Below, in pieces: positions 1-64,000 of a stretch of DNA of 64,000 nt. The stretch covers positions 7,502,001 through 7,566,000 of the forward strand of contig OU015568.1 of the NCBI GenBank assembly GCA_907165135.1, read 5' to 3'. The notes beneath the pieces were generated by a model, which was given only the letters and a program-made list of their open reading frames with translations, was not told the origin of the DNA and did not search any database. Positions within the stretch are counted from its first letter, which is position 1. Every line of letters starts with the position of its first letter. The position numbers were made by a program, and so were the translations under genes. Source of the stretch: Oikopleura dioica (lineage: Eukaryota > Animalia > Chordata).

Positions 1-42
1 GAAGGAAAATTAATTTATTTTTTGTATTTTTTTCTGGTTATC

Positions 43-318
43 TTACCCTAAGAGCTGTCGTAAAAAGTTCATTTTGTAGTACGAAAAAGTCACGATTAAA
101 AGGATTGTTTGTTTGATCTCGGTCTCTGACTTGCCGTTCTCGACTGTCCCATTTACGCTCCAAAACAAGAAGTTACGTAAAGACAAATAACTCTGAAGAA
201 AAAACTGGGGTAGAATGTGTGGGATAGAAAGATTCAGATTGTCAAACAAGAATGAAACTCCTATGAACGTGAATCGATTGGATGGGCGCGCGGCCAACTC
301 TCCGTGGGGCAAAAGCAT
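43..318 (-). CDS. 5' part of an unidentified gene running off the left edge
   Basis: ORF 43..318(-) ends at a GTAAG donor near 45; same strand and close behind the GNAT gene; no recognisable motif. Confidence 0.3.
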   Translation of the reverse strand: MLLPHGELAARPSNRFTFIGVSFLFDNLNLSIPHILPQFFLQSYLSLRNFLFWSVNGTVENGKSETEIKQTILLIVTFSYYKMNFLRQLLG

Positions 319-381
319 GCTGTATTACAAAAAATAAACGCAACCTTGAAAAAGTCTCTAAAAGTAGAAAATTTTTATTTT

Positions 382-1268
382 TTAAAAAGGTTTGAACAGA
401 GCAAGGTATCCCTTGCAAATTTCTTCTTTGTCTTCGAGTTTCTTGTACAAAGGGTAGTCCTTCGAATAAGCTTCGTATTTGATGTAGTTGTACTCTTTCA
501 GCTGAATTTTTTGTTAAGAAAAGTCTAAGGGAACGGAACATACGCCAATCTTCGTAGCTAGCTTTTGGCTGGCCTTGTTTGGGGCTGTGAAGAAAAAGGC
601 CTCTGCTCCTTCTTTCTGCGAATTGCTAATGCAAGTTGACAGGAAAGTTGAGGCAATTCCCTTCTTTCTAAGTGCGCTTTTGACGCACATAACTCGGCAC
701 GTGACCAGCTGATAGCCCTTCATTCGACCTTAAAATTACGATCAAGACCTGGACATAATCGAGTCGTCTATGATTTCAAGACTTTTTCGCTCGTATTTTG
801 ACCTGCTAGTAGACTGACCTTGAGACTTGCTCATCGCGCCAATTTGCATGTCTGCCATGAGCGAAAAGTAGTTCACAGCGGTCTGTCCTTGAATAGGTTG
901 GAGCTCGTTTGGCTTCCAGATCTTCGGGAACTTTTCTTTCGTCCCTAACATCACGGCTACCAGCTCATTATCCAACAGGAGCCCGAAAGAGTGGGGTTGA
1001 ATTTCGTCTAAAACGCCGTGAACGATGCAGTTTGTGACGATGTACTCCATTGAATCCTAATTTTCGGGAAAGAGAAAATAGTTATAAGAGCCCTAGAGAA
1101 GTAGATAATCTCGTCTATCCCTCTTTCCTCAAGAACAGTCCCCTCAACCGGCTTATCCCCGTTGAAAGTCACTATAACCGGCTCTGTGAAGGCATTATTT
1201 CGTAGAAACTGATTCACTTGATCCACGTGCTCTTCACTCAACGTAATTAAATCTAATGTTCCAGACAT
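382..1268 (-). CDS. GNAT acetyltransferase, insect-type arylalkylamine N-acetyltransferase (aaNAT/Dat)-like, multi-exon
   Basis: Joined exons give N-terminal EHVDQVNQFLRNNAFTEPV, motif A VMCVKSALRKKGIASTFL, and C-terminal TAPNKASQKLATKIG|LKEYNYIKYEAY...LFKPF*. Confidence 0.65.
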
Positions 1269-1403
1269 ATTCCTCTCTAATTTCTTTCTACAATTTGACG
1301 CAGCTGAAAAGGGAAATTGTGGATGTACTTGACACTTAGCGGGAAATTCAAAGGCGCGAAGCTTGAAAAAGAAAGAAGAAAATATTCATTGAAATTGGAT
1401 AAT

Positions 1404-3029
1404 TTATTCGATCATGCGTTTGAGTGCAGCGGAAAGGGCTTCGACTTGATTCTTGACTCCGTCGGCGATATTCTTGCATTGCTCAATATTGTCAAGAATT
1501 TCAACGGACTCGGTGTATGCGTTGTACTGCACTTGAACCGGCTTGTTCATCGTTTTGGCGAATTCAGAAACAAGGCGTTTTGCATCTTCAAATGACTCGG
1601 TAACGAAATAGGTTGGCTGGTAGGTGGTGATTGGGTATTCTGTCACAGAAGTTACTGATGGTTGGAAGGGGAGGATCTTTGGCTCGTCAGTTCGGCAGTA
1701 CTCAAGTTCGCCGAATGAGCTCAAAATGCCAGCGCCGTATGCTTTGATTTCTCCATCTTCCCTAAATGAACGGTTCCAGCTATGATAATGTTTGTTTCTG
1801 ATTTACCGGCAAAGTCCAAATTCAATAGTAAACCAATAAATCGTCGCTAATTTCTTCACGTCCTCATCTGATGCTCCAAGCGAAGCGAGGCCAATCTCTT
1901 GACTGAAGGCAGCAAACTTCGGGTCAGCAAAAAGAGGAACATGGCCGATCAGCTCGTGGCAAACATCTCTGGAAATAAAAACGTTTTTAGCGTTGTTGGA
2001 AATCTTGTTTGCTTACGGTTCGGGCGTGTAGAGCGGTTTTGACGAGTGGCGGATGTATTGTGTTGAATGGAACACGCTAGAAAATTTGCTCATGAAAGGT
2101 TTTTGGTCATTTTGTACCGGAAAGCCAAGCCAGCGAGGAAGTCACGTGAGCTCAGCAATCCGGCGACTGGTCGGAGTCGAAATCCAGTTGTTCGATGTAA
2201 AAAGGCAGAGATGTCTCGGATTTGCGGAATGTTATTCTCCGAGTATCCACAGTGCTGCTCCAACATGGGAAACACCTTGTTGAATTCTTTGCAAGCATGG
2301 GTGGGGAAGAGTTCTTTCAGCTTTTTGTACATGACGCCCCACGTGGCTTTCTCAGCATCAGTGTATTCGACAAGGGGTAATTTTTCAACGTGTCTAGAAA
2401 AATTTTCTTCATGAATTGAATTTCAAGCACAAAACCTGTAGTGAAAAGCAATGTCCGCAAATTCCTTTCGTCGTGCTCTGTAAGCCGGGTCAGTAAATCC
2501 CGGGTGATCAGAATCGAGCTCAGATCCATACGACAAAATCTGATTCGCAAAGCGATCAAGTTCAGCAACATGCATTGGGAACCAGGGAATATTATCGTCT
2601 GTGTCGCCGGCGGTAAAAACTTTTACAGAATTCACGAGCCCAGATGCCTTTAATTCGGACAAGGCTACCTGAAAGGGGTACAAACGGTTTTCTCTTTTGC
2701 ATCTCTAATAAACAGGTTCTTTACTATCGTTTGATACCCTGCTGGAAGCTTTTATCATCTTCGGCTGTGGAGGTTTCAGCATAGAATTCGTAGCCGAGAT
2801 CGCCAAGATTGTTGGATTCGATGTGAATCAAATCTAAGAAAATTTTTTTCCACAAATTTTCTCGAGCTCTTTTACCGATTGATTTCAGGAAAGAGAGCGC
2901 CGTTGCTAGCGAACCCTTGTTGCCCATTCGAAAAACGATCGAAGTGCCCATTTTGCTGAATTGAGGCTCTTCGCCATCTTTGTATTTTCCATTCAACTGG
3001 TATCCCTTAATAATTTTTCTGTAAGTCAT
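1404..3029 (-). CDS. PAH: Phenylalanine-4-hydroxylase, multi-exon
   Basis: [88 protein letters not shown]; ACT-like N-terminus; start uncertain. Confidence 0.93.
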
Positions 3030-3132
3030 CTTATCTTAAGATTTGAAATGGTAGAATTTAAAGGTATCTTCAGGTGATGTTTTGTCATACCGAGTAGAGC
3101 ATAGACGCTCGTCTTGAATCGTGCTTCATTTT

Positions 3133-3342
3133 TCAATCAATTTCGTCTCTAATAATAACAAACTCGGGAGATTTCCGAGAGGCGTATATGTAACGAAATG
3201 GGTGTGTTCGATTAAAAATCATAAAATATTCCTCATCTGCTGGAGCGTAATCCACCTGATCATAAAATGATGATTTCTGCGAAAAATTTGAAAACAAGAT
3301 GAAACCAGAATTTACCAGAATAGATGAAGTTGGTAAATTCAT
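3133..3342 (-). CDS. Small hypothetical ORF
   Basis: 69-aa ORF with protein-like composition, lying between EFCAB3-like and PAH. Confidence 0.25.
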   Translation of the reverse strand: MNLPTSSILVNSGFILFSNFSQKSSFYDQVDYAPADEEYFMIFNRTHPFRYIYASRKSPEFVIIRDEID

Positions 3343-3764
3343 TATTTTTTTTATAAAAATACCGCGATTATCATTTCTAGATGACTACTATGTCCGCCTA
3401 CGCTCCGTCAGTTAACATTGTCAATTTTTCGTTATAACATTTTTCCCATGTAAAAATGTTAAAATGACGTGCGTATGCGGACAGCAATAGTCACTCAGAA
3501 ATAATATTCACGGTATATAGTATATTTGTACAACAAGCAATGACGAGTTCGCAACAGGGATAAGGGTCAACGTGATAAGGACAGAATTGCCGAGAGTCCG
3601 CGCTTTGGCGGTCCGAATGCTGTTTGTCGTGTAATAATTGGCTTCACTTTTCGATCTTCGTTGAAAATTTTGGCTTTTCAGAGATTCAACAATTGTATTA
3701 AAAAATAATTCAAAAAAAAATTAAAAAATAAAAATATTTTTTTTATTAACAAAATACCGAAAAT

Positions 3765-5629
3765 TTATTTATAACGAAAAATATCATATTGTTGAACCCT
3801 TCCTAAAACTGTCATGGATGTTTTACCACTTCGGTCATTCATAGTAGCGGAGCTATATGCGATCATTGAGCGATAAACTTGCTTCTGGAGTCGGCACGTT
3901 CTTGGAGGCCTCGTGTTTAGCGAGCGATAGATGCTTATATTTTTGTTATATCTTCCTGTATCGACTCTATGGAAAGAACAATTAGAAGAAATCAAATACA
4001 AGAGGGACTTACTTTGACTCGAATTCTTTGACAGCTTCGTCTACTTCCATCCTCAGTCGAGGAAGTTGGTCAAGATACACGTCCGAGAACTCGGTGCTCA
4101 TGGGTATTTCGACGTCGTAACAGAGTGCTCGATGAGGTAGCCAACCGGGCAGATGATAGAGTGGCCGGTCGCCGCGCGCTTCCATATTTGATCTTTGACG
4201 CTTAGGTATCCCTGTGTTCATGTCGAGAACGGCCAGCCTCTGAGGCAAGATTGGCTGTGTCTGATTCGTGCCTACGAACTTGAGTCTGATCTTGGCAGTT
4301 GTCTGAAAGTAAAATTGGAAAAGTGATAGTGATGGAAGTGACTTACATCCTTTGGTTTCTCGACAGCAACAATCATTGGCACCTTGGTCAAATGCTTGAG
4401 TCGACTTAGGTGGGGCAGCCTCGCACCACCGAGGACGTATGGTTTCCTCGGCGTGAGCTGCGGTTTATCCCTTATCGTCTGAAGTAGCTCTTTCACGTTT
4501 GATGTAGCATATGGAGAGTCTTTTGAATCGTTGCTCGCCACTCCGGCTCGAACTAAAAAAATACTCTTTAGCACCGTAAAATTTGAAATCGTCGCTTACT
4601 TCGTTTCAACTGCTTGAAGAGCTGACCATCGGTCAACCCAATCAGTCGGTTACTCTCCGCGTAATGACCGACAACGTGCGCGGCTTTGCCGACAGCGATC
4701 TTCTTGGCCACTTTGCGATACTTTTTAGCGTAGTAGCCGACAATTTCTTGTGCATTATTAAGAGCTTGCTTCTTCATAAATTCAGTGAGCGCATCGAAGA
4801 GAATCACACGATTGGACACCATGGCTCCATCTCGCTAACAAAAAACGTAAACTTGGAAAACCTAATCAAAAGTACCTTCAGCGCTAGAGCCTCGATGAAC
4901 ATTTCTGTATCCGTCATTAAGGAGAGGAACTCTTCAAAATCAACTTCTCCATTCCCGTCGCCGTCCATCGTCATCATGACCTCGTTAATCTCATCTTCGT
5001 CCAAATTAATGCCGTACTCTTGCAGCGTGCTAAAATTACCGCAATCAGAAATAGATTCGTTCGAGTCAAAAATAACCTGAGTAGCTCAGTCGCATCAATA
5101 GATCCGCCACCATTTCTGTCGAAAATTTCAAACGCTTCGCGAAAAGCACTGATTTGAGTTTCTGTTAGTCTATCTTGACTATCTTGGAGACTCTAAAAAG
5201 ACAAAATAAGGATTAAACCAATTTATGAAAGCAATTTTATGGATCAGTGTTTTGATTGGCCGGTAGGCCAAATACAGCAATCTCATTGGTTATCCAAAAA
5301 TGCACTTCCATAAATTGGTTAAGTCCAAAAATAAGGAGATTTTAGATGATTGGACCAACTTACGTCAATAATTTCTTGGTCGACGAGCTCATTTATCTTC
5401 GTTTCGCGAACTGGGTTGGACATGACGGACTGGCCCCTTTTATAAACTGTGGAAGGAGCGGACTTTCGAGGAGCTGTTGATATTCGACGGCCATCGGAAG
5501 TGCTTTGCTTACGAGGACCAACGCGGATATTTGACTTTCTTGGTTCTGATTCCTGATTTAGGGTCTACTATCTTTACTTTATCCATTACCTGCTTTTGGA
5601 ACGTCGAATTTGACTGCTTCACCAGGCAT
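3765..5629 (-). CDS. EF-hand calcium-binding domain protein, EFCAB3-like
   Basis: LTETQISAFREAFEIFDRNGGGSID and MDGDGNGEVDFEEFLSLMTD, followed by ILFDALTEFMKKQAL..EIVGYYAKKY and KDSPYA, resembling EFCAB3; 3' end uncertain. Confidence 0.65.
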
Positions 5630-5986
5630 TTGCCTCGCGTGGCTCCGTTACTGCGGCTCAAACTGATGAAAATTATAAACTGATTTCAAAGATGGATTTT
5701 TCCCCAAAATCAACAGATATTCTAGAGAATTTCATCCTTTCCTGGAAATTGCTAATCAATCGTTAATTCTTTTGATAGTCTCTATTTTCTGTGCATTCAG
5801 CAGAAAATTAGAGCCGTTGAGTGGAACAAGCGTTCGGAACACGGGCTCGGCACGTGCGCTAACGCTACGCGTGTTCTTTTTCATGTTTTTGATTTGGGTT
5901 CTCTAGCACCTCCACCATAATTACTCAACCTATATAATCCAGACCGAAGCGAGATAAGATCATTTCAAGAGAAAATCAGAAGTAAA

Positions 5987-6801
5987 ATGAAGGTTCTCGG
6001 AGCTTTTGCCGCCTTTGCCGCTGCTCAGGACACCGAATGGCCCGCTGCAAGCATGGAGCAAGTCTGCGGAGCCGTCAGAGAACTTCCCATGGCTGCCAAT
6101 CAGACTTGCGAAGTTACCCTCGCCGGTGATCTTCAAGCTCTCTGGGTCAACGCTGGCGGTTCTTTTGTCACCCAACCCAGTATCACTCGAAACAAGTGGT
6201 TCATCCACACCTACGAAGGCCACGGCGAAGAAGATGGAGTTCGATTCGTCAGCTGGTTCAAAATCCCCTTCGCCTGGCCATACCAGCTCAGAAACCCAAA
6301 ACTGACTCCCCAAGAAGTCAAGGACGCCTGCGGATCGTCTGAAGACATCGACATCGAATGCACGGACATCGGCGAAGGAAAGCAGGGACTCTTCATGGCT
6401 CCGTTCAATTTCGCTCCTGGAAACAACGATGGAACCTATGCTATTCCAGTAATCAATACCGCAGGTCACAAGAAGGACAACTTGTACACCTTTGAACTGA
6501 AGAACCAGAAGTACGACCCCGTCGCCATTACCGACATCGAACTCATGGGTAAGATTCTAAGGCGCCTACTTTTCCTTCTAAAGAATAATTTTTAGCCAAT
6601 GGAACCGTCATGGCCACTGCCCTCCTCAACGAAACCACCAACGAAGACACCGGCATTAGATACTCCGACGACGGCAAATTCGGCGTCATGCTCGAAGAAG
6701 ACTACCAAGGCGAACTTCTCTACATCACTTTCAAAAACAAAGACGCCGAAAACATGGAGTTCTTCGGCGGCGCTCAAGCATTCTATTCCTTCATTAATTA
6801 A
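5987..6801 (+). CDS. Secreted protein of unknown function, 2 exons
   Basis: Signal peptide MKVLGAFAAFAAA; GT-AG intron about 6549-6594 joins ORFs 5987..6595 and 6610..6801; several Cys. Confidence 0.7.
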
Positions 6802-6890
6802 TCTTTCCAATAATTCTTCGTTCTACTGACGTTATTCCAAGCAAGGAAATATTTTGAGAATAAACAAAATACACTTGACTACAATAATAA

Positions 6891-7350
6891 TCAATTCAAA
6901 CGATTTATTTTTGTTCGTCTATTTGATAATTGTAACTCAATTAGCAGAGACATATTTAGCAACAATTTCATCATCAGTGACTTTTTCAACGCAATTTCTG
7001 ATGTAAAAGCAGCTTCGCCATTCATGAAAATGTTGATTTTTCCCGTTCCGGTGTAGTCCTTCATAAAGTTGTACCATTTTCCCGAACTTGCTTTTTGCTT
7101 GTCCATTTGAAGCCAAGCATAGTCTATTTTTAACTCGTCGAGTTTCTTGATCGTGTTTCTAAAATAATTATTTGAAAAAATAGACAAGCAAAAATACTCA
7201 CTTAGCAAAGAAGCAATAAGAATAGCCAGCAATAACCACCTCGTGTTGATCTAAAACTGCCTCCCATTCCTCTACAGATGGTATGCCTTCGATTTCAATA
7301 AGCGTTTCTTTTGCTGCAATCAATGAAAGAAAAACGGCAAGGAACTTCAT
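6891..7350 (-). CDS. Signal-peptide-bearing glutaredoxin-like protein with CxxA site
   Basis: ATG at 7350, MKFLAVFLSLIAAKE...; after removing a GTGAG..AG intron, VVIAGYSYCFFAKNTIKKLDELKIDYAWLQMD...YTGTGKINIFMNGE aligns with the glutaredoxin pattern; 3' end uncertain. Confidence 0.5.
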
Positions 7351-7599
7351 TTCTGGTTAGTTTTAGAGAAAATGGAACATAGACACGCTTATAAGCAAGC
7401 TTGAGAAAGGTCACGAAATTGACGCAAACTAAACAACCTTTTACGGTGACGAAAAACGGTTGGTTTAGAAAAAGGGAATTATGCAACAGAAAGTATTTAT
7501 TTGGGTCAGTTTCAACAAGTTGTCGGGAAGATAGTGGTGTCAGAAATGATTCATTGCAGGATTTTTTGAAGGATCAATATGGCACGTCAGGATTTTTAT

Positions 7600-9950
7600 T
7601 CAATTTACAACGGTTACTGTATCAAAGCTATCGTTGCTATACCGTCTTTGGTTTAGACGATAAGGTTCTTCGTACGCAGGTCCGTTGTTTGGCTCAACAT
7701 AGCCGATTTCAGAAGAAGCATTTTGAAAGCTATTTTGAAGAGGGACAACTCTGTCCCGGACAAGCAAATTCAATTCTTCGTTTCGATTATTGCTTTGGTT
7801 GACGTTTTCTTGGTTGTACTGGGCAGTGACATCTTCTGATATTCTCCTGCAGTTGTTGTTTTGCGGCTCACTTCTTGCACGCTGGGCTTTAAATGGTTTA
7901 AAAATTTAATTCTACCGATGAATAATATGAAAAAAATGATGAATAAACCAAGCCTGGAGTGATAAAGTTATACTCATCATCTTCTTCTGGCTTCAATTTT
8001 TCTTCGAGTTCTTCTGTCGTTGGATCAAAACCAATAACAAGAAGAATAAGGGAAATTATTCCGAGCGAGATCATTAATATCCCAAAGACAAAGAGGACCC
8101 ATTCCGCTGGAAGCATGCACTTTCCTTTCAAAAGATCGTTGAGGGGTACAGGTCCTATATGAAAGCTTTCGACTGAGCTCAAGGAAGAGCAGGAGTTGTC
8201 CAGCAATCGAGTTGAATAAGGTTCTGTAAATCTAGCATAAGATGGTGGGTCGAAATTTGAGACGCTTGATTTGACCCCTTGACTGAAGAAGAAATAATTT
8301 AATAAACAAAAATCGGTCTTGTTTGTCTTACAGTTGATCTGCTCCTTGCACGTATCGCCAAGAATGACGAGTGATCAACGATGTCAGAATAAGTTGAAGG
8401 GCCAAACTGATGAGTTGTATCATCTTCATCACTTCGAATACGTAGTAATTAATTCGCATAAAAAAGCCATATTCAGCGCATTGGCAGCAGATTTCATGGA
8501 ATTTTCGTCTTTTACTTGTTGGGTCTTTTTATCGAGGTCAGAAATTATTCCTAATAAGAGTACTCAAATATGACATTTTTGACCAGGCCTATTGACCATT
8601 GATTTCGGTAAAATTGAAAAAATGATGTTTTTGGAAACAATTTCATCTGAAAAGCGTGAAAAGCGCTCAGAATTCCGGGAAGAAGAAAGATGAATGTTGC
8701 GACGAGGTAGACGAAGTTCCATACGTGCGCATTTTGCCCAGGAACTAAATAGAAACTCTGAGTCAGTAGTGTTGACTTTGAGAGTCTTACATAAATAGCG
8801 AGTGTAGTAAAAATAGATAGCAAGGATGTTGATTCCACGAAGAAGCTCTGGAATAATTGGGTATTGGATGAGCAGTCGAAAGACAACTCGCCAGAATCGA
8901 CTGTTAGCAAACTTTTTCTGCTGTCCATCATCGTCTTTTCTTCCTACGTCGCGAGATTGGCTCACCAAAATCAGCGTAATGGTCAAAAGATGAAGGCCAA
9001 GTTGAATATATGCCAGGCCAAGAAAAAAAGCAGAAACAGTGGGGTCAGGATCAACAGCCATATCTTCCGACGTCGTGTACTCGTACCAAAGATAAACAGA
9101 AGGCCACACAACGAGAACGGGTTTCAAGCCAAAGAGAAGGCAAGCCATCCAGCTTTTAAATCCAAAATTTGAGATATTCCAGAGAATGTAAAACGCAGAG
9201 GCAGTGATTGACGAAGAAAGCATGAGAACTTGAAATATGGAGAACTGAAAAGTTTCCTTTTGCCACGGAATAATTCGAAAAGCGCGCAAATTTTTTGCTC
9301 TTAGAGAATTTTTTTATGGCTTTGTCGAGATAGTCCTTCTCCCCGCTTCTGAATCTTTCGTTCTTCATAGTGATAATTGAGACGGCTTCTGATGCATAAC
9401 TTGTCCGTTCGCAAGCGATTTCATAGTTTTCTCTTTTGCAGTTGCTATTTTCTTCTCCGAGAAAAACAACCTGACATCCGTTGGGATCGCAAGTTTCTTC
9501 GGAGCAAAAAGTTGAAGCCTTACAAGAATCACCTCCAATATTCTCCTCCCTTCTCTTCCTCTTTTTCTTTGTAGCCGGACATGTTGGCTCAGAAAGAGTA
9601 ATTGACTCTGAGACACCAAGAGGAATAAAGACTGGTTCTGGTCTCGGTCCTTTCATTGAGCGATCATCATCATCTTTTCTAGTGATGGAGCAGATGCATT
9701 TTTCTCTTTCATCTCCTGGAAGACTCGTTTTGGTACTTTGTAATTCAATTGTCGAACTGGCGTTGTAAATTGTCTGGAAACTATCTGAAGAACCATACGC
9801 ATCTCTTATTTCCTGAAGGACGTCTTCTATGATTTCATCGTATTTTTCACGCTGCTCGACAACAATTTTTAGCGAAAGTATTTCTCCTCCGTAGACGAGA
9901 AAAAGTTCAAAAACAAGAATATGTACATAATCAGAATTTCGGATACTGGC
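7600..9950 (-). CDS. Uncharacterised multi-pass membrane protein, multi-exon (possibly more than one gene)
   Basis: ORFs 9156..9656, 8564..9289 and 7898..8206 on the minus strand carry several hydrophobic segments and can be linked by short introns; boundaries approximate. Confidence 0.45.
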
Positions 9951-10214
9951 TCACATCTGAAACAGCGGAGAAATTCAGCGGCTTTTAAAGGATAAATTTG
10001 TACACGCAAGCGAAAGGTAAATACGTTTATGACGGTCGACGTGAGTCAATGTCATCAAATAAGATATTCTCAATCAAAAAGGATAAAGCTCTTTTACGTG
10101 AATCAAGGTCAAATTAAATGAATATTTTATGAGTTAAATATGCGAAAGAAAATGGTATTCAATCATTTGATAATTTATAGGAAAATTTTATTTACAGCGA
10201 AAAGTGTGGATAAT

Positions 10215-12151
10215 TTAATCGATCCAAATACAGACATGACAGAGTCCAGAGTTCTTTCCGTCTTTTCCATCTCTTGGAACTCGATTGAGGCCCAGGTAAA
10301 TATCTTCGTCGAGAGGCTCGCTTTTTATCTTCTTATTGTTCATTCGGAACATCCATGGGTTCATTTTCGACCCACTGTGGCCATCATTATTAGAATACTA
10401 AAAAAACCTCTCTCAATAAAAAGTTATGATAGGGAACCCACCGAAAAGACTCGATCTTCCAGCGTTATATCATAAGTCGCTCCGTTCTCGTAGAAATTTC
10501 TCAGCCTCGTTCCAGTGTACAATCTATGACCACCTTGGACCCCATTCGGCCAGTTTTCATGCAACGCCACGTATTGAGCTAGCTCCTTGTTCCAGGCGTG
10601 GATCTGTGCTCTGTATTTATTCGCCCAGTCGTTCCCAAAACCTTCTCCATTCGGCGAGTCAGCAAGAATCATATGCGTGCCGGCAATATCGACATCTCCG
10701 TAAAAGAAGCGCATTTTCATCTTTTTGATCGTCGACGTTGTGAATTTCAGAACTCCTTGCATTGAACACCCACCGGCTACCAACGCGCTTTTCTTCAATG
10801 GCCGGTACCAGTCGACGTTACTGGTGGGAAATCCCCATGTTTGTCCTGTTGTTAGGTCGACTTCTAGCTCCGCATCATTGCATTTTCGGCGGATAGTGAT
10901 GCAAGCTCTGCAGAGGCCCATTCCGATGTTTCCTGTGTCGTAAGGATAGACCACTTGGTTCATGCCAAGATACAGGGCTAGGGAATAATTTGTAACAAAT
11001 CATAATTTCTCAGGTACCTTTGTCTTCTTTGCCTGTTCCATAATTTGGAATGTAAGTTCTCCCGTCCATCGCGAAAAGATATTTGCTAGAAATGAAGCCT
11101 TCCCGATTCAGTTCCCAATTATGATCTTCGTGTCGATTGTCATTCCAGCCAAAATAGTCGGGCTTGACTGTCAACGACAAGTGCGCATAAGAGGCCACGA
11201 TGTTCGTCAAATTTTCGATAAGAAAAGGACGCGCTTCGGGCATGATTTCAAATAGACTGACATCGTCGTTTGAGTTCATGAAGATTTCCATATTTCCATT
11301 GCGTCCTTGAACCTCCGCGTGCCAGGGTGTGAGGCCATCTGTCCCGCCGTTTCCGTTGCTTTTCTCGGTGTCGGCGATTGAAAAAGTGATACCGGAGGGC
11401 TTCGCGCTCTTGTAGTAAAAATCGAACATCACTTCCGCTATTCCTTCGGTTGAAATCTATCTGGTGGTACACCTAAGCAAAACTCTGTTTTCTAGGCTCG
11501 GCAACCTGTGTAGAAAACCTGACTCAGGGTCTCAGATTTCTAATGAAAAAGCTGCGGCTTTTTCATCAAAGATTTTTCAGACCCTGACTCAGGTTTTCTA
11601 GAGAGGTTGTCGAGCCCAGTCTGTTTTCTTCCGAAGCTACAGGAAGAATTAGTTCTACCACTTTTCTTGAGTACCGCGCTCTTTGAGCATTGAAAGCTTC
11701 CATTATCTCGAAAGAATTTCTCGTATGCTGGAAGGATTCGATTGTCGTTGAAGCTTTATCTTGTTTTCAAAATTGTATGAAACTCTATTTTCAAACAGCA
11801 AAAACGCTCCTGAGAATACTTCCGGTTTCAAAGTCAATTTCTGCGTCAGCTTCTGGGCAAAGAATATCCGACGCTACATCGTTAGCTAAATCAATGATGA
11901 AGGCAAAATGGAGTTGTCTTACGTTCGCAACAGCCAGTTTGTCCCTTCCACTTGCAGTCGCTTCCTTTGCATTTGCACTTGAACAGGGAGCGTTGATTTT
12001 TCGTGCTGCAGACGAACTCGTATCCAGGATTGCAAACGTAGTGGCACTTTGACCCTTTATTGAATCCGTTTGTGCAGTCAATAAAAGAGCCGTGACCAAG
12101 AAACAGCTCAGAATTTGAGCAAGCACTCTGAATAAATGATGAAAAAAACAA
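10215..12151 (-). CDS. Extracellular protein with a Sushi/CCP-like module and a beta-rich C-terminal region
   Basis: CTNGFNKGSKCHYVCNPGYEF...CKWKG is Sushi-like; downstream coding exons 11010..11432, 10424..10963 and about 10215-10408; 5' end uncertain. Confidence 0.55.
11492..11619. mobile_element. MITE family A, copy 1 (intronic), 8-bp TSD
   Basis: TIRs CTAGGCTCGGCAACCTGTGTAGAAAACCTGACTCAGGGTCT / AGACCCTGACTCAGGTTTTCTAGAGAGGTTGTCGAGCCCAG; TCTGTTTT at both 11484-11491 and 11620-11627. Confidence 0.9.
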
Positions 12152-12469
12152 ATATTAAAAAAGGAAAAAAATTAATACTCTTGCTTCTTTCTCTTGGTCC
12201 TTCTTTTTTCCTGCTAAAACGTAGACGGGGATACCAAATTTCAAAATCTTCATGGAATATTCTCTTTTCTAGGTCTCCTTTCTGAAACCGGGAGTCGAAA
12301 TTTCAAGTAATAGAAGGATACTACCGATGGCACGCACTTAGGTTTGACGCCGCCACTTGCGCAAATGACCACATTTGGTTCTGTAAGAATTCGATCCTGC
12401 TGCCATCTAGCGGCTAGATTTTTAGATGAGAAGTATTAAACGTTTTTTATTCAGAATATAAGATTTTCA

Positions 12470-13443
12470 ATGAGGAAAAGCGTAGTTGAACGAGATCATG
12501 ATCATTGTTAAACTCAGCGAAAAGGATATCGCGAAATCGACGAAGTTTGAGAGGCCTTCTGAATCGCAAATTTCCTCAAACGATCTTTTTTGGGTCCAAA
12601 GACATCATCCTATGTCTCTTTTTCATTTCTCAGGACCCGACCTTATCCACAAAAAGCTGAGAAAGGGGCAGCCAACGAAAAACACAACATCAATAATCGC
12701 CAAAATAACGAATGCATCCAGTGTTTCTTGCGAGTTGATTTTCAGCGCAACCATTCCAAGAATAACAAGAAGAATGTTTGATAATTCCCCAGCGGTTGAG
12801 ATTTTAGCGAGAAACTTCTCATTCTCAGAGTCGATGGTACACACGTCTTCTTCTTCGTATTCATAAGAGTAGTCGTTTCGTTCTTTGAAGTTTTTCAGAC
12901 AATCAACTACGATTTTGAGAGAGATCAAAATAATGTCCAAGACGATTATCCAGAAGAAAACGAGCAGCTCCTGATGTGTTGCAAAGCAGGCCCAAGGGGA
13001 TCTGAAAGAAAGGTAGCTTTAAGGAAAGGGTTTTCTTGATCTACCCGACATGTGATGATGGTTGATAGTATGTTGGCTTGTCATAACACTTTTGGCAAGT
13101 TTCAACGTTCACTTCTTCAAAAGGATTGTTCGTGCAGTTCCAGTGGTGGATCTCAAGAATATCATCTAAAAATTCTATGAGTCTCTTCATGATAAAAGTC
13201 TACCTATGATATTTTTAAAAATCATTTGAATATATTCTCAGAACTGCGAAAGACATGCATCCCATTTTGATTTCCTTTCGTCTTGTCGATGAACTTATTA
13301 AATTTCGACGATGATGGCTTTTCGGAACTCTGCGTATTGACATAGTGATAGCTGTACTCAAATAAATTTACATACACATGCGTAAGAGGGAAAGCAGCAA
13401 TGATAACATTTGGATATTTATTTGAATACGTTTTCGAATGCAT
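12470..13443 (-). CDS. Uncharacterised membrane protein, multi-exon
   Basis: Hydrophobic helices in ORF 12623..12940 plus upstream Cys-containing exons; boundaries approximate. Confidence 0.4.
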
Positions 13444-13574
13444 CAGAAAGGAAAATCAGAAAGAGGGAAAATAAACACACGTAATATTTGCAAAACTGAC
13501 TGCACTCAGTGTTTGCATGAAACGTAAGGCGGAAATAAATCTGAGAAAGGGAAAAGAATCACATGGAGGCTTTA

Positions 13575-14058
13575 ATTGAAGCTCATTCCAGAGAATGAAG
13601 ATTCGAATGTTCCGTCTTCAGTGGATCGTCGTGTAGATTCCATTGATGGCTGTTGATCCTCAGTCAGCTTCGTTGGCGATTGTGGTAATGTGACCGTTTG
13701 TTTGCCATTTTCTCCGTTGCAATTGAAGGTCATTCCACTATTCTTCTGTTGTTCGTCCTTAAATTTTTAAAAATTAGAAGAAAAAGTTTTAATTTTTTAC
13801 CTTCATTTGATATCTTGTTGCGAACTGAGTCTCATAAACCTGGAGTAGCTTGGCTTGCATCTGACTTTTTTCCTGGACGTGCTTGATCGTTTCATCCTTT
13901 TGCTTGATCGAATCCTCATACGCTTCGAGCAGCTTGTTTCTTAACTGCTCGTTTTCAATTCTGATATCACGGACGGTTTTTCCTGATTCCGTGATTCTCA
14001 GATGCTCGATCTCATGCAGTTGATACCTGAAATATTTTAAATAAAATATACTAATCAC
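13575..14058 (-). CDS. Coiled-coil-containing hypothetical protein (3' exons)
   Basis: IRIENEQLRNKLLEAYEDSIKQKDETIKHVQEK heptads; 5' exons not resolved. Confidence 0.4.
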
Positions 14059-14653
14059 TGCCTTTAATACTTTGTCGAGTCCTTAATATCCCAGTCTCTA
14101 TTTACTCGGTCAGACATTGAGTCTGTGCCTTGACTCAAGTGCTTCGATGGGAATGGGGCGATTCTTCTGCAGCTACTGTTTTTATGAGCAGGAAGGGATA
14201 ATGGTAAATATTTAGTGGATCATAATGAAGGAAAACACTTGACGAGCGCACAGTATCTTTACCAGTACTGATGACATCATGACGAGATTTTTAAATAATT
14301 ATTAAACATTCGGAGAAAGATCAACATGCGCGCTTCATCTTGGTCCTCGGAAAGGTCGCTTCCGGATTATAATAGCAAGATAACAATTCATGATCAAGGA
14401 CAAATTTGCTAAAAATATACAGTGTCTTCGTCGAGTTTTTGCTGATTGTCGGAGTACAAAAGCTCTTTCTAGCCTTCCATTATTCAATGGTTACCAAGTT
14501 GAGATCCTTTTATAGCGCATAATGTAAAGTGCAAGCAATCTGAATCGCGACACGCGTCCTCAGGCGTGTTTCCTATATTCAAGTGTAACAAAAATAAATT
14601 ACCCCTTTTCACAAAAAAAAATGTTGAATTCAAGAGTAAAGAGTTTCTAGAAC

Positions 14654-17280
14654 ATGATATTGACCCCTGAGGTTGGCGATGAGAGTAATCAGTTTGAAAA
14701 GGTGCCCTGGACCGGAGCCGACATGAGAAATCACGGATCCGGAGTCCCTGTATTCCAAGAAGACGATGAAAACTCCGTCCAGGCGAAGATGAGTTTCATC
14801 ATTGTTTTCCCGGCGAGAAAGGACAAAGAATATGATTCCAATGAGATCTTAATACAGGTACCTTTCTTTATCATTTTTTTTCATAAACAAGCTAGAACGG
14901 GCGCGACAACCTGCCAGCTTGCAAGCCATCACACCACTTCCACATCGAGTACCATCCTTGTCCAGCGAATGAGTCCCGTAAGATCGACATCGTCAATTAC
15001 GGCCACGCTGTCAAAGTCACGCATACAAAGGGTGTCAATTTCATGTACGACGAGATGATCAAAATCAACACAAGGGACAATGTCTCCTGGATTATTGTCA
15101 ACCATACTCATCAACTCACACGCGAGCTCGGAAAGGTAAAATACCTTCACAAGCAGATTTTTAAATAAGTGTAGCTCAATGATACGTTTGACTACAAAGT
15201 GGACACAAAATTAGTCGACAGCCGCGCTGCCATCTCCACCCGCGCAAAGCACGACCGACCTCGCGTCTACCGAATGAGTACGCTGATCAAATCCGAACCA
15301 GAAGACAGCGCCTGGTGGAAGCCATACCTCGACGAAGCCTGCCAACGAGTCTCAGAAGGCGATTACGTCGCTTCGGACAAATCTCGCGTCACCTCCGCCT
15401 CTACTTCGAGAACGACGAGTACGAGGAATTCGAAGAAGATTGAAGGCACGAAAATGTACATGAAAAATACCCCCGCTGCGTTGACGTTTGAAATGGGCGA
15501 GATGTTCTTCGATAAGCTGACGATGCTCAGATCATCAAAAGGCAAGCGTGGTAATGGAGAAGAGCATGGTCAAAGTTGGATCAGTTTCGCTGGCAAATTG
15601 GAGCTGGACAAGAAACTTCTCACGACAAGGCAAGAAGAATATTTCAATCCGATGAAGATCACCCTCGGCCGTTTGGGTCCAATGCCACGAAAGCCTCACA
15701 CGCCAGAGTTTCTCCAAAACCACCCAGATGTCAAGCCTGTTACTGCCTCCTTTCACGCCTTTGGGAAAAACTACACGACGAACCCGGTGCAGCAGGATTC
15801 AGTTTGCGCGCTAAACACGTCGTTCGTGATTCTTACCGGACTGATCCCGAAAGAGAGGATCGCTGATCTTTTCAGACGGGTTATCTTCCGATTTAGAGGT
15901 AAGCTGGCATGATGCAACGAAATTGAGCTAACTGTCTGTTTTAGTTCATGATCGGGATTTGATCCAGAGAGCCCAGAAATCAGTCAAAACAGATCCCGTA
16001 TGGAACCGAATCAACCCAAGTCGACTTTCAAGCGCAATCAAGACACCCGTTCCAAATTCTTATGGGGAGGCGAAACTTTCACTTATTGACTTTGCCAAAG
16101 GAGCGAAAAGTCTCACTGTCAGTCTGCCCGTTTTTGGAAAACAGAACACCTTGATGAAAGGATACAAAGGGCAGCTACTTCCTCTTTCTCCCGGCGCCTT
16201 TGTTGACGCTGGAACAGGTTCGTAAACTCAAGGCAACCTGTGTAGAAAACCTGAGTCAGGGTCTGAAAGTGCTTAAATGAAAAGCCGCGCAGCGGCTTTT
16301 TTTGAGAACGAAGCCGCTTAGCGGCTTCGCGAATATTGCAATTACAATCTATAAAAAATTCTAGAAGCCGCTCTTTCGGACCCTGACTCAGGTTTTCTGC
16401 ACAGGCTGCCGAGCCCAGGTCACAGCTTTTAACCATTTTTTGATAGAGCTGGAAGTTACAGTGCAAGTAAAGTTTCCGTATAAATTATCCTCTCCACGGG
16501 TTGAAATGAACGAGCACACTCCATACGGGCTGATAATGTTCACATCCGCTGGCGGAGCATCAACGAATCTCGACCTTCTCAAGGAACACGTCAAAAAGCA
16601 CAATGTCGAAAATGATAAAGACTCAGATCTACACGCGACTGGATATCATATACAAATTGGCCAAATGGTAAGTTTCCTTGGAGAAGCTCATCTGACTCTT
16701 TTTAGCAATATTTAACGGTAGAAGGGCCTGCGAATGGAATCGTCAAAGATCTTTGGGAAATTTCGAAGCAGTTAAATAATTCAAACCTAAGCTGTCTCTA
16801 CAATTCAAGCATATTCTTCTCAGAAAGACGTTATATAAATCAGCAGCAAGACTTTTCCAGAATATTAATTGAAGCAAATCTAAATGTAAGATTCGCTCAC
16901 CCAAAAATTGCTAATTAACCCAACATTCAGGACTTTATCTCTCAAGGCTGGGCGTACAGTGGAACTCGCATGCCTAGAAATGCTCTAGAAACAATGATCA
17001 AAATAAGCTGCATCAACAGATATAGAAAACTCGAAGGTCTTTTATGTAAGGAACTTTCAAACATCAATGATTTAACAATCTCCTTTTAGCTGCTGATTTA
17101 CTGCTAACAGAAGACGATCTGAGCTCAATTACCGACCGCGATTTCGACCAGATTCTTTCCGGAAAATGGACTGAAGAAGGAGAAGAGCAAGAAAAATCCT
17201 CAAAGCCCGCATGATCGAATCTATGAAGTCGAAGCCGAGAAAATCGCTGGTGCTCCCCAAAGGATTCAACCTCCTTTGAC
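14654..17280 (+). CDS. CFAP92: CFAP92 (KIAA1257)-like protein, multi-exon
   Basis: HFHIEYHPCP..ESRKIDIVNYGHAVKV, HTHQLTRELG, AISTRAKHDRPRVY, VHDRD, NSYGEAKLSLIDF..SLPVF, matching my recollection of this family; 3' end approximate. Confidence 0.65.
16232..16418. mobile_element. MITE family A, copy 2, filling most of GT-AG intron 16218-16446
   Basis: GGCAACCTGTGTAGAAAACCTGAGTCAGGGTCTG...CCCTGACTCAGGTTTTCTGCACAGGCTGCCGAGCCCAG; internal AAGCCGC/GCGGCTT palindromes; left end eroded, no TSD. Confidence 0.85.
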
Positions 17281-17378
17281 GCTTCTTTGTATATTATATC
17301 TCCATTTTTATAAATGTTACCACAAATAAAATTTTGTATTTTTGTAGAAATTGTGTATTTTATTTGCTTGTTTGAAGT

Positions 17379-18943
17379 TCATGTACATGTTCCGAGCGGT
17401 TTTAGTTCGTTTCCTCGGCAGCAAGCTAATCTTCTCGGGTCGTAGGTTCGGTTCCCGCAGCATTTTCGTATGTTTCCTCCTTGGAAAATTCTTTCTAGGG
17501 TTATCAATTATGTAAGAAGGTTAAGAATTGTTAGCGGTTAATCGTACTTGCCGTGCTAATGCTCATGTTGGTTATAATTTTCTACCAATCATAAAAGAAA
17601 GAAAAACTATTAATTATAAAAAAAATTCCTTCTTTTATGGTTTTTAAAATCTTCATTTTTTCAACCCACAGTCCTAAAAGGAAATCTCTCCGGATACTCC
17701 CCACAGCAACTTTCTTCATTCCTACTAACTCCAGCTGAAAACTCCAGTTTCGCTTGCTCAGCCTTTACTTTTGAGCTGTTCTCATCGTTCTTTTTGTTCG
17801 CGAAGCAAAATTTTTCCGTATCAAAAGCGCCATTAGCATGCGAAAAGTACGGGGAATACTCGGATTCAAGAGCGACAAGTTCCATCGCCAGCTTTTTGTC
17901 GCATTCGCAGTGGTGTCGGCGACAAGAGCCTCGCTAGAAAGGGTTGAATGGAAGATTGTTGGTTGATAGACCTTGTTCTTGCAGACGACGTTCTTTTCGC
18001 CCGTGGCACGTGACTTGTTCGACTTGAAGGTGTACGGCGCCCAATCTGGACAGTCGACATGGTCCATGTTGACACATGAAATGCATTTGTGAAAACGCTG
18101 GCAGACACGGTCAATCTCATCGACTGGTTCTCCGTGACCGCCAAGGACTGCTTCCACACCTAAACCAGCGAGTTCGCAAAAAAAGAATTGAAATTGCCAG
18201 AATCACCTTTGACAAAACACCAGCAGCCGTATCGATAAAACTTGTCAAAATCGGGCGTTTCTTGAAGAAACATCGTCATTTTCATTATTTGGTTGACCCG
18301 ATTCGCCGTGGCGACTTCTAGGCCAAAGGCCGATACGCTTGAAGCTTTATTGATATTCCCAAAGCCAAGGCCGCGTTGAAATTCATCGAAATTCACCGCA
18401 TTTTGGATCTAAAAATGAAAGAAAGAATAAAAATATAGAAGAGGAGGGGTGACCAAATTAATTTGTCGAAAGACCTAGTTGTAACTGGCCCGGGCACTTG
18501 TAGAAAACACGGGCTAATACAGTGGTCGATATCAGAGGGATTTGATATCTCGAGATGAGGAGCTGGAATCTACGAGAAGCTCATAAATGTATCGATAAAT
18601 CTACTGTAGTTAAATCGGCACATCGATTCGACCGAACAAATAAAAGATCTATATTATATTATATTATATTATATTATATTATATTATATTATATTATATT
18701 ATATTATATTATATTATATTATATTATATTATATTATATTATATTATATTATATTATATTATATTATATTATATTATATTATATTATATTATATTATATT
18801 ATATTATATTATATTATTACCTCATAAACAGCATTACTTCTTTGAATGTAGTTGTACAAATCTAGTCCTCTAAAATTCCCTTTGTATCCGTCTTCTTCGC
18901 TCTGGCTGTTTATAACACTAAGAAAAAAGCTCAAAATCTTCAT
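17379..18943 (-). CDS. Secreted phospholipase A2-like protein, probably non-catalytic
   Basis: MKILSFFLSVINS leader; FYRYGCWCF; GEPVDEIDRVCQRFHKCISC; CECDKKLA; C-terminal CCGEYPERFPF and CCGNRTYDPRRLACC. Confidence 0.7.
18651..18815. repeat. (ATATT)33 microsatellite
   Basis: Perfect pentamer array, 165 bp. Confidence 0.98.
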
Positions 18944-19011
18944 ATTTTTTCAATCAGAAAGCCGAAGAAAATATTCTTCTTTCGGCTTCTTCCTTCTCCT
19001 GCGATGTGAAA

Positions 19012-20850
19012 ATGCTCACAGTGAGTGAAAATTTGATGCATAGAATGACGTTTTAAAACATTGTTTAGAGAATTTAGTTTCGGTTTGTCAGATCCGATTC
19101 GCGTGAGCTAATTCAATATTCAAAGATGAAAGAAATCCGGGCTTGAAATCAGCACTAAGGCAATTGACACGTATAAAGAACTCACATGGATTTTGGAAAT
19201 TGAAAATGACATAATGGAGTTGACCATTTTTCACCGATTTAGACCTTCAAGTTCAAGAAAATGGAAATTTTTATTAATAAAATATTCGAAAAATCGACAA
19301 TTAGGAAGTTCTAGCGTCGAATTTGTCCAAAAGAGAGCCACAAAAAATGAGCCAAGTCACGTGTTGTAATAAAAGCTCACCGATATAAATAATTTATATC
19401 GTCATCAACAAAAATGAGCGCTCTGGCCAGCACGGGAAGAAAAATAACAGCGACACTTTGAGGATCGATTCTTTCTGATCTCGCACCATCAAGTGGAAAA
19501 GCCAAAATAGGTAAAGCTTAATTATTACAAGACCGAATATTTCTATAAATTCAGATTCGCACACTGCTTTTTATTTTTTCATTTTCTGATGGAAGAAAAT
19601 ATGAACAGCGAGATAGGAGTAGAAACAAAAGAGCAGCGAAGAGATACACCTTTTGTTAAGTCTGATTTTACTGTAAATATCATCGAAGGTAAGTCGAAGG
19701 CTCGGCAACCTGTGTAGAAAACCTGAGTCAGGGTCTGAATGAGCGGCTTCGCCAGAATTTTTCATAGATTAAGTGTGTCAACAACGATTTTCAGCCAACT
19801 TTTGACCCCGGTAGAGGTCAAAAATCATAAAAAGGACCCTTATTCGATCGTTGTTGACACCCCTAAAATGGTTATTTTTGCGAAGCCGCTTCGGCTCTTT
19901 CAGACCCTGACTCAGGTTTACTACGCAGGTTGCCGAGCCCAAAGCCTCGTTAAATTTCATTAAAACTTCAATTCAAGATGGTGAAAAACGACGAGATACT
20001 CCAATGGTGATCCCTCCTCTAAAAACAAACAAGTCAAATCTCAAAAACGAAAAAATGATACTCAGGTGACAAGGAAATATATTGAGAATACATGCTCTTA
20101 TTGATATTTCAGCCAAATAAAAGAGACCTGAAAAGAAAAGAATTGAATAAGACAACTTCGACTTCCGGAAACACAAAATTGAATTCAATTAATAATTGCG
20201 CGAATTGAGTATTGTATCCTTTTCTTTTATGCTTTTTTCCTGCACTAGAACTTGGTGAAAAATAAATTGATTATCGTGAAACTGGTGAAAAAAAAAACTG
20301 GCGAATTTGAAATCTGCAAATCGATGAGTGAAATCAGTCTGATTCGAATCAGGGAGCTGTTGAACCGAGCTGAGCTCGACAAATCGAGATTATACATATG
20401 CGCCTGGCCAGGGTCCGATAATTTGAGCTCACGATAAAACTCATTTTTGGCTGAGTTCTCGATTTTCTCAAATTGAGAACTCAGTTCGACTTGAGAAATC
20501 ATTTGGAGATTTTCTGAGATTTTCCTTGAGAGCAGGGAAATCTCATGAGTTTTCAAAAACTCCATTTGAGCGAGCGCGCGGATTGGCCCGCCGGTTGGCC
20601 CGGCGGCGAGTCGGCGCAGCCACAGCATATCGTAGGCGCGTTGCGTAAGGCTGCGCACTTACAAAAATCGTCCACCCCGCCTTGACTGGCTCGTGGATCG
20701 CGAGCGCCACCACAAAATTTGATTTCTCACGCGAGCTCTCATCTCTGAGTTTCTCAAAACTCCAATTTAAAAACTGAGTTCTCAAGCTTTGTTTCGTGGA
20801 GTTTTAGCGTGAGCTCAAATTATCGGACCCTGCGCCTGGCACGGTTAATA
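19012..20850 (+). CDS. Uncharacterised multi-exon gene
   Basis: ATGCTCACA|GTGAGT start; GT-AG intron 19689-19977 joins ..VNIIE|DGEKRRDTPM..; exon chain not fully resolved. Confidence 0.35.
19699..19940. mobile_element. MITE family A, copy 3, filling most of intron 19689-19977
   Basis: GGCTCGGCAACCTGTGTAGAAAACCTGAGTCAGGGTCTGAA...TTCAGACCCTGACTCAGGTTTACTACGCAGGTTGCCGAGCC. Confidence 0.88.
20409..20832. mobile_element. hAT-like MITE, family C
   Basis: 34-bp TIR CAGGGTCCGATAATTTGAGCTCACG(A/C)TAAAACTC with 1 mismatch; perfect 8-bp TSD CGCCTGGC at 20401-20408 and 20833-20840. Confidence 0.92.
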
Positions 20851-21003
20851 ATTAACGCTACTGTAGAAGAATAATTGTATTGAAAGGATGAGCAAAAATT
20901 AATCCTGTCTAATGTTGTCTAATGAAATGAAATCTGCGTCCCTTCTGTCACGTGACACAGAAACATGCTTTGTTTTTAGACTTCTTCTACCAGTAGTCAT
21001 AAA

Positions 21004-21188
21004 CTGGGCTCGGCAACCTGTGTAGAAAACCTGAGTCAAGGTTTGAGTAATCTTTATAAAAACCGCGCAGCGACTATTTTTAACTAAGCCGCAAAGCGGC
21101 TTCGTTTTTAAAAAAGTCGCTATGCGGTTTTTCATAAAAGATATTTCAGACCCTGACTAAGGTTTTCTACACAGGTTGCCGAGCTCAG
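21004..21188. mobile_element. MITE family A, copy 4 (intergenic)
   Basis: CTGGGCTCGGCAACCTGTGTAG...CTACACAGGTTGCCGAGCTCAG; flanks GTCATAAA / ATCATAAA (7/8 TSD match). Confidence 0.9.
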
Positions 21189-21323
21189 ATCATAAATTAT
21201 TTCATTAATTTTAGTTTTTATTTATTAATAAAAGCAGTTCTCAATTTAATGACAAATCAAATTTTGAATTCAAAAATATCAAAATTGTCAGGACAGTATC
21301 ATTTCTCCGAGTCTCTCTCTTCT

Positions 21324-24300
21324 CTAGGGTTGCTTGACAATTTGTTCCTTGAATCCGGGGGCAGTTTTTCGCGCAAGAAGCTCAGCATACATCGGCAAAC
21401 GAGCGGTCATTGGGAAGCCCCAGCTATCGCTAGGGTTATAAGATGAAAATTCGACCCATTTTTCTAGCTTTGTTTAGGGGTCTTATGATACAGTTTTAGA
21501 AAGCTCAGAAGATAAGCTTTCATTTGGGCACAATTTCAAGTGGTCTGGGTCATGCCCGCAAGGCAATTTATCGCACCGGAAGTTCTAATATCGGCACTAG
21601 AACTCTTCAATCGATTTTTGGGTGCTGGGGTTCACTCGAAATGGCTCGAAAATAGGTGCGTTAGAAAGCTCATCGTCTGAGCTTCCTAAAACGCCAATAA
21701 AATACTGCTGACTCGGAACTTAGTGGCCGTTAGAGGCGCTAGAATAGTAAATTTCTCGGATTTTTAGGGATCAAACGCGATAATTTTCGTCTCTACCAGA
21801 CGGTTTGGACCCCGTTAACGTCATTTCTAAGATAGATACGTCTTCATTTATATATAAGAGCCCGAAATTTTGACCAAATAGGCAAGACCCCTAAACAAAG
21901 CTAGAAAAATGGGTCAAATTTTCATCTTATAACCCTAGCTATCGCGCACTTGACGAATGTGGTTGAGATCGACTTCGGAAACGAGGAGGCCTTCTTCTGT
22001 TCGGGAAAGTCCCGGGGTTCTGGTCGCGTCAGGAGCTCCAACATAGCTGGATAGAGAATATCAGAGTGGTCGAAAACAAGAAAAAAGTACCTTGATCCAT
22101 AGAAGTGTCCAAAATCCTTGTGCGCTGGCTTTCCGTTAGCGCTTGTGAACTCATTCGGGAAATGCTCAGTTCCAACTCGGTTGATGTTTCCAGTAAAGTA
22201 GCCCCATGCGATTGAAGCACATCGTCCTTCAATGCCCCACATGGGTTCGGAAAGCGCACCGACAGTTGCGGAGGGGTTGAAAACGATCTCAGCGCCGTTG
22301 AGACCGTATCCCATCCAGTTGAGTGGGTGGTGTCGCCCGTAACAGATGTTGATGGCGACTTTTCCAAAGTCGGTTTCAAAAACCTATGTATCAATTATTA
22401 ATATATTTCAGCAAACAAGGTGTTGAATAAAATCGACAGACGGGCGGCTTATCTTCCCAGACTTATCCGCTACTGAGACTTACTGGATGACCATCCTCGC
22501 CTTCCATATAATAAGTAGACTCGTTGAAATCGCCGACTCGTGGAATATGATTCTTTCTCGTCTTTCCAAGATACTCGCCCCTGTTGGAAATGACGACGGC
22601 CGTGTTCCAAATCGTTTCTCGGTCGCTACAATTTCACAATTACAAAATTAGCCACATATCAAACGCGGGCCGCAGTGACGCACCTGAAGTCGCGCTCTAG
22701 AATTGGCGAGACAATCACCATGTTGTGCTTGGCGGCGAGGGTTGAAAGGAGTTTGGTGCTGATGCCGAGATATGTAAATGCACCGAGCGCGCGTCTTTTT
22801 CATTCAAATTTTACGCTGCAGTTATTACTTATCAATCCTACTTCAACTTTAAGACCTGCAATCATGGAAGAAATATTCGATGTCGAAAAAATCTATTTCA
22901 GATTTCGACGTAAAAACACTCCTTCCAGGTATCAACTACTGACCTTGAATAAACATTACCTCTGTTCCCATGAAAAACTAGTAGCTAACCAGCTCATATC
23001 CCGTCAGCTATCAGCAATTAGGGCATTTCGCCACGCAGCTGGTCATGCTTAGCCTCGAAATTTCCGCGAAGCGGGCGTCGCCAAATATGAAAAAACAGCA
23101 ATTAGCAAGGTTCTAATCGCCCCCTATCATCACATGGGAAAACCCACAAGCACCGATTCCATCTCTTGAAATTGAATCTAGATGGAGCACAATGAAAAGA
23201 ATGATGGTGCTCTTGAACACAAAGTAGGGATATAAAAAGATCACGGAAAATTCTATCATCATAAAAAAAAAAACTAATCAGAAAACTACTAATGGAAAAC
23301 TACTTCAAAAACTATCTCATTTTTATTTCCCTCGGCCAAGTTGGCGTTTGCTTGTCCGCCCTGATCCTCTCCTGGCAGCTATTCACCGATAATGCCTCAC
23401 TAGAGAATATCCCCGCAATGCTCGGTTACATTTGCTCGATCTTTGGTCTTGTTGCGGCGACTTGCACGATCTACGGAATCAAGAATTCAAAGCCCGTCTG
23501 GCTCCTCATTCACTGCGTCCTTGGAGTCATCACATTCACCCTCATCCTCCCTACTCTTGGGGCTCATCTTTACATGCTGGCCGCCGCAGCTGAAGGAAAT
23601 CCCGCCCTACTTCCGCTCGAAACAATGTCTACCGCCCGCTCAAACGCCTGGTCTCTTTCAACGATGATCATAATTCTAGCGCTGATGATTCTCCTCTTCA
23701 TCGCGACGATTCTCATGTCCTGGATCGTTCAAGAACGACTGTACGAAGAGAAAGAGTGCAAAGAACGAATTATCCAGTACATGGCTCGAGAAGACAATTT
23801 AGAAACGATCAGGCGAAATTATCAAGAGCTGATCATGACAATTTCCGACAAAGGAACTGAACAGACTTATCTTGTGTAATGTCTGCTGTGAGTAAATTAC
23901 ATCCTTGACCATCTGTAAATAAAAAAATTCGCCTCTGAGTAATCGAATGCTTTCCCTTCCTGAGATATTCTGCAAACATGAGCAGAATTTAAGCAGGCGA
24001 AATGAACGCAAAATTAGCAAAAAGAAAACTCAAGATTTAGTTTTTTAAAAAATGTTCATTCTTCAAAACGCGACCGCAGCTTTCGAGGCCCCAGAAATTT
24101 ATGGAGATGATACGATTTTCGAAGGAAAAAGCGTTCCCTTCATGGCTTTCGTGGTCATCCTTGCTCTCGTTGGCATTGTTCTCGGTTTGAAAGGCTGTAA
24201 AATATGGATGGAAGATGTCGAAATTGCCACTACAGAAGCTACTGTAACTCCTGCTAAACAACCACTGACGGCCAAAATTAGTGGTTTCAACCCGCTATAC

Positions 24301-24948
24301 AAAGACCCATCAATAGAACATATTGTTGGAAGCTCGGTGCCAGAAAAACTACCATTTTACGAGGAAGAAGAATTTTACCCTCAAGTCATAAGAAACTGAA
24401 TAACCGAATATTTAAATAAATTGCTGAAAAAATATCGAGCATAAATTTTACATATCCATTCCTTTTGCCAGTCTCGGCGCATTCGGCAAATTCCATCCAT
24501 GGTTGTTTCTCCCGGGTGCAGAAAGCAAAGGGCATCGTCCAGGCTTCCTGGAGGCAAAGAACATTTACACCAGCAGCTGCAGCGGCTTCAATGATGGATT
24601 CGATCCGAGCGTAGATTGCGGCGAATTGATCCGCGACGGGCGCATCGGTAGGAGCGTGGATGTGGTTTTGAATGAGGCCGATTCTGACCAAATTCGGCTA
24701 TTAAAATGTAAAATCATATAGATATTAAAAAGCAGAGTTACCTTTCGTCCTTGCTCTCGGGCAGTAGTATGCGCGAGCGAGTAAGCTTTGAATTCAAATT
24801 TGCCCGCTTCGGCGAGCCGCTCAGCTTCGGGACAAGCGAGCTTCTCAACATTCTTGCCGTACAGAATTCTTCGCACTTCATCGTAGTCTTCCTTGGGTAG
24901 ATGTTTCTCTAGGCTCTCTTCGAGACTCTTGAACTCGGCGCCACTCAT
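21324..24948 (-). CDS. UPB1: Beta-ureidopropionase (nitrilase family); last exon interrupted by a MITE
   Basis: [69 protein letters not shown], catalytic [40 protein letters not shown]. Confidence 0.95.
21431..21937. mobile_element. hAT-like MITE, family B, inserted in the UPB1 coding sequence
   Basis: 54-bp TIR TAGGGTTATAAGATGAAAATT(C/T)GACCCATTTTTCTAGCTTTGTTTAGGGGTCTT with 1 mismatch; perfect TSD GCTATCGC at 21423-21430 and 21938-21945. Confidence 0.95.
23292..23879 (+). CDS. Intronless four-transmembrane protein nested antisense in a UPB1 intron
   Basis: 195-aa ATG ORF with four hydrophobic helices; TATAAAA at 23231-23237. Confidence 0.75.
   Translation: MENYFKNYLIFISLGQVGVCLSALILSWQLFTDNASLENIPAMLGYICSIFGLVAATCTIYGIKNSKPVWLLIHCVLGVITFTLILPTLGAHLYMLAAAAEGNPALLPLETMSTARSNAWSLSTMIIILALMILLFIATILMSWIVQERLYEEKECKERIIQYMAREDNLETIRRNYQELIMTISDKGTEQTYLV
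24052..24399 (+). CDS. Intronless single-pass membrane protein nested antisense in a UPB1 intron
   Basis: 115-aa ATG ORF with [19 protein letters not shown]; AATAAA shortly downstream. Confidence 0.6.
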
Positions 24949-26189
24949 TCTCTTTCTTCGTTTTTATGTTTTTGAAACTTCCTACCAAAAATACAAAAGA
25001 ATGGGCTTTTCTTTTATGGGAGTTGCCCGGCTAACCCTAAGGGCACAAGATAATGACTACCTGACGATAATTTATGATGGATAAATTGTCTAAAATTTCT
25101 CTTTTACGTGTCCCTGAAACTTTGGTTGAAATTGAAGTCGGCTTCTAGAAATTTTCTTTACAGTAACATGCTTGTTTAATATTTAATTAAAAGGGCCCTT
25201 GAATTTGCATTTGACAAAATTGAAATCTGAAGAGTCGGTAAACAGCGGACACGACAGTAATTGCCTCTTGCTTTATTTATTTCGAACATTGTATGGCTAA
25301 TACAGTCAGTGAACTTTAAACAGTCGAATATCTCTTCGTTTACTTGCCGCCCATCAAGAAATTTTCATTGCCAAGATCGTTCGCTAGATCTTTCTCTCCA
25401 GGTCAAAAACGCGATCCTTGTTGATTTATGTTTGGTAAAAAATGACCTTTTCCTTGGAGAAAAAACTGCAAATTATTTGAATCATCCGATTCCTGCCACA
25501 TTCTCTTACTATCCTGTCTCATCCAATCTTCTCCATAAGGTCGATAGCTTCCGAAATTCGTGTGCATGCTGTAAGCACTAATTGCTTGCGCCAGAGCTAG
25601 AAAGATCGGAAAGCTGAAGAGGGGTTCAAACAAATCAATAATCAAAAATATAAAATAAAAAATGTTGAACCCGCAAAACTGAGCATTTTACAATCTGTGG
25701 TCGATCTATCGCCCCGTTCGGCTTTTTATAAAGTGTGCTTGACTCATTGCCATTTAATTAAAAATGCAGTTCTCCTATAAGCTCGTTAGCACCCGAATCT
25801 GATTGTAAACCGCCAAGCAAATGGGCTATCCACCTCAGCTGAATAACAACGTCTCTTCACCAAGACCAACAGCTTTGTTCACAAAGCCGCAAAATTTATC
25901 CAACCACGATTTCAAATTTTGAATATCCAATAGCTTTCTGGTTCATTTTTCAATAAATATCGACCGAATCGAACTTCAAGCTCTTCGAGGAAACATAGAC
26001 AATGAGTGTATTTTCCGGTAACTGACGGACGTGTTCAACAAATCGCCGCGTAATTCAAGTTCTGCGCTCAATAATTGCCAGCCACGTCTAGATTTCCTGT
26101 TTCGCAAGCCTTGATTGACATCGTCGTTTACCCCCAATTTCCACACATGTAAATAGCTCGCCAAACCTTCAGAAAACAAAAACAATTCA

Positions 26190-27222
26190 ATGAAAGTTTT
26201 GCAAGTTTTATTTTTGCTCGCTGCTTCTCAAAACGGCAAGAAGAAGAAAAACAAGAAAAATAAGAACACACCGGATTCAACCGTAATCCATCCGAATTAC
26301 TGCGACTACTTCGATCTTGACTGCGAAGCCATGGACGATTCGGCTGAGAATAGAATTCAGCGACAGATTTGCTGCGAAGGATACAATGTAACGGAAAGGC
26401 TTTATTACTAGACTGCTATTAATTTGAGAATCTATATCTACATCTATCATTAACGTCATTGTCTGACACTGCAATGTCTACGACAATGTATCACGTGTGA
26501 CATGTCTATAATTAATTTTAACAGGATATGAAACTTTATCAATAATTGATATTCCCTTTCTCTTCCTTTATAATTCCTAATTAACCAAGAAAACAGCCCT
26601 TTGAAAAGACAACTGCCGTACCCACAACTAAAAAGCCGACAACCATAACAACGAAAAGGACAACCAAAGAACCGACAAAACGGCCCTGGAGTGATCGATT
26701 AACCTGCTTTCACTGCGATGCCAAAAACATGGACGAATGCATGGCGACGGGGTACTACAAAGAATGCGATTACAACGAACAGTCTTGCATGATTGAAGCG
26801 AGGCATCGTGGAGGACGCACGGAGCAAGTAAGTTAGGAGACGGCGAAAATGAATTGATTAACGAGTATTGGATAATTATGAGCTTCATTTATTCTGACTA
26901 CTAATGAACCTGCTTGTCGAACATTGCCAATTTTATATTGGAAACCGATATATTCATAAGAGCCAAAAAGGATTTTTCTCCATTTGTTCCTCCAGCTAAT
27001 ATAACTTGTTAGGTGCGAATGCTCTGCAAACAACCCCTCGCCTGCCAAAACAACAAGGCCCAAAACTTCGGCCGAAATCGTCAGTGCCGACCAGAATCAA
27101 AACGAAACAACCCCCAGCCTTCTGTCTGCCGCCAGTGCTGCTACGAATCTGGGTGTACCGATTTTTTCAACCCGTTGAGTTCATCCGCCTGGAGAAAAGC
27201 GTATCGAAAGCGATATCAATAA
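26190..27222 (+). CDS. Secreted protein: basic N-terminus, Thr-rich linker, Ly6/uPAR-like Cys-rich domain
   Basis: MKVLQVLFLLAAS leader, GKKKKNKKNK; later exon KTTAVPTTKKPTTITTKRTTKEP-LTCFHCDAKNMDEC..CDYNEQSCMIE..|VRMLCKQPLACQNN..CRQCCYESGC. Confidence 0.7.
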
Positions 27223-27389
27223 TTCAAATCGAAATGTATCTATCGAGAATGTATAGTTTTCAATATTTCCATTTTTATATCGACTTTTATTAAATAAACG
27301 GAAATTTGCAAAAAAACATGTTTTAGACTCATTCAGATTCAAGGTTTTAGTAGCAGGAAGAAGAAGCAGTACGTCAGGAACTGTAAAAT

Positions 27390-28744
27390 GTTAATTTCAA
27401 ATTGGGCGACCGGTTAGTTGAAGTCAGCTCGAGGTCGGTTTATCAGAAGTTCGCAGTTTTTGAAGCAGGTTTATTCCGACTGGGCATGTTTCGTCCAACA
27501 CCATCAGGGACGAGTTCGGTTGGGTCAGATCAGAGCAGCAGATTTTTTGGCAATCTTCCATTGAAGGGTTGAAAATTAAATTAATCTGTCAATAAATTTG
27601 ATCATTTCATCCTTTCCTGATGCATCTGCTGAGCGAATAAATTCAAATGGCAGCATCATTCTTGTACCGGTCAGCGAAACGAATTTTCCCGGTTGAATCA
27701 TTTGACCTAAACTTTAACTGTGACGAAAGATAGCTTATTGATACCTATGGCACTGAGAGCTGATGATGACTTGAGTAGAAGCTGGCGGTAGTTGAGGAAC
27801 TGGTTTGGAAAGAGCTGAGTAAGATCGTCTCCCAATAAAGTGAGTTTTTGGCCGCTGAACACGTCGCGCGGGATGTCTTCCTTGATTTCAAAACTCTGAT
27901 CGAAAATGCACGATCATTTCTGCATGTTTTGAAACCTTCCTGGCCACGACTCAGCCTCGTCGTCAACGAAAATCGTCAGAACCATCTCGATATTCTCCAT
28001 TGAGTCTTGCTGTCTTCCAACAAGAACGATGCTCATCACGAGTCCAAAGATCTCATCCTCATCCCTGAGAGAACTAATGAGCGCAGTGGGAGTATTCTTC
28101 AAGTCCAACATGCTTTCCTGAAGACCAGACATTATCCGCTTGTACAATTCCGGTTTCTTCTCGTTCCTCACGCTGCAGAGAGGTCGGAAACTTTCCCATG
28201 AGCCGGCACGATCGCTTGGCGTAACTAAGATGACCCTGAAAGGACACATTTACTTGTCAGAAGTCTTCAAAAGAAACAACTTTCAATCAATTCAATGAGG
28301 GTGTTTTACCTTTTTGGAGCTTGTCGAGCGGGTAATTGAAGAACCATCGAATCGCCTGTAGGCTTTATCGAACAAGGAAGAGCAACGAGAAAGTCACCGG
28401 GTCTTACAACGGGAAAGCATTGTAACGGAAAGCTATCTGAATCGCCAGAGGTCCAGATCCAGAGATAGATGTGTTCGGCGATGAAGAGGTCGTCCTCGGA
28501 TTGACGGGAGAACCAAGAGAGCTTGATTGAGAGACGCCAGTCGGTTGAATCCGACCATTTATGAGGACCTTCGATCGCGCTGACGAACCCGCACACTCCT
28601 GTAAACAAATCAATCAATTATCAATTAATAAAATATTTTAATTAGAAAATTATTTCTTCTAGATTTTATCTTGAACTTCCCTAGAACTCCATTAGGCTTA
28701 ATTTTGAGTCTGTTCATCTGGCTCACATTCAGAATCTCGACCAT
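27390..28744 (-). CDS. OB-fold protein, POT1-like (tentative)
   Basis: GVCGFVSAIEGPHKWSDSTDWRLSIKL....FPVVRPGDFLV resembles the POT1 OB1 pattern GVV..F.PP...GTD...V...LP...GDIV; 3' end approximate. Confidence 0.4.
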
Positions 28745-28913
28745 TTTGATGAGTTCAAGAAATGAACGAAAAATACTCTGATTCAGTGGATAAGTTTTTT
28801 ATTGAAGGATGATTCTCAGGAGAGGCTGATTGGCCGCGCAACTCAGAGGAATGCCAATCGGCCCTCGCCCTACTTTTACAAGAGAGTGAAAACAGCTGTT
28901 CCTTTTTCATTTA

Positions 28914-29074
28914 CAGTGGGTTGCGCAGGTAGTTGACCCTTTGCGATTGCAGCTTTGGTTGCCCCTTTCCCCGCGCTTTTTCTATTGCTTCTTTCTAGAC
29001 TCGCGCAAAGTGATTGCAGGATTGGTTGACCCTTCGCCCGCTCTTTAGGGGGCAACTACCTGCGCAACCCACTG
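28914..29074. mobile_element. Tc1/mariner-like MITE, family F
   Basis: 22-bp perfect TIR CAGTGGGTTGCGCAGGTAGTTG; TA on both flanks; internal GTTG(A/C)CCCTT repeats. Confidence 0.88.
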
Positions 29075-29274
29075 TACTGAGTTTTACAGTTCAGATTTGG
29101 AAGAATACATTTTTTATTGGAAAGTTATTGCAAATCTTGATTTTTTCCTTTTTTATTTTGTTAAAAATAAGCATTATTTTAATCAATTGAAAATGAAGCT
29201 GTTATTACAGTCATTTGAGCTGTAACCAGCCCTAAAAACAACTGATCCAACTGAAAAGCCCTTTAAAAATCTGG

Positions 29275-29293
29275 CCAATCGTAGCGCGCCAAA
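29275..29293 (+). promoter_or_regulatory. CCAAT box plus E2F-like site upstream of CDC23
   Basis: CCAAT at 29275-29279 next to GCGCCAAA at 29286-29293; this pairing is typical of cell-cycle promoters (motif match only). Confidence 0.4.
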
Positions 29294-29402
29294 TTTCATA
29301 GAGGAATTTCCCGAAGCGATTTCATTTTGACGCTGAATCTGAGTTCTCTTTTCAATTTGAGAAATTTATGTTATTTTGGAAAATAACAACTTTTCATTTC
29401 AG

Positions 29403-32400
29403 ATGAGTATTGTGGACGAAAGTCATTTATCGCAGCGTGCAGAAGAGACGACGTTTTATCATGCGGAGAATATTACATTTTCGAAGAATTTCAGAGAGAA
29501 TCTTATTCAAGCATCTGATGATCTTCTCAACAGGAACAGTTCGAGATTTCTCTCGTCTTAACGGGTCCTCGGCCCGAAAACCTGTGTAGAAACCTGACTC
29601 AGGGAGCTACGCGGCTTTTAATCAAAACCCTTTCAGTTCCCTGAGTCAGGTTTCTACACAGGTTCTCCAGCTGAAAATCGGTTAAAATGAGCTCATCTTG
29701 AACTGATTCAGATGTCTGAACGAAGATGCTCAGTTTCTGGCAGAACTGGGCGCAACATTATCAGAAAATTACCATCACAATGGTCAAGAAGAGAGTCTGG
29801 CGAAATGCCCTACGAATCTTCGCGAGCGGCTTAGAATAATTCAAGGCACCAGGGCTCTGATTTAGTGGAGAGCTTATTTATTCATCGCTTGTTTATCAGT
29901 CTATTTTTTCCTAGCTCTGGGAATAAGCGAGAACGAACATTTACAATTTTCAGTGTTCACAAGTTCAACTTTGTTTGAAAGAGTCGACTTGCAATTCAGA
30001 AGAAGCCGATTATCTTCGGTTTTTGGCAGAGTACAGGAATGATTCTCAGATACCTTTCGCTGGGCAGAGTACAAAACCTGAGTCAGGGTCCTAAAAAATC
30101 TGGCGCCTTCGTTGCTACGCGGCTTTCATTAAAGCTCTTTCAGGACTCTTTCTCGGATTTTGTAAACAGCCAAGCCTATCCCTTTCAATGATTCCGATTA
30201 TTGAAATTGTCATTGAAATCTTAGAAAAGACAACTAGCGCGAAATCTACCGGAGAATTGGACAGAGCAAACTGCATCCGAAGTCGGCATTATCACAACAC
30301 AAGCTGGCTTCGGCCCCTTGAGACTCAAACTCGAACAGAAAGTCCTCAGTGGAAATGCTGATGCGTTTACTGTCTATTTATTAGGTCTTGGTGAGTCTTC
30401 ATATTCGCGCCATTTCCTCTTGAAAAACTGTCTTTTTGTTTTAGCGTACAAAGCGGTTGGAGATTTAGACAAGGCGAAACAGACGTTTATAAAGGCGATT
30501 ACGCTGTATTCCTACTTATGGGGAAGTTTCAACTAAAATAACTCTACGAGAAAGTCCACTAAATAGAAGAAAATATTTTCTCGAGAAATCTTTTCATAGA
30601 AAAAATCACCATTTTGAACTAGGATCGACAAGTCCCACCCGACACCCGATCGAAAACCGACGTTTTTGTCGGGTTTTTGTTGGATTTTGCCGACCCTACA
30701 AAAACCCGACGCTGAAATTTTGGCGACCCTACAAAATCAGGTTTTTATAGGGTCATTTATCGGATTTTTGTAGGGTATTTTCGTCGGGTTTCTATTCGGA
30801 TCTACTCATCAGTTTGATTAAAGATAGTACCCGAAATTCTGGTAGCCAAAAATTCTGTCTAGTTTCACCGATTTTGATTCATTTTACTTGATTCAACTTC
30901 AGTGTTGTGAAAACCCGACAAGAACCCGACAAAGACCCGATAAAAACCCGAAAAATACCCTACAAAAACCCGAAAAATACCCTACAAAAATCCGATAAAA
31001 ACCCGACAAAAACCCGACGAAAACCCGACAAAAACCCGATCGGAAAAATCAGACTTCAAGGAAATCCGACGAAAACCCGATCCGGATTTCGGGGGCATTT
31101 GTCGATCCTAGATTTTGAAACTTCGAAAAAGCCCGCATGGCGCGGTCTACTGACATGTTTCTCCGGCTCGCTGGAAAGCGTGCAGCAAGAACTGGCCCTT
31201 CTTTGCGTGAATAGCGACTTGAAAGTGTTCTTTCTTTTGGAATACTCGATCCAACACGACGAGCACCTTTCCTCGGCCATCAACGCGATCAATACGTTGA
31301 TTGATATCTTTCCCAACAATACTGACATTCATGGGCTTCTTGGCAGAGCTTACGCCAATAATAGAAACACTTCTTTGGCGATTTCAGCGTTAGAGACTGT
31401 TCGAAACATTACTGAAGATACATCAGTGAAATATATGGACATTTTAAGGTATGAACGAGATAGGAATAATCCAGCAAAAATCCTGAACTTTTTACAAGCA
31501 AATTTTACGCTAAATTCCGATTTTTACTGCTGAAAGTCGAGAAGCCGCTTGCGGCTTCGAGTATGATAAATTTTATCATTGATAAAACTTCAACAGCGCA
31601 GAGCGCGGCTTTTATGTCTATTTTTGCTCAAAGCCGCAGGCGGCTTGACGATTTTTAGCAGCAAATACGATACGACAGAATTATTATCGGAGAATATCCC
31701 ATATTCCCTCCCCAAGTGGAAAACAGCTGCTTAGGGCTATTACAAGAATCATTAATATTCGGCTCACGCTTTCATTCAGTAATCAATACTTCATGAGTCA
31801 GTCGAGAGCGGAGCTCGCCGCTTTAGTACACGCTCTTTGGGCTGTAGAAAAATACTGTTTCGAGACATGCATCGCCACCGCCAACTACTACAGTCTCCGC
31901 GGCGAGAAATCAACTGCGATCGTATATTTTGAACGGTAAGAACAGCGAGCAAAGAAAGGTTAGACGGATTTTGAAAATCCGTCCGGCAATTTACTGCCAA
32001 GGAAGATTCCTCATTTCTAACATGTTTTTAAATTCTTGTAGAGCGATGGTGTTGAATCCGAGCTACTACGATGCATGGACGTTAATTGGACACGAGTATA
32101 TCGAGTTGAGGAATTTTTCGCAAGGCTTGCACTCGTACAGAAAGGCGATCGCTGGGAATCCGAACGACTACAAGGCATGGTATGGCCTTGGCCAGGTACG
32201 ATCGACTTTTGGGAAACACACGCGATGATTTCTGTTCAGGCTTATGAAATGTTGAAAAATCACACGAGCGCCCTGACACATCATCTCAAAGCCCTCGACT
32301 TGCGGCCAAATAACGATAGAATTTGCGAAGCAATCGGTGACTCATACGAAAAGCTCGATCAGCTGCATCTTGCCAAACGATATTTCAAGCGTGCTTCCCG

Positions 32401-34117
32401 GTGAGTTTCTTTTTCCTACAAATCTTCATAGTGAAATAAGGTGGTAAAATAATTTTGCTTTAGTCATTGAAATCGAATTTGTATATCCGCCAAAGTTCGT
32501 AATAATGAATTAAATGATTACGCTGACGATAGAGATATTTCGCTTTTGTGATGGTTATTTTCATTACGTTGTTTTTAGTTTGGGTCAGTTCTCTTCCGCA
32601 AGTTGTCTTTCGAAGATTGCCCGCATTTGTCGAAGACTGAAAGATGACGACAAAGCGGCGAAATACTACGAAATGTATGTTCAAGCAGAGGTCGAAGCAG
32701 AGTTCGAAATCTATGGGAGTAAAATTGGGAGCTCCCAAAGGGAGCTCCCTTTTTTGGGAGCACAGAGGGAGCAGGAGCACAGGTTTCCAGGGCTGGGAGT
32801 AAATTGGGAGCTCCCAATTTGCTCCCAATTTCAAAAATTTTTTGAAAATCAACAATTTTTAGTCTAGAATCTAATCTGCGCACCGAAAAATGAGAAACGC
32901 TTACTTCATAGTATTTTTCTTAGAAGAGACGTTTTTTTGACAAGATATATTAATTAACGTCTCTTTTAAAATTTCATATTAATATATAGCCAAAATCACA
33001 TCTAGTTTGACTTTAATAATTACAACAAAATGTATTTTTCTCAGATTATAAGCATAATTGTTGATTAAGATACCGTGTTTGCTCAGATTTTTATTAGAAG
33101 AGACGTTTTTTGATTCGATTTATCTTTAAATGTCTCTTCTGAAATTTGATATAAATAAATAGCCTAAAATTGACCTAGATTTGGTTATATAATTTTAATA
33201 AGAAAACATTGAAGTCATTCACGAAATTCGCCTTTTTCAAATAGGCTATTTGCCATTATGCCTATTTATACTTTCTTTATCAGCGCTATATAATAACCAT
33301 ACAACAATGGTGTTGCTACTTAGAGTTTACTTAATAAAATGAAAAACTTTCGAAAATTTTTGGAATTTGAAAAAAGGGAGCAAAATTGGGAGCTCCCAAA
33401 GGGAGCTCCCTTTTTTGGGAGCAGGGAGGGAGCAGGAGCACGGGTTTTTTACGAGGGAGCTCCCTTTTTTCAGGGTGAGGGAGCAGGGAGGGAGCGGGAG
33501 CACGGATTTTCTACCAGATTTCGAACTCTGGGTCGAAGAGGACCACTTGGATCAGAGACACGAAGGCTACAGCGATGCGTACCTATTTCTGGCGAAGTAT
33601 TATATTGAAAAGAAGGTTTGTTCTAGCCTTTTTCGGTCGGTGTGCTATTTCAATTAGGAACTTTAAATTAGACGATATTGATTTTAGAGCCAAGATTCGA
33701 ATAAACTCTGTCTAGGAACTTGTTCCTAAGAGGCCTTTAGATTCTTGTCAGCAAACATCGAACCATTTTTTTCACAAGTGTTCGCCGCTATTTACCATCT
33801 TTTTATTATGCTGTTTTGTTCAGGGAGACTATTCTTCCGGCGAAGAGTTTGCCAGGAAGTGTGTTTGGTACATCCCGACGCGAGACGAGGGGGCTAAGCT
33901 CCTCAAGAAGTTGCCAAAGAAAGAACTGTTCTCCTCGACTGGAGTCGTGGATGGCGACATCCCCCGGAGGCCACTCTCTGAGACACTTCCCTCGCAGGAG
34001 ACGAGCCAGCACAAACTCGACAGCAGTAGCAGTGCCAAGTGCCAAGAGAAACACGAAATGGACAAGTTCGACAACTGGAATGATTATGTCAAGCTTAGGA
34101 AATCAAAACTTGAGTAA
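29403..34117 (+). CDS. CDC23: Anaphase-promoting complex subunit 8 (CDC23), multi-exon TPR protein
   Basis: KYCFETCIATANYYSLRGEKSTAIVYFERAMVLNPSYYDAWTLIGHEYIEL, NPNDYKAWYGLGQAYEML, LRPNNDRICEAIGDSYEKL, DAYLFLAKYY, TRDEGAKLL. Confidence 0.93.
29579..29664. mobile_element. MITE family A, copy 5 (shortened), in CDC23 intron 1
   Basis: Perfect 27-bp inverted arms AACCTGTGTAGAAACCTGACTCAGGGA at 29579-29605 and 29638-29664. Confidence 0.8.
30060..30178. mobile_element. MITE family A, copy 6 (degenerate), in a CDC23 intron
   Basis: CTGGGCAGAGTACAAAACCTGAGTCAGGGTCC left arm, decayed right arm; central GCTACGCGGCTTT shared with copy 5. Confidence 0.6.
30619..31111. mobile_element. MITE family D with AAAACCCGA subterminal arrays, in a CDC23 intron
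   Basis: 13-bp TIR CTAGGATCGACAA; perfect TSD ATTTTGAA at 30611-30618 and 31112-31119. Confidence 0.9.
32698..33530. mobile_element. hAT-like MITE, family E, inserted in a CDC23 coding exon
   Basis: 15-bp TIR CAGAGTTCGAAATCT; perfect TSD GGTCGAAG at 32690-32697 and 33531-33538; GGGAGC/GCTCCC subterminal repeats; internal degenerate direct repeat about 32925-33205. Confidence 0.93.
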
Positions 34118-34361
34118 TCTTTAAACCATCTTTTCACGAATTTTGTTCAAATTTTTACATACATTTGACTATCCTTGAAACAGGCGAACTTCGACTAGCT
34201 GCACTTCCGAAATTAGCAATCCTCACAAGTTCACTTCAAATGAAAAAAAATCTTCACAAATAATGTAGTTTAAATTTTTATTACTATCTATCCTGACACA
34301 TGTTTGCATCACATGTGTGTTTTCACACATTCCTCAAAGAAAGAAAATCCTACCACTGCCC

Positions 34362-36153
34362 ATGGAAAAAACATGGTTACCCCATTCACTAAATCCGCTT
34401 TTTCTGAGTTAGAATGATAGTCTAGCTTGGTCGAGAAGAGCTCATCATGGAAGCTAGACGTCGAGGCAAGGACTCGAATCGAAATGAGGCGGCGGAGAGA
34501 AGCGATGACACTGTATGTCCCGATCCTGCCGTCAAATCTGACTATTATGTAGTCGCCCCGATTGATTACTGCGGCCCAGTTGGCAGGTCCGTCCGCCACT
34601 TCTTCCTCGCTCTAATTGAGGTAATTAAATGGTTATCTTTCAGAGTTCAAGTGCTTTGAAGTGTCAACTGCTCACGGGTCTAAATTTCATTCAGGTTGGA
34701 CAACCAATTTTGGTTCTGCTTCAAAGAAAACGAACTCCGCTGATGACACAATGCATGAAAGCGGCCTCGTTTCTCGGCACGGAGGATTTCTTGGGACTTT
34801 GGCTGACCTTTCTCCAACTTTGTGTGAACAGCCAGTTGGCCCGCATGTACAGTATTCTCATGGCCATCTCTATGTTTTCTGTTGGTTACTTTAAGGTACA
34901 CGGCTCTTTCTATAATTTTTCGTACTCATCGTTGAATTCAGGCAATTTTTCGTCTACCAAGGCCGCGTTTACCCCTCGTCAAGCCACTAGAACTCGCCCA
35001 AGACTGGGCCTTACCCTCCAACCACGCCACGATTGCATCATGCTTGCCGATGTATGTGTGGATCTTTAGTTACATAAATTCTGCTGCTCTAGGACTTTCT
35101 TCAGTACAAGTCGTCGGAATCTTTATTGTCATGTGTTCCTGGTCGCTTTCTGTAATGTTCAGGTAGAAGATTATTAACGCTGGTTCTTTCTATATTCGTT
35201 TTTAGTCGAATTTATATCGGAATTCACTCGCCGGCAGATGTCGTTACGGGTGGAATTTTAGGATGTTTTCTTTTGTCTCTCTTTCTTCAAATCGACAAAC
35301 AGGTGATATTTCTTTCATAATTGAAATTATCAAATTTTCTTTTTAGCTCGATTCACTTATTTCTCAAGAAAGCGCTCCCTGGATCGTCTTTCTTCTCGTC
35401 CTTTTTCTCTATCGCCTTTACCCAACCGTTGAATCGACGGATCCGGTATGATTTCAGCATTGAAATCTTTCAAACGACTTTCATTTAGGGCTTGAGTGAC
35501 GGAATCGCAGTATTAGGAGTAGCATTTGGTCAGATCCTGGCACGCTCTCTGAGCACTGGGCCTATTTTACCTGCAGTTTTCGAAGAAGCAACTGCTCTAT
35601 CATCCGCTAGATCAGTTTTTGTGAATTGTATCGTTCGGATGCTTCTCGCGGGAATCCTTGCTGGTTCAAGTGAATTCCTTCTGAAGGTTTTTAACCCCTT
35701 TCGTTCGGTTCGTTAACTCTGCTTTTTAGCCTCTATTAGTGTCTGCTTTTTCATCGTTCTATGATTTCCTGAGACTGGACTTCTACTCGGGCTCTGCTGA
35801 AAGAAAACGAGCTTTCAAAGACCCACAATTACGATACGCCAAACATTTAACTCAATCCTTCAGGTATTCATCATCGAATTAGTACTTGCGACTAACTTTC
35901 CCTCTTAGAATTCCACCTATTCATCTCGAAGGCTCAAAAGACGAAACTCAGTCTGAAATTCTGAGTCGACTTGCACACCCTCTTTTCATGCCATCTTCAA
36001 AATGGAACATTGACCTTCCAGTTAAATTTACGCTCTACAGGTAGATCACTTTCATGACTCAATCAATTCATCTTCGGTTCTAGCATCTTGATGTATTCTG
36101 TCGTCGAGATATTGCCCCTTGGCCTGGCTTATATTCCGAAGCAACTGCTCCAA
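34362..36153 (+). CDS. SGPP: Sphingosine-1-phosphate phosphatase (PAP2 family)
   Basis: ASFLGTEDF, LARMYSILMAISMFSVGYFK..CLPRP, WALPSNHA; later SRIYIGIHSPADVVTG; boundaries approximate. Confidence 0.8.
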
Positions 36154-37271
36154 TGAGTTCACTATTTGAAATTTCCAGACTTTCGAACCAATACCTGTAT
36201 ATCATGACAGTTTGTTCAGCGATTGCAATATAACTTAATGCGTCTACGACCATGATCACACATTACTGTATGAATATTCTATTCTATTCACTGTACCTAC
36301 TCGCACCGTTTCACCAACCAAGTTCAATGAAAAAAAATATACTATTCACATCTTCAGCCTGTTCAGTAAGAAAATATCCGGTCAGTTACCTCGCCATCTA
36401 GCCGTTTCATTTATGAATAAAAAAAGCAAACTACGAGCTTACAAACTCAATTACTAGTAGTTCTACTGTAATTCCTACACCAGTAAAGCTTCATGTTCTA
36501 CAGTAGACTACACTTAGTTCTGAACCGCTCCGATTTCTTCTAAGCTAACATCCTGCAAGAAATGAGACAGAAAAGGGTTGAAAGAGATAGGTTTTTATTG
36601 CTTTATGCAATTTGCGACAGGTTATCATTGCTTTTGCAATGAGATGCCGGTGGAAACTTGAACAGGTCAATTTCTTGCCAATAACCACCGGTCAGCTTTA
36701 TGCTGACTGATACAGTCAGACTTTGCCGCATGAACTCATCGTTTGACGAGCTCATGATGGACATCGCCTTGGCAGGCTTTGGAGGAGATGCCCTGGTTGG
36801 TGGGCTTGCTGCAGCATCTAAAATTATTAACGATTAGTATATTTTCAAAGCTTGGCAACTAAAAACTGTCAAATTCTCAGTGCAAATGTACTTACTAGCA
36901 GAACGTGTTGGCCGGACCTTCAAAATCCGAAGACTGAAATCCTGATTTTCATTTAGCCCTGATATCGACAACAATTCTAGAGATTTTGCAACACATGCAT
37001 CTAGAGAATCATCCTAAATTTGCACACCCTTCGGGGCAGGAACGGATAATGAAAATAAGGGAGATCTAGAAGGGCAAGAGAGAGCAGGCGAGCAGAATAA
37101 AGCGTGTTGTAAAGTTAATAACATGCAAATTCCATTCAAATTGGTTACTCAAGCATCACTCAAGGTTCTCCCAAAGCATTCCTACATTTGTTGAATTTAT
37201 ACCAATTCTTTCTCATTGTTGTCAGCACCAAACACATTTCGATCGAAAATTATCATCGAGAACTTTGTAGA

Positions 37272-39574
37272 ATGAATCTGGAGGAAAGAGAAAAGGCAAA
37301 AGAAGTACTGAGGCCGATCCTCACGCAGCCTGATTATGTGATGGAGCCGGGCTGCCATGCGACTGTGAGAAAATACATGAAACTTTGCAAAAATCCGGAG
37401 AAGGAGGCAAAAGACGTTATCATTATGCTTACAGATAACTACGCTGCGATCGCACAGGTTAATGAAAATCGACTACCAAATAAACATCCTTCCCTAGCAT
37501 GTAAATCTACTGTCCGAATGGCTTGTTCTATCAGGAATGACGGAAGCAGAAGTCCAAGCGCTCGTAGAAAACCATCTACAACAGCATCTTCTGAAGCATT
37601 TCGACGCTTCAAAGGCAGACGAACTCATCGCCAACGCCAGTAAAACCCCCGAATGGTTGATCAACATGATCGGTTACAAAAAATGGCGGCAATTGTTCTA
37701 CAAGTTGATCGAAGAAAACCCCGAGAGCATCTTCCTCAAATACGCAATCAAGTTGATCACGGACGCGGGCCACCAAGGGGAAATTACGAACTTGTCCACT
37801 GCCGCTAGCCAGCTCGACGTTTTTGCCAGAGTCATCAAAACAAGTCTCGAAACGTTGCTATCCTCGCCCGACGAAGAAATACAAGAAAAACTGCCGAAGT
37901 TCTGCGAAATGGTCAATCACACGGAACACACCTACCTCTTCACGCAAAGCTTGCTCACTGAGATTCAAGAAAAATCGTCAAAGTCCGGTCTCGTCCGTCG
38001 AATTTCTCAAGAAGTCGAGCTCTTTGCTAGAACCAGAGGCCATTCTGTCGATGCTGTTTGGTATGGATCTATTCCCGGCGCGACAAGGTGTGTATTTTTA
38101 CGAGCAATATGCAATTTATTCATTGACTTTGAAGATATCAAGAAGTTCTCGATGTTATAACAAAAGTGCTGCAGGACGTAAATCCACGCTCGTCAGATAT
38201 TGTTCGCATTTTCAAATTTTACAGAGACGTTGATGAACCACCGCCTGTTGATTTGTTGAGAGCGCCAGCAGTTTCGGAGATTTTCCTGAAGCTTCTTTTT
38301 ATTCCTTCACAGGTACACCACATAGGGAAGAGAATTCATCAAAAAGGATAGCAAAGAATAATCAGTTTCATTTCAAAATTTAATCAATTAAAATTCATTA
38401 GTGAAAAGTCATCACGTTTTGGTGTTCGAGCAAACAACTATCAAGCAGTAATCATTTAAAAATTTGATAATTTGCGATTAATAATCGTCCATTATTTTTA
38501 TACAGCAAGGTCTATGAGGAAATCTATATATACCTCAACCGACCAATTACGACACCTAGGAGTTATCTGCTTGGAACATCTGACCTATTCGGCAGATTGT
38601 TTTTTTTTTTGAAGATGGCGCTTTGATCTTATCATCTCTTTTTAGGCAAATATCCTGGACACAGATGGTCGTATGCGATGCATCTGGCTTTACGGGTACT
38701 CTTCTTGTGTGCACGAAGAGTGGGACAAAAATGGAAGGCGGCTTTCCATCGACCGAAATCCTCAAGAAATCGACAAGGCTACTCAAAGCATTGAAACAGT
38801 CTCCAACTTGCTTCAAGAGACAGAAGGCCCGCTCAACCTCATCAGTGTGCTTTCTTCGATCTTCCACGCAATCAAAGTCCCTTGTGTCGCTATTGGAGTG
38901 CTGAGATGGGTCGAAGCGACGACAACGCCGAAATATTTGGAGAAACAAGTCGAAGGAACGCCAGTTTCACTCGCTCTTGTTGATGAAGGTAGTTCTTGCT
39001 CTGTTGAATCCTGTTATATAAGCATTTCTAGTGGCTACATCACATGTCGCCTTGCACAATGATGTTATGAGGCTTCTCTGTCGGTTGTTAGAGAACCCCT
39101 TTCCATCAATGGACACTTTACTCGTTCTCAACTTGAAAAAATCTGTGCTCGATCGAATGGTACATCTGATCTCGAGGGGGTTCGTCCTGCCTGTTCTTAC
39201 GTACATTTCAAATATCTTCAACAATGACAAAATCGATGCTTCTCTAGGATCGTTGAAAAATATGTTTCTCGATAAAGTGTTGAATTCAGGATTTGTCAAC
39301 GCTAAAAAGTTCGTCATTTCGTTGGAGAGGTGCTTGAAATAGCAGCTCCGCCATATTCAGACGAACTTTTCGATCTGATGAAGCCACTAGCAGAAGTTCT
39401 TGCAAAGGTGAAATTCTTTGTCTTTCGAAATGAAGCTCATTTTGATTTTAGCACACGGGTTCTGAAGAAGGTCCGGCTCAAGAATTCCTGAATTCGAGAA
39501 ACGAAGAGGATATGCGTAGCGAGGAGAAACGCATGTTCGGCGAGACCGACTCGGACTCTAGCGACAGTGACTGA
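37272..39574 (+). CDS. NELFCD: Negative elongation factor C/D (TH1-like)
   Basis: QPDYVMEP, LTDNYAAIAQ, LLKHFDASKAD, WRQLFYKLIEENPESIFLKYAIKLITDAGHQGEIT..TAASQLDVF, LLLFEN-type C-terminus VLDRMVHLISRGFVLPV. Confidence 0.92.
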
Positions 39575-39646
39575 CTCTATTCTATTGTGCGATATTCTCT
39601 GACCACTGCCGAAAAAGAACAAAGGGTTATTATCCGCTTTTCAGAG

Positions 39647-40608
39647 ATGGATCTGGGATTGGAAGGTGCAGGGGCACAGGAGTTTTTCGATGAGCTTTCG
39701 GAAGATGATCACATGCCAGGGGTGGAAGAAGCGGAAGAGGCAAAAGATGGAAAGAAGAAAAAGGCCACAGCGGGTAAATTCGATAGTTTTTGAATATAAA
39801 TGAATCGAAATTCTCTTTAGCAAAGAAAAAGACTGTGAGCAATCGCGTAACCTTGAACGAAAATCGCGTTACAGGAAAGCAAGGTCTCGTTAAATATTTG
39901 TCATACTTCCAGGTGAGCTCCCAAGCTGCATTATTCATCGACAGGAGAGTGAACTTTAGAATATGAATTTGTCAAAGGAGAAAAACTCTGAGTACGCAAA
40001 TCTTCAAATCTTAATGTCGCGGTTAGAGCGTTGGAGCCACGATTTGTATCCGAAATTTACGCTGGACGCGACTCTCCAGAAGATTGAATCAATGGGCACG
40101 AAAAGCCTCGTAAGGTGATTATCGTCGAATTACTTTTCACGCAGTATAATTGAATTGTAGGAATACAATCAAGCGTATTCGGCTAAATGAGCTCAACGAA
40201 CAGCTTGATAACGAAAACGACGACTCAGTGCGCCGTGGCGATGTAGCGCAATCAGCAGAGGTAGCTCTTTTGTCCCTGCTTCGATAATATTTACATTCCA
40301 ATTTCAGGCTGCATTTGATGATCTCGCCCAGTTGGATGAAATGATAGAATCGAACCGGAAGCGCGCACTTTCAGACCCCGAATCGGGCGAATCACATAAC
40401 CCACCGAAAAAGACATTGACGGACGAGCAAAAAGCTAGAATGGAAGAAAACAAGCGAAAAGCGCTAGAGAAAAAGAGAGCTCGCGAAATGGAAGCCCTTG
40501 AAAAGGCAGCCGAAGAAGGTAGCTTCAATATTCTTTTGAGTTTGTAGCTTATGTTTTTCAGCTCGACAAAGAGAAGAGGACGAGCTACTCGCTGATTTCG
40601 ACATGTAA
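39647..40608 (+). CDS. TIPIN: TIMELESS-interacting protein (Swi3/Csm3 family)
   Basis: RVTLNENRVTGKQGL, ANLQILMSRLERWSHDLYPKFTLDATLQKIESMG; C-terminal LTDEQKARMEENKRKALEKK. Confidence 0.85.
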
Positions 40609-40718
40609 CCTCAATTTCCCTGATTTTCTGCCATTTATCAATCAACTGCCTGTATATTCCAGTTAGAAGCGACCTTCCCGTCAACTCGAAATTTCAGACC
40701 GCCAAAATTCTCAAATTC

Positions 40719-42255
40719 ATGAAAGAACAATCGAGATGGCGGGGAGACATGTACGATCCAAACGAGCACAACTGGCTCTATCACCAGCAGTTGATACGAG
40801 GAGATCTAAGGGGCTTCACAGAGCTATCAGATAAAGTGCCGGCTAAATCAACGTATTGTCATTTTACTGCCGGCGTTTTGAAGCGACATCATGGGAAGAT
40901 TTCTGACTCACTTCAGGAAAGGTTCAGCTCTTATCCATTACACTCATTCGGCCCAATCATCCCAATTTTATATATAAGAGAAACGCTTCTTGAACAAGTT
41001 TGAACCTAGAGAAGGAATTCCGAAGCCTGATGAAAGAAAACGACTCGGCGAAAATGGAGACAGTGCAAGCAGCATCGCGATCTCTCTATCTTCTTGGGCG
41101 ATACAAAGCGGCAGCAGACTCTCTAAACCAAATAGACAAGGCGAAGGAGTCCTCAGACTGGAAACACCATCTCTACCTTGGCCAATGTTACAAAGCAGCT
41201 GGACATACTGACAAAGCCTCAAAGCACTTCTCCAAGTCGCTGGAAAAGTCTCCAAATGTAGACGCTTATGTTGAAATGGCGGACTTAGCAAGTACGACTT
41301 CTGACAAGTCGAACGCGCTAGAGTCGATAAAGAAGGGACTTGAGCTCTTTCCAGAATCGCATAAATTGAGCCTCAAACATGGAGAAATATCGACTGACAG
41401 TCTATTGATAACAAGGAAGAGATTTCAAAAATCGACGTTCTTTAGTCATGAAATTGTTTTGTTGATCTCGGACAAGACGGGCTTTGCCAGAGACGGACCT
41501 CAACTATGCGATGCAATTTCTTCGCCTAGCCACCGAAAGCGATTCAGACGCATCTCTCATGCTCGGCGCTCTTATTCAGCGATCCTCCGCGGAAAAAGCC
41601 ATCGTTTGCTACAGAGAAGTTTACAATGAAAATCCTGCTTCTCCTCAACTTTGGGTAAGGAGCCTTTGTTCTCTGCTTGTTTTTATTAAGAGATTTAGAA
41701 TAATCTCGGAGTTCTGTGCATTCAAAAGGCAAGAAACTCGCAGCAATGGCCTGCTTCCGTCGAGCTACCTACATTGATCCGATGTTTTGGAAGGCGTGGC
41801 TGAACTTGGCCATGTTTTACTTGCGGAATGGACAATTAGTCGGCGCATTTAACGCATTTAGTCATGTACTTAGCCTCCATCGGAATGCATTTGTCTTCAA
41901 TTTATTCGCAGTGAACCTGCAACTTCTTGGTCAAATGGAAAACGCAGCCAAGGCATTTAAAAAATCGAAAAGAATGGAGAACGAGCTGGTCGATGTCAAC
42001 GAGCGACTTAACTGCCTGCATAACAGATTTGTTTTCTATGCGAATTATGATGGAATGAAAGATGGTGAGAGCAGGGATGATTTTAAAGAAAGACTATCAA
42101 AGGTAAGATCTCATCAAGGAATACATCACCTAAAATTTATTTAGAAACTCAGAGAAGAAAAACAAGTGTTGATTTCTGAAAGCCCGGAGCATCTGGAGCC
42201 CGAGTTAGAGAAAAGAATGAACTCGTTTTTTGCAGAATTTGGACTGACACTTTGA
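40719..42255 (+). CDS. BBS4: Bardet-Biedl syndrome 4 protein (TPR)
   Basis: NWLYH, AASRSLYLLGRYKAA, DWKHHLYLGQCY, PASPQLW, AAMACFRRATYIDPMFWKAWLNLA. Confidence 0.85.
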
Positions 42256-42365
42256 AGGAGTGATTCTTTCAGAGACAATTTATGTTTTGTAGCGCCTGTC
42301 AAATAGTTTATTTTTGTACCTTTTCATAACAGTTTTTTCGGTGATTAATTTGTTCGGTTTTCAGA

Positions 42366-44838
42366 ATGACAGATGCAAGTAGAGTTATAGCAACAGATGA
42401 TCAGGCGGCGTTGAGCAAGGCTTCGTGCGTGAAATTGGGCTACTGGGAGGACGAAGGCTTACTGAAGGTAACTTCGCCTTATAAGAGACAAATACGATGG
42501 CTGAAATTTAGGGATAATTGCACCCTTTGATTAATTTTTGTAGCTCATTCCGAAGGCGAAACGAAGGTCACCAATAATCAATGCAGGGTACTTCGTCCGC
42601 TTCAAAGTAATCTCGGACATAGTGAATAAAGTTCTGAACACAAAAGAAGCCCGCATCCGTCAATTTTTAATTCTGGGCGCGGGCAGCGATACAATGTACT
42701 GGCGGCTCAATTTGGGCAAGGAAAGAGAAGACATAAAGTGGTTCGAGATTGACTTTGAGAAAAATCTCAACTACAAGAGCTCAGTACTGGAGAAAGCATA
42801 TGGAAAGTCGAATGGGTACTTTCCTGTTCCGGCTGATTTGAGAAACATTCCTGAAATGGAAAAGAAACTTGTCGCAGCAGGGTTTGAACCCGATGAGCCA
42901 ACCTTTGTTCTATCTGAAGTCGTCTTAGGCAGGGTTTCAATTTAATGTGCCAAGGCTATCCCTTAATTTCTACATGGCTTTCCGAATCTAGTACTTTGAC
43001 AGCTTTATGGAATCGTCTCGACAAGATCTGTCGATTTATCGAACGAAAATTTAAAAAATATTGATAGTCTCGGACTTATGTGAACTTGAAAAATGCACTA
43101 GAAAACACAAAAACCGATAAAACTCGGAAATGAACTTGAAATCTAAAAATCGGCCTCGATAAAACAAAAGATTTTTTTATGAGGATTCTTAAAAGGTATG
43201 ATAGTACTAAGCTGGTACCTATAGTTTTTCCGCAAAACGAAAAGCAAATCTGGCACATTAAATTGAAACCGGACCTTAGTAAGGGTGGATAAAGATCAAA
43301 TTAATAAAATTAATAAAATATTATTATCTTTAGCTCAATTTTTATCCTTTTCCTAAGCATATCTTAACTCGAAACATTCAACGAATGTGATCAAATGGAT
43401 TGGAGAGCGCCTTCACCGAGCAACATTCTGCGAGTTCGAGCAAATAAACCCCGACTCTACTTTTGGGAATCGGATGATCACGCACTTTCAAAAGATGGGC
43501 TCTCCGATTCTCACTATTCAAGATCTGCGGACACTGTCTTCACGCGAGGAACGTCTCACGGAACACTTCAAGATCTCTTCCATCTGTCCTATTTATCCTC
43601 TTGCGCCGGATATAAGCGATATTGAGCCGTTTGATGAGTTCGAAGTGCTCCATCTTTACATGAAGCATTACTACATCGGATTTGGTACGAACTGTTCTGA
43701 ATCAGCAGATGAACTAAGCGAATACTTCTCTGATAACAGCTTCAAGCCTGGATCAACTGAAAGCAGCAAAAACTCCGCAGCATGTGAGGAAAGAATACGA
43801 TTTCCTGGGAGAACTTTCTCTGGCTATCAAATCGATTCTAAGAGAAAATTATGCGTTTCTGGACTTGGAGTTGATAACGAATCAAGTGCGAAACAAGACA
43901 ATGTCTCGACTCTTGTTGAAATCAAGGAAGAGAGCGCGAAAACATTGAATATCGATGCGGACGAGGTCCTACTCCCGCAAGTGGTTAGCCTGGCGGATAA
44001 ATTAGTGGTCTTCGGAGGGCGAAGAAATCCAAGAAAGCCGAATCAGAATTTGAAGGTTTTTCGATCGGGTGATTATGGAAATATTTTTGAAGAGAAGTCA
44101 GAAGTTTTTGGAGTTTACAGATCAGCGATTTGTAAAATCTCGGAGTCGAGCTTTTTGTGCTTCGGAGGCAGAAGAGCTGATGGTGCTTTCTCAAATAAGA
44201 TGGTGGAAATATCAGTGGAAGAGTCTGGAACTGTAGCAGTTTCCACGAGATATATCGTGTTTGAAGAAGAGTTGCCAAGACTAGCATCGGCTACATGTTC
44301 GAAATTGAGTGACACTGAATTTGAAATAATTGGCGGTCTACTGCCAAATGGAAAGATATCAGATGAAATATTGCGGATCAGAATTGACGGGTCGAAAGGT
44401 GAGAGACGTGCATTAGCTGCGAAACTAGATATTGAAATCTGTTGGCTTATAAATTTCATATTAGGCGAAATTACCTGGCGAAGAAAGCTTGATTTCGGTT
44501 TTTACGGACATTCAATACATATTTGTGAGACTGGCAACAGAATGCTAATTATTGGTGGAATCTCAACGCTCCACGAGATTAATGATGCTGGTAAGAGAGG
44601 AACCAGTTGTATCCAGTTGCGAGTGATTTTCTTTTTAGTTATTGAAATTGATAGAGAAAGCTGGAAAATCATGTCGATAAAAGAAATGAGCTCCAAAGAA
44701 TTATTACTCGTCGGAAACGGAGCTCGAGTAACGAAAGAATCAGAAAACCAGACAGAAATTGAGATTATCGGTGGCGGGGCGCACTGTTTTGCCTTTGGAA
44801 ATCACCTGAATCCACTGGTATCTACCATCTCTTTCTGA
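42366..44838 (+). CDS. LCMT2: Leucine carboxyl methyltransferase with Kelch C-terminus (LCMT2/TYW4)
   Basis: TDDQAALSKASCVKLGYW, RRSPIINAGYFVR, LGAGSDT, WFEIDF, PTFVLSEVVL; Kelch repeats VVFGGR/CFGGR; terminal GGGAHCFAFG. Confidence 0.85.
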
Positions 44839-44913
44839 ATCTATCCATAACAATCAATCAATGATAAACTGAACATCTAACCAGAACTTGACGGGCAACT
44901 CTTCCTTTTTAGA

Positions 44914-45562
44914 ATGACATACGATCCTCAAGTAGCCAAGTGGTTCAACAAAGTTGACACCAACCGAACTGGTGCTCTCAACGCTGAAGAGCTTCAAATG
45001 GTGAGTAAAAGATTTCATGAACATTTGTGTTAATTCTTTGAAGGCGCTTCGAAACAATGACTTGACTACCTTCGACATCGAGACCGTTTCGCTCATGATC
45101 CGAATGTTCGACAAGGACAACACAGGAACAATCGACGTTAATGAGTTCTGTCAGCTTTGGAAATACCTCGGTGACTGGCGAGGCTCATTCGATCGCTTTG
45201 ACCGCGACGGCGGCGGGAGCATTGACGAGGTGAGTCATCGACTCCATTATCTTCCTTGATTCCAATCCTTTTCTCAGCATGAACTTGGCCAGGCGTTGAA
45301 CGAGCTTGGTTACCGCCTCTCTCACCAGTTCGTCCAAGAAGCGATGCGAAAATTCGACTTTCGCCGAGAGCGCCGTCTCCAGGTAACTAACCAAATAAAT
45401 ATATCTTTCCTACATGAAAAACTCTAGTTTGATGGCTTCGTCCACTGTCTCATTCTTCTCCAACGCCTTACCACTGGCTTCCAGCAGTTCGATACTCAGA
45501 GAAACGGAAACGCCTACTTCTCCTACGAAGGCTTCCTTACTGCCGTCTTCAAACACACATAG
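44914..45562 (+). CDS. Penta-EF-hand protein (PDCD6/peflin-like)
   Basis: WFNKVDTNRTGALNAEELQ, MIRMFDKDNTGTIDVNEFCQLW, FDRDGGGSID, FDGFVHCLILLQRLTTGFQQFDTQRNG. Confidence 0.85.
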
Positions 45563-45839
45563 ATTCTTCCCAAACCAAATTGAGTTTCGCAAGAAGCATC
45601 CCTTGAACGATTCCTTCTAACATAAATCTCGCTCTACTACTTATTCTCACCTATTTACGACCTCTTTACAAGTCTTCTGTTATTGTGGCATCTTCCTTTA
45701 AAATTCCGTAAATGTTCAACCTTTAGCCTTACGAAATCTTGACTCTACTCGCAGTTATGCCTGAAACTAAATACTACCTAGGAAATCTTAATAAGCTTTG
45801 TTCAGAGATCATTAAATTTCGAGGGGCGAGTATAGAACA

Positions 45840-46025
45840 ATGGAGGAAGAGGACATGATTCTGCGTCGCAGGCGCGGATCTACAGAAGAATATGATGATC
45901 CTGATGACCACGACTCCGATCCAGGTTTGACGAATGATTAATCTATTTTCAAGGCTATTTTAGAAGACGAGATCGAACGCGTCTTCGGATCAAAGGACAA
46001 ACAACAAGATGATGTCGATCGAGAG
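45840..46025 (+). CDS. 5' exons of a small acidic hypothetical gene
   Basis: MEEEDMILRRRRGSTEEYDDPDD with GT-AG introns; continuation unresolved. Confidence 0.3.
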
Positions 46026-46452
46026 TAAGTTAGCCATATTTTAAAAGTTTATTCAATGAATTATCATCTCAATATTGAAGCGTAACAGACAGCTCTACTT
46101 TCTTTTGTGGAAACTTCTTTCCAAAAGTTACGATAGCAGTAGACAGTGGATCAAATTCTTGTAGAGAGGCCGACTCTAGCAATTTTCCTTTCTTGCTTTT
46201 CCCCTTCAGTATGAATGAGGCTTTCTTGAAATTTCCTAAATTCCGCCGATAAGATTTTTTTTAATTATGTGTTTGCAAATGAGTTTTAATAATTAATTAA
46301 AAAAACCTCCGAATTTGATAGAAACTTGAGCAGGTTGGGGCATTGTTTGATCTTGGTCCAACATTTTGTATTCGAACGACCAATTTTCAAGCATCACTGT
46401 CACATTCTCTTTTCTTATGAGCTAAAAAAAAAAGAGTTTTCTCATGCCCATT

Positions 46453-47053
46453 TCATTTTACCGGAAGGTCGTATGTTTTTGATCCATTTTGAAATGCCTT
46501 CAGCATTAGCAATGCGTTCATTTCATTGTCACTGGCCTTAGGTTGATCATTCTTTATTTTTGAAACTTCATTATCAAGTAGGTTGTATTTTTGAAATAGA
46601 GTTCCAATATGAGTTTGAAGATTTTCAATTGTCCCTTTTAGCTCGTCTATTTCTTGACGTAAATTGCTAATCTCATCTGATCTCGCATAATTTTCGGAGG
46701 CCGTTGCGGTAAAAAAGCTCTCACTTTCGAGGTCATCATGATTAGCCAGATCACTAACACTAGCGGCAGTACCAGGCATAGATACAATTGTGACTGAATC
46801 ATCATCTGGTTGATCCTCCATATTCTTTTTCTCGTTTTTTTTTTCTTTTCAAAATATTGTGCTGAAATAGAAGCGCCTCTTCTGAGATATTTACTTTTCG
46901 CAGAAAATATTGCATTGATTCGCGATAAAATGCTGACTGCGTTTCTCGTATTTTAATTATTTGTTTAGAATCGTCAACTCTGAGAAATACATGCTCCGGG
47001 AGTTCTTCTCGTTGTTCATTCTCATTTTCCTGATTGGAATCGCTTTCCTTCAA
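46453..47053 (-). CDS. Hypothetical coiled-coil protein
   Basis: ORFs 46802..47053 and 46453..46821; ISNLRQEIDELKGTIENLQ heptads. Confidence 0.4.
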
Positions 47054-47522
47054 CTTTCTGTCTTTCTCCGTTCTTACTTTCTTCAGGTAAACTCACATCT
47101 CTTTCATTTAAAGTTAACTCTCCCTAGAAATCATACGAAACTCCCCCTCCCCGAAGCTTTTTGCAGCCTAGCAAAGCAGACAATCATCTCTCTCTGAACT
47201 GGAGCAATTCTACGCCTTCACAGCAAATGTGAATACGACCAGCTTTCTTTATCAAAGTTTACCATTGTACATAACTACCTTCATCCTTATCCTCCTGTAA
47301 AACTGCAATTTCTCTCTCAGCCAGTAGAATCTCCCTCTTTCGTCACGATTACTCCCTCCCGCTATATTTCCGAAACAATTCTATTCTTCAAAAAATATAT
47401 TTTACTCATTTATCATTCAACCCTGCGAAATACCGTAGTCAATGATTACAAAAAAAAACTAAGCTTACTTACTCTTTCTAGTGGCATATTTCTGTCTGAT
47501 TCATAATAAACTTTCTGGAAGT

Positions 47523-50500
47523 TCAAAAATCCCGACAACTTGACGTCATCATTTTGTCATTGATTTTTGATGAATGATGAACTTTATTACAAAACAGATA
47601 AATATAAAGAGGAGTGGTTTTGAATAAATAACTGGTTCGCGCAGGAATCATTAGGCTCCGGACATTATGGGCGGTAGAATTGGAGGGCCTGGTCATCATG
47701 GTCAATTTTTTCGACAAAAAGTGGTTACCTGGAAGATGAGAATAAACAAATGGTCGATTGATGGCTTGAGTTCGTTTGAACGTAAAGCTTTCTAGCTGTA
47801 AATCTCGCCACTTCTGTAGTTTCTTTCTCAGTGCGTATTGCTTTTTCAGCAGAGCAATTTGGATTTTTCTGAAAATTGTTATCAAATTTAGTTTGCAACC
47901 AGTAAACCTCTGTTCAAGGGCTAATAATCGTAGCCGTTCGGCTTCAGCCTCTTCAGCTAGTCTTTCTGCCTCCCATTTATCGAGCAGAGCCTTTATAAAA
48001 TTGATAAGTCAAAGCAAAAAGATTCAAAATTGATCAGACCTGTCGCTCTTCTTCAGTTTGACAAGCATCAAGCATCGCCTGGCGCTCTTTCTGCTTCCGC
48101 TAGAATTTTTAATGTATGATAAAGATTCCTATAAATCCAATTACCTCTGCGGCCATTTTAGCTTCTTGTCTTTGGAGCGCAATATTAGCTTTCATTTGAG
48201 CTAGATCGCCTTGACGTTTTTGCTTAGAAATCGATCTTACTATAAAAACGCAAGTTGTTTCGGTACCTTGTTGAAGAGACGTTCTTCTTTTTCTTTCTGG
48301 GCGGCGTTTTCATCATCTTTCTGCTTCCGGATGATGCGTTTTCTTTCCTCGCGTTTCATATCTCTGATTTTCTGCCTCAGCTCAGCAGCTGCTTCAAAGT
48401 TTTCAGCAAGCTCCAATTGCTTCAGCTCTTCTTCCATTTTGGCGAAATCAGGTGTTTTAGTCGGAGAATTCTGAATATTCAATTCGAATAGTTTTACCGA
48501 AATATTCTTACAGAAAGACCAAATTGCCCCCAATCAAACTCGCTGCCGTCATCCTTGTCTTCAAGCCTGAGTGGGGCCAAATCCGCAAAGTCGTATTTCG
48601 ATTCTCTTCTTCCTTTCCTCGACTTCTTCGGAGCACCAACTTTTGGGGCACGATTCATTGCTCGGTAACTTGAGGTGACGGAGTTTCTGGAAGACTGGTC
48701 CCGAACCGCACCTGAAGACCTTAGTACTGCTATCAGCCATTCAACCTACCAGCTCTCCAAGGGGGTCTTTCCGCCATTGATCCGCTTCTGCTCAGGGAGT
48801 TTCCAATTTTCGAATGAGAACGACTCATCGACGACTTTAGAACAGTATCTGGCGGTGCAAGTGATGAATCTTCCTTTCTCAATTTATTCTGGCTTGCCGC
48901 TTTTGCCTAGAAAAAATATCAAATGTTAACTCTTCAAGGAAAAAGTTACCTTTGCCTCTGCTTTTGCCTCCGCTTTTGAAACAAATTCTTTCATTTGCTC
49001 CTCGTTGGCGACTTTTTTGACGATATTTCCATGCTCATCGACGCGCTCGACGACGACAACCTTCTTCCTGCTCTGATGTTCTTGAACAACATTTCCTTCG
49101 TCGTCGTAAATTGTGTCTACTGAGCTTTGATACTCGAACTTTGCCCGACTTTTCATTTTGACGACTTTTCTTGTTCGAGCTTTTCTGGCTTTGGTGACGT
49201 TTCCGTCGGAGTCGTACTCAGTTGCTTCGCTAGAAGAGTAGACAGAAACATCTTCGTAAACAGTGACGCCAGATGACTCCGAAAGATCTTCGTCTTCTGA
49301 AGAATCCGACGAGAGAACAGACACATCCTCGTCAGATGAAATCTCCTCATCCGACGAAAGATCCAACGAATCGGAGTCGCACTCATCCGATGAAACATCC
49401 GACTCTCCTGCATCTCGTCTTCGTTGTCTCTCGGCGTTTTTAGCTGCTCGAGCATTGCGGCGCTCAGTTTGCTCTGCCTTGATCTTCATTTTATGCTGCT
49501 GTCTTTCTCGTTTAGCCTTTTTCTCGGCATTGCGAGCAACTTTTTGGGCTTGCTCAAGTTTCTTCTTTTCCTTTTTGAGCTTGCGGAGCTTTCTTTCTGC
49601 GGGCGTTTCATCGTCTTTTTATGGGTTTTTAGTTGAAAAAGTCAATTTTATTGATCAAAATATCCATTTCCTGAGGATTCATCGTCAGCAGGGGATTCAA
49701 CAATTTCACCCCTTTTGCGCCTTGAAAAATTAAACCAGGAATACATTGAAAAAACTAACCTTGCTTCACGCTCCGCTTTTGCCTTGGCTTTTTGGCTGCT
49801 TTTCTTCTCTGTTTCTTTTCAATTTCCTTGTCAAACACTTCCGCAGCACTTTGAAGATCTCTTATCAAGTCTTTTCCTGTAAATTTTCCTCCCATAACAG
49901 AACGCGCCGACTGCTCTATCATGTCGTCAGTAAAATCTACGTGCTTGAGCTTTCCGTCTTCTCCGAAAACGAGGTTGTTGCTTTTTGCCTTTTGCAGCAT
50001 TCTTTTGACATTTTCTTCACATCGGCGACGGAAACTCCTGGTCCCATTTTCTCCGCAATTTCTTTGTACTTTTTGTATCTTGCAATTTGCTTCATCCGCT
50101 TTTGCGCGTCTCAGGAGACAAATCTTGCATAGAGAGCATATCTCCAACGTCAACTCCTGATGCGAGCATTTTCTCAATTTCCTCATCACCAAGAGCGTCT
50201 TCGTCTTCTTCATCAGAGTCAAGCTCGAATCCGTCGACCATGTCTTGTAACTCGTCCTTGAGAACCTCTTTGAACATTTCCAAAACCTTCTGTTTCGCTT
50301 CCTCGTCTTTTGGCAAGCTTATATCCAGCAACTCAGGACCAGGCGCGAGAATCTGAGCAAAGCCCAATCTGCGTTGCATGTCAAGTGGAATATTTCCTTT
50401 TTTCTCAGACCAGTAATCGTCTTCAAACTCGTCAGAATCGTAGCCGGGATCTTGTCCGGCAGCTTTGAGCATGTTTTTATGCGCTCGCCGCCGCTGCTTC

Positions 50501-51972
50501 TCTAATATAAAATTCTGATACTCTTGCGGGTCGACATCAGACATGGAATCATCTCCGGAGAGATCAGACTCGCTGCTAAGTACTTCGCCATTTGCAGCGC
50601 GCATCGCTCGGCGAGTAGCTCTTTCTTCTTTGTATTTCTGCTTCTCCTCCGCCGTCATGTTCTTGTAGTACTGTCTTCGAAGCTTCTTCTTCATCCTTTC
50701 ATAGCTACGATTCTCAAAGTTGTACATATTTCCGGCTCGGTATTCAATGCTCGGACTGAATTCTGGCCGACCAAGTTTCGCCTTGAGCTCCATATCTACA
50801 GGAGAAGCCATGTAATCCCCATAGGATCGAAAACAGAGTATCTCCCGGATCCATATTTGTTTCCAAAAGTCTGTTGAATTTGAGGAACATGATGAGCTGA
50901 TGATCGTTTTACTCCTTGATGCGCTTCTCGTAAAAGCAATTCGTCCTTTCTTTGAAGAATTTGATCACGAGTTCTGAGTCCTGCAGCGATTCTTATTCTC
51001 TCTAACTTTCCAGCGCCCGGGCCCGGATCTGATTTCATGAGCTCCTTCAGCTTACCGCTCGGTCGAAAGAAAAGAGAGTGTTTTTGAAGTTGTTTAAAGC
51101 TGCTCTTGTGAGCTGGCTCTTCTTCAGCGATAGACGGCAGGAAAATTTCAACATTCGAGCGGAGCGGTTGTTTCTCAATATCTCTTCGTTTCAAGCCCCC
51201 AAATCCAGCACCAAGCGGTGGGACGCGTCGCGCTCTCTTTCTTGATTTTCTCGGAGGTCGGGGACTTTTATTCAAGCCCAAATGCTCGAGGAGATTTTTC
51301 ATCGCATACTGAAGAAAATAATAAATTCATTAGCGTCGAAAAAAAACAGGTAAATACAAGATAATGCCATAGTTACGAATCTGAACGTTCGAAAATGTGA
51401 AAATCTGACATGCGCTTTCAAGAAATTGGCATGTTGAGACAACTGTCTTATTTCGCTTTTCTCAGCAAAATGATAGTTTCTTACTTTCATTGTAGGCCGC
51501 TTTCTCAACTTCTTCTCATGGGATAAAGTCGTCCAATCCAGTCGCCAAGTATCTTGGTACGCCGTCCAGAGGACTTCCTTGATCACTTCATATTGCGCTT
51601 TTCTCGGTAGTTTTTCGTAGTGCAGCCGCTCCAGAGCCCCTCCCGGACCCAGCAACTCCATGAGCTTGATAAGCGGCACTTAAAAATTTCCACACTCAAT
51701 ATTTACAGTTGCATCTTTATCACAAGATCAAAAAATATTTTGCAAAAATATTTCCTACCTGCTTGGTTTTGGATGAATCTTTCACTATGGAAGAGATTTC
51801 GCGTCACGAAAATGCTGTCAATGGCCGTCATCTTCAATATATTATCTCCTGCTTGTTTACTATAAATATAAAAAGAAACCAAAATGCATCAGGAGACAAA
51901 ATGCTCAGAATATTTGCACGGGGTCTTTCGGCCGCGTGAAATCGTACCCACAGGCATTGTTGGAGCAGCCAT
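47523..51972 (-). CDS. Large uncharacterised charged, low-complexity and coiled-coil protein, multi-exon
   Basis: ATG at 51972 (MAAPTMPV|VNKQEII..); chain of minus-strand ORFs from 51299 down to 48240 with K/E-rich and S/D/E-rich tracts; 3' end uncertain. Confidence 0.55.
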
Positions 51973-51999
51973 TATACCAAAAGATAAAAGTGCATTTAA

Positions 52000-52755
52000 G
52001 GGTAATGGTATACATCGGCGCGGCGCCGCTCGCTCGATCCGCGCTCCGCAAGAACCTATTTCTCACGAGGCCGTAAAATCTGAACGGATCGAGATTTTCG
52101 AGATTCAAACAGATTCGGAATCCTCAAAGTCTCTTCTATAAACTGATTGAAAATTAAAACAATTTTCAAAGAGGAACAATGTGAAAAGTGCCAGTTTCCT
52201 TCAAATGACATTTTCTCCATAATTTCTCATCCAAATTTTTTAAAAATTAGACTGTCTTGTAGAGAATCGTCAGCTCTACAATTCCTCTGTTTCAGATTTT
52301 TGTTTTAAGCTTTCATTAATTTTACATCGCAATTTGTAAAGAGTGCTACTTCTTCTCGCGCCTCTCCGCTGCATATTTCTCGCGCCGCGCTTGGCTCTCA
52401 CTTCAAAACTCTCTTTTCAAAAGAGCGCACATAATTTTGAAAGCCCAAATGAAAAATCTGAAACAGAGGAATTGTAGAGCTGACGATTCTCTACAAGACA
52501 GTCTAATTTTTAAAAAATTTGGATGAGAAATTATGGAGAAAATGTCATTTGAAGGAAACTGGCACTTTTCACATTGTTCCTCTTTGAAAATTGTTTTAAT
52601 TTTCAATCAGTTTATAGAAGAGACTTTGAGGATTCCGAATCTGTTTGAATCTCGAAAAAATCTCGATCCGTTCAGATTTTACGGCCTCGTGAGAAATAGG
52701 TTCTTGCGGAGCGCGGATCGAGCGAGCGGCGCCGCGCCGATGTATACCATTACCC
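52000..52755. mobile_element. Foldback element with ~300-bp TIRs and TTAA TSD (Kolobok-like)
   Basis: Arms 52000-52301 and 52452-52755 are near-perfect inverted copies; termini GGGTAATGG/CCATTACCC; TTAA at 51996-51999 and 52756-52759. Confidence 0.92.
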
Positions 52756-53388
52756 TTAATGAAAAGGGAAAATATTGGTTGAACAGCAATTCCGAAGTCC
52801 ATTACCGCGAAAACAAAGATGTATTCTGACCGGAATCAGGCAGACACATTTATCGCTGTTCGATTTCGAGGAAAGAGATTTAGATTATTTACTAAAATTC
52901 GCTGTCAGACAGGTATTGCCTTTTGGGCGGCGTGCATAAGCATAAAAGCGCCCTCTACCGCGTCCATTTTTGAGAAGATGCGGAGATGCCGAGCGTGCAG
53001 CGACAAAACGGCCTCGAAATAAAGTACCGCTTCTCTCCACTCATCCCATTTTTGAGTCCGATTTCGATTGTCTAACAGGTGAGAATCGTCTCCATGCCAA
53101 CTTTCTCCTACCCCTCTCGCCTCCTACAAGCACAAGAAAACCTTTCATCAGTTCTGACAGCAAAATTTTCATCGAGAACTTGAAGCTTTCACATTTTTTC
53201 TAGCCTTGAAAGGCTTGCAATAGAGCTGGCAGATGGTCGGAAGCTCAAAGCTTTTGGCCTTCAGAGGTGATAAGAGCGCGCGTCTCAATCAGTCTTTTGT
53301 CAACCCTTTTTTGTATAAATTAGTACTCATCCCACAACTATGCACTATCGAGAATGTAAGCAAAACCTCATTTTTACAAAGTCTAAAA

Positions 53389-53960
53389 ATGATTCTAGCG
53401 TCTGTTGATAGAGACGAGGGCATTTACTCGATCCCAGTAAACGACGAAGTTGTGATAAGAGATCAGCCCTGGTCGTATGCTCAAGATGAAGCTAGAAAAT
53501 GGAAACGCCCACTTGTTAGATGCACAGGTATGATTTTATTCTACTTCAATAATTCAATGATAGGAACCTGCTGTTACGCCTCCGTTTGCCCACTAATGGT
53601 GATGTCCAAAACTGCCGAGAAATCAGAATCCAACATCTTTGGAAAATTTAATCGTTCGGAAAATTTCAAATGCGCCGGGATTTTCGCATACTTTTGTTGC
53701 TTCCCGGAGCTCCTGTGCTTTCTAACTTTGTTGCTGCGGGAAGAAATCAAAGGTGAGAAGAAAATGATGATGGAAAAATTCAGGCACATTCGATCATTCC
53801 TATCCGTTGACCCTATTTTACTCTTTGAACAAGTTTCAACTGTAATTCTTTTTCAGACAAACACGACATACTTCCGGCGGTCGGCTATAAAAGAGAATGC
53901 CTGAATAGCTTTTGCTGCATGTGCTGTGCGCTCGCTCAAATGTACGACGAAGTAAAATAA
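53389..53960 (+). CDS. PLAC8/cornifelin-family Cys-rich protein
   Basis: KWKRPLVRC..GTCCYASVCP..MSKTAE, LLREEIK, terminal CCMCCALAQMYDEVK*. Confidence 0.75.
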
Positions 53961-55198
53961 AATTTTAATTTCTATCGCGTGATTTTTTTTTCTCAGATTT
54001 TTGTTCTATGGTAAAGCCGAATTCGAAAACAACTTGTATAAACATTATTAAAAAGGGATTAGTTTTTAGTTTCATCGGATTGATGGTCAAATCGGATCAA
54101 ACTATATTTGCCTACTGTTAGGCGATTTAGCAGTAATACATGCAGCTAACAAACATGTGACTTGCAGACTGCATAATTATCATTACATCTACTTGCGTCA
54201 TAACTGATTATAGACTCTCAAGGACCTTGAGTCAAGAAGGGTCGCTGACCAGAGAGATGAACAAATATCGGAACTATAAACTTTAAGTAGGTTCGATTCT
54301 TTGCCCTTCAGAACGAAACAAACATCAGAAATATCCTTAGAAATCACTCTGACTTACGTAATCTTGTATTTACTTTCCAAATTCATGGTGATCTTTCAAC
54401 CATGAAAATCTAGTGAGTTGCAAGCCCAGTAAAGTTAGTTATCGAACTTCTGGAATTTTCCTCGGCCTATTTCTACCGTCAGTTGCATAATTCCTTGAGA
54501 AATCCCAAGGAAATGGGAGTGTCGTGAGATATAAAGACAGTTTTTATTGAATATACTCGACGTAGTGAATCGTCGCAAGAATAGCAGATGACTCTGACTG
54601 TAAAAACGACTGAAGTTTATGACAGACGATTGTTGCTCGTTACAGTTCCTGCCGAAACTTGATGGCGTCTATAAGACATAAAGTGGTCTTTCGAAACTCG
54701 GGTAAAAAATCAAGGTAGAAGACAATTTATGAAAAAAGCTTGCATTTGTTACAATTTTCATTACCTCTCCGGACGCCAAAATTTACTGAATTCGTTTGAA
54801 TGAGATCTGAAGGCTGCTCCCTTTTCAATCAGACATTCTATGAACGCGTGAAGAACTTACAACATTCAGCTGGTTCGAACCAAGAATCAAGGTCAATCTT
54901 CTCAAATGAGCTTATCAAAGAGCCCATCAAGGAGATTAAGTACCCCGTTCTTCGGCCGATTCAACCCTCCAGATAGAGAAAAAATCATCTCCACAAAACA
55001 CGTCCTTTGACGTACTTATCTGCGCGTAAAAGCAGACGACAGTACAAAAATTAGGAGAGCTAACAAGGGTCAATCCAGGGGGCGCTCGCAAAAGACAAAT
55101 AACGTAAACCCCATAAAAGTGGTAAAATTCGCATTTTGGGTGTAACTTACGACTTCCTTAGTTGAAAAGCTCAAAAATATTTTTCTGATATTATCGAG

Positions 55199-56887
55199 AT
55201 GGGAATTTCAAGTTTTACCAAGGTATGAGAGCTCTTTATTTTTGCAGTCGCTTATTCTTCCTTGCAGCATTTCGCAGTAATCGCTGGATTGATAGAATTT
55301 TTATTCTGCACCGGTTACTTCTTTGGATGGGCCAACCTCGAGAAAATCTTCATTCAAGAAGGCTTCTTTGAATGTTTACCGAATTCGGACGAGTCCTGCA
55401 ACCAGGTCAGAATTGTGCCCATCTGGAGCGGTACTCATCGTTGATTTCAGAAATATGAATTGCTCAAAATCTTCAAGAACTGTTCCTTATTCTTTGCGGT
55501 CCCAGCTCTTCTTGCTGGCTTGATCTTCGACAAATTTGGCACCGCAGTTTCCAGGTTGATAGGAACATCTCTCTTCGGACTTGGTCTTGTTCTAATTGCA
55601 TTCTCGACTCCAGAAGAACCTTGGGGACTCCAAACAGGTGTACCGACCACTGCCATCGGCGCTTCTTTCCTCCTTACTAGCAACTTCCAACTGCCAAATA
55701 TCTACGAAACTGGGAGGACAGCCGCGCTCAATCTCTTCAATGGAGCTTTGGACTCATCTGCACTGTGAGTAAACAACAAACTTCTTATGTAATAATGAAG
55801 AAAGAGGAAAACAGAATGCAAATTTATTTTAGCACTGCTCTTCTGCTATTATCGCTGTACAAAATGATCGGCATGAAACTGACGTTCTTACTGTATGGAA
55901 TCATGTGCGTCTACCAGCTTATCCGAACAATCTTCCAACTTCCTTTTGATAATGTTCCCTTCCCTGTTCCTGCGAATTGGGAATGGATCACTCCATTTGC
56001 CAAGCTGAGGATGCCAAAAAAGGATGTCTACCACGATTTGGAGAGTGAGAAAATGGTACAAACAGACTCAAGTGGATCCGAGATTTCGTCCGATGAAAAA
56101 GAGGACCACCACGAAGAAGTAACCTTCAAAGCTTGTGCTACAAGAAGAATCTATATTTCGGCGAATCTCTTCTTTGTTGTCAATTGCTTCCGGTAAGAAA
56201 ATGGTGATCGAAGTCGTTTTGAACCTATCTAGTGTGTACTGGTACCTTGCCAGCGTAGGAGGCTCGATCAACGAGACAATTCGTCGAAGTGACGAGAACA
56301 TGACTTCAGAAGAAGTAATGGACTTGACCGATCAGATGACAACCGTGTTCGGCGTCATTCAAAGTCTAGCCATTTTTCTGGCCCCAATCAACGGGATCAT
56401 CATCGATCAAGTGCTCTCCAAAACCTCAAACAAGTACCTCGCTGTCTTGATTTCCGTCACTTGTTGTAATGTGCTTGGAGTCGCCTTTTCATTCATGGAA
56501 GTGGTAAGTTAACCTTTCGAGAAACTTTATAAGCAGAAATTTTTTCAGGCAGAGAGCATCGAGTTACAATACTTAACAATGGTTCTCAGTGCTTTGCACC
56601 GTGCATTCACTTTTGCTTGCCACACGGCTTTGATTGGAATTCTCTTCCCTCATCATCACTTCGGCAAACTCTTTGGTGTTTCCCAGGTAGCATGATTTTC
56701 CTGATCATTTTTAACATTTTAGGCGTTTTCCGCCATCGCCTCATTTATGGTCGACTACGCTTTCCGCCTAGAACATGTAGTTGGCTTTTACCAAGTCAAC
56801 GTCTGGACAGCTTTTACACAAGTAGCGATGATGTACCACCCGATCGTTTGCTACCTAGAATACAGGCAACGCCTCCAGAAAGATTGA
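55199..56887 (+). CDS. SLC43 family (LAT3/LAT4/SLC43A3-like) MFS transporter
   Basis: GLIEFLFCTGYFFGWANLEKIFIQEGFF, AGLIFDKFGTAVSRLIG, NLFNGALDSS, FLAPINGIIID, HFGKLFG. Confidence 0.85.
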
Positions 56888-57039
56888 GCAAATACTGTAG
56901 CTTATTTTCCGTTTTATACTGTATTTATCAATAATCTGTGAATATGTATATTTTCTTGTCATTTTTCCTTGTGCATTCCGAATAAAACAAATCAATTAAT
57001 CCGTGATCGACAGAATCGGCCTCGTAATCAGATAATTTT

Positions 57040-57605
57040 ATGGATTCAGACCTCAGTCAATTAGACAGCATGACACTATTGTCATTTGATTTTGATTTAA
57101 ATAAAGTCATTCTTTATTCCGTAGTCGGTTTCAACTTTTTCATGAGCGCCTTTTTCATAAGCTATGTGGCCATATATTTTCTGTGTTGGAAGTTAAAGAA
57201 GTTTTCGAAGAGAATGGAATACTTATATGACTATCTCCAGGTGAGGTTAATCTAATACTCTATTAGAACTAGCTTCAGTACGACTCACGCAAACGCGGGC
57301 ATCGACGAAGATCTGGACACATTGTCAAAGCCATCACTTTCGGTCGATCTTCTCAGCGAACTATGTCATTTTCGGAGTCCGTGGAAGCCTTTGGGTAGCG
57401 AGACCCTGTTGATACACTTTTAAATTATAATCAGAGTAAACCCGCGGAGTCAAAGTGTCTCGCTATGGGACGAGATTGGCTTTGGACGACAAGAATCAAG
57501 AAGGATCAACTCGCGACGGAGAGGTTTCTGTCAACGGCTTCGGGAAGAAGATATGCAGGACTTGAAAAGAAGATGCTCTCTCAAACAATAAACTCTGCAT
57601 TTTGA
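57040..57605 (+). CDS. Small single-pass membrane protein, multi-exon
   Basis: TM VILYSVVGFNFFMSAFFISYVAIYFLCW followed by a basic stretch; GT-AG introns. Confidence 0.45.
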
Positions 57606-58517
57606 ATAAATGTGTCTTCAACGGGCCAAAAACTCGATCGTTTTCAGGCACCAGATTTATTAGCAACATATAATGGATACAGTTTTAAAGACCTTCACTT
57701 GGCCATTCGAATTTCTTCACAATATCGCGGCGTCTACAATTCACCGTATCGCCGTAGATTTCAAGCTCATTATGGTTCCAAATTTTGTTAATAACCATTT
57801 GTTGATACATGTAACTATTTTCAGAAAGAATTATATTTGAAACTGGCCTTGTATTCTGGCAAGCCTGATCGCCACCCAATACGACCAGAAGTCGTCTTGG
57901 GTACTTTTGGGGAGTCTTTGGGGCGAGCTACGGGGAGAGATTTTTTCCAGTCAGGAATTTCTTCTTGAAGATGGCTCGTTTCGGCTTGAACAATTTTCAT
58001 TTCTTCCTGCATCTATTTGTAAATTAGTCGATTGCATTTGCGATTAACGATACAGTACCTTAATATTTTCGTCTTTATAATACTGGAACTTTGATGCCCA
58101 ATGCTTGGCCGCAACATTTTCTTTTCGAACATGATCCTTGTGGATCTCATCAATTGCAACGGGATCTTTCTGGGCTCCTTTCCCCATTTCAACGTAACTT
58201 TTAACAAGTGATTTTTCTAACTGACGCCCTGGTCAACTGCAACTTCCAGGAAAAAAAAACAGAAATGCATTCTAGAAACTGCCCTGCTACATTTTTGACA
58301 ACTTCGTTTTTGAAAAATATCATTTGAATGCTATTCAAAAACGAAAGGGATAATTTTTTGTCAGGCAGTATATTTCAGGCACAGCCTTCGATAAATGATA
58401 ATCGAGCTAAAGGAGGAACAGAAAGAGCCAAAGATCGAAGGCCCTTTCATCTTCACTTTGATACAGGAGTCCTAATTTGAGGAAATGAAATGAACTACAA
58501 GTGGCGTGAGTGTAAAT

Positions 58518-59357
58518 CTAGGCCATGGCGAATCGAGCGGCTCGCGCTTTTTCTTCGATTCTGGGTCGTCTAATGCGCCGAAGCGTTCCATTCGCTTCTT
58601 GATCTTCTCTGGGTCGACTGCGATGTCCGTGCCTTCCAGTTTAGACTAGTAAATGTTTGCACTGATAAGGAAGTATGCGCAAACCTTCTTAGCGGCTCCG
58701 CTGGTACCATTGGCATTTGTAAGGCCAAAACGCTCGGCACGGGCGCGCTTCTTCTCATCTGCCTTTGCCTTTTCGGCAGCTGGGAGGCCGAATCGCTCTG
58801 CACGGCTCAGCTTTTTCTGCTCAAGAACTTCTTTTGATTCAAGCCCAAATCGTTCCGCTCTATGAAGGAATGAAAAGCAGTAGCTCTCGCCTTGAAGACT
58901 TACCGAGAAATCTTTTTGGCGACTTCGTCTTCTACCGGCGGGGTAGCTTTCTTTTCTTCAGCTTTTGGCTCTTCTTCAATGATATCTTCTGTCTTCTGAA
59001 TATGAAATATTGAAGAAAAAAGTAAAGAAAAATATCGATTATCACTACAAATCAACTCGTTTGTTTTTGGTAAAAATAGAGATTTTTACCAATTCGTCAG
59101 TCTCTTCACTCTGCTCAGGCTCTGGTTCCTCAACCTCAGCTAGGAGTTCGTCTTCGATGTTGCCACCGGTCGTCTCGAGAGTATCATTTCCCTCCGCAAT
59201 GGCTTCTTCGATTCTAAACATATTTTTTATTCAAATTGAAATTCCTGCTCTTGTTTCACCTTTCAACAAGCTCGGCTTTTGTCCCGGACACTTTGAGGCC
59301 TCTTTCTTTGCACTCTTTCTTCAATTCGGCGACGGTCTTTGAGCCCCACTCGGACAT
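58518..59357 (-). CDS. SARNP: SAP domain-containing ribonucleoprotein (CIP29/Tho1)
   Basis: N-terminal SAP domain KTVAELKKECKERGLKVSGTKAELVER; repeated RAERFG motifs; DPEKIKKRMERFG. Confidence 0.85.
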
Positions 59358-59504
59358 ATTCAAATTCAACGAAGTGCTAGAATTGTCTTGATGAGGCCTA
59401 ATTATCGAATAGAATGTATTTAGAATAATTATGAAAGAGAGAACTGGCGAATGACATGTCACATTTGTTGGCTGATTGGATTTTAAATAAACTGAACGGA
59501 TAAT

Positions 59505-61619
59505 TCAAGGGTTCAGGACTTTCAGGACATCATTACTTTTTTGTTTATCAATTTGTGATAATGTGTATTCGAATATTCTTGAACGGAACAGTAAAGAAGG
59601 ATAACAGAATAAATTATAATTGTAATTGAAATTGTAACAGCGGGAGAATAAGGATTTTATCTGTGATTTTTTTTCTGAACGGATGTTTTTTGCAACTAGT
59701 TTGGCTTGGAGAAGTAGAATTGTTTGACAAGCTGAATCTTGCGGATCCATTGCGCGGCGCCTGCGTCGGGCACGTCAGAATTTGAATTGTTGTCTGTTAG
59801 GTCGTAAATCCTGAAATTTGTTGATAATGTTTCGCTAGAGGAAGGAGAAGAGTACCTTCCGTCCCGACCCTTGCAAGGGTCGACGACGTAAAAGCGGGAA
59901 AAGGATTTCTGGTGAACTCTGATTTTTGCGTGTAGATTTATTTCGCCTTTCTTTTCCCATGAATTTGCATCCACGTAAATCATCCTCGGTTGTTTTTCTC
60001 GTTTTCCTCCTAAAATGCCATAAATATCAAATTAGAACAAAACTCAATTTATGAGTGTACTCTCAAAATACACTGATTCTAATAAGTTGGACAATCTCTT
60101 TTTAGAATTTCGAAAATTACCTGTCAGAAGAAACATTCTTTTTCTCGAGAAAAGCCCTCGTTTTTTGTGCATGTAACCAAGCTTGATAATAAGTTCATCA
60201 TCGTCGACAAATGTTGCCCATCTGTTCGATTTGTTGCTTCGGTCGATTCTCTGCGAGACAAGTCGTTTTTCGAATTCTTGTTTGGATAAAATTGTTGGAA
60301 TTCCCAGCCCGGCAGGGTCATCTACTTCGGACATTGGTTCTCCTTTAATTAAGTTCATGGTAGGAAAGTGGAAGATCCTCTACCTGAATCACCGTTTTCT
60401 GAAGTTTGATTAGTTTTTACGGTGAATTCCTCGAACGCCGCAGTCATCGGATCTTCGTGAAATATCTCTTCGATCGAGTCAGAGTACTGGCGAATCGTTG
60501 GAGGCTCCTGCTTGTGGAGATCCACCCAATTTGTTTCTTTGAAGAAAATATGATTTTTGATAGCATCATGATTGCGTCCAGCTCCAAGTCGCGCTTTTGG
60601 ATTCAACTGCAGCAGCTCTTTTACGAGGGCTTTTCCGTCCTCGTGAAAACCCTCGGGAAACGTGTAGTCGTTGGTTTCAATTTTTCTGTACATTAAATAC
60701 TCGCTAAAGATTTTCAATTGATCATCAAGCAGGGTTTACTTTTTCTTACCTTTCAGCGCGAAACGGTGGCAAACCAGCGAGCATAAAATAAACCACACTA
60801 GCTGCTGCCCACAAATCGGACTCATAGACCGCATATTTTCCGATTTTCTCGTCGTAGCCCAGCAATTCAGGGGACACGTATTCCGCTGAGCCGACGAATG
60901 TACTCGCATGCTCGCCATCTTTGAGTTGGGAGACATCTTTCGCAGTGGCAAAGTCGCAGATTTTTAAGTGAACTCCGTACTCGTTTTTCCCGAGTAGAAT
61001 ATTTTCAGGTTTGATGTCTCTGAATTTTCTTATAAAAAGACGTCCAAAGATAATAGCTCCTTGGCAGGAGTCCTTGCCTGTGAATCACCAAATTATCATG
61101 AATGTAAAAGAGGGCAGAGAAAATTTCGGCCAGGTAGAATCGAGCAGCATTTACTTCTAGTGCACCTTTTTCGTTTAGCAGCTCACGTAAATCACCTTGG
61201 TCTTGATAGCTGAAATCAGAATTCTTGAGATCAAGGAAGAGAGTCTGGCTTACCTAATCGCGTAAAACAGTTCTTCTGTGGTAGTGAATGTAGTAAAAAG
61301 GCGAACGACAAAAGGAGAGTTGAGTTTTGATAAAAGATTTTTCTCAGTAAAACATTGCTTTTGTACATCTCTTCCAGTGCGACTGAAAATATCAGTTACA
61401 ACTCGCAGGTAAAAGTCGCTCTTACTGCATTATTGCTTGCTCTTTCAGAATAAAGCGCTTTGACAGACGCTTGACGGCGAGCTCAGCAGGCCATTCTGGA
61501 AAGGGAGAGGGATCCTTGAGCCTGGCAAGGACCACTTCCCCGTAGCTCCCTTCCCCTAAAACCCGACCCCATTCGAAGTCCCCGGCGGTTAACCTGGTCA
61601 TTGATCTGCACGGGGACAC
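59505..61619 (-). CDS. PDPK1: 3-phosphoinositide-dependent protein kinase 1
   Basis: DFEWGRVLGEGSYGEVVLA, DIKPENILL, DFATAK, ASTFVGSAEYVSPELL, SEYLMYRKI; C-terminal PH domain KLGYMHKKRGLFSRKRMFLLT; both ends uncertain. Confidence 0.9.
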
Positions 61620-62563
61620 ATCTGAAGTGAAACATTCATTGCTGGTCTCAATTTTTATTCATTTCATTCAAGCTAAGAGGCAGACACAGTAAATTACAGT
61701 GACTTCTATCAGGAATAAATAATCAAGCACAATTTACATTGGGAGTGGCATGAGCATTTTCACAACGGCGGCTGAAGTACTCTCTGGTGGGAAGGGTCCG
61801 CCTGGAGTCGCCTTTGTGCGGGTCTGAAAAAGATTGTATCTAGTCACATGCTTAGATGGAAATAACTACCATTACGTAGATGATTGCACCGACATAGAGG
61901 ACATAAGATGTCTTGTAGGTGTAGTCTTTTGTCTTCTCCCAAAGCTCGGACATTCTATTTGCTTTTCGATAAATTGAGATGGCTATTTTGAGAACTTTTT
62001 ATATGAATTTGAAAGCAGTCAAGACTCTGTCAAGATAATCTCGAAAATAATTCTTCGAAAATCAGTATTAGCTTGTTAAATTTAATGATGAAGATCATCA
62101 ATAAAAATGATATGAATTATATGCACGAAATTGCTGATAAACGCATCTGTAATGATCAGTTTTATTTTGAGCAAGAATCGGTCAGATGATGACTTCCAAT
62201 ACAATAATAGGAACCATGAGAAAAGTTAGAAAGGAACAGTATTTTTGGAGACAGGGCGATTATGACGGCTAATAATCTTTTAGCGCGGTAAGTGCAGATA
62301 AAAGAAATAAAAGGAAAAAAGTGAGATTGAAGATTATGTGCAACTTCTCAGTTTTTTTTTGACATGAAGAAATTAGGAGATCAGTAGGAACTAGGATGCA
62401 CGGGTCGAGCAACTCGCAAACTGTGTTAAACTTGCTCAACGGATGAGGACGGCAAGGACTGGACATAGATAACTTTGTTTTCGTTTTTGAATCGGCGTAT
62501 TAGATCCACGTAAACACGACACTAGAAGGTCTCATATTTTGAGTCACCAGGAGTTGTACTTAC

Positions 62564-63226
62564 TTGTACATACATAAAGACAAGACCACCAGTAAATCCT
62601 ACGCCAACAACAATCAGTTTTGCCCAAAAAGCCCATTTCATATCACCCTCTTGCAGCTCCTGCTGTGTTTTTTCTGTAAAGATGTTAATCAAGGACGAAA
62701 ATCAAGGAAAAGAACGCCTACCGATGAGTACATACAGGCTCCAGACAACTGTGCCCAGAGCAATTATGTGAAACGTGATAGACATAATAAGCTTTTTGCG
62801 CTCGTTCGCAGACATTGTCAGGCTTTTCCAATTGCGAAAAGGAGGGAAGGAAGACTTCATGTCAAATCGATAGTGGCAGAGCTAGAGAAAATGCTTTACT
62901 ATCAAGTAAAAGCAGGTTTATACCTCGCAGGACTTGGTATCAGCAGTGCGAACCCAACGCTCAAGACAATTCCTGTGCACCATTTTCAGTGTTCCACTGC
63001 ATTTGCACGGCGTTATCAGATCACGAGAGCCAGAAGCTGGGAAAAAGCATGTTATGCGATAGTTGATAAATGGGCGGACGTACTTTTATTTATCCCTGAA
63101 TTAGAGTGGCAAATACGGCACATTGGCTTCCCGTCTTTTAGAGATCCAGAAGAAGATCCGGAGCAGGCTGAGCTAACATTGGGGTTCACAGAGAACTTTC
63201 ATTTAGGAGAATTTTTATATCGATGA
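62564..63226 (+). CDS. Hypothetical protein
   Basis: 220-codon open frame; no family recognised; true start unclear. Confidence 0.4.
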   Translation: MYIHKDKTTSKSYANNNQFCPKSPFHITLLQLLLCFFCKDVNQGRKSRKRTPTDEYIQAPDNCAQSNYVKRDRHNKLFALVRRHCQAFPIAKRREGRLHVKSIVAELEKMLYYQVKAGLYLAGLGISSANPTLKTIPVHHFQCSTAFARRYQITRARSWEKACYAIVDKWADVLLFIPELEWQIRHIGFPSFRDPEEDPEQAELTLGFTENFHLGEFLYR

Positions 63227-63491
63227 TTTAGAACCCTTAGCATTCGTCAGAACTATCCGCGATCTTGTCGTCATGATTGCTCGAAATAGAAGACCGAAGA
63301 GGAACTTCTTCCGCATCAGCACCCTCCCCCTTTATGTCTGTCTCGATCACGATCGCCATCTTACAGCATGCTTAAAAGTTGGTGTAACAGATTGGTGCTG
63401 GAGTATTTTTTTTGAAGAATAGATGGAACTATATTTGAATTGAACTTTGAAAAGCGCTTCGAATTTGAGGGTTTGTTGAAATAAATCAGAA

Positions 63492-64000
63492 TTAGAGAAT
63501 AAAACAAATCAGGGGCTTGTTTAGAATGGCAAGTTTAGGGGTTAGTAAGACACTTTTAGCTGAACTCATCGGGCTGGACCAGGACAAACTCGTTATCGCT
63601 TCCTTCTGTGCTTGAGCCATCTGAAAAGTATTTATTGTTGGCAGAACTTTGTTCGATTGAACCTTTTTTCGAACGTTTAAGAGGACCAATCGCATCAGCT
63701 ATCTGTTGCTTGAGAAGAGAGTAGTTATCTTTCAAGCTAAAATTATGATAGACCTCTGCGAAAATATCAAACAAAAACCTTTCTTTAGCCTCTTCAGCTT
63801 TGGCCGAAACGTTGTGGCCGAAATCTTCAAGCCAAGTTGGCTCCGCGGTCGGGTCGAAGTCACTTTTCCGTCTTTTATCCGCGGCCGTTTCTTCTTCTTC
63901 GTCAGATGAGCTCTCCGAGTCTGAAGGAGTCGGCGGTTCTTCCGTTATTGTAACCTTTGGAGGCGGAGTCGTTGCTTTTTTGAGCAGCGCGGCTTTTTCT
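63492..64000 (-). CDS. Internal or 3' part of a low-complexity hypothetical gene entering from the right edge
   Basis: K/P/E-rich minus-strand frames. Confidence 0.3.

What the first reader, a model, noticed from the sequence alone, without database searches (positions are those of the whole stretch)
32690..33538. hAT-like MITE inside a CDC23 coding exon, carrying its own in-frame splice sites (candidate intron birth)
Seen: an 833-bp element with 15-bp TIRs and a perfect 8-bp TSD (GGTCGAAG) splits the codons Q-A-E-V-E-E-D-H. Removing the element and one TSD restores that frame. Read-through stops at 32867 and would drop the C-terminal TPR region. The element contains a GT donor at 32719 (GGGA|GTAAAA) and a pyrimidine-rich acceptor at 33517 (TTTTCTACCAG|). 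Splicing 32719-33517 leaves 21+21=42 nt, an in-frame 14-aa insert AEFEIYGNFELWVE. Established: CDC23/APC8 is an essential APC/C subunit, and 8-bp TSDs with CAG termini typify hAT elements. Inference: the element is tolerated because it splices itself out, which is an introner-like mechanism of intron gain that also adds new coding sequence. An alternative GAG|GT...GAAGAG| splice would delete 3 aa.
Basis: partly seen in the sequence, partly recalled or inferred. Interest (0 to 1): 0.88.

Follow-up and report, generated by a model that had tools for sequence, protein, structure and literature searches.

The report
Transposon inside Oikopleura CDC23 exon
A recently inserted 833-bp DNA transposon sits inside a coding exon of the essential cell-cycle gene CDC23 in the Okinawa Oikopleura dioica reference genome; the public gene model already treats most of it as an intron, but nobody has shown that cells splice it that way.

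Summary
An 833-bp element (32698-33530) has perfect 15-bp inverted ends and a perfect 8-bp target duplication, and it splits exon 10 of CDC23/APC8. The window is Oikopleura dioica OKI2018_I69 (OU015568.1; window position + 7,502,000). Three other O. dioica lineages carry the uninterrupted exon, in genomic DNA and in transcripts, so this is a young, lineage-specific exonic insertion. The other ten introns are shared with the Bergen genome.

That is not independent proof. I found no transcript of this allele. The donor is weak: A at -1, where all 20 reference CDC23 introns have G. A stronger acceptor at 33473 is out of frame. 99 of 550 GT-AG pairs are in-frame and stop-free, so an in-frame pair is expected by chance.

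Rivals remain open: a heterozygous loss-of-function allele in a 3.6%-heterozygous individual, other junctions, or inverted-repeat-triggered "SOS splicing".

Transposon-born introns are already known in larvaceans (Fritillaria) and in an Oikopleura metagenome-assembled genome. At best this is a new member of a known kind, but it is a clean and testable case.

The parts
29403..34117 (+). CDC23/APC8 gene of O. dioica OKI2018_I69: 11 ancestral exons plus the split exon 10. It is annotated publicly as two separate models, 29403-30536 (208 aa) and 31435-34117 (338 aa, CAG5083992.1).
   Evidence: tblastn of the Bergen protein P0157. My exon model translates to 643 aa in frame and contains P0163 exactly. 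Gene ranges come, shifted by the 100% identical L005 alignment.
32579..32718 (+). Exon 10, 5' part as annotated. Native coding sequence runs to 32697; 32698-32718 is 21 nt of transposon (the whole left TIR plus ATGGGA) retained as coding sequence.
32690..32697 (.). Left copy of the 8-bp target-site duplication GGTCGAAG.
   Evidence: The empty site in L003 has a single AGTCGAAG.
32698..33530 (.). 833-bp non-autonomous DNA transposon (hAT-like by TSD length and terminus). No Pfam hit on the two ORFs that run into it.
32698..32712 (.). Left terminal inverted repeat CAGAGTTCGAAATCT.
   Evidence: 15/15 complementary to the right TIR
32715..32831 (.). Left subterminal region with repeated GGGAGC / GGGAGCTCCC motifs. 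32715-32786 is a 72-nt direct repeat of 33376-33447 (94% identical). Candidate transposase-binding repeats (inference).
32719..33517 (+). TTTTCTACCAG|AT, 799 nt.
   Evidence: P0163 contains AEFEIYGNFELWVE, and only this junction reproduces it. Crude PWM scores: donor -1.7 against 4.3 to 11.9 for known introns; acceptor 4.8 against 2.7 to 13.7.
32865..32867 (+). First in-frame stop if the element is not removed. The product would lack about 130 C-terminal residues.
33376..33500 (.). Right subterminal GGGAGC-repeat region.
33459..33473 (+). Competing, stronger acceptor GCTCCCTTTTTTCAG|GG. With donor 32719 it is out of frame and gives an immediate TGA.
   Evidence: PWM 9.6, frame offset 1
33516..33530 (.). 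Right terminal inverted repeat AGATTTCGAACTCTG. Its first two bases are the annotated acceptor AG.
33531..33538 (.). Right copy of the TSD GGTCGAAG.
33518..33615 (+). Exon 10, 3' part as annotated. 33518-33530 (13 nt of the right TIR) plus the 8-nt TSD are retained as coding sequence; native coding sequence follows, up to the GT donor at 33616.

Best explanation
SHOWN: a non-autonomous cut-and-paste DNA transposon (833 bp, 15-bp TIRs, 8-bp TSD, GGGAGC subterminal repeats) inserted recently into exon 10 of CDC23/APC8 in the Okinawa lineage of Oikopleura dioica. The insertion point is a sequence that encodes the loop between two C-terminal TPR helices. Unspliced, the transcript terminates 56 codons into the element.

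INFERRED (about 0.4): transcripts of this allele are rescued by the ordinary spliceosome. It would use a GT 21 nt inside the left end and the AG that forms the inner edge of the right TIR. TIR pairing brings the two sites side by side. This removes 799 nt and leaves 42 nt (21 nt of the left end, 13 nt of the right TIR and the 8-nt TSD copy), which add 14 residues to a surface loop. On this reading the insertion behaves as a newborn GT-AG intron plus a small exonised peptide. The allele is probably still polymorphic.
For: - Insertion and empty sites. L003 and L004 (about 90% identical sister lineage), the Bergen genome L006 and transcripts L001 and L002 all read ...AEVEED(H/D)LDQ... without interruption.
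- All ten other introns are shared in position with Bergen, so this is the only lineage-specific one.
- The public model CAG5083992.1 uses exactly 32719-33517. That annotation used RNA-seq intron hints (PMC8008620).
- The 5' model of the same gene has exactly the length expected if it uses the GA-AG introns (208 aa). As I understand AUGUSTUS, it accepts such introns only with hints, so RNA-seq covered this locus.
- AUGUSTUS did not invent the available in-frame GT-AG across intron 5. It therefore does not bridge every gap ab initio.
- The predicted pre-mRNA fold pairs 32698-32712 with 33516-33530, which puts donor and acceptor together.
- The AF2 model places the 14 aa at the end of helix 185-207 and in a low-pLDDT loop, 208-223.
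Against: - No transcript of this allele could be found, so the junction rests on a gene predictor.
- The donor has A at -1 where 20 of 20 reference CDC23 introns have G. Its crude PWM score is -1.7, below every known donor.
- A better acceptor 44 nt upstream (33473) is out of frame.
- Both annotated sites are buried in the TIR helix, which could hinder as well as help.
- 99 in-frame, stop-free GT-AG pairs exist, so frame preservation is no evidence of design.
- The assembly comes from one individual with about 3.6% heterozygosity and merged haplotypes. The perfect TIRs and TSD argue for a very young, possibly rare allele.
Confidence: 0.4

Rival explanations
1. Loss-of-function (or strongly hypomorphic) allele carried heterozygously. 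The insertion is a young, deleterious polymorphism that the haplotype-merged reference happened to keep. Functional APC8 in that animal came from the empty allele, and the annotated intron is only the gene predictor's way of saving the frame.
For: - The assembly is from a single male with about 3.6% heterozygosity; a 99-Mb diploid draft was collapsed with HaploMerger2.
- Perfect TIRs and TSD, and absence from the closest available lineage, point to a very recent insertion.
- The donor is weak and a stronger out-of-frame acceptor competes.
- An in-frame pair is expected by chance.
- RNA-seq reads from an empty allele would map as an 841-nt gap with non-canonical ends, and a predictor could replace that gap with the nearest GT-AG (inference).
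Against: - The annotation pipeline had RNA-seq hints at this locus, yet it did not bridge the other difficult intron of the same gene ab initio.
- The insertion point is a loop where an insert is likely to be tolerated.
Confidence: 0.3
2. The element is removed from the mRNA, but not at the annotated junction. One route is spliceosome-independent, TIR-pairing-triggered 'SOS splicing' (AKAP17A/CAAP1/RTCB), which cuts at several sites in or near the inverted repeats and leaves small indels, only some in frame. The other route is a different spliceosomal pair: GAG|GT...GAAGAG| (-3 aa), 32675/33473, or a G*-AG non-canonical pair of the kind common in O. dioica.
For: - SOS splicing excises exonic DNA transposons in C. 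elegans and human cells. It needs only base-paired inverted repeats and rarely uses GU-AG (PMC12779559).
- Here the TIRs form a perfect 15-bp helix that extends imperfectly to about 27 bp.
- This very gene uses GA-AG, GC-AG and GG-AG introns, and 11% of OKI introns are non-canonical.
- Several alternative in-frame pairs score higher than the annotated one on the crude PWM.
Against: - The repeats tested for SOS splicing were longer (54 nt in Tc1), and a 15-bp stem is untested.
- SOS factors were not examined in Oikopleura.
- No precise G*-AG excision exists for any register of the TSD (my enumeration on the sequence).
- The PWM rests on only 20 introns.
Confidence: 0.25
3. Assembly artefact or chimeric join in the Nanopore-based assembly.
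For: The assembly is long-read based and haplotype-merged.
Against: A perfect 8-bp TSD and perfect TIRs flank exactly 841 extra bp relative to three empty sites. That is the signature of transposition, not of misassembly.
Confidence: 0.02

Closest known systems
Introners / introner elements: non-autonomous DNA transposons that create introns on insertion (Micromonas and Aureococcus, Huff et al. 2016; Gozashti et al. 2022 PMC9860276 and 2025 PMC12130899). Families were reported in an Oikopleura TARA MAG and in the tunicate Styela clava.
   Same: A TIR/TSD transposon sits at a lineage-specific position inside coding sequence. The splice signals are supplied by the element, and the site is empty in relatives.
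   Different: Only one copy is known here, with no family of intron-forming copies. Removal is imprecise and leaves 42 nt, whereas the classical Micromonas mechanism takes one splice site from the element and the other from the TSD. The Oikopleura MAG families are about 200 bp with unknown TIR and TSD; this element is 833 bp. Splicing is not demonstrated.
MITE-derived non-canonical introns of the larvacean Fritillaria borealis (Henriet et al. 2019, as summarised in PMC11282704)
   Same: Same animal class. MITEs with TIRs and TSDs inserted in coding sequence are removed as introns, and this is proposed as the route of massive intron gain.
   Different: Fritillaria introns end in AG-AC or AG-AT at the element borders and depend on an altered spliceosome. 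Here the annotated sites are GT-AG and lie inside the element, and no precise border excision with G*-AG is possible.
SOS splicing of exonic DNA transposons (Zhao et al., Nature 2025, PMC12779559)
   Same: A DNA transposon with base-pairing terminal repeats lies in a coding exon. Rescue is possible only if removal is in frame and the scar falls in a poorly conserved region, as this loop is.
   Different: SOS splicing is spliceosome-independent, heterogeneous and rarely GU-AG. The model here is one spliceosomal GT-AG junction. The TIR here is only 15 bp. Nothing is known about this pathway in tunicates.
Maize Ac/Ds (hAT) insertions in exons that are spliced from pre-mRNA (Wessler and colleagues, 1987). 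The title appears in reference lists found; the content is from my own knowledge.
   Same: A hAT-type non-autonomous element in an exon is removed through cryptic donor and acceptor sites in or near its termini. This leaves a small in-frame change and a partly functional protein.
   Different: Those are laboratory mutant alleles in a plant. Here it is a natural allele in a chordate reference genome and is untested at the RNA level.

Membership tests
CDC23 / APC8 (host gene) | N-terminal ANAPC8 domain followed by a TPR array; orthology to human CDC23 | tested here: met
   The closest solved structure to P0163 is human CDC23, chains 4ui9_C and 5g04_C, E=1.2e-52. Full-length orthologues P0004, P0151 and P0157 carry PF04049 plus TPRs. 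Window exons give TPR hits.
hAT-superfamily non-autonomous element | 8-bp target-site duplication | tested here: met
   GGTCGAAG on both sides, and once in the empty sites.
hAT-superfamily non-autonomous element | Short TIRs (about 10-25 bp) beginning YARNG | tested here: met
   15-bp perfect TIR beginning CAGAG. The consensus is from my own knowledge.
hAT-superfamily non-autonomous element | Target consensus nTnnnnAn | tested here: inconclusive
   GGTCGAAG has A at position 7 but G, not T, at position 2. One site cannot test a preference.
hAT-superfamily non-autonomous element | Shares termini with an autonomous element encoding a hAT transposase (BED finger, DDE, hAT dimerisation domain) | not testable with these tools
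   No transposase in the window: the six ORFs of 220 aa or more give no transposase hit. The rest of the genome is not searchable here. Other superfamilies with 8-bp TSDs (for example P) are therefore not excluded.
MITE | Short, non-coding, TIR-flanked, present in many copies | tested here: inconclusive
   Non-coding and TIR-flanked: yes. At 833 bp it is at or above the usual size. Only one copy is seen in 64 kb, and none in JGI metagenome contigs or IMG/VR (the two 21-nt hits are chance matches).
Introner | Insertion absent at the orthologous site of relatives (intron gain) | tested here: met
   Empty sites in L003/L004, L006/L007, L001 and L002.
Introner | Element is removed from mRNA by splicing (transcript evidence) | not testable with these tools
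   Only the AUGUSTUS model exists. No transcript-derived protein of this lineage is in the database.
Introner | A family of near-identical copies forming introns in unrelated genes | tested here: inconclusive
   A single copy was found. The host genome outside the window could not be scanned.
Fritillaria-type MITE intron | Non-canonical splice at the element borders (AG-AC or AG-AT) giving precise removal | tested here: not met
   Across the nine registers allowed by the TSD, precise removal would need GG-TG, GT-GG ... CA-AG ends, none of them G*-AG or AG-AC/AT (sequence). The annotated intron is internal GT-AG and imprecise.
SOS-spliced transposon | Exonic DNA transposon whose inverted repeats can base-pair in the mRNA | tested here: met
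   A 15-bp perfect helix extended by imperfect pairs in the MFE fold. Whether 15 bp suffices, and whether the pathway exists in Oikopleura, is not tested.

The most novel reading that the evidence does not exclude
This element belongs to an active O. dioica transposon family whose ends are pre-adapted to the spliceosome. In either orientation a GT lies within about 20 nt of one end, and a pyrimidine tract plus the AG of the TIR's inner edge lies at the other. Exonic insertions would then become GT-AG introns at once, each leaving a short peptide scar. That would be intron birth caught in progress in a culturable chordate. It would also offer a concrete mechanism for the extreme intron turnover of Oikopleura, possibly interacting with TIR-triggered SOS splicing.
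Probability: 0.15. Interest if true: 0.8.

Novelty: new member of a known kind. Interest (0 to 1): 0.5.

Why it matters
Oikopleura dioica has replaced most of its ancestral introns, and the source of the new ones is still debated. In the related larvacean Fritillaria the new introns come from MITEs. In O. dioica itself no clear case of a fresh insertion turning into an intron has been documented, as far as I could find.

This locus offers a defined pair of alleles in an essential gene: filled in OKI2018_I69, empty in three other lineages. The animal is kept in culture in the laboratory that made the assembly. Three questions can each be answered with a few experiments:
- Is a fresh exonic transposon removed by the spliceosome, by SOS splicing, or not at all?
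- How large a scar can APC8 tolerate?
- Does the public annotation reflect real RNA?

The locus also shows that the reference annotation of this gene is fragmented, so the published model should not be taken as evidence of splicing.

Tried and rejected
1. Other copies of the element.
- The TIR with up to 3 mismatches gives no second copy in the window.
- The 23-nt subterminal palindrome pair has no hit in JGI metagenome contigs or IMG/VR.
- The 21-nt left end has two hits in JGI contigs (L008, L009). Both are chance matches in unrelated 50-52% GC contigs with no similarity beyond 21 nt.

2. Transcripts of this allele.
- Three protein-database searches were run: P0004 region 400-600, the 96-aa ORF over the right junction, and P0163:120-300.
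- They returned only empty-site relatives, genomic ORFs and the AUGUSTUS model, and no Okinawa transcript.

3. Rfam and tRNA scans of the whole window found nothing. The element is not a tRNA- or snRNA-derived SINE.

4. Exon skipping as a rescue is rejected. The native exon 10 is 196 nt, not a multiple of three; my first count of 198 was wrong by the two bases of the next donor.

5. Precise excision using GT and AG inside the two TSD copies is rejected. It would remove 848 nt, 7 more than was inserted, which shifts the frame.

6. Intron 5 (610 nt, GG-AG) as a second exonic insertion is rejected. Bergen has a 72-nt GC-AG intron at the same position. The extra length is a separate MITE inside the intron.

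7. The splice-site PWM was built from only 20 CDC23 introns. It is used as a rough guide, not as a test.

8. Denoeud et al. 2010 could not be read because it is not held.

Full report
**Observation.**
GGTCGAAG occurs at 32690-32697 and at 33531-33538. Directly inside these copies lie CAGAGTTCGAAATCT (32698-32712) and its exact reverse complement (33516-33530). The element is 833 bp, 35% GC and non-coding. Both subterminal regions are packed with GGGAGC / GGGAGCTCCC motifs. All six copies of the 10-nt palindrome in the 64-kb window lie inside the element. Deleting the element and one TSD restores ...MYVQAEVEEDHLDQRHEGYSDAYLFLAKYYIEKK. Read-through ends at the stop at 32865-32867.

**What and where.**
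- The 5' ends of two orthologous mRNAs match window 53041-53080. That site is a spliced-leader RNA gene with the Oikopleura dioica leader sequence, followed by GT (the identity of the leader is from my own knowledge).
- Cluster look-up then named the organism directly.
- The window is 100% identical to GCA_907165135.1, OU015568.1, the PAR chromosome of the Okinawa assembly OKI2018_I69. Window position + 7,502,000 gives the record position.
- The gene is CDC23/APC8. The closest solved structure is human CDC23 (E=1e-52), and full-length orthologues carry ANAPC8 plus TPRs.

**Empty sites.**
- L003 (a seawater metagenome scaffold) and L004 (a Logan contig) are 99.5% identical to each other and about 89-92% identical to the window, through exons and introns alike. 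Both align up to 32697 and resume at 33532, with the target present once.
- The Bergen reference genome (L006/L007, protein CBY10438.1 = P0157) has an uninterrupted exon 10.
- So do the transcripts L001 and L002 and the genomic ORFs P0156 and P0170.
- The insertion is therefore specific to the Okinawa lineage. It is younger than a split of roughly 10% nucleotide divergence.
- The empty sites carry no footprint, so it was never present there.

**Gene structure.**
Mapping P0157 on the window and on L006 gives 11 ancestral exons. All ten ancestral introns are at identical positions in Okinawa and Bergen.

| Intron | Okinawa | Bergen |
|---|---|---|
| 1 | GA-AG | GT-AG |
| 2 | GC-AG | GC-AG |
| 3 | GA-AG | GA-AG |
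| 5 | GG-AG, 610 nt | GC-AG, 72 nt |
| 4, 6-10 | GT-AG | GT-AG |

With the extra intron 32719-33517 the exons translate to 643 aa in frame.

**The public model.**
- CAG5083992.1 (P0163, 338 aa, gene g10518 of OKI2018_I69) reads ...YVQAEVEAEFEIYGNFELWVEEDHLDQ.... Only the 32718/33518 junction reproduces it.
- The annotation was made with AUGUSTUS, using RNA-seq intron hints and transcript exon hints from the same culture (PMC8008620).
- The 5' half of CDC23 is a separate model (29403-30536, 208 aa). Its length is exactly what the GA-AG, GC-AG, GA-AG and GT-AG introns plus read-through into intron 5 give.
- As I understand AUGUSTUS, it accepts GA-AG only with hints, so RNA-seq reached this locus.
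- AUGUSTUS did not bridge intron 5, although an in-frame GT-AG (30526-31111, +8 aa) exists.
- Both points make hint support for 32719-33517 somewhat more likely, but they do not show it. A predictor will choose a frame-saving GT-AG by itself.
- Reads from an empty allele would map as an 841-nt gap, which the predictor could not use (inference).

**Splice signals.**
I built a crude PWM from the 20 CDC23 introns (10 Okinawa, 10 Bergen).
- Known donors score 4.3 to 11.9. The annotated donor GGA|GTAAAATT scores -1.7, mainly because it has A at -1 where all 20 have G.
- The acceptor at 33517 scores 4.8, within the known range of 2.7 to 13.7.
- TCCCTTTTTTCAG| at 33473 scores 9.6. With donor 32719 it is out of frame and runs straight into TGA.
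- Of the 550 GT-AG pairs across the element, 99 are in-frame and stop-free. The annotated pair ranks 13th among them.
- The statement that the element carries its own in-frame splice sites is therefore true but not statistically meaningful.
- No register of the TSD allows precise removal with G*-AG ends.

**RNA structure and an alternative route.**
In the MFE fold of the pre-mRNA, the TIRs form a perfect 15-bp helix that continues imperfectly to about 27 bp. The annotated GT and AG sit opposite each other at its inner end. After the annotated splice, the retained 42 nt still form a strong hairpin (-30 versus -17 kcal/mol for comparable flanks).

A paper from December 2025 describes SOS splicing. 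In that process, exonic DNA transposons are cut out of C. elegans and human mRNAs independently of the spliceosome, triggered only by pairing of the inverted repeats. Cuts fall at several sites near the repeats and are rarely GU-AG. Gene function is rescued only when the scar is in frame and in a poorly conserved region (PMC12779559). This fits the present anatomy as well as the spliceosomal model does, except that the stem here is short.

**Protein tolerance.**
An AlphaFold2 model of P0163, made with 11 aligned CDC23 sequences (mean pLDDT 77), places the insert (residues 202-215) at the end of helix 185-207 and in a low-confidence loop, 208-223, before helix 224-241. The native EVEEDHLDQRHEG is that loop. 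A 14-residue addition there is plausible for a TPR solenoid. This is weak, supportive evidence only.

**Classification.**
The 8-bp TSD, the short TIR starting CAGAG and the subterminal short repeats fit a hAT-type non-autonomous element. No transposase partner and no second copy could be examined. 'hAT-like' therefore remains a reasonable label, not a demonstrated membership.

**Comparison and novelty.**
- Transposon-born introns are established. Introners occur in many aquatic eukaryotes, including families in an Oikopleura TARA MAG (Gozashti 2022 Dataset S1) and in Styela clava.
- MITE-derived non-canonical introns are established in the larvacean Fritillaria.
- Splicing of hAT elements out of exons has been known from maize Ds alleles since the 1980s (my own knowledge; the title appears in reference lists found).
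- The present case is thus a new member of a known kind at best. It has one copy, an imprecise internal GT-AG and no RNA evidence.
- Its value is as a clean, very young, allele-defined case in an essential gene of a culturable chordate.

**Verdict.**
| Statement | Estimated probability |
|---|---|
| Insertion into a coding exon | shown, >0.95 |
| hAT-like element | plausible |
| Spliced as annotated | 0.4 |
| Heterozygous loss-of-function allele | 0.3 |
| Removed by another route (other junctions or SOS splicing) | 0.25 |
| Assembly artefact | 0.02 |

Interest is 0.5.

Noticed in passing
window 53041-53080 (+): A spliced-leader RNA gene: the 40-nt O. dioica SL sequence followed by GTGAG. Its 3' part is identical to the 5' ends of the CDC23 mRNAs L001 and L002, which are trans-spliced directly upstream of the ATG. 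No 5S rRNA or any other Rfam family lies next to it.
   Followed up: partly
window 30619-31111, inside CDC23 intron 5 (30522-31131): A second, unrelated 493-bp MITE with TIR CTAGGATCGACAA..., a perfect 8-bp TSD ATTTTGAA (30611-18 and 31112-19) and AAAACCCGAC subterminal repeats. It expands an intron that is 72 nt in Bergen to 610 nt.
   Followed up: yes
window 29403-30536 and 31435-34117: The public annotation splits CDC23 into two gene models at intron 5, which has GG-AG ends in Okinawa (GC-AG in Bergen). Exon 6 (31132-31448) is largely unannotated. The 338-aa protein CAG5083992.1 is therefore an N-terminally truncated model.
   Followed up: yes
window 29534-29711, 29846-29927, 30037-30229: CDC23 introns 1-3 are non-canonical (GA-AG, GC-AG, GA-AG). 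Intron 1 is GT-AG in Bergen, so the donor changed between lineages while the position was kept.
   Followed up: yes
window 29552-29691 (intron 1) and 30077-30133 (intron 3): A 140-bp near-perfect hairpin element (68-nt arms, 4-nt loop; core GTAGAAACCTGACTCAGGGA) lies in intron 1, and a related fragment lies in intron 3. Both introns are much longer than in Bergen (178 vs 61 nt and 193 vs 111 nt).
   Followed up: partly
window 32683-32706: The exon sequence at the insertion point (AAGCAGAGGTCG) is 11/12 identical to the next 12 nt (AAGCAGAGTTCG), which are the end of the TSD plus the start of the TIR. The target already resembled the element's own terminus. This may be chance, or target preference for TIR-like, TCGA-centred sites.
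   Followed up: no
window 32913-33150: The AT-rich middle of the element holds a duplication of about 174 bp (32913-32937 and 33087-33111, 96%). Each unit carries its own inverted repeat (AGAAGAGACG / CGTCTCTT).
   Followed up: no
window 34094-34198: In Bergen a last GA-AG intron follows ...DYVK and the protein ends KTNFE. The Okinawa model instead reads through to LRKSKLE*. A possible homologous end, ANFD*, lies at 34184-34198 after an AG, but the corresponding donor would be CT. The sister-lineage ORF P0166 also reads LRISKLE*, so the read-through end may be real.
   Followed up: partly
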